Shown here: positions 1-64,000 of the stretch, piece after piece
Layout of the letters: every line of letters begins with the position of its first letter
Position numbering within the stretch: the first letter of the stretch is position 1
NCBI GenBank assembly: GCA_009103225.1
Contig: RHPI01003366.1
Location: 62,001-126,000 of the forward strand
From: Chlorokybus atmophyticus
Lineage: Eukaryota; Plantae; Mesostigma and Chlorokybus algae
DNA length: 64,000 nt
Direction: 5' to 3'
Notes under the pieces: model-generated
What the model was told of the DNA's origin: nothing
The model's input: the letters and a program-made list of their open reading frames with translations, nothing else
Database searches by the model: none
Position numbers and translations under genes: made by a program

Positions 1-2651
1 GCACCAACCAGGAAAGCGACCTGCAAGACAGTGTGTTTGCAACTGTTGGACACGACTGCCTAAGCAAGTATGATGATTAGTTGCAATATCCAAAGTACTC
101 TCACCAGCTTTGTCATCCATTCCTCTGCGATGGGCTTCAATTTCCGCTTCTGTGCAGGGCCTTCCTCATCGTGAGTTTCAGTGGCAGTGTTAGGAAGGGG
201 TGGTGGTTGTATCACAATGCTCGGCGCTAGCACGTGCATGGAAAATGCCTCCAGGAAAGCTTGCTCCTTGGGCGGTAGAGGTGCCTCCGCTCCATCGCGC
301 GGTTGAAAATTGCATATGACCAGCTGGTGGTTGGATCGGCGCACACGGTCGGCTAGTGTTGCAAAGCGCTCTCTGGTTCTTGCCCGCTTGGACCAAAGCT
401 GGTCGTCATCTGCAATGCCACTTGTTGCGGGTTCTGCCACTGCATCCTGGTTCAATTCTGCCTCTACTAGATCTTCATCGCAGTTTGTCAATACGGCAGC
501 GCGCTGCAAATGTACTGTCAGTGAAGCTGGTAGGTGAACCAATCAGCGGATCAAACCAAAACTGCCGCTCACTTCATCTTCTGACAAGTAGCCATCTTCT
601 ACAACAAAACCATCATCCACATCGTCCGTTGCATCCTCCTCATCTTTCTCATTGTCACTGTCCGCCAGGCTTTCACCTGGTTCTTCCTATGAGGCACCAG
701 TAGTGTTGTGAGAGGCAAGTCTTGACATGCATGCATGCACAACAGCGGGCCCTAAGCTTTGCTACTGCACTGACCTCTTCCCACTCGTCATCACTTTCAA
801 ACTCGTAGTCGAGGTCGTGATCCTGCTTGAAGGGATGCCTGCCTGATACTGTGGAGCTGCAAAATGCATGCTGGTAAGGCACAGCCAGTTCCATCATGGT
901 CTGAATGATTGCAGGTCCTGCTTACCTTGTCTTTGTGCCGGTGCCGTAAAACGCAGGGCGGTTGCTGCCAGAAAACTGCAGCAACTTTCGCCGATGCATG
1001 CATCTGCTGCTGGTGGGCTGCTCAGACGATGAGGGAGCCATGTCCCACTCGTCATCAACATCAACCATGATGACATCTGCAACCTTGCCAGTGCTTTGTT
1101 GCTTCTGAGACCAGCTTTGGAGACGTCGGATGTTCCATCCTCCATTTGTAAACTTGGGCTGTTCCTCAGCTGTGAGTGCATGCCATCGGCGGTGGTGCCA
1201 CCTGTTGGAAGTTCAATGCTCAATGCAAGCTGCGTGCATGTCAACAAGAATGCATGCCTGTCTTGAAAAATTCTGCTGCCAAGTCAGAGCGCCAATATAC
1301 GGTCGCTGGTACCATACCTTAATAGAGCAGCAGCGTCAACATCATCAACCACTGCCAATGCCTTGTCAATGAGCGTAGTCGTGGGTTTCTTAGAGACAGG
1401 TGAAGCAAGCATTGTGTCCACTGGGAGTATGTACGGCAAGAATTTTGGCTCTGCCGGAGCGGACTCAGGTTGCCTGTCTGATGTACCTGCTGTACCAGAA
1501 AGGGGACCATGCTCGTATTGCCAGTCACAACACTATACAATGACACAGCAACCACCACACAGCGAGTCCCAGATGAGTGTACCAGCTGTGGTTGGCGTCT
1601 TGCTTGATCGCTTCAAGAAGCGTTCCATAATGCTTGCCTGCTGTTTGAGTTCCAGCTGCTGCTTACGCTCGGCAGCCTCGCGTGCATGTTGTTTCTCCTG
1701 CTCTTTCAACTGCTTGTGAGCCTCTTTGGCCTGCACTAGCAAGCAGATAGTGTGTTAAGTCGTCTGATAATTAGATGGTGCTGTAAGTGCCTTCGCCAAA
1801 TGTAGAGTGACTCACCGCACGCTGCGCTTCGTGCTCGGCAGCCTTCACCACACGCTGCTTTTCCTTCTCAACCTCTTTAACCTGACGCTCAAGCGCCTTT
1901 GCCGCTTGCTTTTGCACTTTCGCCTCCCCTTTCACGGCATTTGTCTTTCTGCTCTTTCTGTCACCCTTTGGCTGTGATGTACTCGTGCTCGTGCTTGCAG
2001 CAGCTGCACGATAATTGCCAGTGTGAGCTTGACAAAGGAAGCAGTTTACAGATAAGCTGGCGAGCAGAGTGTTTTAAACAGAAGCATTGGCGATGCGTAA
2101 AGCAGCCAACTTCAACTGAAAGAGCGACTTAAGTGGCAACCAAACAGTTGTTGGGCACAATGCCAGGTCAAGGCACCAACCTACAGAGAAAACAGGATAC
2201 CCTACCACTACACCTGCCCAGCAACTGTGGAACACAGCCGAAGCATGGTGCTCCACCTTCACCAACGGCACGGCATTGTGCAAGACGCAAATGGGGTGCT
2301 GTCACGTGGCAAACCCACACGAACAACAATTCGATCAGAGGAACAAGTAACGGACAGAAATCACGAGCAATCTACACTAAAAAAGCAGGCACTCCGACCA
2401 CGCATGCTGACGTGCCTCCTTAAGCCCTGACCTGCGGCCTTGTTCTTAACATCGCAGGCGTGTAGCTTCTTGGTAACGCCAGCTTCAACGAGATCGTTAA
2501 CGGAGCCAGCGGCAAGCTGGTCGACGTCCCGAACGCCGTAGTCCCACAGGGCGGTAGCGTACAGCTGGCCGTAGTCCGGGTTAAGCCCCGTCAGGTACTC
2601 GTCCAGCTCCTCCAACGCACCGAACCGCCGCGCCGCCATCACCTTCATCAC
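1..2651 (-). CDS. FAS1: Chromatin assembly factor 1 subunit A (p150/FAS1), multi-exon, 3' end beyond window start; 5' end uncertain
   Basis: Exons encode a KER-type coiled coil (KEVEKEKQRVVKAAEHEAQRA; KQLKEQEKQHAREAAERKQQLELKQQASIMERFL) and the CAF1A signature RHPFKQDHDLDYEFESDDEWEE (~770-850). Linking the 2432-2651 exon to this gene is inferred, not shown. Confidence 0.82.
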
Positions 2652-2792
2652 GCCGCTCCAGCCAAGAACCTCACTTCACTTGCAAGCCCCACCATGCCCC
2701 ACCTCCGCCTCCTCCACCTCCTCGTCCGCCTTCGCCTCCGCCGCAAGCCCCGCCCGCAGCGTTTCAAATGAACGAAACGGAAGCCATCAAAA

Positions 2793-2802
2793 GCGCGGGA
2801 AA
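2793..2802 (-). promoter_or_regulatory. E2F-binding-site-like motif (TTTCCCGCGC on - strand)
   Basis: GCGCGGGAAA lies ~140 bp upstream of the ATG at 2651. It matches the E2F consensus TTTSSCGS, and CAF-1 subunits are known E2F targets. Confidence 0.55.
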
Positions 2803-4555
2803 AAGTGCCACACTGAAGCCCGATCGTTCTGTGCTTGCACGCAACGTTGTTGTTGTTGTTGGTGGTGGTGGAATCAATCCTGTGTAATACTGCTTGCGCC
2901 TCTGTGTTCAGACTTCAAGCACGCCCGCCCTCAGCCCCGTACAAGGCGGTCCCTGCTTTGTGAGCAGAAGCAGGCGGTGGTGGCTGAGGCGAGAGAGGCA
3001 ACCCCTTTGGACTGCTGCAAAACAGCCGGCCGAAGCTTCCTGCTGCCAGTGCAGGTGAGGCCGTTGCTGTTTCCCAATCGTGTGCCGCAATAGTATATGC
3101 CCGACGGTCTGAGGTAACATCCAACGTCAACACAACTAGTTGGATTGTGACACTGCTGCACCTGTGACTGATGTGTTTCCTACACGTTTAGTTGGTTTGT
3201 GTGCCTGCGGGGGCGGAGTTGCCTCCCTTTAGCACGGCATGCGGTTGACTGCTGCTGCATTCGTGGTGCACACATACAGGCAAACTCTCGTGCCATAACT
3301 CAGAAAGCAGCTGAGAGTGGTGTACATCAAACGATTGTATATGGTCCGCATGCGAGTTGCATATATATCACAACTACACGCAGCTCACTTGTACAGCTGG
3401 TGAGTGCAGATATAAGCAAATAGTCCAGGTGCAGTACATCCATGGTCATTTTCTATCACCGTTTGTCGTAAATGTAGCAGGCAGTTTGAACAAGTTGTCG
3501 TTAATAATTTTTTAAGCATGTTTCTACTCGATGCATGGCACGACGACATCCTAGCATGTCTGTCAATGCAATGCATGCTGACCGCGCTGCATGAACATTT
3601 TTGCTGGCAGTTCGCCTTGAACAGATCAATCCAACTCGCTGATCTCGTTGCTTTTGATTCTTTAAGAGGTGCTGCAAACACATGGCCTATTGCGTACATT
3701 GCAGCAGCTTTCAGAACCATGCAGCTCTCAGGACTGTTTTAGAATGCGATGGCAAGGCACTCAACATCTGTACAAGGAAAGCCATGCGGTATTGTGGCAT
3801 GCACGACACATGCATGATGACTGTTTCTACAGTCTGCGACTGATAGCAGCAGCTAGTTGATGCCATACCCACTCTGATGACATGTACTGCACAAAATACT
3901 CGAGTGCAAGCACGCCTTGCACTGCTAGGAAATAGTGATATTTAAAAGTGTTCTCTACCTTTGTAATCAAAACTGCCTGCAGGAAGCAGTGAATATCTTG
4001 TCACTTCTCAAACTAAGCCACAAGTACTGTATTAACCTGTTGTTCATGCTCGCGTGCGAGCAGCCAGAACATGCTAGCTGCTAGACGAGTGCTTGCAAGT
4101 GTTGCAATTTCTGGCGCCTAGTTGGGTCCAATCAAGTCAACTGCATCCGTGTCAGACAATCATATTCCACATGATCAACAGCGTCTGGCTTGCGTGACTG
4201 ATCCAACAAGGAACACATGGGCATGGCCAGCTGCTCAACCTAGCATTCTGGCAACCGCTGGATCATCCCAGTCTACACCTTGCTCAATTGTTGTGAACAA
4301 ACAAGCTGGTGGGTGTCTGTGCAGTCGTGGCCATACACAGTGCATTGCGCAGCAATGGGCTGATGGCTGCTCGCCGGCAAGCTTGTTGACAAGTATGAGC
4401 ACACAGCCACCGCGTTGTGCAATGCAGAGCCAGACTGGGACTGTTTAGGAGTGTTGCCAAGAGCATGCCAGCGCGAAATTGCACCACTCCTGGTTGAGGC
4501 TCATGCCTTGGCGCGTAACTGCTGAGCTGCCAGCAAGAGTCCAACAGTTGACGCA

Positions 4556-7500
4556 TCATGATGCCTCAGCCTTGACTTTCCCTTCCTTCTGTGCTGACTT
4601 CTTCCAGGGGATGGTGCGGGTATCAAAGCCGGCATCATGCAGCTGCTGAGCAATGGTGATTGCGCGAGAAGCCTCCTCCCTATCACTGAAATGCCGCACC
4701 TCCGCACCGACAATCTAGCAAAACACATGCAATTAGCACAAAAAGCACACAGATACCTCACGCAAGGAGCAATTGCCACATCTTCAACCTATTGCATGGA
4801 ATGACGCAACGAGCAACAAGCAACAAAACAAGCAAGTTTTGTGCACAACATAAACAGCAAACTCCAGTACGAGCTGCGCCTCTCCAAGACAGACATGCAA
4901 ATGGCAATGCACTGAATAACTCACCAACTCAGACAAAGCAGAGCATGCACCAACGGCACCCCTACCTGATAATCTTCATGTCCCTTGCCAGCAATGACCA
5001 CTACGTCACCCTCGCTGGCCATGGCCACAGCACCACGAATCGCCTCCTCGCGGCGCGGGACCACATAGTATATATGCCCGCGCTTGTCCTTTTTGCCCAT
5101 AGGAACGCTCATCCCAGCCTGAATGTCACCGATAATAGCCACTGCGCGACAATCACACATCAGGCACCCACCTTTTTTCGTACATCGCTCTCTCAGTGCG
5201 GCAAAAGGCAACATACATGGGTCTTCGGTGCGTGGGTTGTCGGACGTGATGAACGTGACGTTGGCTTTTGCAGCCGCAATGCGTCCCATCATAGAACGCT
5301 TGCCCTTGTCACGATCACCGCCACAGCCAAAGACGCATATAATCTTGTTCGCCCCACACTCGCGCACGCTGTCAAGAAGTCTTTCAAGCGCGTCAGGTGT
5401 GTGGGCATAATCTACAATGATGGAGTAAGGCTGGCCCTCATCAACCACCTCTGCGCGACCGGGTACGCCATCAACGGACTCCAATCCAGCCACAATTGAC
5501 TCCAGCGGCACTCCCAAAGCTATTCCCGCCGCAACCGCAGCGCATATATTGGACACATTCATCCGCCCTGCCAGGAAACACTCGCGTAAGCTGGACCGTA
5601 CAGACCCTTCAACAACAGCCACAGCACGCGAGTGATGATGATACCTACAAGGCCTGATGAGAATTCCAGCGTGCCATTTGGTGTGCGTATCTGCAGGTCT
5701 GTCTCGAACAGAGAAAGGCGTGCACGTGTTGGATAGACGTCTGCACTGGGGTCAACTGTTGCAAACGTCACAACAGGCACCTGCACCGATTGTAGAGCTT
5801 TCATGCGCAGCAGCGTGCGACAGGTACTACCTTTCATCAGGCTGAGCGGCTGCAACACTTGCAAGGACTACTGTACAGCGGCTTACCTTGCAAGCGGCCT
5901 TGAAAAAGGGCGCCTCCCTGTCATCAATGTTTATGACCTGTAACACAACGAGATGTTGGGTAAGCTCAAAGCGCGTGTATTAGCAGGCTCGCGAAGACAA
6001 TGTGTACGCCTGAGTCTCAGCTGCTACGCACCCCACGTTGCCTGCTTGGGTCTGTCAGAAACTCAAACAACCTGGCCTTTGCCGCTCGGTAGCCCTCGAA
6101 CGTGTCATGGAAGTCCATGTGGTCCCTTGTCAGATTGGTGAAGATCTGCACGCAATCCACAATTGTCACGCTGGTTTGCCGAGTGTTTGGCACGAAAGAA
6201 GCATCGGCACTGACCGCCACGTCAAAGTCAACGGCATCGCAGCGCCGCAGCGCCAGTGCATGTGAGGAAGCTTCCATGCACACTGCAGCGCACTGACGCA
6301 CACGCATCAAGTATGCAGAGTCAGCAAGCAACACATAATGTATTCATGCGCACGCAAACATGCACGGTGTGTTTACTTCGTTATGCAGCATGGTAGCTAA
6401 TAGCTGCTGAAGCTTCACGGCATCCGGTGTTGTTTTGTTGGACTTGGACCTGTATTGCAAGGGTAGAGTTGACAACTGCAGTGGCTGGGTTATTGTGCAC
6501 AGCGATAACAACCACAGCAGATGTAAGCCTTGCTCACTCTTGTCCAGGTCGCGTGCTGTAGCCTATGGTACCTATCAACCCGCACCTCTTGCCCCACGCT
6601 TCCATGATACCCCTGCCGATCGGTGAGTTTGCACAAGACACGTATCAACCCTGCAAGTCTCATCATCATTGCGCTGTACGTGCAGAGTCCACATGGCGAG
6701 TGATGGAGGCATGACAGAGGGGGGGCTATACCTCAACAGATAGCTTGTAGTTGTTTTGCCGTTGGTGCCAGTGACTGCAGCCACAACCAGCTTCTTGCTA
6801 GGGTCCCCATAGAAAGCCGCCGCCAGCTTCGGCAGTGCATCTGTTTCCAACAAGCAATGAGTGCACATATGCACAAGCTTGTGCATATGTGCGTGTACCG
6901 TTGATAACCCATGACTCGACAAGGCTGAGGGTCATGTTTACCGCTTGTGTCTGTCATCTTAACAACCGTGGTGATGTTGGCTAGGTCAGCCCCAACGTCT
7001 TCGCAAGTGATGAGTGCGGCCGCCCCCGCTTCAGCCGCTACCCTTGCGTACGCGTGTCCATTCACCGTCAACCCACGCACGCACACAAACGCATCCCCAG
7101 GAAGGACCTGCGTGACAAATATTGATTGCTTTCTTGGACTGGACTGCATCACCTTGCACGTGGACTAAATGGCGACTCTACTTCGCGGGAATCGTGAGCA
7201 ATTCCCGTAATGACGGTTTGATCATCTTCGCCTTCTATTGATTGGGCCGGCGTGCCTGCTGCACTTAGCAGCTCTGCCAGTGTCTGCGGACACAACACAA
7301 TGTTGATAAGAAAATTGTGAATTGCAAGAGGGACGGTTGAGACAGTTGGTGCTAGCGCACGAGTAACAAAATGTTTCTGTGTAAACAGCAGTCCTGCAAC
7401 ACAAGTCCCAAGAAGCTGCATTGCAAGCGCACGGATCTATTGGCAATGCTGCGGTATGTCAAAAGTGCGAGTGCATAAATGCAGTTAGTGTTTTGCATGT

Positions 7501-8385
7501 AGGCTAGCATACTACTACACCGCACTCATGCTTCATGCTAGCAACGTGCAAACCTGCCGGACCTGCAATTTGAAACAATACATGCAATGCGGTAGCGTCA
7601 CACACCATCGTTCGCATTGGTAGTTCTTGCTCTTCGTCATCAAGCCCATAATCCCCGACATCGTCAATATCATCAAGGTCTGCTAGATCTCCCCCTTCCC
7701 CGGTCGACTCGCGGTCGGGATCAGCGGCGGCATCGATGTCAATGTCGTAGTGGTCGGTGTCTGGGTCCAGCAGAGGCCGATCCAACACGTCTGTATCGAC
7801 ATCGCCATCAGCGTCAACGTCATCCTCATCTTCTTCCTGTTGCGGAAAAGACACTTCTCTCGTTGGAATGCGACTATGGGTGTTAATAATGAAAACGGAG
7901 TTTATAAGAACTGAGCTCATGCATCATGCAACAGTGTTAAGTTGTTCAACACTGCGCAGTCTGCAGTGCTGTTGGCGCTGACTACCACGATTACTTGTAT
8001 GTGCGGTGTAAGCTGGCTGCTCCAGCACAATCTGGGGTTGAAATCCATCTGTGCATGCGCTCAGCACCGACTAAACGCCATGACCAGAGCACCATCAACG
8101 CACCTCATTGCCTTCAGCGTCGTCTTCTTCTTCAAAAACGTCAGGATCTCTGGCATGGATCCTCCACCCCTCTTGTGTCTGTCCTCTCCTTCCCGCAACC
8201 CGCCCCCGCCTGCCCCAGCTCCCGCCCAATGCCCATCCCCTGGACCTGACACCCACCTTCCGCCCAATGCCAGAGGAACAGGAAGGGCGCGCAGCAGGCC
8301 TCGACCGCCTTGACACGTTCGGCTGCACATGCGACAGAGAGGCGGCCAGCGGCACCACCGCCGCCGCCGCCATGGTTTCCGCCAT
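4556..8385 (-). CDS. murE: Plastid-targeted MurE ligase (UDP-MurNAc-dipeptide:meso-DAP ligase family), multi-exon
   Basis: Transit-peptide-like N-terminus ([21 protein letters not shown]...) followed by an acidic linker. Motifs: [87 protein letters not shown]. The last exon reads [39 protein letters not shown]...stop at 4556. Confidence 0.95.
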
Positions 8386-8950
8386 GTCGCCGGGTTACTT
8401 TGAACTCGCAGCAAACCCTAACCACTGTGTCCCGACTACAGCCAACTTCCCTTGTTGTAAGACTAGCTATGCCATAGCTGCAATGGTCGATGGCTTCCCG
8501 CCCATGCAGGAGTTCTCCTGGACGACCTTAGAAGCACGTTTGCTAAACTTACATCATGACTGGATCATTGATTGGCACAGGTGATGGCTCTTGTGACATG
8601 AGTTACGTCACATCTGCCATCTCCATCGTAGCCTGTTGTGGTCGCACACAACAATTGCGACTCGCAGTTGATGAGGCCCATGTTTATATTACGAGGGTAC
8701 AAGGCTGAGGTCGGTTACGCTGAATTGGTAGGGAGTCGTATCTAGGCGTAACCGTGCTCAGCTCGTTGACCACCACGTAGGCCTGCTGGTCGGCGTTGGC
8801 GGTGGCGACGGGGTCATGGGAGGCGGCGTTGCTGGAGTGACATGATCGTGAGGCGAGGGTTGAGCTAGCAGCGCTGACGGGAGAGTTAAGGCTGTCCATG
8901 GCTGCCTAACAATCGGCGCCGTCCTCTCAGAGGAAAGGAATCTGCCCAGC

Positions 8951-11900
8951 ATGGCCGCCGGCGGCGGCGACGGTGTGGCGCGCCGGCACACGAGGCGGAG
9001 GCTGGAGGAGGTGTTTGGGATGGGAGGACGGGCTGGTGCCCTTCAATACCTGCGACACATTGCCTTTGTCGCCGTCGTGGCCGTGGTCCTCGCCGTCCTG
9101 CCAGGTAGTCCCTCACGCTTAGACAGCCAGTTCAGCAGCTCTCCTTTTGCATGTTGCTCGCTGCTACTTCAAATCAGAGTGCATTGCAGCGTAACATCGA
9201 GAATTGCCCGCTGGACACGCTTGATAGCCTTTCAGCTGTGCACAAACCATGCATTGCCTCCCTGTCTCCTCACTGACAGGTGACGTGGGTGCTTCATGTG
9301 TGCAGAATGTGTTCATGCGGACACAGCACTCCCTATTGATTTGGACGTCGTCATGACCGGGGAGGTTCGCGCCGGCGAGCAGTTGCTGGTGCAGCTGCCA
9401 GCTGGGGCGTGTCCCGTAGGCAGCTACCTGCAGGCGCGTGCATTGTGGCATGCGAGAGAAGCCAACAGTACTGGCAAACAATTGGACTGAGCATTTGCTC
9501 CTACAGGTTGAGCTTCACGATGTGTTGGCAGAGGCGCAAGAGCTGCCTCCGCCAGCGAGTGAACGCGCGTCCGTCATGCTTTTGCTGAGCGTGGGGTCAG
9601 AGCCGGAGGCGAAGCCGGATGGCAACAAGAACTGGGTGTTTGGCAACTCCACAATTGCCGATAACATTGGCAAGTGTTTTCGTATTGTCAATTTGCTATT
9701 GGCGGCCACAGTTGATGCGTGCGCTGAGCTAGCTGATTTGCAGGTTTTCAGCTGGCGAGCACGTACATGAATATAGTGACGCAGCTGCGTACGAATGGCT
9801 CGGTGTTTGCTTCTGTGATGAACATCCAAGTACATCAGTGGTCTCCGGTCCTGCTGCAGTACACCCTTGCCGTCCACTGCGCAGGTGACCTTGCAGCATG
9901 TTTAGGCGGTTGCATGGCGCCGTGCATGGCACCAATTGTGAACACGTGTGCAATATGTGTTGGCAGTGAACCCGCAATGCCCTCTCGCCTGCGACGGCCA
10001 TGGCACGTGCAGCAATGGCACGTGCGCGTGTGACAGAGGATACGGTAACGTCGGTTGCGACACAGGTGCGTGCTGAATCAACTCTGCTGTGAGGGTCACG
10101 CTGTACAGTGCAAGCCATGGCTCCCTTCCTGACCCTAATCAAGCGCTGGCGCTAATTTCAACTGCAATGTTCATGTTGGACTGTTTCATGGCAACAGTTG
10201 TCTGCAAGGAATAGCACCATGCGATTTATAGCCAATTTGCTGTGCAGTTGTTCCCATGCTTGGTGATGGGGCAGTGGTGAGTCAGTTTCTGGCGGTGCGA
10301 GGGTGGGACTACTACGCTGTGGACGTGAGTTTGCTGGTCGTATGTTCTTCGTGCATCTTGTTGTCGCTGTCACGCTTGGCAACCATGCAATAAGGTTGAA
10401 AAACAGATGCTGTGTTGTTGCGCAGGTGGAGGCAGAGGGCAGCTTGAGTGTAGGTCTCACGCGCTCGAGCGGTGACCCAATTCTGTTTGTGATGCCGGAA
10501 GGGCAGGGCTTTGTGAAAAGCAACGGGCTGCCAACGACATTTGATTACGACAATTTTGCTGATTCGGATTCCTTTCGAGAGCGGCAAAACTATCATAATC
10601 GAATTCTGCAAGACATGGCACCTGGTCGTGTATACATTGCCGTTTACAACAACGACGAGTATACCAGTGAAGAGTGCTCGTATACCATTGACATCAAGAT
10701 TGCCTTCGGTATGTTGTGTTGTGCACAATTGCATTGGTGACGTGTGGCTGACAGCGGTTTCGACAGGTTTGGGTGCTGCAGTGTGTCCAGCGGACTGCAA
10801 CACACCCAATGGGCGCTGTGTTTATGCAACAACGGGCTCATACTGCGAGTGCGCAAACGACTTTTCTGGTGCTCTTTGCCAAGGAGGTGAGCACTCCACC
10901 ACATGGCCTGGTGTTGCAACAAGCATGCATTGGTCATATATTACTGAAGGAGCCATCACAGCGCTCACAATGATGCATGCTGTTAGTTGCATGACAACCT
11001 TGCCTCTGCGGTTGCAGAAATACACTACATTGGACCGATGGCCAACGAAAACGGAGAGGTGCCCGAGGGTGAATGGGTGTTCTACCAGCTGGAGGTGACT
11101 GACGTAAAGACCAAAAGGGTGTTTGTGTCGTTTACGGGCAACCAGGGCCAGGCAGTGCTGGTGGTGAAGCAAAACACGTACCCGACACTCCTCCAGTACG
11201 ACTACCAGTACACTCGCAGCGATGGCAACCCCGGCAGCTCCTCCACTTCATTCAGTCTAGATGTTAGCCAGTATGGCGTCTACGTGTTTGGCATCTTCAA
11301 CATGGACTATTATGTCCACCAGCCCACGACGTACACACTGGAGGTCTCTGAGAATGGCAGGTCCGACAAGTCCAGGCTGGTGAACCCTTTCATCAGCATC
11401 GTCCTCGGCTTGTCCAGTGCTGTGGTGTTGTGCTTGTGCATGGCCATATGCAAGCGGGCGGCTGTGCGGCGTGCTTTCCATCGTCGAGCTCGACGCTTCA
11501 CCACCTCCCTACCCACACAAATCTCCTGGAGTGACGGGGTAAGTGCATGCAGCACGACACCTTTGAAGTAGAAGAGTGTGTTTGTCGGCAACATGCACGT
11601 GTATTCAGGCGAGGGGAGAGAGGAAGGGTTTGGTTGATAGCGTCGTGGCAACGTTCCCGATATTGAGCTATAAGGAGGGGATGCTGGACACGGATGACTG
11701 CCAGTGCAGCGTGTGCTTGTGCGACTACGAGGGCGGGGACGACCTGAGACGCATTCCGCTTTGCGGGCACACATTCCACAAGTCCTGCATTGATCTCTGG
11801 TTTACTACTAACTCCACCTGTCCCCTCTGCCGCATCGCTCTTGGTGAGGCATCATCTATGGGCTGTAAGTCATTACATTTAGGATCCGCCCCCGACATGT

Positions 11901-12222
11901 TGCTCGTGTATCTGCAGGTAATGAGGACGCACGGTCCCCACTGGCGCCACCTTCAGCACAGCCTATGCCTCCATCGCTAACACCGCTGATGACTCAGCTG
12001 CAGCTCCCGCAGCTGCGCACGCGCCCGCTATCAACAGCGTTGTCTGCATCATCTTCGGAGTCGCCATTGACAGCGTCACCTCATCTTCTTAGAGATGCTA
12101 CGGGCGTGTCTACATCTGTCAGGGTAGAGAGCCCCAGCATGCGCGCGAGAGGAAGTACCCCACGCAGCCACAACTTGAACAACCACAGTGGCGCCACGCT
12201 GCAGATTGTGTCGCAGAGATGA
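8951..12222 (+). CDS. Type I membrane RING-H2 (ATL-like) E3 ubiquitin ligase with a large ectodomain containing an EGF-like domain
   Basis: N-terminal hydrophobic segment (IAFVAVVAVVLAVLP), beta-rich repeats (GDPILFV...PTTFDYD; GQAVLVVKQNTYPTLLQYDY), EGF-like CPADCNTPNGRCVYATTGSYCECANDFSGALCQG, TM helix FISIVLGLSSAVVLCLCMAIC, GLD-like KGLVDSVVATFP, and RING-H2 CSVCLCDYEGGDDLRRIPLCGHTFHKSCIDLWFTTNSTCPLCR. Confidence 0.85.
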
Positions 12223-12903
12223 CGAAGTGTGTGGCGAACAGCATGTGTCACATGATACTATATGTTTGTTTGATAATGGTACGGCCATGCGGAGCGAATG
12301 GGCAGTATATTGCGGTTAATGCGCCTTGCTGTATGGATTCCTTTCCAGCAGGTATTCTTTCCCAGAGAGTCTCTTGGCTGCACGACGCTATTAATGCCAC
12401 AGAGACTTGCTGTCTGTTGATGAGCTTACAGATGGTATACTGATGGTTACCTCTGGTAGCGTGTTGTATATGATAGCGTGTTGTACTAGTTTGTTCCTGA
12501 TCCTGTTGCCTTTAACACGCAAGGTGTTATTTTGCGTTTGTTGGCTGCAAATGGACATGTGGCTTGTAAAGTTTGCGTTGTTGCAGGTCAGAATGTACAA
12601 GTCAGGAGGGATAAGCTTGTTGATCAGATAACGAAAAGCTGCGCTAAGCCTAAGCCACCATGCCAGCTTCCTGTGCATGCTGAGGTGCACAGATATGCTT
12701 TACAGTGGATGTAGTTTGGAAATTGCTTGTGCCAGGTTACACTCTCGAGCAAGTGTCTCAGGCAAGGCTCATTGCTTACAATCTAGGTGATTTGGCCAAC
12801 AAGTCTATTCAACTGTAAGTACAGCACAGAAACGCTACAAACACTACACAAGAACGCTATGCGACGCTACACAGTTCATGACTTATCAAGAAGAATGGGA
12901 ATT

Positions 12904-15900
12904 TCAACAGCTGAGAACCTCATTCAAAAACACAGCGAACGTAGTGATCCACCTGTTGGTTGCGTGCTCATTAATGCACTGCCTCTCGACAGCATATGTT
13001 TGCGAGTTGATCTGGCAAACCTGCCAGGTAGAAACAAAGTCAGCTTACTGGCACTGATGCCTCTGGTTTGGGTTGATGAAGGCGCGCTTCTAACCACGTG
13101 ACGATGCCACGTTGGCTCAGACTCCTCACATGTGTGTGCAGTGACATACCCGACAGAACACAACAACACATGACGCCAATGCCTCATACCAGCTGCTTGA
13201 CGCAGTCTCCCTCGCATGGTTCAGCCGGCCGATCCGCGCTCTCATGAAACAAAAACCTCTCCCTGACACCAGAATCTTCGCCAAGCCTGCGCGCGAGCTC
13301 TGCGAACACTCTTGGCGAGAGCGAGCTCGCGTTGTACTCTTTGGAGAAAGCATATGACGTTTTCCACTGAAGCTCGGACGGCGATGAGGCGTTGCGGTTT
13401 GAAGCTGCCAAGTCCAGCCTGCATGTGGCAAGCAAGGTTTGCATCTGCATGTGTGAGTGCTTGCGCACGCATACCTGCGTGCATGCAAGCGTGCACGCAT
13501 GCAAACGCACGCACATGTACATGCGTGCTTGCGTGCGTGCATTGAGTACACTGTTGTGGACATATGCAGCAGTCGACAAGCGCTTACGTATATTGCGTGT
13601 AGTTCAGCACCTCGCCAGTGTTCACGTCGTAATCAAACACGCGCGCGGATGGGTTTCTGCTCGTGTACGGCGTCACCGACCCCGTCATCAACGCCACACC
13701 CAAAGGCCCTACACAACCCACATTGTAAGTACTTCATGCACGCCTTCCATTCAACACTCGAATGAATGCACACGTACGTGTGAGCGTGGTACTGTCATAA
13801 AACAGGTGGAAGTGGTCTCTATGCGTGTGTCCGAAAGCTTGAAGCGCAATAATGGCATGAAACTCCTCCACAATGTTGGAATACCGCCTCGAGTATCGCA
13901 CGTAAAACGTCCCGTCTCCGGGCGGGATGTGTCCGATAATCACCACACGTTCATTTGCAACCCTCGCAGAGGTCAACACTCTCTCCAACCACGCAAACTG
14001 CCCCGCGGGGTCGTGTTCGGCTTCGGAGCCATCCAGGACATACCAATTGAACAAGTCGTAAAAAAGGGTGTTGAGAGAGACTATACGCAAGCTCGGGTTA
14101 TGCAATGCGGAGTAATAACCCCCCGCGAGCACTGTCTCTTTGCATTCGAGTGGCAACCAACGCGACCACGCTGACCATGCCGCCTCGTACAACCAATCGG
14201 TCGCCGGCGCCTTAGGGAACTGAATAGCGAAACGTTGTTGCTAATGGTACTACGCATGTCCTACACACGTCGCTAGGTTGGCAATGTGTTTTGCTTGCCT
14301 GGTCTGCAGGCACGCCTTCGTGGTTGCCGAACGACGCATAAACCTTCTTCCCCGCGAAAGCAGCACCGAAGCGAGCCGAGAAGTCCTTCAGATGCGCCAC
14401 GCTGTCCTCTCGCGTGCCTATCGCACACACACAGTCACTGGCATCAAGTAAACAGGGCTTGCTTATCCACCCACACGCACACACGCACTGCACATACCCT
14501 TCCATATAATGTGGGGCACAAGGTCCCCCGTGAAGACGACAAAATCAACGCCAACATCCTCTCCTTCAGCTTTGCCAAATGTGCCCAACATGGAGTCCAA
14601 TAATGGAGCGGGGGCATCGCATCGATAATCTCCCCATCTGAGGAGAGAGACAAAGGGCACAACAACGACGGCGTGTCACGCACATGTTGGGTGATCGTGA
14701 AACACACTCACTACCTGCCTGCGGCTGCGGATGGAGAAGCGGGCACGCCATCCGTCGCGTGGCAGCAGAGTGGCAGTCCACACATTGCGTTGGCACCCGC
14801 TCGATACTCGAAATCCATGTGTATGTCGGTCACATGCAAAAACTTCCCAACATGACCACTTGCCCTCCTGTCAGTCAATGCCGTCCTTCTCTCTCGTCCG
14901 TGAGATGTTGTTGTTGTTGTTGTTGTTGTTGTTGCGTCCTTCTCGTCGGGTGGGAACCACGAGGGTTCGGGTTGTTGTCCACTCCCTCGCTCAAAGGCGC
15001 ATCCCGAGGCGGTGGAGTTGTCGTCGGGGCAGAAGCCGAGCTTGGCGCACACGAAGTGAGAGTCCAACGCACGTTTGGACAGCAATGGAAGCACGATGGG
15101 GCCGTACGCCTCAATAGCACCCTTGCACTGTGAGACAACAACTCAGTCTCACACCAGATTGGATGAAGAGAGACACTCTCATGCTCGTTCACGCACGCGC
15201 CAAGCTTTGCGTACCACTTGTGCTGGTGCCAGGCGGAGGTTTACGCATGTGGGTATGGCGACGTATTGGATGAAGATTGTCTGCGCCGCGGGTGAGGTGG
15301 GGGGCAGGTTGCGTGCGAGGGCGACGGCGTACTCGCACGCGCTGCACGACAGCGACGCACGCGCCAGCAAAGGACTCAAAGGCTGCCAGCCGGACTCGTA
15401 CTCGTGAAGCCCCTCCTGCATGCGTAGGGATGTTGGGATGTGTACCAATCCTTGCAGGCATGCCAGTTGTGGATTGAGATGTCACAATTCCTGTGAATGG
15501 TGCGCAAATGATGACCATGTGGTTGCCTTGGATGGCCAGTGATTGCGGTGCAGGTGTGAGTCGCACAACACGTATGTGTGGTGAGAGGTCAGAAGCAGTT
15601 GCACGCATGCGCATATGCAAGCAACCCAGCCGTCGACAACTGACCGCTGTGACCGTGCTTGCTCGTGCCTGCCTGTAGCAGCTGGGTTGTATGGTGACAT
15701 GCATGCCGCAGCATACCATACCAGCAGCTTCATCAAACCGCTTCACACACGGTTTCAACCGCAAAGATGGATACGTACACGCAACCTGTGGTTTTTGATG
15801 CTGTTCTGCTCCCTTACCTGGCGCATGCCATCGCCATCATCACCACCAACGACCTCCTGCAGCAGCAGCTCCACCTGAGCGGATGCATGAGCGCTGGCGA

Positions 15901-15970
15901 GCGGCAGGAGGCGGAGGAGGAGGAGGAGGAGGAGGAGGGGGAAGACAAGAGCGAGGGATTGTGCGTGCAT
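12904..15970 (-). CDS. Acid sphingomyelinase-like calcineurin-family phosphodiesterase with signal peptide and saposin-B domain
   Basis: Signal peptide MHAQSLALVFPLLLLLLLL. Saposin Cys pattern CSACEYAV...C...CKGAIEAYGP...VCAKLGFCP. All five metallophosphoesterase motifs are present: TDIHMD, TGDLVPH, GNHE, GHIPP, FGHTH. Also CGLPLCC, WGDYRCDAP and a Cys-rich C-terminus CEGDCVKQL/VCQINSQTYAVERQC. Confidence 0.9.
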
Positions 15971-16140
15971 TGTGCAGGTAGAGTGGGGCAGGATGGGGAA
16001 GGCTGCGACGAAGCCGCCGCCCCTTCAGCGACGACAATGACGACCGTGGTGCCAACACCAGGCCTCATGTGGGAAGCCAGATTTGGTTCGCAACCCGATC
16101 GCTAACAGAAGCCCCATGACGCAGAAGCAAATTCCTCAGG

Positions 16141-16228
16141 GACCCCCCCCCCCCCCCCCTTGTCAAAACCCTGCNNNNNNNNNNNNNNNNNCCCCCCCCC
16201 CTTTTGTCAAAACCCTGCCAACTATACA
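16141..16228. other. Assembly gap (17 N, 16175-16191) flanked by poly-C and duplicated TTGTCAAAACCCTGC
   Basis: The same poly-C + ttgtcaaaaccctgc string occurs on both sides of the N run. Confidence 0.9.
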
Positions 16229-16329
16229 ACAACAGTTGATTGTCACAAGATATACATACCGGTAGGGTGCACATGTCACCAAAGGTGAGCCACCAAAAAC
16301 CCAGCACAAACCGTAAGAAGCCCTCTTCT

Positions 16330-17400
16330 AGTTATAATCTCTTCAGACTTTTTGGCATAATATATCATCTACACAATTTGTGATTGTTTAATGTTTCTTC
16401 GTGATGATTTATGCATGTAAATGTATGCACCGTTACTGTTACACATAATGTTTTAATGCATATTCTAATTGCAAATGGTTTGCCCGCCTAAAATAGGACA
16501 ACCTTTTGCAAACACTTTCAATGCAATCGTATTTTAACATATTATCTTTACGCAGATATTCGTGTGTTGATCCTTTTGCATTCATATTGGTAGTCACATA
16601 TTATGCGTGGCTTGATTGCTACATGGCTTGCTATCTACTTTGGAGTTTGCTCCATGCAACTTTTGTGTGTTATCATGCGCATGTGATAATGACTGTTACG
16701 AATATATTAGCGCTTGCTACAAGCAAACAATGTTTTCACTCATGTAGCGTATGTAAATCTACTCAAACCAAATTTTGAGAAATGCCATGATACGAAGCTT
16801 ATCTCGTGCAGATATGCATGAGGCTTACATACATTGTAGGTACATACTTATACACGTGGATCCGTCATAAACGATTTGAGGAGTACCGAGTACCTGATCA
16901 ATTGTAGTACACGGGCCGATGACTTATCATCCCGTGTAAAGCAATGAGTGCCCATTAGTTAATGTAAGAGCAACCGTCTTATTATTGATGATGTGATGTG
17001 TATGTCTACTTGAATTTCGGGCCCCTTTGGTATGACCTATTGCAACCGAACCTAAGAACTTGGTTACAACTTATATAAATATGTAACCCCCAAGTTGCCA
17101 TCTAACAAACACTATGACAATATTATATTTACTCAGTTCTAGCAAATGCATTGATTCATATGCCAAACATGAGTCACGTGTCTTGTAGCGTATGAATTGA
17201 GGACCCCATACTTGCAGTCACGCATAGAAAGGACAAAACATTGATGTTTGGGTCAAGTCCTTATGCGGTTATTGAAGCCTGTTACGCCATTCGCATATGA
17301 AGGGATGTAAGATTGCAGACCTTTGTAAGATGATGTCACGATTTGTTCTAAGCGTAAAGACTGAATCTTTGTACATCTTGAGAAATTAACTTAACAATGC
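16330..17400. repeat. AT-rich, CpG-poor intergenic block, probably a decayed repeat/TE remnant
   Basis: Visible drop in GC relative to the flanking genes, many TG/CA dinucleotides and no long ORF. Confidence 0.35.
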
Positions 17401-18302
17401 GCGGTTTGTTGAGCGCCACGTCTTGTTGTGAAGCCTTCACGTTTGCGTAAGCGATTTCTAAATTGTTGAGTTATGTATCGCATATCTGCATTCGGTAACG
17501 CACTTTCATGGCTGGTCAACACGCACGAGCACACACTTGGCCGCAGCATCAGTCTGTGAACAATAAGCGCAAGCAATCTGATAGTAACTCTCATGGTCGC
17601 AGTATTGCTGTTGGAGCGTTGTCAGAGCCTAGCATAACTTGTAACCATATGCGCATTTGTGCAGCATGGTTTGCAAGTTGAAACATATATGTGCGACACG
17701 GCACTCGCATGCACATGCATGGTTCACTGTCACATGCACATGAATAGGGCAACTGCAGTGCATCTCAGACACGCACAGCATAGCATACACCTCTACCTCT
17801 GCCATTGCTGCTCGCCTAGATGTCAAGCGCGCACGCCCACTGGACAATACCCCGATGTGCACTCAGGCAAACACACCGCATTGACAACCATAAACGTGCA
17901 GCACGCATGTGCACATCACACTTCTGCGCGCGCCCCATATTGCACTTTGCTACCGCTTCTTGCTGAGTCGTCTAATGCACACGCCGTTTAGGCAAGACCT
18001 ATGCATACGCAAGCTTGTGCATGCAAACTTCCTGCAGATGGATCAGCTTCAGCTTCACACATCATAGCCGCGCATCACTCGCAGGTTGCAATAAACCGCC
18101 CAATGCTGTCACAGCATGACGTGATGATAGTCATAACTCACCCACAATAGATGGCATGATCCTCACACACCAAGCGCACTGTATCAAACAAACTCTCACC
18201 TGGTTTGCAAGCAGATGCGGGGATGAAAGCGATGTTGCCTCTGTACAAGTAGGGCAATACCAGCACGGCATGGCAGACATCCAGTCAAGCGCAAAAGCCT
18301 CA

Positions 18303-21300
18303 CTAACTCTGCTGCTGGCTTGCCGTCCTGCCAAGCAATGCGTTTATCAGATTTGTTCAGCACGGGTGAGCGTGTGACTAGATGCACATACGCATGCACG
18401 CGGGCGTTCTTGCGCGTGCGTGCATGGCTGTGTTATCCCCACCATTGCTTACCACACTTGTCGGCAGCGCACGGCCTCCCTCCTCACCCCGCGCTTCCGG
18501 TCATCCAACGCCCTACCCAACCCTCTCAACACCTGCACACCACAACACATGAAGGAGCACAGTCACCACACGCACGCACGCACGCACGGCTAGGCACCCA
18601 CTCCCACACGCACACCTGCCCGCGATACGGGTACGTCCCCGCGTGTCCGATGGCTCCCGCGGCCGCGCACAGGCACTGCATCGCCGTCTCTCTCACCCTC
18701 GCGGACGCCTCGAACCTCGCCGCCGCCAGCAGCCTGTCCACGACCGACGCCGCGTGCTGGACCAACAGAGAATGGCTGCCGTTATCGGTGAGGAAGACAG
18801 AAAGGAGAAGGAGCGCGTTGTGGAGAGCCTCCGCCGTTGCGGACGTAAGCGACGACGATGCTTGAGATGAGACGGGAGTGGACAGCACCCGCAACGCATC
18901 CAGCAGAGGGCCCAACAACTGAGACAAGGGGATGCATGTTGCCGTCAGACAGTCTGTACAACGCGCACGCGCACGCAACAAGAACAAACCTGTTGTGCGT
19001 GTTGCTTCAGCACTCCCGGCGGGGTCTCTTTCCCCATCCCAACCAAAGCCGCATACACGGGCCCCTTTCTCTCCTCATCGGCCTCGCGCGCACGTGCCAA
19101 TACAGTCCCGATCATCGTGGAGAAGAACCTTTGCTGATAGAGTGGTTTTACGATAGCGTGGGACTCTCTACTCAACGCGTCGGATGAGGAGGAAGAGGGA
19201 GACACGATGAAGGCAAAGGCGCGCGCGGCTTCGTATGAAAGTGTGGGGTTGAGAGAGGAGGAGGTTGTGACGACATCGAGGAGACGGGTGGCGATTTTGG
19301 TCGTGCGGGGGTGAGCGCGCAGGGCGAGGGATCTCGATATCCATGCGAGGGTGGTGATGCTCTTGCTCGAGTGCGTGTTGGTGGCGGCGATATCGGCGAG
19401 GGCGCGGCTAATATATGTGTCGATGATCTCGCTGTCCCCGCATTTGTTAACTATCGATGCAATGGCGTGGGTTGCAGCATTAACGGGAGCGGTATCGCTC
19501 TCGTCATCACTGCCGCGAGGCAGGGTGATGAAAGCGGTGTATCGATCGACCAGCTGCGATACCAATGGCACCGTCGTGGATATCTCTGGCCGCAAAGCCA
19601 CCACCGCCGCAGACGACATTGATACCACAACGTCCTCGGAGACCTTCGATGACAAAGTCAGTCACACAAGAAGACCAAAAAGATACGATGCAATGCGCTA
19701 TCCCGCGATCACACCTGTGTTTGTTGGAGTAGGTCACACAGGCCTTGCTTGACAACAGCCCGTTGCGAGTCGGGGCCGAGCCGCTGCACACAAGCGCGCA
19801 CGGCCTCGCCTGCCGCTCCCACCCATCGCGAGGACAACGTCGATGATGACGATGCTGATTGTGGTGAAAGCAGAAGACGCAGCGCCAGTTGGCGCAACGG
19901 CTGGTCTTCGGCCTGACCGCACCTGTAATGATGATACCAATCAGCCTTGCAACGAACGTATGCACCTGACGTGTAGCCACATGCTCACGCCGGTATGATC
20001 TTCTGCGCGAGAGACGCCAATACTGCCTCAGCCCGTTCACCATCTTCCACAGACACCTGATGACGAAGTTGAATGAGAGAGAGAGTCAACAACGGGTCCA
20101 GCACGCGTATGCACATACACACAATGAGCCTCCTCCACCTTGTCTGTAAGCGCCGCCAGCACGCGGCGTCTCATTCCCTCCGGCCCGCGCGCGGCCACGT
20201 CCGCTACGATCGCAAGCGCATCGTCGCGGTGATGGGAAGTATTATCGTTGATCCTCGCTAGCGCTGGCACGCAGCAGAGGTCCCACACCGCGCTGCTACC
20301 GTCCTCCCCAACACCTTGACACAAAAGCGGGACACGTAGGTGTGCTGCTCCACATGTGGTTGGGGAGCACAATGACGATATCGGTTCAAAAGGGATACCA
20401 TCGACGCAGGCAAAGAACTCTTTTACTTGCGCATGCGACGAGGGCGTCGAGGGCGGCAGTGCGCTTGTTGTTGTTGTCGTCATGGTTGGTTGAGGATGAT
20501 GTTGACGATGTTGATGATGGCAGCAATAGTGCTGCGAGGGCAGAGACGGCGCGTGTGCGGGCGGCGTGCGGCATGGCGGGTGAAGCGAGCGAGACAGCCG
20601 CGAGCAGACGTGCTGCAGATACTGTGATATCTTCATCCGCAACATCCGCCAGCCTATTGCATGCACACTCTGCTACCTGCGCCATCAGCGCGTCGAAGCT
20701 CGTGTCATCGATGTCATCGCCGCCGTTGTCCACATGCATGCGGTCTCTGCCGCTCGCCGCGTGTGACTGCTTCATGGCCGACAACAGCGACGCCAGCAGT
20801 GTCATCGCTGTGCACATACACACACACATGAGCACACAGTCATGTGGTCAAAGTGAGAAGTCACACACCTGCTGCTTCATGCTTGGTTGTAACAGCATCC
20901 AACACCTTCGGCGCCACAGCCCCAACAATCCACCTTCCACTTCCTTCACTCCCTTTCGCCGCCGCCATAAGCATAATCTCCCCCCCTCGCCTCACATATA
21001 CACCCACATCACTCCCAAGTCCATTAATCACATCCCTCAGACGCAGCGCCCTGGCCGCGGCGTCGATATCGTCCCCGGCCGCCGCCACCATCGCCGTCAC
21101 GCATGCCGCCGCGGCGGGTATATCGGAGTCGGGGGAGGAGGCGAGCTCGAGACTCAGCGCGTCGGCGATATCGGAGGCGTAGCGAGCGATGTCGGGGTGG
21201 AAGGGACAGCGTGTGAGCAGCGTGCGGAGCACATGGAGTGCGCTGGCCTGGCGGGTGTGATGGTGGTGAGAGTGTGACACACGTAAACACACGATAGGTG

Positions 21301-23196
21301 AGAGGGGCTTGCTTTGCTTGCAGCTTCATCATGGCGTACCTACCTTTGCGGAGGTGAGCGTGGATGAGAGCTTCTCCAGCACCATCGGTATGACGTGGGG
21401 AGCGAACACGCGCGAAGCCGTCATCGCATCCTGTGCACAAGGTGCTTCTATTCAAATGATAATCACAGTGTGATGTCATGGTATGAGGGGTTGCTGGTTA
21501 CTACAATGTTGCCTCCCTTCTCAGGTGCACTCACTGTCAAAGCGTCCTCGAGCATGTCTTTGGTCACGCCGTACGGGTCACCGGGAGGCTGCATTGACGA
21601 GAGACACACCACACATAATCACTCACACCACAACAGCCACATATGCGCACGAGTAACACGCGTGTGTGCGAGGGAATGCCGCATCCTCACAGGTGTGAAC
21701 GTGATTGGGAAGTAGCACGCGAGCACGTCCGCCACCTCCTCCGCGGCCTCCATAAGAATGTGGTTGTTGCCATCGCCCCCGAGTGCAGTCGGCAGCAGAG
21801 ATATCAGCGAGAAGGCCACCAGCAAGCAGCGCGGGTCCTTCTCGCCGTCCACCGCCGCCAACACGCCCTCCACCAACAACGAACCCTGCGTGTTGACACA
21901 CATGTATGTGTACACGTGCGCGAACACGCTCACGTGTAATGAGCCTATCTGTTACTGTGAGTGACAGATGTACTCACCATTGTGGAAAGCGCGGTGGGAA
22001 AGGATTGCAGCAACGTGTGCATGATCTCGAGGCCAAGCTGTGAGCGAACAAACCAACATGTGAGTGGTATGCGTGAGAGCGCTGAGAGTGCCAACACCTT
22101 GCATGCAACAAACCACCTTGCGGTCTCTGAGTGGGAGGCTTTGGATGTGGCACTCGGCAAAGATGCGCTCCGCTATGCCCTTTGCCACCGCGTCCAATGC
22201 CGTTGATGATAAAGGCGAGGATGAGGGTGGAGATGTTGATAGAGACGCCAGTTGCCGTGTGCACGCGTGCGTCCCTGCCAGCGCGCTCGATAGCGACGGG
22301 TAATCCGCCTGCACGTGCTCATGTATGTGCACGTGTACCAGTGCGTGCGTGTGCGTGTCAGCCACCAGAGTGTGCACACGCATGCGCGTGCATGCATGTG
22401 TGCGCATCTGCCTGTGCTCTTGCTTGATGCTGCTGCAATCGATACCAGTCTGCTGGTGAAGAACTGCGTGATGGCTGCGAGCTGCGGCAGCGTGTTGTGG
22501 GAGAGTTGGTTGAAAGGGGCTCCCGACTCCACGCAGCGGGCCAGCAGCAGGACACCTGGTGGAAAAGATAGACAGGCAGTTGGTTCCAATGCTGCGAAGA
22601 GGTGATATGTAGCCCTCTGTTCTGTGTGACTTACCTCGCGAGCGGATTGCGGGGATGTCCGATGCCAGCACCTCGTCCATGGACAGCACCTGCGATGTTT
22701 GGGGTGGTGACAATGCGTCACATGTACACACGCAGCGTGTGCGTAGGCGGGTTGGGCGTGCGGTTACATGTTCATCACATGCGCGTGTGTGCGTGTGCTT
22801 GGTGCAAACAGCATGCATGCATGCATGCATGCATGCAATCAACATTCAGTGCCGTCGTGTACCAGTTGTTGAAGACTGAGTCCAGATAAAGCACTGCTGC
22901 TGCTGCTGCTGGTAATCCCCTCAACCAGCTGAGCCAGACTCCGCTCCTGAGAGAAGAAAACAGGGAGACGCAACGCAAACAATCAGATGCGGTGTGACAT
23001 GCCATGCAGAAATGCACGCAAAACTGCCAACATTGTGTGCAAGTCTCGTGCGATATGCCATGCCTTCAAGTCGCCCTGAATCTCGTCGCACAACCTCTGT
23101 ATCTGTACCTGGGCGTCGGCGTCCGCGTCTGGGTCGCAGAAGACGTCCACAAGGCGCTTCACCTGCGTGTCTGCGTCGGCATCCTCCGCCGCCATC
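18303..23196 (-). CDS. MMS19: MMS19/MET18 cytosolic iron-sulfur assembly HEAT-repeat protein, multi-exon
   Basis: N-terminal motif LAAVDGEKDPRCLLVAF...EEVADVLACYFPITFTP and C-terminal motif YPYRGQ/VLRGLGRALDDRKRGVRREAVRCRQVW. The ATG at 23196 (MAAEDADADTQVKRLV) is inferred. Confidence 0.92.
22811..22836. repeat. Self-complementary (GCAT)n microsatellite in an MMS19 intron
   Basis: gcatgcatgcatgcatgcatgcatgc. Confidence 0.85.
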
Positions 23197-24180
23197 GCCA
23201 CCGCCGCCGCCGCCGCCGCCAAGGCAATGCCCAGCTAGTTGCAGGGGAATCGACATAACGATACATGCTACAGGAATCGGGTGCCGTTCTTGTGTGACAG
23301 CAACATGAGTGTGGTCTGTGATCTGGAAAACCGATGCAGAGCCTTTTTTGGTTGAATGGCAATCTGTGCACAAGTTGACACAGTGAGCTGGAGGTAGGTG
23401 GACATATAAGCAGAAAGATGAGACTGCAAGTAAACAACAGGCACACGCGCATTGCTACATTCGTATCTGCGTGCTTGAGATAGGTGCATTATTGGTCACT
23501 GATGCGTGGAAGTGTTTAAGGCTTTAATGATAGTCCGTGTCACAGCACTAGTTGCATGATATTGACGGATGCAATCACAGCATGCATTCACCTATACCCC
23601 ATGCATTGTAGCTTGCAAGCCACTCTTGTGATAGTGCTCATATTGCCCATGCTATGTCTACACGCAATCTCTTGGAAGGCAGTCCCTACAATGTGTGTAT
23701 CACACGAGCGTGTGTCAGTGCCAAAAAGATGCAGGCTTGAATCAACAACCACTGGGCACACAACTCTAGGGTGGCTCTCTGGGTAAGGAATTGGTGCATT
23801 CAACCTTCAGAGCAACCATGTTGGATCAGAATGTCAGTGTTGACATTGCACCGACCAATGGACAAATGCCACTTGTCGCAAGTCGTAAGCAACACAACTG
23901 AAGAAAATAAAGTCCAACCTTGTCTCTTCAGCTCACACCCGCGCAATCAACCAAATATGGAGAACTGAAGATGGACAACTCCAAAACTATTAGGCACTAC
24001 ATCTGTGACTATTATTACTACAGAAGCGTGACCACTTATTACTGCCAAGTAGTGCTTCAGGCAGTGCAGGCGGGTTTGCCAGCCACCTGGCCAGCACCAG
24101 CGCAGGTGCATTGTGATTGATGTAAGCGCACAGCGACTCTCTTCCAAAATGCTCCCTCCCTGTGTGCGTGTTTCACCTGC

Positions 24181-25454
24181 CTATTTCTTGGAGAAACCCA
24201 ACCCGTTCTCTTCGGCAAACCTGTTCATGAAGCGCATGAACCTACATCACAAGCGAGCAACAAGATGTAAGCATTTGCCAGCAACATCATGAAGGCGAAT
24301 TTGAGCACAGAAGCTATTGCAAGAGACCTGTCCCATTCGCGGGTATTGCGGAGGGCGAGGCGTGCTTCAATGCGTGTGGGCTTGCCATTGACGAACTTGG
24401 CTGAGACGTCCACTGTGGACAACTCCCCCTCCTCGTCGATGATGTACATGCCCGTGATATCTCCCAGCTCGCCTGCTGCCTCAAACACCGCCGGTTGCTG
24501 TGCGCAAGACAACACATTTCGTCATATTTGGCACACAACAATGGTGGGCATTCAATTCTCCGTTCTTTCTCAAGTGCACACAGTGCTAATGTCTTTTCAC
24601 AAATTACTGCTGTTGGTGCAGCCGACGACAGGGAGCACGTGCTTCTCAGCAGGTGTGCAATGCAATCGTGACACGCATCTCGCGCACAAGTACTATTCAC
24701 AATGTGTTGGTTGCTCACTACAATGCAATGCGACTGACAATTGCCGCCAGCAGCAGCAGCCATTGCGTGCACGCACGCACTCACGTCAAAGAGGAAGATG
24801 GCTGAGCCGTTGCTGCCATCCCTTGAGCGGGTAAGGCGCACGTCCGGTATGCACGGCTCATCAATACCACGGATGAACTGGATGGTTGTCGAAGGAGACG
24901 ATGAGGTGGAAGAAGAAGACGACTGTGCCGCCTGCTGCTGCTCCGCCACCGCCCTCGTCAACGCCCTGCTGCTGCTCCGCCTCTGCGACTGCTGAGACCG
25001 CTTCAAAGCCGCCGCATTGCTCCCGCTGTCCCGCACGCCTGCCAGCCTCAACCTGCTCGCAGCCAAGAACCGAACAATGACACAGACACAGAGTTTTGGC
25101 TCTCTCCTTTCACTCCTCCAACGAATATTTGCTTTGGTTGTGCGACCGCAACCAACACTGCTTTGCTGCTTTGGCTGCTCCGGTCTTAGCACAATGCGCT
25201 CACCTGGCGGAGGAGGCGGCGACCAGTGACTGCTGCTGTGCGCTGCGGCGAGTGCTGCTCTGCGCTGCAATTGCTGTCTGGGGTGCCTACGGACAGGAGG
25301 TCAGTCGAGTCAGTGCTGGGGTCAGCAAGCGGGTGAGAGAGGGGGAATGCGCAGCAGCTGCCAGCTGGGTACGCGCACAGGAGCACGCGCTGCGGCCACT
25401 CACCGCCAAGGCCACACTGCTCAAAGACGCGACGATGGCCGTGGACGCCGCCAT
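24181..25454 (-). CDS. psb28: Photosystem II assembly factor Psb28, nuclear-encoded with transit peptide
   Basis: [33 protein letters not shown] / [40 protein letters not shown]...EWDR / [19 protein letters not shown]-stop. Ser/Ala/Arg-rich transit peptide starting [17 protein letters not shown]. Confidence 0.95.
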
Positions 25455-27148
25455 TGTGCTGCGCTACTCGCTGACGTCGTCGTCGCCGCCGCCGTCCACA
25501 CCACCACCACTGCCACAAGCACGACCCCAGGCAGCCACGTCGCGGGTGAGGGGCTGAGAGACTGACTGCAAAGTGTGTGGCTGCCTGACAAGATCGATTT
25601 GATCTACTCAAACGCCCCGGCGGCTGTGGAGATAGCCCCTAAATGCCCTACCACACCGTGCCTCATGAGTCATGAGCCATGACGTGTGGCTTATGAGACG
25701 GACTCCAACCAGTTGACTCGGTGAGGGTCTAAATTTGATTGTGCATGTTTTCTTGCGTGGAAGGACTTGGAAGTTGATCAACTTCGTAGAGTTATTGGAT
25801 GTTGTTAGCGCGGTTTTATCACATATTCATAAAATTTATTACACATCCCACATAAGTTGAGGTTCATTGTAACCATTTGTGACGTCGCAATGGGCAACCT
25901 ATTATGGCTAAAAACCCACCTTGTATTGTTGACATTATCAACAAGTCCAAAGTTTGGTGTACGCTTGATTGATAGCACATATCACAAGGTGTAATCATTA
26001 TCGTTGTCAATGATTGTGAAGGATTAAACATGGTTTCGATGTGCATAACCAATGTTTTAAGCTTTTCAACAACAACACATTGGTGCAACATGGCTAAGAC
26101 CTTTTGCACGAAAACGTGGTTTTTATAACATGCCCATAAGTCACATTCATTCGAGTGGCTATATTTGTTAGCTAACTGATCAACATTCATGTGTACGTAT
26201 CAACCAGCATACATCTAAAATGGAATTTAAATGCATGATGAGTTGCAACCAACAATACTTGCATGTTGTAAAAGCATGCAAGTACTGCATCACAAGTAGC
26301 AAATGGCAATTACTACCACTTGTAGTCAGCGACTTTCTACGTGATCACGATGAGGTAATGCACCATCACTTGCCATTTGATGTGAAGAGTGTTCAACACT
26401 CTTCAATTGCATTGTATCAAGTAAAGGAGGTACGTGCCAGCAGGAGTTTGCAGTGCAAAACTCCTTGCAAAGCGCACAAGTATGCCGGGCCACTTGCAGC
26501 ACCACACTCCCCCCACCCCTTGCATGCCCGGCCTTGCTACTGCCTCTGTGTTCGCTTCGGCCCATGTGCTTTAAGTTCAAGGTCTAGTGCTGCTGCTCAT
26601 GCTTACCACCTCCGTCCCGCTTCTCTGCAGCACATTGGCGCAGCACTGCCCCTTGCCCTGCCTTCACCAGAGTCCGTTGTGGTTGCGACGATGTGTTGCA
26701 GTTGACGTTCGGCGCCACACAGCATCGTTCCGCCCATGCAGCAGTGGCGGAAAGCACGGAGTGTGCGTTGTGCATCGCTGCTTGAGGCATGCATGACGAG
26801 GGGCAGGCAATCGGGCAGCGTGAGGAGATGTGGATCTCTTCGTGCAGCAACCGCGCAGGCAGGCAGGCTGGTGGCGCGAGCAACGCCGCCGCCGCCGCCA
26901 CTTGCACGTGACCAGTGCTGCCGCAGGAGTACGTTGCTCAGTTACGGCGTCCCGCCCCGTGACGCTGGCGAGCTGAAGCGTGACCCTCCAATGGCAACTC
27001 GCAGCGCAGATCGCGCCACGTCACCGCTATGGACCCGGACGGAGCGTGACTGCAGCGCAACGCTGCGTTACGCCAGCCAGGCACGCTGGGGCGGGGAGAG
27101 ATGCACGCTCTGCCACGCACCGTGCTGCCGAGAGCGACCACGGGGACC

Positions 27149-29422
27149 ATGGCGGCGGCGGTGGCAGCAGTAACGGCGATGCCCTCCCCAGTAGCGGCTG
27201 CTGCTGCTGGGCCGCAGCGGCTACTCAGCTCAAGAGCGGTGAAGCTTCCACGTTCATCTCCACGTCGCCAGCAGCAGGCGCGTCAGCAGCGGCAGCGTCG
27301 CCCCACCGCCGCTGCTCTCAGCACGCAGCGGCAAGAGCAGGAGGAGGCGCCAGTGCCGTCGTCGTCATCCTCGCTCAGCGTCATCAAGGAGGAGCAGGAA
27401 GAGGATGTGCAACTGGATGTGCTGACGGCCAGGGAGAGGCTGCTGGAGCTGGTGGGACGGCTGGAGCAGGGCAGTCGCGGGGCCGGGGCGGCCAAGGAGG
27501 ACGTGCAGGAGGTCAACAGCCTGGTCGCTGTGCTGGAGGAGGACGGAGGCATGGCGGATCCGGTGAGTGGACCGAGGGGAGGGCTGTGTGTTGGAGGGAT
27601 GGGCATGCATGAGCGCATGCAGCATGCACGCACACAAGCATGTACGTACATTTGTGTTTGATTCGTGCGCGACAGGACAGGCTTGTGCACATTGTGGTGA
27701 GCTCTCGCTGTGTGAGTGCAGGCCAGACATCATCTCTACCAGTAGTATAATCAGTGCAGGCGCATGGCGCGCGACGCATGCCACAGATTACTGCACATGC
27801 CGAGTTCAGGCATTGTTACCTGTGTACCATTGCATGAGTGCGAGCTCTCATCATCACAAAGCGATCACCCTAATGTACTCTCTCGTTCATGTGCACGCCG
27901 CCACCCCCTGACACAATCACCAACACCACAGGCCCTGTCCCGCGCGATCGAGGGTCGGTGGCGCCTTGCTTTCTTGACTCGTCCGGGTTCCGCCTCTCCT
28001 ATCCAGCGCACATTCACCTCCGTTGGCGCCTTCCGCGTGTACCAGGAGATCTCTTTGATCACAGACGACCACACCAACAACCCCGACCCCCGCGTGAGCA
28101 ACGTGGTGGTGTTCGGTGACCGCATCGGCGAGCTTCGCGTGCAGGCGGCCGCGTCGGTAGCACCGGATTCGGGCAGTCGCATCGACTTCCGGTTTGATCG
28201 GGCGGCGTTCGAGTTCAAGTTTCTGCCGTTCAAGGTGCCGTACCCGGTGCCGTTCAAGTTGCTAGGAAAAGAGGCGGAGGGGTGGCTAGATACGACGTAC
28301 CTATCGCCCGCGCTGCGACTTTCACGTGGAAACAAGGTTGGTCCACCCTTCTCTTCGCACGTGCATGTGTGCGTGCTTGTGCCTTCATGTGTGTATCTAT
28401 GTCTGTACCTGTGTTCTTGAGTGTGCGGCGGAGTCTCACATACCATATCAACTGCATACAAAGGTGCTGGCTCTCACGTTTCGTGTACTTCTTCTCCAGG
28501 GGTCGTTGTTTGTTCTTGTGAAGGATGATTCACCAAAGGAGCGCTTGCTGAAGGCCATCGAGACCAGCAGCGGCGTGCAGGAAGTACGTGGGTCTGATGA
28601 TGTACATGAGCTGGACGTGCCCACTCCATGCCCTTGTGGTTACATCTCTGTGCCATAGTGGTGAGTCACTGGTGACATGTTGTGTGCGGTGTCACGAGCA
28701 GGCGATAGATGAGCTGGTGCCTCTGAACCCGAGCAAGGCCCCGGCACGCGACAGACGGTTGAAAGGGCGATGGCAGCAGCTGTGGACCAGCCAGGTTTGG
28801 CTGCCATGTGCTGCATTGATGAATAGACTAAGGTGCATGGACCAGGTCGCAGCAGCTGCTGTCCATTGCCATTAGGCATCCAACTCATCCTGCTTGTTTG
28901 CAGGGAAAGAACGCCAACAGGCTGCAGAAGCTTGTGTCAAATGCTTCCAAAAACTATCAGGTAATTGACGATGAGGCCGGTGACGGCAGGTTACTCAACA
29001 TTGCTGAGGTCGCTGGCGGGATCGCCGTCGTTGCCGAGGCTTCATACAGGTACACGGTACATATGCATACACTTGCAGTATAGTTATAGTGAAGTACATG
29101 CCCACGTCGGAGTGGTGTGAGGTGTCAACTCATTTTCTGCTTTGCAGTGTGTCGAGTTCCAACCGCGTGGATGTTGAGATTGATACGGTGCGCATCAAGC
29201 TGGGACCCCTGAATGTGCCTCTTGGACTGAAAGGGGAGGGCTACGTTGACCAGCTGTAAGTGGCATTTTGTAAGCAAGCAAGACATGCGCTGCATGCATC
29301 ACACTGCCTCTTGTCACCTCTTCAGCACGCTCAGCTGTCATGCTGGCAGGTACTTGGACGAGACTTTGAGAGTGAGCCAGGGCAACAAAGGCAGTGTGTT
29401 CATACATAAAAAGGTGTGCTGA
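27149..29422 (+). CDS. FBN10: Two-domain plastid fibrillin (FBN10/PAP12-like)
   Basis: EGRWRLAFLTRPGSASPIQRTF...PRVSNVV...FRFDRAAFEFKFLPFKVPYPVPFKLLGKEAEGWLDTTYLS...SRGNKG. A second fibrillin domain ends YLDETLRVSQGNKGSVFIHKK. Transit-peptide-like N-terminus. Confidence 0.9.
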
Positions 29423-30574
29423 GGGAGCCATTGTAGAGCCTGAATAGTGCCATTCGGGTTAGCTTAGGGGTAGAGAGTTGTTTTGAGTATTTTTTGTGTG
29501 TATGGTGTTGTATATGCGGTTGTTGCAGTTGGTGTGTGGTGGTAGAGTTTAATAAGCAAGTTGGTGTGTCGTGAAACTTTTTGTTACACCTTTTATCTGT
29601 GGGCCTTCAGCATGTGAGCTGCAGTGAATGTGCTTATGTTACTCGCGTTGCGTTCCATGGGGTTCACTACTGGTTTGTGCTCTGCATGCTTTAGTGCAAC
29701 TCAACCTGAACAGGACTCTTTCTTTGACTGGGTCTACAGCATTGTTTCCTGGCGCATGACTACGGCACTTTGAGTTGCTGCACTCATGTCATGTGTGCAT
29801 CAAGAACATGGTGCAGGTAGGTCGCACATGCATGCCACAACCCCCTTGTTGCATTCATCGCACACAAGCACATGCAACAAGGTCTAGCCTGGCAGTGACA
29901 ACCAAGGTCTGTAAGACAAGATCACAGTTCCTTTCTGTCCTGCTCCCCCATCATACTGCTCGCGACATTACTGGATCTGCTTTTCGCGCTGTCGTGTAAG
30001 AAACAACCAACTCCTGCACCAAGCACATCAGTCCAGACTCGTCCATTTCGTTCCCCACACGCCAAGCTGCAATCGCCGCCTGCCTCTCTCTGCTGCCGCA
30101 CACGCGACACCACTGTCTGGACTGGCACACCACAGAAACAACAGCACTAAGACCACTTACACACAAGTCATTTTGTCACGGTGGTGCGAGCGTCGCTTCG
30201 ATTGATTGCTGCGCACGCGCACGCGCCGACAACCGTCGGATGATTTCATCTCACGGCGGTGCTCGCACGACAACGCGTCGACGTGGCCGCACGGCTGCAT
30301 GGCCAGCCGGTCAGGGCGATATTTGCTCTGGCGGGCGGCGATGTTACCTTAGAGACGGCGGCGACGGCGGCGGCGACGGGGTAGTGGGCGAAGACTTGGA
30401 GGTGGCGGCGTGCGGCGAGAGAAACAAAGGGCGTTGGGTTGGGGTTACTGGAATAAGGGGTTGCTTAGATCAATACCTACAGTGGGGCTATGAGGCGTTG
30501 TTAGGTCAGTCCGCCGAGACTTGGAGGAGGATGTGCACTGGGCTGTGATTAGGTCTGTGTGTTGGCGGGGATAC

Positions 30575-31566
30575 ATGGGCCCAAGCGCGACGCAGCAGCA
30601 GCAGCAGCAGGTTCAGACCAAGGCAACTTCTACTTCCCGCCCCTCAGACAACCTGCTGCACAGACTCGTGCAACGAGAAACGTGTGCAGCCCGCCCAAGC
30701 GCCTCTGTACGTACCATCTCATTTCTACTGATGTACAAATAACATTGCAGTTATGCATTGTCGTGCATGCACGCAGCGAGTGTATTTGTTATGTAACACT
30801 TGGTTGACTGGTCAAATGCGTTTCTTGTTGCTGGTAGATAAACCGCGCGCGGACGCTGTACGAAAACATTGTTCCTTCTCATAGCGTCTTCAACGTGGAC
30901 TGCCCAGACGTCAGCTACCGCAAATTCACGCCAGACGGGAGATATCTCATCGCATTCAGCAGAAGCCAACAGGTATGCTGATGTTTTTCCACTCAGTATT
31001 AGTTCTGAGTTGATGGCATTGCAGTCACGTTGCACTCACTCGTTGGGACTTTTTAAATTTGTTGATAGTAAGGTTTGTGCGTTGCCTGTTTTCTTCCATT
31101 GGGCACACTGGTGTTGTAGTACACTCTTGTATATTCACAAAGATTGCAGATTATGCATTACCAACAGTTGGAAGTCCGTGCTCTTGGCCCTGCTGCGGGT
31201 GTGTGTGCGTCCCCTTGTTATCACTGTGTAATCTGGACGCTTCACAGCGTTCCCCAAATCCTAAATACTGTTGGTAGAGGGGTCCTTGCCTGCTGATTAT
31301 GGACACTTGTTTGATGGGCCCACATATTGCAGGAGTTGGTGGTTTTCCGGTACGACGGTTTGCGGTTTTGCTGGCGCGGTGAAGACAACGATGAGGACGA
31401 GCAGATGCGCTACGCGGACCACGCGAAGAAGTTTGAGAACCACTTCACGCACCTGTATTCCAAAGCCCTCACGGGCGGTGCCGAGCTGCTGTGCAAGGAG
31501 TTTCTCCTCATAACATGCAATGGGGAGTTTGCTATCGTGGCATCATCCACCCCACCCGACAGCAGC

Positions 31567-31603
<37 letters not shown>

Positions 31604-33910
31604 GCGATGCCAATGCGATGCCGAAGGTGCCGTCAATGGAGTGCATCACGTTTCATCTGGTGAGGCTGGCCGACGGGCGCATGCTGGACCGAAGGCAATT
31701 CAAGGACGACTTCATACAGCTACCCAACAACGCGGGAGTGTTCTTGTATGAAGACCTGCTCGCCGTGCTCTCCATACGCTACCAGAGCATATATATCCTT
31801 CAGGTGCGTACACGTACACAACACACTTAGCCACAGGAGGTGCACAGTTTTGGCAGCATCGTCACCGTTCCCCTTTTACTGAGGCGACTTGGACAAGGTT
31901 GTTATCGTGCCTAGTAATTTATGTCTCTGCCCAGATTGCATGTTTGTTGAAAGCCCACTGTGGCTGTGCTTGACATTGTCACAATACTTGTCCCGCATGC
32001 AGGTGCGACCTTCAGGGCAGTTGATTGACATCCACACAATCGGCCCGCACTGTCGAGCGGACGACAACCTCGTCATCAGTCTTCAGCTGGAGGTGCGTGT
32101 CCGCAAGTATGTGTGTGATGCTCCTCACGTGCAGCAACTGACACTCTCACCTGTGGCTCAGGCTGAGGCCAGGCACAATAAGGCCACAACAGATACCAAA
32201 CACTGCACCTTCCAGCGTCTCGCGCCGGCGGGACCAGAGTTGCAGGTTGTCCCGTCCATCGCCAGCGCCGGCACGCAGCCCACCGGGACGGGCCGGGGCG
32301 CTGCCGGGGCTGGCAGAGGGCATGCGGACGGTCTCGATGATCAACACACGCACACAACGACTACTACGGGTCATGCGGGAGGTTTCGCACCTGGCTTTGG
32401 TGCGCACTTTGCGGGGAGGGGAACGGCGGCGGCGGCGGCACCTGCGGGTGGGTGGGCTTGCCGGCAGTTGCTGCAGTTGACCGTTTTGTCGTTGTGCTAT
32501 TGTAGCTGAGTTGGTACAGCAGGGGTTGGGCGAGGGCACTATATGGCAGCATTGATGGCGCATGCCGCTTCGCCACCGGCGCAACCGCAGGTGCGTGGGC
32601 GGTTACTTAATCACTGGCTGGAAAGAGAGCGCGTGTGCGTGCGCAAGTGTGGCCTCAGCTGTGTGTTTGTCACCTCATTTTCTGGTGTCATGTGTTCCAG
32701 GCTCCTGATGGGCCTGCAGCTGAGAACGTTGGCAATCATAATAACAATGCCAACAACCAGCACGCCGCGGCAAATGAAGGTGAAAACGCAACAACGGCAG
32801 CTGTGGGTACCGGCAACCAGCCGCTGCCATCAACAACGGCAACCGATGGCCCTTCAGGCAGCAGCAGCGCGCGTGCTTCCCTGTCTCAGCTGACGGGTCT
32901 GAAGCAACGTCTCCTCGCGTTCGTGCACCGTTCCGCTCTGGCGAGCGGCGGCGGCGACGCGGTGGCTCGCTTCCACTACCACCTGAAGCACTACGAGGAG
33001 CTCGCCATGTGGCGCGTGCAGTTCCTCGACCGACACCACCTTCTAGTGAAGTACGGCAGCGTGGAGGGCGTGTTGCAGCGCGCGCACGACCACGCCGCCG
33101 CTGCGGTACAGAACGCCTTCTTCATGGTGTACAACCTCGACACCACGGAGGTGCTGGGCTTTTATCAAAATGCGTCGGACCAGCTGCTGTCGCTATATGA
33201 GAGATTTGGAGACCAGTTTCGGGCGTGTAATCGCGAGCCGCTCACGTTGAGCTACGCATCGTCGCCGAGCAACAACGACTTCGCGCGAGAGCAGCTGCTC
33301 AAACAGAAGGCAGCAGTCTCGCATGGATCGAAGACGAACCGCGCACAGGTTGTGAAGCGGCTGTTGCAGTCGCTGCCGTTCAACGCGCAAGGCTTCAGCC
33401 CCTCGGCGTATTTCGACCAGTCCCTCTTTCAGTTTGATGAAAAGGTACACGGCATCGGAGGATGGTTGTTGTGCTTGCTCACTTAGCTGCGGAAAACAAT
33501 AACAACATCTCATGTTTGCTTGTGCGCATCAACAGTTGATATCGGCATCGGAACAGCCCAAGCCCTTTGTTGAGCACCCCGTGAAGTTTCTCTCGCGTCG
33601 AAAGCCCAACACTCTCAAGTTCAAAATAAATCCCGGTAAGGAGCGCGTTTGCTCCACGCGCATGCCACCTGCAATGTGATGCCTGCATTTGCGTGTGTGA
33701 TGCCATCCTCTATGCAAGAACACTCGTATCTCGGGTTTAAGTGCAAGGAGATGAACTTGCATCACCGTTGTAGGTTTGGATTCTGGAGCAGCGGATGCGC
33801 GCAATAAGCGGCTCGCGTGCTACATCTTCCATCCCATCTTCCCGTTTGCCATATCGCTGCAGCAGGCTTACATGCAGCCGTCACCTATGAACTTCCATCT
33901 TCGCCAATGA
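30575..33910 (+). CDS. DET1: DET1 (de-etiolated 1, CDD complex); start codon approximate
   Basis: NLLHRLVQRE; YENIVPSHSVFNVDCPDVSYRKFTPDGRYLIAFS; FEGHFTHLY-like FENHFTHLY; LCKEFLL; FLDRHHLLVKYGS; SPSAYFDQSLFQFDEK; C-terminus YIFHPIFPFAISLQQAYMQPSPMNFHLRQ-stop. Confidence 0.95.
31567..31602 (+). repeat. (AAC)12 coding microsatellite giving poly-Asn inside DET1
   Basis: Translates as PDSSNNNNNNNNNNNNSDANA. Confidence 0.95.
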
Positions 33911-34838
33911 CTGATGCTGCCGCTGGCTTTGCCAACTGCAGAGTATGTCCTAGTTAGCTTCACTACATAGAAGCTGCCAATATATGAGTGGTTGATGGGG
34001 ATGGTGCTGGAGGACATCCTACGATCGGCAAGTGTGTCTGTGCATATTGCACAGGGTAGGGCTAGCTAGGTAGGTAGTTGATAGACTGCTGGTTGCAAGG
34101 CTATCAACCGAATATTTTCCATTCAACGAGTTGGCGAGTAAGGGAAACTGGTATTGCATACGCCGGCAGGGACTGATGTTGTGGTAAACTTCCGTTGACA
34201 GTGCGGCTGTTTGTGGCAGCCAACAGTACACAATCCCAAACCCGCTTTTCATGTGGCGCGCGCATCTGTGACTGGTTATTTCATTGCGGTCGCTTGGTCG
34301 TTCCCTGCTCAGATCATCACACATGCATACTGCCCATGTTTAGACAATGCACAACTGTCTGCGAGATTGCGTCCAAACAGAGTTGCACATGGCGTGCAAG
34401 TGTAATGCATCAACAATCACGCATGGTAACTGACTGAAGCAAAATCAGCTGGCGCATCTCTCGGACGTGGCTCAACGAACTTACAATAGACCGCGCGGTG
34501 ATCAACAAGTCACAGCTGCTGGTGCTATGCTTACATGAAGCTCATTCCATGCTAGAAGCTCACTTCAAGCCAAGTCGCGTTGATGCGCCTGTTGTGCAAC
34601 TGCCTGCCAATGACCGATCACGAACCACGCATTTCTAGACAGTTGTCAGGAGGGCAGCTGTCGTCGTTCTGCATCTACAACATGCCATCAGCCACGGCAA
34701 CACGCATGCTTGATGGCGCTTTGATGTGGCTGTCAGGCTTGCTATTCGGCATGTGGTACTTGCTGCACATGCTGTGCTCAACCACAGTACGCCATGTCGG
34801 GTGTGTGTACAGAACTGCATGGCACCATACTAGTAAAG

Positions 34839-36321
34839 CTATGAGACTCCTCCTCCTCCTCCTGCTGCTGCTGCTGTTTTCTTTCCTCCTCCTTCCAGCG
34901 CCTCCAGCTTGGCCATCAGGTCCCTCTGCTGCGCCTCAAACTCGCGCCGCATCTCCTCCTGCAGCTGCTCCAGGCGCGACACCACGGCCGACTCGACCTT
35001 CTGAGTGATCTCGTCAGGGATAGCCGCTGCAAGCACGCACAGTGCACACATTCAAGCAGTCGACATGCAGAGAGTCGTGTGCGAATGTGCTATGTGTGCA
35101 GCACCAACAGCCACAGCTCCCTCACCCTCGTATGCCGCGCGTATCTCCGCCTCCTTGGCCTCCTCCTCTGCCTTGAGCCTCCTCTCCTCCTCCTCACGCG
35201 CACGCTCCTGCACACACACAATCAGAACACACGCACGTCGCGCCCTGAGACCCAACAACGCAATATTGCCCACCGCTTCGACGTGCGATCTCTCCACTCT
35301 CCTCCTCTCCCACTCCTCCTCGTCCACGGCCATCGCCAGCGCGGGCGGCACGGGCGGCGGGGACGGGACGTCCGCCCGCGTGGACAAGGAGAGAGACATG
35401 TTGGAAGCGAAGGCGTGCTGGTACAGACGGTAGTGCCGATAGTAACTGCAGATGGAGGAGGAGGAGAGGTTCATGCGTGTTTGTTGTGATGTTGGTGTGA
35501 TGCCATGTCGAGTGTGCCTACGTGTTGAGCGTGTAGTCGGTGATCTTCTCCACGTCTGGGAGAGAGAATATCCCTGTGGAAAAGGGTGGCCGCTGCACGC
35601 TGTGGGTTAACAACAGCGCCTTGAAAAGTGCAAAGCTAGCCGTAGCCGTCAACCTCCCACCTGATACAAACAATCATGTCTTGAGATGGACAGCAGTCAT
35701 ACCAGCATGTTGTGTGTAGATGTGTATATGAAACTCACTGATGGCGTCTTCGTGGTTGCGCTTCAGCACGGATACGAGAGCGGACGTTCTTTCGCGGGAG
35801 AACGCGCATGCGTCGCGGGCGAAGCGCAGCGCGTGGAAGATCATATCGATCACGATCGCGCCTCTGTGCGAGAAAACACCATCCTGATCCATGCGCAGGA
35901 ACTCCGCCAGCTTGCTGCGTGGGTGGGTTGGGTTGCTGCTTGTGTTCGTGTGTGTTTACGTTGTTGGCATCGTGACTGGCTGCTTACGTGCGTGTGAGGG
36001 TGTCGTCGGTGGATGTGGCAGCGAGGTCGTCTAGTTGCGAGCGAGAGAGGTCAGACCACAGCAACACCTTTGCATGCGGGTGGGGGTGCGCCTGCGTCAG
36101 GTGCATTGTATGCGCGCGGACGTGTATGCGTACGTGCGTGCGTGTGAGTGCGTGCGTGTGCGTGTGCGTGTGCGCGTGTGTGAGTGCAAGCGCCTATGAG
36201 TGTAGAGCGGGGATGCGCATGTACCAGTGGGTACTACATTAACTGTGTAATTGCGTACTTGTGTATCTGTATGTTTGTCCAAGCTTCGGCTGCCGCCTGC
36301 CGGCGGCAAAGCCATCCCCAT
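34839..36321 (-). CDS. Flagellar central-pair C1a-32 / CFAP119 (CLAMP-domain)-like protein; start uncertain
   Basis: KVLLWSDLSRSQLDDL...; GAIVIDMIFHALRFARDACAFSRERTSALVSVLKRNH resembles the CLAMP-domain core; charged coiled-coil C-terminus (AIPDEITQKVESAVVSRLEQLQEEMRREFEAQQRDL). Confidence 0.65.
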
Positions 36322-36649
36322 CGGCTTGTCTGCAGGTAGAAAAGATCTGGCCGCTAGCTGGCTCGCACAGCCTGCTAGCTGGCTCATTCCACTGCCCTGG
36401 CCTGAATTAGACGCCCTCGGCAGTTGCCTGCTGCCGCCGCCCCCTAACGCGGTTGCCCTTGCCGCCGCCGCCGCCGCCGCCCACTTCGGCCTGGCCTGGC
36501 CTGGCCTGGCCAGCCAGCAGCGACGAGTGATTCGTTGGACTGGTTGCGCTTTCCTGGGAGTGTAAACCACGTGATGCGTTGTTGTGTAGAGAATTATGTA
36601 ACGCAAGAGAATAATGCGCAAAGGGGAGGTGCCTGACACACTTTCTGTG

Positions 36650-37850
36650 TGTACGTGAGTTTGTTAGCAAGCAACGCGCATGCTTTGAACACTAAAAGTT
36701 CAAGCATTGTGACACAACATAGCGCTATGACATAATAGTTGATGAACAAACTTTGCTGTAATAGTACTCCACTGCTTTATCGTGCGATGTAATTTGTTGC
36801 ATCCGCTTGTTGTACCGGTTTTCCAACTCAACTTGAGCACGCATGTTAATACATGTATAATACACTACGATTTCTATCGTTTGCATCCCATCCATTGGCA
36901 TTGCAATTTTATCATTATTTCACAATGCGTAATATGACCAGCACACTCAACCATAACTATGCTGCTCTTGCATGGATGTGTGCCGGATACTTAAATGAGA
37001 ACTACTCAACATGACTTGCTTTATAACATTGTAACAACAACATTATTATAAGTATGTATGTAATCAATAAACATCATTAAGCATTATAAAGCATAATGCT
37101 GGATGTGCATCATTCATTTAAGATAATGACCTATGCGCAAACGCGCAAGGTCTGCTAATATGGATTGCATATTGCACTGCTAATAGCAGTCTGCTTTATT
37201 AGACTGCGTGCATTATGTTTCCTTCATGGCAATTAACATTCACACTCATACCAATGCAACTTGGTTTATTTTTATGATTTTGTAACATGTATTTGATGGA
37301 TTAATTATGGATTTGTCATACTCAAATGTGCGAACTATAATGTTCCAAACGATATTACGAAACTACATGTGTTGCATGTCTGTAACACATGTATTATATA
37401 CGGGCATGTCTCGTCAACTATCATAAATCGTGTGGTAAGATGTTGTACTTTGATTTACTTATACCTGGTGCACAATGCGTGTGCGTGTGTGTGACGCATA
37501 CAGAGCAAGGTGTCTCACTTTTGAATACTTATTCATGATAGTAAGTCAGGCTGTGAGGATTCCGCTTCTTGTGCATGTGTACTATGTAAACTACATTATT
37601 TCGTTTCATGACTCGTGAGCAAATTGTGTAGTGCTTGTGCACAGTCTTGCCTTAAGACCATGCGACCTTCAAGGTGGGCATGATAAACTGCACAAGGCAT
37701 AAGTGAGCATCAAGTGCACAAAGCTGCTTAATGGTGATGGTACATAGCTCGGCGATTTCACATTGATGCCTTGATGACAATGTCACTGTGACATTCTCAC
37801 TTGGTGCTGCCATGCAGCAGACCTAAGCTCATCCCTTAGTAGAGGATAAC
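36650..37850. repeat. AT-rich, CpG-depleted block (decayed repeat)
   Basis: No ORF of 60 aa or more in the track across ~1.2 kb; TG/CA-rich composition. Confidence 0.4.
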
Positions 37851-40800
37851 TCGGAGTGCGTCGCAAATTTTACACGGTGACTGACTAGGGACTGAGGGAC
37901 TGACGAGTGCCTGACCCTACCTGATTGTATCTAACCCTAACGACTTGGGCCATAAAGGGACTGACTGGACTGCCGGTGTATATTGTGGATACCAATCTAC
38001 GGCCAATGGCCTATCGTACAATATAATGGACTGCTGCCTGTCATGACCTGCTTGTAATATGTGTCGACGGCCGACCGATGGTTGTACAGCACCCGCGGCG
38101 GCGATCTACCTGTTATGGCAATAAAGTCACCTCTCAGTCCCCTAGTTCCGCTAATGATACGGAATATTTACGTAGTTAATACGACCGACCGCCGATCGTA
38201 TAGCATTTTGCGACGGTGATGTATTAAAGATGGCAAGCAAGTGACTTATCAGTCCCAGCTTAGGGACGAGCGGTGGCGGTGAGTTGGGACAAGTATCGAT
38301 ATATGATACGATGGAAGTTTCGTCTCAAGACAATGGTACGATCGTACCATCGATATGGTACAGCAAGACCATTACAATGGTACCATTGTATTGATACTTT
38401 TGTACCATTACGCTGGTACAGCATTATCATCGTAATGGTACGATAGTGTCATAAGGGAAGCCGTTGGATTTGTAAACTCAACAGCCCCCTTGTGAATTTA
38501 AGCGCTAAGCCGCAACACAACGCTCAACTTTGCAAGCTGACTTGTGCAGTTGAGCGTTGTACTGCTGCGGCGGCGGCGACGGCGGTGGCGGTGGCGGTGG
38601 CGGCGGCGGCGGCGGCGGTGGCGGGTATGAGCTTGTGTGCTTGTGCATGTCTTGTCGTGTAGTGCGCAGCAGCGCAGCCTGACCGCCCTTCCACCCTTCG
38701 TGTTGCAGGGCGGCCACCAGGCCAAGCCAGGTGGCGGCGGCGGCGGCCGCCAGCAGGTGCGCTGTTGTTGTGGTGGTGGTAGTGGTGGTGGTGTGTATAT
38801 GCTGTGTTGCGCTGCCCTAGCTAACCGCCCCTCTTTCCTCAGAACGACCAGGCTAGGAGGGCGGAAGCAGCAGGCAAGCGGCAGCACAAGACTTAGCGGT
38901 GGCAGACTGTAGTGTAGTTGGTAGTACTACTGCGGTAGTAGTGTAGTAGTATACCGTGGTACGTTAGTATTGGGGCTTGTACTGTGTAGGTGACATGTAT
39001 ATGACTGTGATGTAATCAAGTTGTGATATATGATTGCCGTCTTGCACAGTCGATGTCACACAAACGCGGTACCTACTCATCACTGACGGTATTCTAAGGT
39101 ACCATAAATCAAAACTAGGTACCTGGCAGTTAGGGACGATTACCACAAAGTTGCCGGTACTTCACTGATAAGTACCGGTTAGATACCTGTTAGTTAGGCT
39201 AAGTGACCTTGGCTTGACTGATAGGTATCCTACAGATACCGGTTAGTTAGATCAAGTCCCTTTTGCTTGACTGATAAGTACCTGACAGGTACCTGTCCGT
39301 CTAAGTCAGTCCTTTTGTGTAAACGGCCGGGGACGGCCATTATACTCAGGTCTCTATATCGAGATTACAGGTGGACTAAGCCACGACAGTCCAAATGAGT
39401 ATCCTCAGGTGCACGGCCGTTACCTGTTTTTGATTGGCCGGCAGGGGAAACATTTTGCGACGTGCCTTGACTCCTGGTTGGTCAACTGTCACGCTCGAAG
39501 AACTTGTTTGATTCACTCACAATTCCTTACTTATGTGGTAAGGAAGAAGGGCTAGTAGTCATGGCCCATGACGGTGTGTGTGGCATACATGCACATAGGG
39601 TCAAATAATAAACACTTGGTGCATGAGCACATCATGATAGCAGCTACACAAGGTCTACAAGTAGGTACAGGACTCTTCATTGTCAAGTGCAGAGTCTCAA
39701 AAGCACCAACAGTGTTGCCTATATTGATGTTTTTAAAGGTGGACAAAGTCAGCACGTGCTGACAAGTTTGCGCCGTGGCCTAGGGCATCCAGGCCAACAA
39801 GGCCATGGTGGCGAGGCCTTGTCCTCCAACATCCCATGTGCTAGGGTCGGAGAGCAACGAGTGATATAAGGGTGTGACTGACACCTTGCGCCACAGTGGT
39901 GGCAATGAGTTGCTGGCCTTGCAAGACTACTTGTGTGTGGGGTGCCTGGCTAAAAGCTGTTGGAGGGCTCTCCCCATCCACTCCCTTGTGGGTTGCTGCT
40001 TGCAAAATGTGTATACACATCTTTTATTATGAAAATTCACGTGGTTGTGCAGAAGTTTGTAGCCCTCATCAGCAGCCTTACCGGGTAAATGAGGGGCAAA
40101 CGTGACATAAACATAGCTGTGGACTCCTTCGGAAGGCACGGAGCCTTAGCATTGGTTGTTGCTAGGTCTGAAGGCAGCAAGGGGGACTCCGGGAGTACAT
40201 TGGGGCGTTGCCAACAGGGTGTTGGGCAATGGAGCTCGAGAGGACTTACTCTACTCTTAGGTGGGGTGTGCCTAGCTTGGTTGTTTAAGGGCCCCGGGCC
40301 CTCCCCATTCCCATGCGGGGGTGCTTGTTGACAATATTTAGTAAGTGTTTTGGTTCTTTCTTAAAGCTTGCTACGCTCCAAGACAAGTACGTGTGCGTGC
40401 GTGCGTGCGCGCATGAGTGTGTGCGTGTGTGTGTGTGCGCGTGTGTGTGTGGTACATATAAAGCTTGCCGGGCAGCATGATGCTGCCTTTGCATTCATAA
40501 TCACACATACTCAACATGCAGGCTGCTTTCCCACAATACACACAACATGCTAAGTCTAATTGGTACCAGCATTGTTGCTGCGCGTTTGCTTAGAACAAAA
40601 GTGCATACGGTCCAATACAAGACGTCCACTGCGAGATTTTCAACACAAGCTTTGATCTTGTTGCAAGTACTACAGTAGCAATCAATCCAAATGTTGATTG
40701 CTACTTGCAACCATAGCATTTGACAATGAAAACGTTTGTCATCCTAGCTAGCATGAGGGAGCGACTGCCATGTTTTCAACCAGTCAACATGGCTTCATCA

Positions 40801-41481
40801 GCTTTGCGTCAGAGCAACATTGCTAACGCACATTAACGTCTTTTGTGATATAATATATAATATGCTTTCATTTCACAAAGACACCAAGACATTATGTATG
40901 CTTATAAAAGCTTATCAAGCACTGCTTTAACACAGCGTGGTAGGAAGTTAATCCACATGAATGCAACACAATCGTATCAGCAACGTGGAGTTAAAAAAAA
41001 ACGTCATTGAGTGACATGATATTAGATAGCCTCGTTGACTTGATCAACATCGCGTTTCGCTCGTTTATTGCGACAAGTCAAAGTCTCACATGCGTACATA
41101 TGCAAAGAACGTTTGTAAACGCTAGAACAAGTGATATGACAAGTGCAATGGGCAACCAACCAACCAACCAACCAACTAATTTACAGTCATAACAACACAG
41201 CACACGGCTATCATGTTGGTGTTGGTGTAATTGGTACAACTAGTAATAGAGTAAGAAAGCGCAGTAGAGTACGACAATGCAATAATACGCTGGCCCCCTC
41301 TGCGCATCCACTGGCATCGACACATAGTAGGTAGTGCCGCACCGAGGGCCTCGGGCTCACCTACACACAAGCGCCCACAGTGAGTTAGCTGCTATGGGGG
41401 TACATATTGTGCCTACTGATGCCATCAAGCACAACACAAGGCAGTGCACGCTTGCAACACAAGCCAAACAATGTACAAAGA

Positions 41482-41532
41482 GCACACTGCCATTGTGCCC
41501 TTGCACGGTGCAAGGGCACAATGGCAGTGTGC
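41482..41532. repeat. Perfect 25-bp inverted repeat with a 1-nt spacer
   Basis: gcacactgccattgtgcccttgcac-g-gtgcaagggcacaatggcagtgtgc. Confidence 0.95.
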
Positions 41533-42120
41533 CCTGTGTTAACAGATTCAGTTAGGCGAGGATCGGGTCAGCTATGTCTGGTTGCCAACAAAATACCCTT
41601 CAACCAAGTAGTTGACAAGCTCCCAGCTCATCATCATTGGCTGTGACAGTGCCGCTGTCACAGCCCATGTTAAGGCGGCCTTTGTTGCAACATGTTACCC
41701 CTAACAGTTGATTAAATATATTAGACGGTTGTGGGTTCAAGGATACTCAGTTAGACAATTGTTGTTCAGTCTACCGGCGATCCTGATATAGGGGCGTAAG
41801 CATAACGGCCGTCACCATTAGTCGGCGACCGTCTGCATCAAGGGACTGATCCTAACTAGCAGGAACCTGTCAGTATACCCATCAGTCAAGCAAAAGGGAC
41901 TTGACCTAAGTGACAAGTAACCAATAGGTACCCAACAGGTAGGTATCGGCAACTGCACACTAACTGATTGTGCATGAGGTACCTTATAATACCTGCCGTT
42001 ACCAAATGGAACCGTTCAATCATGACTAGATACCTCACGTCAGTGTTGTCAATGATAAAAAATAAGTAAATCATAATACATGTATTGCAAGTCATACTGG
42101 TTCCATGCTACAACATGAAT

Positions 42121-42153
<33 letters not shown>
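42121..42153 (+). repeat. (TAC)n microsatellite within the right inverted arm
   Basis: tactactact...; an imperfect (GTA)n counterpart lies at ~38910-38950 in the left arm. Confidence 0.9.
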
Positions 42154-42722
42154 CTACCCCCACTCTAATATAAGGTTGTACAAAGCCGCCGCTTCTGCGC
42201 TCCACCTCCGTCGCCGCTCCTTGTCGATCGCCGCTCCTGCAAGCACAAGTCAATCACACTAGCGCCATCAACAGCAGCATACACAATAACACTCAAAGTG
42301 TAACAACTTACACACACATGCTGCCGCCGCCTAGCCTGGCCTGGCCTGGCCTGGCCTAGCCGCCTTAAGATCAGAAGGACAGTTAGCTTATATGCACTGC
42401 TGCGCACAACACAACGCTACAGCACAGAGCTTTACTTACTTACTGTTGCCACCACCACCGCCGCCGCCGCCGCCACTGCACAACTCAACGGTACAACTTG
42501 CTTAGAGTCGTTGAGCGTTCGAACCTTGGCAACAACTGATTCAAATGCGTCGTCACAATGGCACCATCATACCATCAGTATGATACGATGGTGCTATTGT
42601 TATGGAGTTTCCGTATTATTAACATGGTATGTTAGTCGCCGCAGTGGTACAGTAATTGTACCGTCGTTACGCATTACTCTTGCAAAAAAACAAAAAGGGA
42701 CGAGTAGTCACTTGCTGGTTAT

Positions 42723-42793
42723 GTGATAGGTCGCCGCCGCACCCACGGACGGCCGGTGGTCGGCCGTCCGTGGGTGCGGCGGCGACCTATCAC
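42723..42793. repeat. Perfect 33-bp GC-rich hairpin with a 5-nt loop
   Basis: gtgataggtcgccgccgcacccacggacggccg-gtggt-cggccgtccgtgggtgcggcggcgacctatcac. Confidence 0.97.
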
Positions 42794-43509
42794 TTATCAA
42801 GATGCGGGCACGTCACGGAATAGGATGCGCCCTGTAACACCCAAGCCAGGCACCTTATACACACAGCAAGTCAGCACCCGGCAGAGTTCCCATATAAGAT
42901 TTTTGTTTTCAACAACATGCTGGCTTAGCTCTGGGTACTTACCTCTCTTTATGTTAACATTTCCTTCTCACATGGTCGCACGTTGTCCTGCAAGACTCCA
43001 ATATAAGTCACGCGTGCTGACCGTTAGCTTATCACTTTTCGGCCCCATCGGTCTCATGATAGTTATATGACCAGCATGAGCCTTCCGCACATTGGCAGTC
43101 ATGTGCTCATTCCGTTACTCAAGTCCGAGTCACATCTCATTATACATCATTATATCATATCTCACAAGCATCAATAAACATCAGCATATGTGCAAATATA
43201 TCACAATTAAATGGCACCATAATTTGTAGTACGATACAACTGCCCTTTACATATTTTTGTTGCACACTACCATGCTGTACATCCGCATAACAATACCTGA
43301 AGAAGCCGACTTGGCCAAGTTGATAGCTACTCTTTTCAAGATTACTTTATCTAGCTGAGCGTACGATATATCAGATGGAAATTTGCCCTCACGTGCAATC
43401 TCAACCACTCTGCATACACTTATGACAACGTACCGCCTTCACGTACACAACATGCTTATTACGGATTCCTTGCTTTTGACTTCCTGAGCGACAGCAAGAT
43501 ACTCTAAAT

Positions 43510-43710
43510 GACGCGGGCATGCCCTGCCTGCGGATGCTTGACTGAAGTGGCCTGCAGGCGGGGTTAATCACGAAGCAATTGAAAAGGTCACCTTTGCAAA
43601 CGGAAGTAGCACGGGTCACCTGTTGAAGGTGCAATGTTGTTTGTGTGCCTTCTCAATGGACTCCGCCTACAGGCCACCTCAGTCAAGCGTCCGCAGGGCA
43701 TGCCCGCGTC
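43510..43710. repeat. ~50-bp imperfect inverted repeat around a ~100-bp spacer (MITE-like or hairpin RNA)
   Basis: 43510-43562 gacgcgggcatgccctgcctgcggatgcttgactgaagtggcctgcaggcggg versus 43662-43710 tccgcctacaggccacctcagtcaagcgtccgcagggcatgcccgcgtc: a few transitions and one 4-nt indel. Confidence 0.8.
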
Positions 43711-44740
43711 CCTACCTGCAACCTTTTCCGTCCATCATCATTGCACCTTGCCATGTTGCTTTGCTGCGCGGTGGAGCAGCGCAGAGCACGCACCAGCGAC
43801 CTGCCTAAGCATGCACTCGCGCCGCCGACGCTGGAAATGCTTTCAGCGTACCTTTGTCATGATGGAAGGTCCTATCCATGGCGTATCAGGCCTTCGATAC
43901 TATTGTTTATATAGGCCTATGGCAGCGTGCGCAACGCTTGCTCCGTTATGTGGCTTCATCAAGATGTCTTGTCCGCATGCAAAGCCACAAAGTCGGCAGC
44001 ACACCAGCGACTTGCCTAAATCCCGTCTGCCGACGCTGGGCGCTGAACCTTGCAAATGCTCAGATGAGGCGAGAGCAACGCAGAGAACCCTCGCAACCAT
44101 GCCGGGCGGGTTGCACCAAGCTTAGCCAAAGCACTGCCGCCTGGCGCCTAGGTGGCCCTGTCGATTACTTACTTGGTTGTCCCAGTGTGCTGTTGTAGCT
44201 GACCGCGTGTGAGCGTATGCACTTGCGCATAGCGAGGCGCGCCTAGTTGCCGCCGCCGCCGTCACGCCGTTTGGCAAGGTAAGTGTTCGGTGTTCCTGGC
44301 TCTCTCGCCCGTGCTGCCGCCGCCTCGCCGTTGCTCGTCCTGTGTGTGTGCTGCTCCGCTGTCCATATGGGTGTACCATCTGCGTGCGTGCGTGTGTGCG
44401 GCGTGTGAAAACGGAAACCGTCGTCATGCATGCAGTTGTGTCCCCATGACGTCGCTTTGCTTGCTGTTCATGTGTACGTTCGTGTGCATACGTGTGCTCG
44501 TCCGAGTGAAAGTCGTCACTAGAATGCCGTTTTGTGCCCATGGCGTAGCTATTTCGTCGCTCCTTGCGACACTGTTTGTGTGCTGCGCTGTGCATGTGTG
44601 TGCATGTATGCTTCATGACTTTGCTGTTTCTTCCATGCGCTAATGTCTGCTTTCTGCTCGCGACCATCGCGACTGCAAACAAAGGAAACCGCAATTCTCA
44701 ACCCTAACTCGTCTGTGTGTCTGCATTGTAGGCCGTAAGG

Positions 44741-47700
44741 ATGGGTCGAATGGCTTTACCGCTGCTGTTGACAACGGCGGCAGCATGGATGCTGTCTCTT
44801 GCGCTTCTGGCTTTGTGTGCCTCCTTCGTCACTGGCTCTGGCGTAACGTAAGTCACATGCTTGCCATCTGGCATGCGCAACGCACGAAAGGACAAAACCA
44901 TTGCGTTCGGTGCCCTGTCTCCTTGTGTAGCATGCATGTCAGTCTGCTGTGCATCTCAGCGTGTTCATTGAACTCTGGTCACATTGCCAACTTCAGCATA
45001 GGAGGGCCGTACCGCTCGGATGAATGCAGCACCATCCGGCTGCGAGCCAGTGCGACCGCGGATGCATGTGGCGTGGATCGATTGCTGGCTTGGGACCTGA
45101 ACAACGATGGCGTGTTCGATGACGCGAGCGGCGGCTTCCTCATCATCCACGCCTACAACAAGGGCCTCGGTCCGGGTGTCCACACAATCAGCGTCCGCGC
45201 CACCAGCAGCTCCTGCCCAAACTCTCCTTCCGAAGTGGTGAGCACCACCATCACCGTCACCGTCGCACCCCTCGTCATCACCGCCATAGGAACGTATCCG
45301 GCGAGCAACCTCGGGGTCGCGAGCGTCGAGGAGCGCGTTCAAGTGATTGTGCGGAGCTCTGCAGCAACCTGCGTGCCTGACAACCTTGTGTTAGACTGCG
45401 GTGCAGACAGTGTGGTGAGTAGCGCTTTCATCGGCGTGCGTGCGTGCGTGTAGGCAGGCAGAGCGGTGGTATGTTGGTTGGATTTCATGCACACCTGCTG
45501 TGCGCAGGGCAACGAGGCGGGATACTGTCGATATAGTAAACCAGGCATCAAGACCATCACCGCCACTGTCGCGCAGTTTGGTGCCGTTGCATCGCTCTCG
45601 AGCAACATCACAGTCACAACTTTCTAGTGAGTGCTGTTGTTACACCTGTTGCCTTACGTGTGTATGCAGTGCACTTACGAGCGCGCGCGTATGTGTGTGC
45701 GTTCTGCACGTGCAGCATGGGAGGGCCATACACCGTCGCCCCGTGCGCCACCATCCAACTTGCAGCGCCTACCACCATTGATGCATGCGGGAGACCGCGT
45801 GTCCTTGCGTGGGATTACAATGACGATGGTGTGTTTGACGACAGCACGGGGAACAAACCCTACCTCTATAATGAGCTTTCTCGCCTCGCTCCCGGCGTCC
45901 ACCCGATACGTGTGCAATCCAGCAGCAATCCCGCCTGCCCCGCCTCTCCGGCGGAAGTGCATACAGTCAGCGTGACTGTCACTACGGGTGCCAAGCCCGA
46001 GATCCGTGGCATATCCACATTTCCGGCGAGCAGTGAACCTGTCACCAGCACTCAAGCAAGCGTCCAAGAGGAGATCCGTGTCGTCGTGGTTCCGTCATAC
46101 GTGTTCTGCCTGCCTTACACCGTCACCCTTGACTGCGGCGCCGACAATGTGGTCAGTTGCAACCGTCTTATTGCGGCATGTCGCAGCACTGCCTTCATAG
46201 TTCTTTGCTGACTGTGCGCGCACATGTGTGTACAGAGCAATAGGACGTCGTACTGTCGGTACAGCACGCCCGGACAGAAAGTCATCACCGCCACCATCAC
46301 GCAGAGTGGCGTCTCCGTCTCGCGCTCCGTCAACATCACAATTACTGGCTACTTGTGAGCGTGCTCATGCATGCGTAGTTGTCGTCGCCTTCATCAGGAA
46401 GTCAAACTGATCCCGTCGAGTATGCAGCATCGCAGGGCCGTACTCCTTGCCCCTGTGCTTCGGTGCAATTGCTCTGACAGCCGAGGGGGGCGTCGACGAG
46501 TGCGGCCATATCCGGAACCTGGCCTGGGACTTTAACAATGATGGCGTCTTTAATGACGCAATGGGACCGAGCCCAGTTTTCGATGTTGCCGTACGACAGC
46601 TCCTGCCCGGAGTGTATCCTATAAGTGTACGAGCCAGTAGCAACACCACCTCCTGCCCCGGCTCAGTCCCTATTTATCTCACCACCAACGTTACCATTTA
46701 CGGCACCATAACACCCCCGGAGCTCTTCTCCGTGCACGGTTTCCCAGAAAGCGGCAACGGAAGAGCAACGGTGGGGTCCTGGTGGGAACACACTCTCATG
46801 CACACACTCTCATACACTCAGCTCTCACAACTCAAGGCAACCCACAGGTGGGAGAGGCCATTGAAGTCAACGTTGAGTACTCGACGGCTGGCGGTTGTCT
46901 TCCTTTCAACCTAACCATCGACTGCGGTCTGGACGCCGTGGTGAGAGCGCACAGGTGCATGTTATTCTGTGTACACAATCGCAGCACTGTCTGCCTCAGG
47001 GAGTGACCCTATGGTGCCAACTACAGGGCAACAAGAAAGGATATTGCCAATATGGCACGAGTGGAGTCAAGGTCATCACCGTAACGCTCTCACAGGAAGG
47101 CGTTGAGGTGTCCCTCAGTCTAAACGTGACAGTGACTGCAACCGACCCATCATGTGCAACGTAAGCGTGTGTACTTGCAATCATGCACATGGCGCGCACC
47201 ACTCCGACATCAATCGCACTCAATGTGACCGACAGGGCGGCGTTTCCGGAGGGGAGAGTGCGCGGGAAGCGGGGTTGTTCTGCAGAATTTTGGCCGAAGT
47301 TGCTGGCATGCAACCTCCCCAACAACATCAAGCCATACACCAAGCTCTACGATGCTTTTGCTAGCCGAGCGAGCGAGGATGCGCGGGTATAGATTGATGC
47401 TTGTGTCTTTCTTTGTGGTCTAAGCTACTGCCTGCAGCGCCGTGTATGCAGTACTTATGCATAAATGCCTTATGTATGTGCAGCTCATTGAGCGCCTATT
47501 TGGCAACCGTACCATTTCCCAAGCCTTGCGCATCTCAACCCGTCAGGTACGTTTCTTATTGTGGATGCGTATGTGCGAACACGCGTGCATGTAATGTCCG
47601 CGCACGACTGGCTGTGCATAAGTGCAGGTTTGCATGTATGGACAATCAACTATCCAAGCCAATTGCCTGCGCAATGTTTCATGTGTCTCTTGATTCTCAA

Positions 47701-48091
47701 CACCGTAACGCTTCAGATTGACACCTTTGCAAGGGAAGCCACTGCCGCTCTGCTGAATGCGGAGACAGTGTACTATGCACAGGTTCGGGCTTGTATTACC
47801 CTCTGCTTGTGTTCTGTTCATGCTATGATTGCGATGCATGCATGTGGCACGTGAGCGCTTGGTTTTTGCTTGCTAGTGTCCCCTTTCGGTCAAGCTCGAC
47901 TTTCGCCATGGCTTGTACAATGCGAGCAACATCACAAGACGTAAGTGGACTTGCGGTCGCATCAATGATTGCACGCATGTGTGCCAATTTCTAACACGTC
48001 TCTTTGTGTAGTGACTAATACAAGAAACAAATTTTTCACTCAAAACAATTTTGTGGACGGGTGCCCCCTTGGGACAGTGTGTAGCACTTAG
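44741..48091 (+). CDS. Secreted protein: signal peptide, three tandem PKD/Ig-like double modules and a PDF1-like C-terminal domain
   Basis: Signal peptide MALPLLLTTAAAWMLSLALLALCASFVTGSG spliced in phase to IGGPY. Three repeats of GPY...LAWD[L/Y/F]N[N/D]DGVF[D/N]D...L.PGV[H/Y].I.V...DCG.D.VV...YC.Y...G.K.IT.T. Final exons spliced in phase: GCSAEFW...KLYDAF... / LIERLFGNRTISQALRISTRQ / IDTFAREATAALLNAETVYYAQ / CPLSVKLDFRHGLYNASNITR / LTNTRNKFFTQNNFVDGCPLGTVCST-stop. A probable 5'UTR intron starts at ~44279. Confidence 0.85.
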
Positions 48092-48602
48092 GACTAAGCA
48101 GTTCAAGTTTGACAATAGTGGATTATGTGATGGACGTTTATGTTGATGTCTCTTTGTCATGTTAATCTGTGTATAAGAGTATGTGAGATTACCAACATGC
48201 ATGGTGGGAGGCTCAACATGCAATGTCATGCACAACACGCATTCAACACATGCAATGCCATGCCGATATGTCATTCCACCGGGTCGCTGCTAGTTCCTAC
48301 CACCAACCCCTACCCTGTTGATTCACACAGCATGCATGTTGTCAAATAGTTACTTACTTAAACGAGCTGTGCGCATGCTTTTACTCATCAGGCTTACTCA
48401 GCGAGTAATGTTGCTGCAGAGGTTTTATGGTAGTGGCACGTGATAGATAGCTCATTCTTGGACACCGCTCCTTTACCATTCAATTGTCGTATAATGGAGC
48501 AGATGCATACACGTGCTGAATACTGCATATTTTTGTCTCACACACTCATACATCATAAACTGGTCTAATTTTCACACGAGTGCCTAATTGAGAAAGTTAG
48601 GG

Positions 48603-49730
48603 AGGTTGTGCGACCTATGCGATGATAACTGATATGCCAAAGATCATTTTGCAAACTACGCCGGTGCATCTGATTGCCTCGTGAGCGGCGTGGGTGATGT
48701 TACTTTCTCAAAGGAGACCAACATTGCCGACTATGCCAGTGATGGATCCATCCCACATGACTGATCTTCAGCCCATTGAGACTGCCGGTATGTTTGCAAA
48801 AATGACGCAATGGTGTGTGTCATTTGCGTGAATGGGACACGCCATGCCTGTTCGTGCTCATGTATTTGTGTGTATGCTGCATATGCAACGCCAAGCTAGC
48901 ATGCGGTTCCTACCCACATCCACAGGTACATGTGCCATGGTGGCGGGTGTGCAGACATTAGTTTGCATGACCCAGTGCAACCTTGCGCTTGTCCCGGCTC
49001 ACGCAATGGTCGTGTCTCGCGCCATGCCACAGTCGCAGCTGAAAGTAGGCAAAGACATGTTGGATGTCACTACCTTCTATGGGTCTTAGCTGCTCTCTCA
49101 TGCTAAACCAAACCAGTCATTGCCAGCATGATATCTTCCCTCCTCGCTGCCAGCGATACACATGAGTTCCAAGCCTTCCTGACGAGTACACCTGCTCTTG
49201 TGCACCTAATTGTTTGAGTTGTATTGCACATGTACACCGCAACTGATGTGACGCATGCCCCTACCTTGTGCAGGTAGTTTGGCAGGTTCACGATAGCTGC
49301 TGCTGCCTGCCTCACTGCCTTGCACGCACATAGGTCGAGCCCCATAGCTAGCAAGCTAGCTAGCTGTGCCTTGTCGTCGTGGTTGATATTGGTTGTGTGC
49401 TTGAGTGCTTGCTTGTTTGCATCTTTGTGGCCCCTGTATTACCCTATGCCTGTGCCTAACAGCACGTCATATAACCTGTGCACATGCGCAAGCAAGCACT
49501 GCCAATAGCAACATCCTTTCATCCTCGACAACTTCCCTGCAGCACGTTAGTGACCAGACCATTGGTGAGTTCCTTGGCTCAGCTTTGGCGATGTACGAGG
49601 GCGTGCAGGAGACTGGCACAACTACATACTGGCCCACACCACCCTCAGGCTTACTGCAGTCAACCTCCCGCACACCATCGACAACACCCACACCTACCAT
49701 CATCAGGTGTGGGATGATGGGTCATCAGCC
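48603..49730 (+). pseudogene. Transferrin-like gene fragment with in-frame stops
   Basis: 48603-48788 reads RLCDLCDDN*YAKDHFANYAGASDCLVSGVGDVTFSKETNIADYASDGSIPHD*SSAH*DC (transferrin Y.GA..CL..G.GDV.F.K motif). ~48970-49020 reads QCNLALVPAHAMVVSR (transferrin CNLA.VPAHAVV.R signature). ~49544 reads HVSDQTIGEFLGSALAMYEGVQE. Three TGA stops; no N-terminal half seen. Confidence 0.75.
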
Positions 49731-50199
49731 ACATCTAAGGGTGTGGAGGACAGCGGTCACCTGCTGGCCCTCAAGCGGTCGCGGAAAGTGGCTTTAGGCT
49801 TCTTTAATACTCGTAGGTCATGAGCCTTGTAGCAAAAGTGACTGCGATCACTGTATGGTAAATTCACTTGGTTCCAGTGTTTTAAGCCTGGCATTTGGCA
49901 AGGGTATGCTGCCACATGCTGAACAAGCACATGAGCTGTTTGTTGCCAACACGACACTCTATACTGTACATGGAATCATAGACTTCAATGTAGCCGGACA
50001 TATCCTAATCACAACATACACAATAACCTTCTATCACATCTGCACGAGAGGTGCTATCCACAATGTGAGCTGAAATGTACAATTCAGTGCCTCTATACAG
50101 ACACCAAGCAGAACGGCTGCTGGCCAAGTTGCAAAGAGTGTGAAAAGTGTGCGTCTTCAGCTGGAACACCTGCTGCCAAGACCCCAGATACGAATACGA

Positions 50200-51723
50200 C
50201 TGCAACTCGCCGTAGACAAGACGCTACAAGAAATTTCCGGTGTCTTCCGACCGTAAGCCTCAGAACTTGAAACCCTTCATGTCTTGGGTTGGGAGGGAGA
50301 AGCAAACACTCAGCTGTCATAGGATGCATTCCAATGCTCTGTGACACATGCCACGTTGTTCAGGCATGCCATACGGCACAAAGGCCATCACCTGTTCCCA
50401 ACAGGAAAGCAGCCTCACCTGCCAGGCGCAGCATGGAAGAGAAGTAGCTTATTGGCCAGGTGTCCATCAATTTCCCAATCGGTTTTGTAACAATACGAGC
50501 AGGCCAGCTCCTGACAGTTGTGTGTGCCAATGAGTACCGTGCGTCGTCATCTTCATAATGTTTATTGGAGGTTGTTCCATCGCGCAAGCTGCTTGGCCTG
50601 CCAGAGCTGTCAACACATGCAGATACACGTAAAGAAGCAGAACTGTCACGCTCAATGTGTCACCTCGCAGCGTCCTTCTGCATTGCAAACTCCACCAAGT
50701 CCTTCGCGAAGCCAACCAGTTCTGAGGCCAACCAGACAACTTCAGCAAAACATGTAATCAACACGGGTCTCAGCGTGCAGCTGCAGTCGTGCTCACCTTC
50801 CCGCAACTCCTGCCGTGTGATGCCACTCTCTTTACAGCCAGCATCACCGTTCTCCTTCACATTAAGTGGCGTATTGTGTTGAGCGCTGACAGCATTGGCA
50901 AGATCACGCACTGCGCTCGTGAGGTCCGTCAGCTGGCGCGAGTGGTTATCCAACAGCAGCGTGATGCGCTCACACTCTGCACAGCAACCGTTGGTGTCCT
51001 TGAGCTGCAAGGAAGGTGTACTAATGGGTGGCAATTGGGGCGTGCTGCCTTACCTGTCGCATGCGTGGAAGTTGTCAGGGCAACCGCTTGAGAGGCAGCT
51101 TCGCGAGCAGCTACAGTAAGCTCTTGCTGTAGGCCAAGCACAAACCAAGTTAGCACAGGCAAGGTGCTGCACGGTGCATGCTCGTGCTCGGTGTGTTCTT
51201 GCACGCTCTGCACGCTTTTTGCACCTTGCGAGTATCAGGTTGAGTCGCGGCAGCTGCCTGACTGCGCTTCGACCCGCCAGCAAACAACCACTGCCAGCAA
51301 CGGCGACATAAACGGTACACACAAGTACTTGCATAGCTTCAAGGTCAAGCGGTGAACCAACTGCAATTCGCTGCTCACCCATGCAGCTGCTGCGGCTACA
51401 GCTGAAGCGCCAGCTGCTGCCGCCACAATGACAGTCTGGGGCAATTGCGGCTCAGCAAACAAGCGCTGCCAGCTGTTCAAGAGTGCATGCTGTACAAGAT
51501 AAGGAAGCAAAACACACGCCTTTCAGGGTGGTCTTCAAGGAGCAGTACCGAGCACACTACTGATTGGTTAAGCAAGCATGCAAGCGCCCACCTGTGGTGC
51601 GACGTTGCGCTCGTCCTTGCCATTGTCGTCCAAGGGCTCACAGCCAGCCAAAGCGTCCGTTGGCGACGGCGACAACGCCGCCGTCAACGACGACGACGAA
51701 AGCTCAGGCATTGCTGACATCAT
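50200..51723 (-). CDS. Hypothetical membrane-anchored protein; exon structure and 3' end unresolved
   Basis: ATG 51723 MMSAMPELSSSS...NVAPQ / HALLNSWQRLFAEPQLPQTVIVAAAAGASAVAAAAAW / WLFAGGSKRSQ... joins through canonical GT-AG sites. Downstream coiled-coil-like ORF 50660-51034 could not be joined in phase. Confidence 0.4.
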
Positions 51724-52157
51724 GTGACTGACATGGCATGCACAGTTGCTTCAAGAAACCACCACCTGCCGAATAGTATACATAGCTTCAGCGCCACATA
51801 GGTTGCAACTCAGAGTCCCACTAGCCAAACACGGAGTACAGCTCAGCCAACTTGACGCCAACACCGCCGCCTAGGCGCAGGAAACTGCGCCACGTGGCGG
51901 AGAACCCATAGCGGAAGCAAACGGCACGGAAGGGAACAGAGCACAGGAAGCCATGCATAATCCATGAATGATGCATTTCCCCCCCCCCAAAACTGTGTTA
52001 TCAAGACCCAGTTCATGAAACAGCATTGCGATGACACTGTCATCATGACAGCCATTCTAACTCGGGTTGGAATTTCCACCCCTAATCCAGCCCTCTTACA
52101 GAGTTGGGACACACTGCAATTGAAGTCCCGGCCTGGGACGTTTTCCAGGCAGCAGCC

Positions 52158-55100
52158 ATGGAAGGCGTGGCGAACGGCGACAAGGAGGCGGCGACCGCCC
52201 CGGACGCCGAGGCCTCTTCCTCGGGCAAGCAGCAGGAGCAGCTGGTGGATCAGCTGCGCAATGCCCTGAAACAGGTCAGCCAGCTTACCTAACTGGGTTG
52301 ACTTCGCTTGCATGGTTGCTGGCTTGCCTGCTTGTTCGTTGAATGGCAGCTTATTGTTGTCACACACAAGCACACGCACAGTCCTTTAAGCACAAACTAC
52401 GTACAGTCCTTCAATGCCGGGGCTTAAGGCACGCAAGCAGACACTGCGCTGCACTCGAGAATTGAATATATCAAACTTAGTTGATCCCATTGCAGTTGAC
52501 ATTACCACCACGACGACAGCATTGGCGGATGTAGCTGCTTTGCTCTCAGAGTGTGCTAGTGTATTGTGTCGCTGTACGGCTGCCTAGTATTAGCAGGTGG
52601 TGAACTTTGTAATGACTTGCCACATTCCCCATGGATTGTGTGTGTCTGTCACTCACATTGCAATTGTCACACGTCCGAACATAGGACAAGCAGCACTCTG
52701 TTTGAATTTGTGTGTGTGCATGTGATGTGGCTGGCAGGCTCTGAAGGAGCAGTCTGTCTTGGAAGCAAAGCTGCTTGCTGCCACGCAAACCAAAGCTGCA
52801 ACAGAACAGGTGTGTAAACAATGACATCACGCTGTCGCTGTCACTGGTGTTGTTGTTGTTTGGCTGATTGTTCTTGTACACTTGTCAAGGAGGACTCATT
52901 GCTGGCGGTTCAGTTGAAAGAAGCCAAAGGCGAAGCCGAGCGTGCGAAGAAGCAGAAAGCCGCGCTTGAGCAGAAAGTTAAAACCCTCGCGGCCGCTTTG
53001 GAAAAGCGCATACAGACACTCAATGCCAGCGTTGAAGTATGTTGCGCGCACCAGTATTCTTACATTACAGAATTTTGCATTGTGGTCCGCTTGATAATTG
53101 TTACACCCTCATAGGGAAGCAAAGCAGAGAATGATGAGCTTAAGGCGGAGAATGCACGATTATCGGATACGGTCTCGGAGCTTGAAGACCAAGTTCAGCG
53201 TGTGCTGGCAGGTGCGATTGAGTGGTTTTCCTGTTCAAGCTTTGCACTAGCAATCGTTGGGTTGATAGTCGAATGTGTCATCAATAGATAAGACAAAGGT
53301 TGTTGAGCAACATCGGGCGACAGAAAGGCAGCGCAGCCAATCTGATGACCTGGCAACAAGGCTGCAGGCTGAGGTGAGCTTTAGAGGGTCATGCGATGCC
53401 TGTGCGTGTCTAAGTGTGCTTGCGCATGAATGCGTACATGCATGCGCAATGCGTGTGACACTTAGCCCACAGGTGGCCACAGCGCATCGCGAGACAGCTG
53501 AAGCCAATGCGGCCCTCGCTGAGTGCCGGTAAGTGTTCACTTAGCATGTTGTTGTGTCAGTTGACCAGACTCTTCGCATCTCACATCAGATCTATACTGC
53601 TGGCAGGTCGCAGCTGTCGGAGTTGCAAACCCGGTTCGAGACTGAGTCTGCGGGTCGGGCGATGAGCGAAGATGAGCGCAACGGCTTCAAAGCTGCATTA
53701 TCTGTTGTGTCGGCAGAGAAAGCGGCTGCCGTTGCTGAAGCCGCGCGTTACAGGGATCAACTCAGGCAGGTTGGTGTGTGTTGAAAGTTGTCATCTTGTG
53801 TTTGTTGCTTCTGTGTGTTGACTTGGTGTTTGACGGTTGTTCAGGTTGGAGAAGAAGGCAAGCGCGCGGTCAAGGTGGCATCAGCAGCGGATGCGCGTGC
53901 TGCTGCGGCGGAAGAGCGCCGCTACACTGCTGAAGCTGCATTGGCAGAGATGATGCGAAAGAGTGGGGAGGTAAGCAACAGCAACTTGCACATCCGTGCT
54001 CGCAGGTTTCTCGTGCCTGTGTGGGCGTGTTTGCTGAACCTGAACAACAGCAACAGTAAGGAACAGCGTGCACGCGAGCTCACATGTGTGTATGTGTGTG
54101 TGCATGTGCATGCGCGTGCGCGTTTTTGCCATCAAGTATAATACGGGCGTCTTGCATGCTGTGATTGACGAGGTGGTTGCGTTATAAGTCCACCATGCAG
54201 CTGTTGACTGCTGTATGTGCATGTGACAGGCACAAGGCATGGCAGAGAGGCTGAAGGAGGAGGGCGAAAGGAGAGCAAAGGCATTCAACAGGTGAGAGGA
54301 CATACCAATAATCAGTCGCATTGTCACACGCAATCATTCTGCATCGCTCGAGTCAACTGACACCAACTTCTATAAGCATAGCGACCAATATGCACATGTT
54401 CATGCAACAGTGCCGTGAAGGCGGCGGTGGGGAGGATGCAGCAGGAGTGGGAGGAGGAGAGGGCGGAGCTGGTGGAGAGTTTAGACAAGGCCAGGCTGGC
54501 TGCAGAAGAGCGCGAGAGGGAGGTTGCGGAGAAGCGGGAACGCGAGCGCCGTGACTGGGAAGCGCGCTTGCTAGAAGCACAGGTGCACACCTGTGCACAC
54601 CTTTCTAGGAGGGCATTGGTCTATGCAAATGGCTATTGTTACCCTTGTATAATGGCATTAAAAGTGTGCATTGCACGTGTCAGCCACAGCTGACAGCTAC
54701 GGTCTGTAGCCGAAACTCTCTCGTTAACCAGATTGTGTTGTTTGTGTTTCTTGTGCGTAGCTTTGTCAGGTTGCCATGCAGCATGCCATTGTGACGGCGA
54801 TCTTTACCGTGTGGTGTATTTGCATGTGCAGACTGCAGCCACAGCAGAGGCCGAACGCTTGCAAACCAAAATCGCCGAGGCGCAGGAGGCCTTAACGTCC
54901 ACGCGCACGGACCTTCTCGCACAAATCGCAACCGCGACTGCCGCTGCAAGCAATGCACAACAACTTGCTGAAGAACTACGCACTCAGGTACCTGAGCTTG
55001 TGCGTGATTGTTGCGCTGATACCTGTTGTACTGACCCTTTCGCTGTTGGCCTTGTCTCATGTAGATGCAACAGAGGGAGGCGCAGCTTGCAGAAGAGGCA

Positions 55101-56596
55101 CAATCGGCAGGGGCAGCCGAGGAGTCAAATATTCGGTTGAAGGCTAAAGTGGAGAGCCTCGCTAGGGAATTGGCTGACGCAGAAAAGCGTGTTGTTGCAG
55201 CACAGGTGGGCAAGACATCCAGCACCTTGTGTTTGCTTGCCCCTATTCTTGCCCCCATTCTTGCATGACATCAATGTTGCAATGCCAATGCCTTTCTGAC
55301 AAAGATTGCAGAACAGAACATCAGAAGCACAACTGCACATGCATTGGACCAGTCTACAGGCTGACGAGTGTGATTATCTTTGAGCCAACACACCGCGTGT
55401 GCACCAAGGTGTTGTTACTCACTCTGCATATGTGTCAGGAGACGGCCAAGGTGGCGCAGGCAATTGCTGCCGCAGCCGCTGCCTCAACTGCACCTCAGGA
55501 GAATGGCTCCGCGGTTGTTGTGGTCGAGCTGGAAGCCCGTGCTCGCGCGGCCGAAGCGCGAGTGCGCGAGCTTGAGCAGACCCAGCAGCTTGCACAGCAG
55601 CAACAGGTTTGTGAGCTAACCCTGCGCGTGCGCACAGAGACACACGCGTGCGTGCATGCTCACGGTCTTAATATGGCTACCAGTCCCAGTCGTTGGTGTT
55701 CACTCAAATGCAATGCAGAGCTGAGGTTCTGTCTGCATCACTGCTGTATATCCTCAACACACTCCAAGTCACAACCAGCATGCAAGGTCAAACCCATGTT
55801 TGCAGCAACGCATCAACGTCTTGGAGGCGATGGGTTTGGACTCAGTGCGCGAAGAGCGGTTGAGATGGGACGGTCAGCTGAAGCAGGGTGACATTGAGGT
55901 ACGCATGCCTTCCATGGCATTGATACCATCACTATCACCCGCAGTATCACATGCAGCGTCATAGTCTTAATGGAGTTGACCGTCGCGTGCAGTCTGTTGG
56001 CGTGGCGTTGATGCGATCCAAAGAGAAGCGGCCACCTACGCGCAGCGCCACTTCAACAACAGCGTCAACACTATCAACCGCGTTGGCTTCAGTCCCGGTG
56101 ATAGGTGGCAGGCTGGACGCTGTGTTGAAACGGTTGCGGTTGATTAACAGCAGTACCAGCGACCCACGTTACCGAGGCACCATCTCCATGCGCAGCGCCC
56201 TCCTGCTTGGCTACCTTGTCACCCTGCACATCATGGTACACATTGGCCTCGTTTGTTTACATGCATGTGGCTACTCGGGTTCTATACACCTCATCCATGC
56301 AGAGACACAAGTGCGTGGTCACATTGCAGCCATTAAGCATAACGCTTGTTTCTCAGGCGCTCTCTCTTTCTTGCTTGTGCTGTATGTGCTGCACATCTCA
56401 CTGCACACGCAACAAGAACTCTGCTCTTGCTTTTGTAAGAGTGTGTTGTTGTGTCCAACACACTCTCACAGGTGTCTTGCAATGACACTGGTGTCTGGCT
56501 GTGCAGGTGATGACATCTTATGCCAACCACCCGGCCACAAGCTGCGTGGATGCGAGCAGCGAAATCCGCCAGAACCTTCCAGGGTTTGTAGGGTAG
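52158..56596 (+). CDS. Long coiled-coil protein with a C-terminal transmembrane anchor (golgin-84/CASP-like)
   Basis: Successive E/K/A/Q/R-rich heptad exons (LKEAKGEAERAKKQKAALEQKVKTL; MQQEWEEERAELVESLDKARL), followed by the tail anchor RSALLLGYLVTLHIMV and a short luminal tail. Confidence 0.7.
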
Positions 56597-57647
56597 CTCC
56601 ACAACCTACGTGTACAGACGACGAATACGCTTACTGATCAACATGCCATGACAGACCATCTCTTTGTGTACGGGGTGCTGTGTGCAACCACCATTGACCT
56701 CAACAAGGCCAACGCAAGTGTGTAATGTGTGACATGAGGTCGCTGCGCTCGCATCAAGCATTCAGGCACATTTGATGTGTACAAGCTAGCACGCCCGCAT
56801 GTGCTGCACACAGCCAGCATGCAACAATAGCTTGTGAAACTGTTATAACAACACCATACTTCTGTGCCACACATTTATAGAAGTTCTCAGTTGTCAATCC
56901 ATGGGCCTGGGCCTGGTATTGTGCTGGCGTAGTGTAGCACCTCCAATTATGGCTGGCATGCCATGTCGTATCACAGAGCAACGCCTAACAAACCAACACA
57001 ACCTATGCCGAGTTGTCTGGGACAATGTACGTCTTTGTGAGCCAAGCTGCAAGGAGCTAGCCCAACACAGTGCGTATAGCCCGGTGGTTGTGTTGCTGTG
57101 AATGTGCTTGCATGCTGTTTGGCATGCTGTGAGTGAGGTCATGCATGTCTCCAACTACTGGCAGCATATCCTGTACAACATCAGGTACGAACATCGCATA
57201 GACAACATGGCGGCTGGGGCGCCTTGCCCCAGATACTGGGCCATGCATTCAACAGGTAGAAAGCTTGTACTGCCTGCAGTTGAAGATTGGGACCCTACAG
57301 CTGCACAAGCAGGTTGGATCCGCAAGGCGTGCCTAGCGTGATTGGCCTGTCTGGTTGCCTGTGGTATGCTGACTTAGAGTAACCCCTGACTATGTAAAGC
57401 ACTTGGTAACTTGCTCACCTTCGTAATGACTTTGTTGAATGCCGGTGCGCGTGTAGCCACAAAAGCAGAAACAATGAAAGCAATGGGCAAAGTGCTCAGG
57501 TTGAATGTCCTTCTAGCACAGGGCCAGCCATGGAATCAAGGTCGTGAGGGAAAAACAACCTGTGAAGCATCAACAAGTAAACCACACGTAAACCTTGAGA
57601 TTGAAACATGCTATTGATACAAGAAGCTGCACCAACATGTGCAGAGA

Positions 57648-59882
57648 TCAGCACCTGCAGGTGTTCTCGTACAACATGCGCGCAAGCCCTGCAACGTTCT
57701 TGATCTGCTTGTGGCCCGCTATTACCTCCAAGACTTGCCTAGCAACACGCAACATGTTCATGTCTTGTCATATCAGCACAGGAGTACACATCAGCAGTCT
57801 TGATGAGGTAACACAGCTGTATTATGTGACACTGTGCGTTGCTTTAGATCAAACCTGATGTGGCAGGGCTCATTGCGGCCCTTGACAGTGGACCCTTCCT
57901 CCCACTTCTCCTTAGCCTTCACTGGCCACTTCGTTGTTATGTGCTTGCTGCCTGCATGCGAGTTGCGAATCTGACAAACGCAGACAACAGTTATTCACAA
58001 TTGCAGGTAGGCGCACAGAGCTTGCAGTCAACATGTAAGCCTCTCTTTGTGTTGCAGAGCTTACATCACACCAGGGAGCGTCCGTTTCAATCATCATCCT
58101 CTCAACGGGAATGGAATCAAGAACTTGAAGATTTTCTTCCGTTTTTAGCGAGCAGCCATTGATGCCTGCATGTTGAGGTCACGTTTTAAGATTGGTCAGA
58201 CAGATATAATGTTGTGACAATCAACACACATCATGACCAAGCACTACAGCAAACAAACCACAAAGCACCTATATACACATTGGGGAATGACAGCAGCTGT
58301 TGCGCTTCGTCTGCAGTGCCCGTAAACGAGTGCACCACACCCCCTCTAAACCTAAGCGTACAGCCAACAGAATGACAATCACTTTAACTCGCAGTTTCTC
58401 TGTCAATCACCTCTTCTCAGCGTGTTTGGCATGCATATCGCAAAGTCATCTCATGCGCTTCGTGTACGCTTGACAAGTACACTTGAACCGTCATTGCATA
58501 TATGTGTGTACGAGGTGCACGTTCAGCAGTATGACCGACATGCACATGACATGCACTAACCTGTCTCTGTTGCGTTGCAGAGCCTCAACAAAGTCCCCCG
58601 CAGCTGCGCGCAAATGCAGAAACATTGGCAACCCTGTCGATTGCGCCACCTCAAAATGCCTCTCAAACCACCTGATTGGGCAACTGTGTCAACCTGTGCA
58701 TATGAAGCAGAAAAACTACGCCAGTGACGGTACCTTATTTGCACTTCCTTTGGAGAGAACTGAAGGCGGTCATAATCCAGACCGCACTCGCCAATGGCAA
58801 CCACCTGTGTATTGAGAGTTCTGCATGCGTAATGACAGATACCCTGAAACACACAGTGTCATCACAAGGTGCCACATTGCTGCTTATGCTTAAGCCACCT
58901 TTCCTCGCGCAGCGCCTTCTTTTGCAAGTTTGGTCAGGGACGCCAAATAAGACTCTGCATCAGGCGCATTCTCAAGCTCCTATACGGATTATACAAAGAG
59001 ATTGATAGCTGGCCTGAATCAAACACTGTCGCGGGTACTGTGCAGTGTATGCATACACTTGACTAAATACATGACAAAGAAGAGTATTGTGTTTACCAGA
59101 GTGCGTGTTGGGTGGACGCCAACAGTAGAGTACAACCTGGCTGCGCAAATCATTCGTTTGACACGCACACAACACAGCATCTTCTGTAGAATGCACTGCG
59201 AAGGCCCCAACTCGGGATCAACACAAACTGTACTGAACTTCTTACCATCAGACTCTGCCGACTCGAGCGCTTCTCCCGACTCTGCCAAAGTGCCGCCAGT
59301 GATCTGGAGTCACATACACAATTTCAGGAGAGAAGTGGAAACAAAGTTTACAAACAGAGATTCTTGCCACAATGACGGAACCCACGAACCATTATCCTCT
59401 CAACACCGGCGTCCCACGCCCGGCCCAGCACGCGATGGAGATCCGGAGGGTGCGCAGCCTTGCCATGGTACACGCCTCGGAACATTGAATCTGTTATGTT
59501 GGGAGTTGTTGCATGGGTGACAGCACACAACACATGTGTTATAACAATGTGTTCTACATTGCTTTGAACCAATGGAACACAAGATGGCTAAACGGAGTAG
59601 ACAAAGTACCTGTGAGATTGGCGCCTATGTCTGCGCAACAAGCGAGCACGTTATGAGTGTTTAACAACAGATGCGCACAGCAAACAGCGCTAAGCTTTGA
59701 CACATGCATACACACACCACGGACAGGACTCAATGAAAAGTTTGGTACAAACAGTGGACAGAGCAAGGCCAAGAGCATCCGAACACGTGCACAGCTATAG
59801 CAACCACCACAGGCAATCAACAACGAAACAGTGAATAGCAAATCAAGGCAATCCTTTTAGTACCTATGAACTTGAACGCCAT
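57648..59882 (-). CDS. TATD: TatD-family DNase (TATDN1-like); last exon approximate
   Basis: [47 protein letters not shown]; [10 protein letters not shown]; [16 protein letters not shown]; [10 protein letters not shown]...LYENTC. Confidence 0.93.
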
Positions 59883-60211
59883 TGTTGCCTGAGCAGCCGT
59901 CTTGACAACCACAGCCACCGCCGTCGCCACCACCGCCACCGCCGTAAACGGCACACAGCATAGGCTGCAAAGCATGCATTTAGTGCCTTAATGCTCACGG
60001 AAGCTTTCGTTACAATCAGCGGTGGAGGGTCGTTAAGGTCAGGTGAACGGAGTGGGTTAGATCACTGAATGACTCAGAGCTGAGCTGGCGGTGGTGAAGG
60101 AGGTGGCTGCGGCGGAGGCAGTGGCGTAGCAAGGCCGGTGCTGGACAAGCAGGACGAAGCGGGAGAAAAGGATTTGTCCAGGCAGCACAGGGGTTTTGAG
60201 TTTCCCTGATC

Positions 60212-62974
60212 ATGGCGAAGACGCCATGGGTCGTAGTGCCCATGGGCGTGCTGTTCATGGCTTCAGGACTGCTGGTCAGTGACAGCTTGCTTGACGATGA
60301 TGCTACTTCAAAACTGGCAGGAAAAATTTTGGCATGTGCCAAGTTTACACGCAAGCAGTTCCAAATCACTGTTGGTTTACATGCGTTTCGTGCTGAGCTT
60401 GCACAATTGGAAGCGTGACGCAGACAGTGCTCTGTGCCAGGTTAATGTGGTGGAGCTGGCGCTGCTGCTGACTGTCTGGCCTTTGTCCAAGCCCCTTTAC
60501 CGGAAGGTGCGCAGCACCTATAAGTTTATACGACCAGTGTGCAACGTCACATGTTTGTTGGCACGTGCATGTTGTCCATGGACACGACTCTGAGCAGCAA
60601 CACACAACTAGCACGCTGCATTAGCTTGCTTTGTTCTGGCTCTGCGCAGGCATTAAGATTATCTGCTCGTCGGTTTCAGCTTCTGAAAATGCTGTTTGAG
60701 TTTCTCAGTGCATGCATTGGAGCAAGTGGCATACTGCATTGCTCTGTTCATTTGTTGTGTGCAGTGCAACAAGGCAGTTGACTTTGCAAGGCATTGGGTC
60801 ACATGACAAGCATTGTGCAGTGCGTGTGGGTGCTGTCGGGCCTTCTCTGGTCCCAGCTGGTGTGGTTGGCTGAGTGGTGGGGTGGTGTGCGCGTGCGCTT
60901 GCACGGGAATCCCGACATTTTCAAGCTCCTTGGCAACGAGCATGCGATCTGCATTTGTAACCACAGGCAAGCTGTTGGTAATCAACCTTCATAACCTGTA
61001 CACTGTGTGCATGCGATGCAAGCGTTAATGCTGACACACAATGCAGGTCAGACGTGGACTGGCTTGTGGGTTGGGTGGTGGCGCAGCACTGCGGTTGCCT
61101 GGGTGGCTGCAAGTCCCTGATGAAGCAGAGCTCCAAGTACCTGCCCGTTCTCGGCTGGTCATGGTGGTTTTCGGACACAATCTTCCTTGATCGCGCCTGG
61201 GCCACAGACCAGGTGCTGATTGCAGTTCTGTCTATGCTTGGACACAAATACATGCATGCAGATGCGCGTATGGGCACACATGCGCACACACAGCATGCGA
61301 AGGTGCACAGGCACGCAACTGCACGCATAGACAAATCGTTTCAGTTGCCTTGTTGCCTTGCATTCTCTACTTTGTGATATGGTTCTTGCATGGTCGGGCA
61401 CAAGTACATGAAGTGCAATCACTATTCAAGGTCGGGTCTTTTTGGTCACTGTGCAGCGGAGGTTGGTGAAAGCGTACTCCTCGCTAAAGGACTTCCCGGT
61501 CCCTTTCTGGATGGTGCTGTTTGCAGAAGGCACTCGCTTTACTGCCCCGAAGCTTGCAGATGCCCAGAAGTTTGCAAAAGAGAGAGGCCTTCCTCACATC
61601 CCGCGCCATACACTTGGTTGGAAACTGATTTCAATCACATGCTGCCAATACTCATTGCTGGGATGCATGCACATCATGACTGATAACATGGGACTCGTGT
61701 GCTACTGCAGTGCCCAAAACGAAGGGCTTTGTGTCCACGGTGGAGAACTTACGGGAGTTTGTGCCTTCAATAGTGGACGTTACGTTTGCCTTTCCAGCGG
61801 GGAAACCGTCACCGACCATGACAGGCATTTTTGGGCGTCAGGGAGGGGAGGTATTGTTGTCACTAGATATCATCTGCAAACAATCAAGGGCATGTGCCTT
61901 AAGATAACTTTACGCCCTTCAGGTTGATGTCTTGATACGTCGCTTTGATATAAGCTCTCTGCCGTCTGATGGGGAGGGCATTGCGGCGTGGTGTCGGGAC
62001 CTGTGGGCGGACAAAGACCGTCTGCTTGAACGGTATGCGCAGACTGGGAACTTTGGGGATGACGTCAAAGAGTATGACTCACCGCCACCCCTCTACTCTG
62101 TATGGGTAAGTGCAGACATGCTTTGCGTGTGCTTGTCCGCCTGCTTTCTCAACAAGCACTGTCGCGTCCACGTGTTGGTCATGCCTCCACGTTTATATAC
62201 AGGCTCAGGCTTAACTCTAGCATGTTGTATTATGCTGTCATCTGTGTTGTTCGCCACAGCAACTACGCACAAATATGACAACTGCATCCAGGCAATACTC
62301 AGTTATAACTCAAGTGCGCTTGCCTCAGCAAGCGCGCCTGTTTGTGCCGGTGTTGTGTTTCATGTCTCATGTTGGCGTCTCGTGATCTCCAAGTGCTTCA
62401 CTGGTCAACTTTTCATTGTTAACATCTGGGCTGTTGCCGACTCCAGACATGGTGATGCTGTTTATAGTACGTTTTGTTCACCATATTTCGGATGTGGTGG
62501 CGACGTTGTAGTGGGCAGTAGTTGCCAGTGGTCGGCCGTAGGCGGCAGTGTTGATTTGAAGTGTGGTTGTGTGGTTGTGGTTGAAGTTGTTTACCTACAA
62601 CTGTGCTTGTATTCGAGAATCATGTTGTGAGATGCGAACCTTGCCGCTTGGTACAGTAGTAGTTGTCGTGTGCTGACCCTTTGATCGTGCGCCACAGGTG
62701 TTGATTGGGTGGTTGTTGGCGGTTGCGCTTCCCAGCCTGTACGCCCTTTATCGTGCTGTTGCCACGGGTGCATTCACCTCAACCATGCTGCTCATCTCTG
62801 CTGGCGCTGTTGGTGCTGTCGCCTTGGCCATGAAGATATTCATCAGATACTCACAGGTAAGTTGACTGGTTGTGCAGTGATGAGCATCTTGCACGTTAAC
62901 TCTTCACTCTTGGGTCCTAAGCTAAGCACATGCAGGCGGAGAAACCCTTGCGTAGTGCGCCCGCAAGTTCATGA
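60212..62974 (+). CDS. LPAT2: ER-type lysophosphatidic acid acyltransferase (plant LPAT2/3 family)
   Basis: [15 protein letters not shown]; [13 protein letters not shown]; [25 protein letters not shown]; [12 protein letters not shown]; PKTKGFV; [13 protein letters not shown]; last exon [12 protein letters not shown]-stop. Confidence 0.92.
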
Positions 62975-64000
62975 CATTAGACCCTACCAAGAGTTGGCTG
63001 GCTGTTTGCTCGGACTTAAGTCTAGAAATTATTACTGTTGGGCTTGTGCCAGAAAGAATTTATGTTTGTGTACCGTAACTACCTACCATACCTATTATAG
63101 TGTCACGAGTGTTTGGGTATGACTGCAGCTTGATAGAGGCCGGTTAATGCAAGTGCCACACATGTGGCTGCCACATCCGCCAATTGGCACCATTCAAGAC
63201 TGCACCTTGCACTAATCAGAGCTTAATTTGAGACTCGGGCTATGCAAGGCTCCAGCAGCAATCGTTGTAATGGAAAGCGACAAAGTTGCACTGCAGCCAA
63301 TGTGCGGCACCTTGGTTTTGCTATGGCACTTACATGTATCGGCTCGTGTATCAAAAATGTAAATACATCTCATAGGCTGATCTAAGTAGCAGATGCGAGA
63401 CCCCAGCAACAATGCAACAATGTCACAATGCACAAAGTTAGATGCAAGGCATGATGGCATAGACACGGCCGACAAGGCGTATGCAATTGTCAACATGTAA
63501 GTGGTAGTACACTAGCATGCACACAACTTATAACAATCAACAACAACAAGCAATACGAACATGTTCAAGCATGACAATTGCAACATAGGCAGCAACTTGC
63601 ATCCACTTTGTACTCATCATATCTTGTCCACATCGTCGTGCATGTTGCTGCTTCTTAACCCGGACTTGACCTCTGCCTCTCCGCCCTGCGTTTAAGCTCG
63701 GCAGGCTGTTCTTGCTGTGTTGGCTGCTTGCCATGCTATTACTTGAGACCTCAACAAGAAACGGTTCTAGTTTCAGCAAAGATGAAGTCATGTTTTAGTA
63801 GATGTGCCTTGGCCCATGTTGATTACATGTCTGCCTCACTGCTTGCTTGCACCTTGCTACCTTGTTTGTACCTTTGAATCCGCTTGATTAACTGCAACTC
63901 TACCGTATGATGCGGTGCTCTGCAGGTGCTTCCTTTGCTGCTTGCTGCTGCCCCTTCCGTGGGACGGGCGTTCCACGACGTCATCGACCGTTGCGCGCGA

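Follow-up and report, generated by a model that had tools for sequence, protein, structure and literature searches.

Chrsp157S02262, an intact nuclear gene of Chlorokybus atmophyticus, encodes a protein (P0153) that consists of an N-terminal signal peptide, three tandem units of ~180 aa and an ~140-aa alpha-helical, Cys-containing tail. The preliminary description had proposed three PKD/Ig-like modules; the three tandem units stood, and the single domain per unit did not, since each unit comprises two PKD-fold domains, giving six domains in place of three modules. D1, which makes up the first half of each unit, is a clear PKD_4-type domain by its sequence, and the second half (D2) is a divergent, predicted PKD-like domain. 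We consider it probable, somewhat beyond an even chance, that P0153 is a secreted protein whose six Ig-like domains form an extended rod in the wall or mucilage, a joint explanation that includes Ca2+-binding loops. The gene already has a public annotation but is uncharacterised, and in that respect the finding does not count as categorically new.

Gene structure and predicted secreted product

Within the window (the whole 64-kb stretch of DNA analysed), Chrsp157S02262 spans 44741-48091 on the + strand and comprises 13 exons separated by 12 introns of 71-170 nt, all GT-AG (Table 1). The frame is open through 13/13 exons, and the spliced product, whose assembly the preliminary description had recommended, exactly reproduces the public protein model jgi/Chlat1/1956/Chrsp157S02262 (P0153, 730 aa). 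A secreted, intron-containing algal protein had been predicted, and both the signal peptide starting at the ATG and the introns agree with this. The end of the gene had been placed at 47160, which proved to be a phase-2 GTAAGC donor closing exon 8; five further exons follow, and they encode an additional alpha-helical C-terminal domain beyond the proposed coordinates. P0153 contains 11 N-x-S/T sites and 25 Cys, and no transmembrane segment or GPI-like end was seen in it. In the predicted model, the signal-peptide region forms a helix at residues 15-24 with low pLDDT.

The tail is encoded by exons 9-13 (47236-48091), and the predicted model places its helices at residues 609-716. It can be aligned to the tails of P0001, P0004, P0151 and P0152. 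No Pfam match, PDF1_C included, was obtained for it in the local Pfam copy; the PDF1_C cluster (PDF1/FOCL1 C-terminal domain, PF27764) reached an atlas feature score of 0.82, which serves as a lead only. The word-index searches for family members were length-limited, and the one made with the P0054 tail (residues 226-322) found itself only.

Table 1. Positions in the window of the exons, units and motifs of Chrsp157S02262.
Feature	Position	Strand	Remarks
Exon 1	44741..44847	+	ATG at 44741 and signal peptide (MGRMALPLLL...); phase 2 end, GTAAGT donor; matches P0153 N-terminus
Exons 2, 3	44997-45414, 45508-45626	+	unit 1
Exons 4, 5	45716-46151, 46236-46354	+	unit 2
Exons 6, 7, 8	46428-46770, 46848-46940, 47027-47160	+	unit 3
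Exons 9-13	47236-47386, 47484-47546, 47717-47782, 47877-47940, 48012-48091	+	C-terminal tail
Stop codon TAG	48089-48091	+	
Unit 1 (type C)	44997..45626	+	D1 with IGGPY and WDLNNDGVFDD; D2 cut by phase-0 intron after LDCGADSV
Unit 2 (type D)	45716..46354	+	MGGPY, WDYNDDGVFDD, LDCGADNV, intron, then YCRYSTPGQKVIT
Unit 3 (type E)	46428..47160	+	IAGPY, WDFNNDGVFND; IDCGLDAV, intron, then YCQYGTSGVKVIT
[GA]GPY motifs, units 1/2/3	45001-45012, 45720-45731, 46432-46443	+	
Acidic loops WDLNNDGVFDD / WDYNDDGVFDD / WDFNNDGVFND, units 1/2/3	45091-45123, 45810-45842, 46525-46557	+	candidate Ca2+ site
LGPGVHTISV, LAPGVHPIRV, LLPGVYPISV (L.PGV[HY].I.V strand), units 1/2/3	45166-45195, 45885-45914, 46600-46629	+	

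Two PKD-fold domains in each unit

The three units are 40-49% identical in pairwise comparison (tblastn E 1e-16 to 4e-32), a mutual similarity that is, at the level of sequence, far above chance. The motif strings quoted in the preliminary description (GGPY, DxNxDG and the PGV strand) were all recovered on the + strand between 44741 and 47160, and six-frame translation of the window yielded none of the unit motifs outside the gene, save one AGPY at 5590. The cysteines noted earlier for the units correspond to six conserved positions per unit, three in D1 and three in D2. In the predicted model, D1 and D2 of unit 1 occupy residues 34-126 and 125-213, respectively, and unit 3 carries one additional phase-0 intron.

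On sequence grounds, D1 falls clearly into the PKD_4 subfamily, which is rich in prokaryotic members, and is characterised by GGPY together with an extended acidic loop. Its predicted fold is the PKD-type beta-sandwich. A profile built from the three copies matched 1792 proteins among 1.84 billion, of which the best 150 were listed, with a bias to giant multi-repeat proteins. The matches overlap the Pfam PKD_4 or K319L-PKD stretches of bacterial proteins (P0073 41-127 versus PKD_4 33-122; P0068 322-413 versus 314-407), and in hhalign algal D1 matched bacterial domains with a probability of 99.65% (E 3.6e-25), in agreement with the earlier assignment of the GGPY...AWDxNxDGxFDD module to a PKD type common in prokaryotic surface proteins. 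Against Pfam, PKD_4 scored 26.7 bits for the whole of P0153, just below the gathering cut-off of 27, and 12.7 bits (E 0.14) for single exons; the closest paralog, P0151, lies above the cut-off (PKD_4 28.1; PKD, PF00801, 29.4). A Coat_X match of single exons in Pfam/NCBIfam was dismissed as chance. The PDB sequence matches of the three-copy profile were antibody heavy chains (E at least 0.005, across the CDR3/CH1 junction), likewise judged to be chance, and phmmer of P0153 against the PDB returned nothing beyond VraR (E 0.47).

D1 is most similar to repeats of bacterial surface proteins. An example is an FG-GAP/PKD protein of Ilumatobacter (MFK7919643.1, P0017; PKD_4, PF18911), the repeats of which resemble algal D1 in length, strand order, GGPY start, acidic loop and PG[VS].TI.V strand, share 44-46% identity with it over ~72 aa, and themselves align to the PKD domains of ColH and ColG. 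Bacterial PKD_4 repeats carry the signature GGPY...WDLDxDGxFDDAxG. Compared with them, algal D1 has three conserved Cys and DACG where the bacterial repeats have DPDGG, alternates strictly with the divergent D2, and comes with spliceosomal introns and a eukaryotic signal peptide. By contrast, no sequence relation beyond the fold or clan level was detectable to the PKD domains of animal polycystin-1, SorCS and KIAA0319, from which P0153 also differs in its loop signature and in lacking a REJ/GPS or Vps10 context.

The acidic loop is conserved across 29 algal units, and the same extended loop is present in 791/909 related bacterial or metagenomic domains. It lies between strands 65-69 and 83-87 of the predicted model, and a sequence of the D-x-[DN]-x-D-G-x-x-D type occurs in all three units (DLNNDGVFD, DYNDDGVFD and DFNNDGVFN(D)). 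Ca2+ loops of the DxDxDG/integrin type follow the consensus D-x-[DN]-x-[DN]-G-x-x-D and sit between strands. The WDFGDG loop of classical PKD domains is structural and carries no metal. On the strength of the motif, the three D-x-N-x-D-G-x-x-D loops may bind Ca2+. In the ColH/ColG collagenases, Ca2+ is bound by the PKD domains close to the N-terminal linker, and the loop is of the short WDFGDG form. Relative to these clostridial PKD-like domains (PDB 4u7k, 4aqo, 9lrk), the candidate site of P0153 is a WDxNxDGxFDD loop longer by one residue, and P0153 has no catalytic module. PDB sequence searches identified no solved homolog with the exact WDxNxDGxFDD loop.

D2, which carries DCG[AP]D in place of WDFGDG, appears to be a divergent PKD-like beta-sandwich, with weaker support than D1 that comes mainly from predicted structure. 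The ten language-model clusters nearest to it were all PKD (scores 0.89-0.91), and its HMM matched, outside the family, two true PKD domains of P0129 only (domain E 3e-5 and 5e-4) in a 152-protein set. In hhalign, D2 reached a probability of 1-2% against D1 or bacterial PKD domains; as the comparison of D1 with D2 was not significant, we do not claim an origin of D2 from D1. A Foldseek search with the whole 730-residue model returned generic multi-Ig rods (titin, contactins, protocadherins, GhpA and S-layers; TM 0.1-0.2), matches that reflect a chain of predicted Ig-like domains and are not specific. An AF2 model of exon 4 alone, built with three sequences, reached a pLDDT of 54.7 and was left out of the fold search.

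A Chlorokybus family and the origin of its founding module

Chrsp157S02262 and 13 paralogs form a family of 14 Chlorokybus genes, built from D1+D2 di-domain units of types A-E and a helical Cys tail, both of which are found in P0153. Paralog loci include the Chrsp31 cluster and Chrsp490. The five unit types are defined by position across the paralogs and show type-specific conservation. P0153 has the C-D-E arrangement, and its closest paralog is P0151, an A-E protein; the units of P0153 pair with units 3, 4 and 5 of P0151 at 79-85% identity (support 97-99). Phase-2 introns mark all unit boundaries, each lying one base ahead of the I/M of xGGPY, and a phase-0 intron follows DCGxDxV in every D2. 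In the D1 domain tree, 29/29 algal domains fall into one clade (SH-aLRT 99). Because all algal D1 domains share this clade and the unit introns lie at identical sites, the repeats multiplied inside the alga; the units arose via tandem duplication within an intron-bearing algal gene.

Four paralogs (P0001, P0003, P0152 and P0166) possess an N-terminal NIDO domain (PF06119), for which P0153 gave no match; family members can thus do without NIDO. These NIDO-PKD paralogs have the D1+D2 units, the unit types and the helical tail in common with P0153 at 55-65% identity, whereas P0153 lacks types A and B in addition to NIDO, its type C unit following directly after the signal peptide. NIDO has been recorded in filamentous Zygnema (PMC11096116). 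Our literature search on PKD in Chlorokybus or green algae, on horizontal transfer and on DxDxDG found nothing relevant. The suggestion that this architecture lies outside described plant and algal families is consistent with the searches, in which Chlorokybus was the only eukaryote among the matches listed.

Where the founding module came from is a separate matter. Its bacterial-looking domain type could point to contamination, or to a dead or unexpressed repeat relic, and we regard this as highly improbable: the 12 canonical introns, the open frame that reproduces the public model, the eukaryotic signal peptide, 13 conserved paralogs whose units are conserved by type, and flanking genes typical of plant nuclear genomes (Mur ligase, PAP-fibrillin, DET1 and MMS19) all speak against it, and bacterial contamination is effectively refuted. 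That the founding module was transferred from bacteria is plausible but unproven. A GGPY/WDxDxDGxFDD PKD_4 repeat may have entered the Chlorokybus ancestor from a bacterium living in soil, perhaps an actinomycete or planctomycete; there, introns, cysteines, a signal peptide, D2 and the tail were gained and the family grew to 14 genes; we hold this course of events to be possible, a little short of an even chance. The nearest sampled relatives of the algal D1 clade are bacterial, its sister being Ilumatobacter P0017 (support 86, tree rooted on an arbitrary bacterial leaf) at the identity given above. Among the best 150 of the 1792 matches, 11 were Chlorokybus paralogs, and the sources looked up for the others, a minority of them, were all a bacterial MAG or genome or an unattributed metagenomic contig; two source-showing searches gave no other eukaryote among the matches listed. 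When GTDB genomes were scanned for the motif, matches came from Gaiellaceae, Solirubrobacterales and Bacteroidales, and the prevalence of the extended loop among bacterial or metagenomic domains points the same way.

Bacterial nearest relatives had been proposed as the sign of such a transfer; these relatives and the single algal clade were indeed obtained, but nesting within bacteria is unreadable from this tree. With 86 columns, no objective root and no PKD domains of eukaryotes beyond Chlorokybus, the tree does not reveal the direction of transfer. The bias of the listed matches to giant multi-repeat proteins further weakens the case for transfer, as do the age and wide distribution of PKD domains in eukaryotes, and the coding-sequence GC of 0.57, the introns and the paralog expansion give no sign of a recent event. 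The alternative is an ancient eukaryotic family of extracellular PKD-repeat proteins, kept and expanded in Chlorokybus and elsewhere lost or diverged past recognition, its bacterial likeness reflecting a slowly evolving PKD_4 core. The fully eukaryotic gene structure with intron positions conserved in all units agrees with such vertical descent, as does the finding of no close bacterial counterparts of D2 and the tail in the searches run; in the language-model comparison, animal polycystin-1 PKD clusters rank first for D2, a lead only. Vertical descent nevertheless seems rather unlikely to us, given that no other eukaryote appeared among the matches listed although EukProt was in the searched collection, and that, for a domain so short and fast-evolving, its identity with bacterial repeats is high.

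Proposed role in the cell matrix

From the architecture alone, we infer a role in the wall, in mucilage or in adhesion. In our model, P0153 would be exported, and its six Ig-like domains would form an extended rod within the wall or mucilage that keeps the cells of the sarcinoid packets joined. The three loops would bind Ca2+ and the algal-specific cysteines would form disulfides, both stiffening the rod, while the helical tail or the PKD faces would attach it to wall polymers or partner proteins. A broader proposal, which we put forward as speculative and on balance doubtful, is a matrix or adhesion system specific to the Chlorokybus lineage, in which a Ca2+-binding PKD module from soil bacteria was joined to a second, PKD-like domain, increased in number as intron-bounded units were duplicated, and became fused with NIDO heads and a PDF1-like tail.

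Surface proteins with PKD repeats are common among bacteria and animals; to our knowledge, none has been described from the walls of plants or streptophyte algae. Chlorokybus stands at the base of the lineage leading to land plants and lives on soil as cell packets glued in mucilage. The family offers a clean case of domain domestication, possibly of a bacterial domain, by intron-bounded duplication, the probable addition of disulfides, and fusion to NIDO and the tail. Its 14 genes for proposed secreted Ig-rod proteins with candidate calcium loops are a concrete molecular candidate for cell-cell and cell-matrix cohesion. If the broader proposal of a lineage-specific matrix system is true, adhesion proteins of the Ig-rod kind would have been invented independently at the base of the streptophytes, in connection with life on land and multicellularity in sarcinoid packets.

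Gene structure and genomic setting

The preliminary description had proposed three tandem units of about 180 aa, and these are present in the three-frame translation of 44600-47400; the motifs quoted for them occur in three copies each, and a six-frame scan of the window found no others save a stray AGPY at 5590. When the exons were used one by one as tblastn queries on the window, the units matched each other with 40-49% identity (E 1e-16 to 4e-32), and no fourth copy appeared in the 64 kb. The end placed at 47160 is a phase-2 donor, beyond which the gene continues through five short exons (47236-48091). The result is a 13-exon gene on the + strand with splice sites read directly from the DNA, all 12 introns being GT-AG and 71-170 nt long, and with a GC content of 0.57 in the coding sequence, 0.51 in introns and 0.53 in the window. 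Direct sequence comparison showed the spliced exon chain to be identical to P0153 (jgi/Chlat1/1956/Chrsp157S02262), a 730-aa EukProt model of Chlorokybus atmophyticus recovered by profile search, which is thus the window's own product. Window exons were searched singly, and full-length analyses were conducted on the public P0153.

Features of the window
Feature	Coordinates	Strand	Evidence
Mur ligase C-domain	4924-5622	-	long exon, E 4e-30
MMS19 C-terminal	18948-19655	-	long exon, E 1e-30
PAP-fibrillin	27764-28417	+	long exon, E 2e-22
DET1	32635-33483	+	long exon, E 3e-55
Exon 1	44741-44847	+	splice sites in DNA
Exon 2	44997-45414	+	splice sites in DNA
Exon 3	45508-45626	+	splice sites in DNA
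Exon 4	45716-46151	+	splice sites in DNA
Exon 5	46236-46354	+	splice sites in DNA
Exon 6	46428-46770	+	splice sites in DNA
Exon 7	46848-46940	+	splice sites in DNA
Exon 8	47027-47160	+	splice sites in DNA
Exon 9	47236-47386	+	splice sites in DNA
Exon 10	47484-47546	+	splice sites in DNA
Exon 11	47717-47782	+	splice sites in DNA
Exon 12	47877-47940	+	splice sites in DNA
Exon 13	48012-48091	+	splice sites in DNA

P0153 comprises a signal peptide, six Ig-like domains and a helical Cys tail, with 11 N-x-S/T sites, 25 Cys and no membrane anchor. The tail (residues ~600-720, exons 9-13, window 47236-48091 +) is predicted to be alpha-helical, and reads GCSAEFW...AALLNAETVYYAQ...GCPLGTVCST with a conserved Cys pattern of GC..., ...C.L, GCP...C. 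It had no match in Pfam, and the equivalent region of the paralog P0054 gave no hits in a word-index search; a PDF1_C cluster, at a language-model feature score of only 0.82, is a weak lead.

The Mur ligase, MMS19, PAP-fibrillin and DET1 genes are ordinary plant nuclear genes and prove a streptophyte nuclear context. These neighbours, together with the closest proteins to P0153, all from Chlorokybus atmophyticus among the matches listed, exclude bacterial contamination.

The two halves of the repeat unit

The first half of the unit (D1) is of PKD type. Single exons matched PKD_4 alone in Pfam (E 0.14). Whole P0153, at 26.7 bits, fell just short of the cut-off of 27, which its nearest paralog, P0151, exceeded. 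A profile of the three units, run against 1.84 billion representatives, gave 1792 matches at E ≤ 1e-3, 353 of them ≤ 1e-10; among the matches listed (best 150 of 1792), Chlorokybus proteins span all 141 positions and others span positions ~2-95, the latter being mainly proteins of great length with many repeats, encoded in bacterial genomes, MAGs or metagenomes. In the nine matches scanned, the matched stretches correspond in position to Pfam PKD_4 or K319L-like PKD domains. Alignment of 29 algal D1 copies with 169 bacterial/metagenomic domains reached an hhalign probability of 99.65% (E 3.6e-25, 83 columns), and exon 4 matched several repeats of P0017, an Ilumatobacter FG-GAP/PKD protein (MFK7919643.1), at 44-46% identity over 71-73 residues (BLASTP). 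The P0017 repeats are alignable with the PKD domains of ColH and ColG, WDFDGDGQFDD lying opposite WDF-GDG. The signature described as typical of prokaryotic PKD repeats is borne out by the 909 bacterial/metagenomic domains matched by the D1 HMM, where the extended W-D-x-[DN]-x-D-G-x-[FY] loop occurs in 791 and GGPY in 429. Compared with bacterial PKD repeats, algal D1 adds three conserved cysteines, with DACG, for example, at the bacterial DPDGG.

The second half (D2) follows the pattern ...V.V......C.P....[LI]DCG.D.V, intron, ...YC[RQ]Y...G.K.IT.T..Q.G...S...N.T, and displayed no significant similarity to D1 or a bacterial PKD profile (hhalign probability 1-2%). Outside the family, its HMM, run on a set of 152 proteins, matched two segments of P0129 only (384-457 and 880-951), both bona fide PKD_4 or PKD domains, and its ten closest ESM-feature clusters are all PKD (0.89-0.91), a language-model lead only. 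These weaker lines point to a PKD-like sandwich, and therefore to a di-domain unit: the three modules were rightly assigned to the PKD type as regards D1, but each holds two domains. Foldseek with the whole P0153 model matched generic Ig-rod proteins only, a result that suits a beads-on-a-string rod.

Duplication history and origin

The unit was found in 14 Chlorokybus proteins (P0001-P0004, P0011, P0026-P0028, P0054, P0055, P0151-P0153, P0166). Four of these (P0001, P0003, P0152, P0166) carry an N-terminal NIDO domain (nidogen-like, PF06119; E 1e-27 to 1e-31), a domain of animal-ECM type. NIDO has been noted in filamentous Zygnema, not in land plants (PMC11096116). Scaffold Chrsp31 holds 4-5 members, two with NIDO, including P0004, P0011, P0152 and P0166 (S04786, S04846, S04848, S04899), suggesting local tandem expansion. 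The adjacent public models P0026 and P0027 (Chrsp120S01795, S01796) each consist of exactly one D1+D2 unit, of type D and type C respectively, with MGGPY at the start; the annotation has probably divided a single multi-unit gene at its phase-2 unit-boundary introns.

Phylogenetic grouping of 29 complete units followed their position rather than the gene they belong to and gave five types, A-E, with support of 95-100; the window units paired with P0151 units 3, 4 and 5 (support 97-99, 79-85% identity). The multi-unit array is therefore older than the paralog expansion, and the window gene is a C-D-E form. Unit boundaries within the gene always fall at a phase-2 intron, one base ahead of the I/M of xGGPY, and every D2 has a phase-0 intron after DCGxDxV; the units were thus duplicated inside the alga as intron-bearing DNA, and the array was not imported. 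Unit 3 has an additional phase-0 intron in its D1-D2 linker (46771-46847), absent from units 1 and 2, with two in-frame acceptors, 46835 and 46847, of which the public model takes the second; the pair may allow alternative 3' splicing, with a difference of four codons (GNPQ).

The founding D1 module could have come from a single bacterial source or by vertical descent. When 29 algal D1 domains, all from Chlorokybus, were placed in a tree with 108 bacterial/metagenomic ones (86 columns, quick search), they formed one clade (SH-aLRT 99) whose nearest neighbours are Ilumatobacter repeats; a motif-based scan of GTDB genomes returned Gaiellaceae, Solirubrobacterales and Bacteroidales MAGs, and other eukaryotes were absent among the matches listed (best 150 of 1792; two source-annotated searches limited by length or shared words). 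The tree has no objective root, and its eukaryotic PKD domains are those of Chlorokybus alone. A single bacterial source is a tentative reading and vertical descent a somewhat less likely one, with neither reaching even odds.

Proposed role of the protein

P0153 would be a glycoprotein exported to the wall or mucilage, where it would form a rod. Its units carry D-x-N-x-D-G-x-x-D loops that sit between two strands in the predicted model and fit Ca2+ sites of the integrin/FG-GAP and DxDxDG class; putative Ca2+ binding and putative disulfides would make the rod stiffer. Attachment would fall to the tail or, in paralogs, to NIDO; alternatively, because PKD domains of bacterial enzymes bind polysaccharide or collagen, the rod itself might, by analogy, bind polymer. 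Collectively, the preliminary observation is confirmed and its interpretation supported in part: the gene product is a predicted extracellular protein with PKD repeats, of a known kind, in a lineage-specific streptophyte-algal form.
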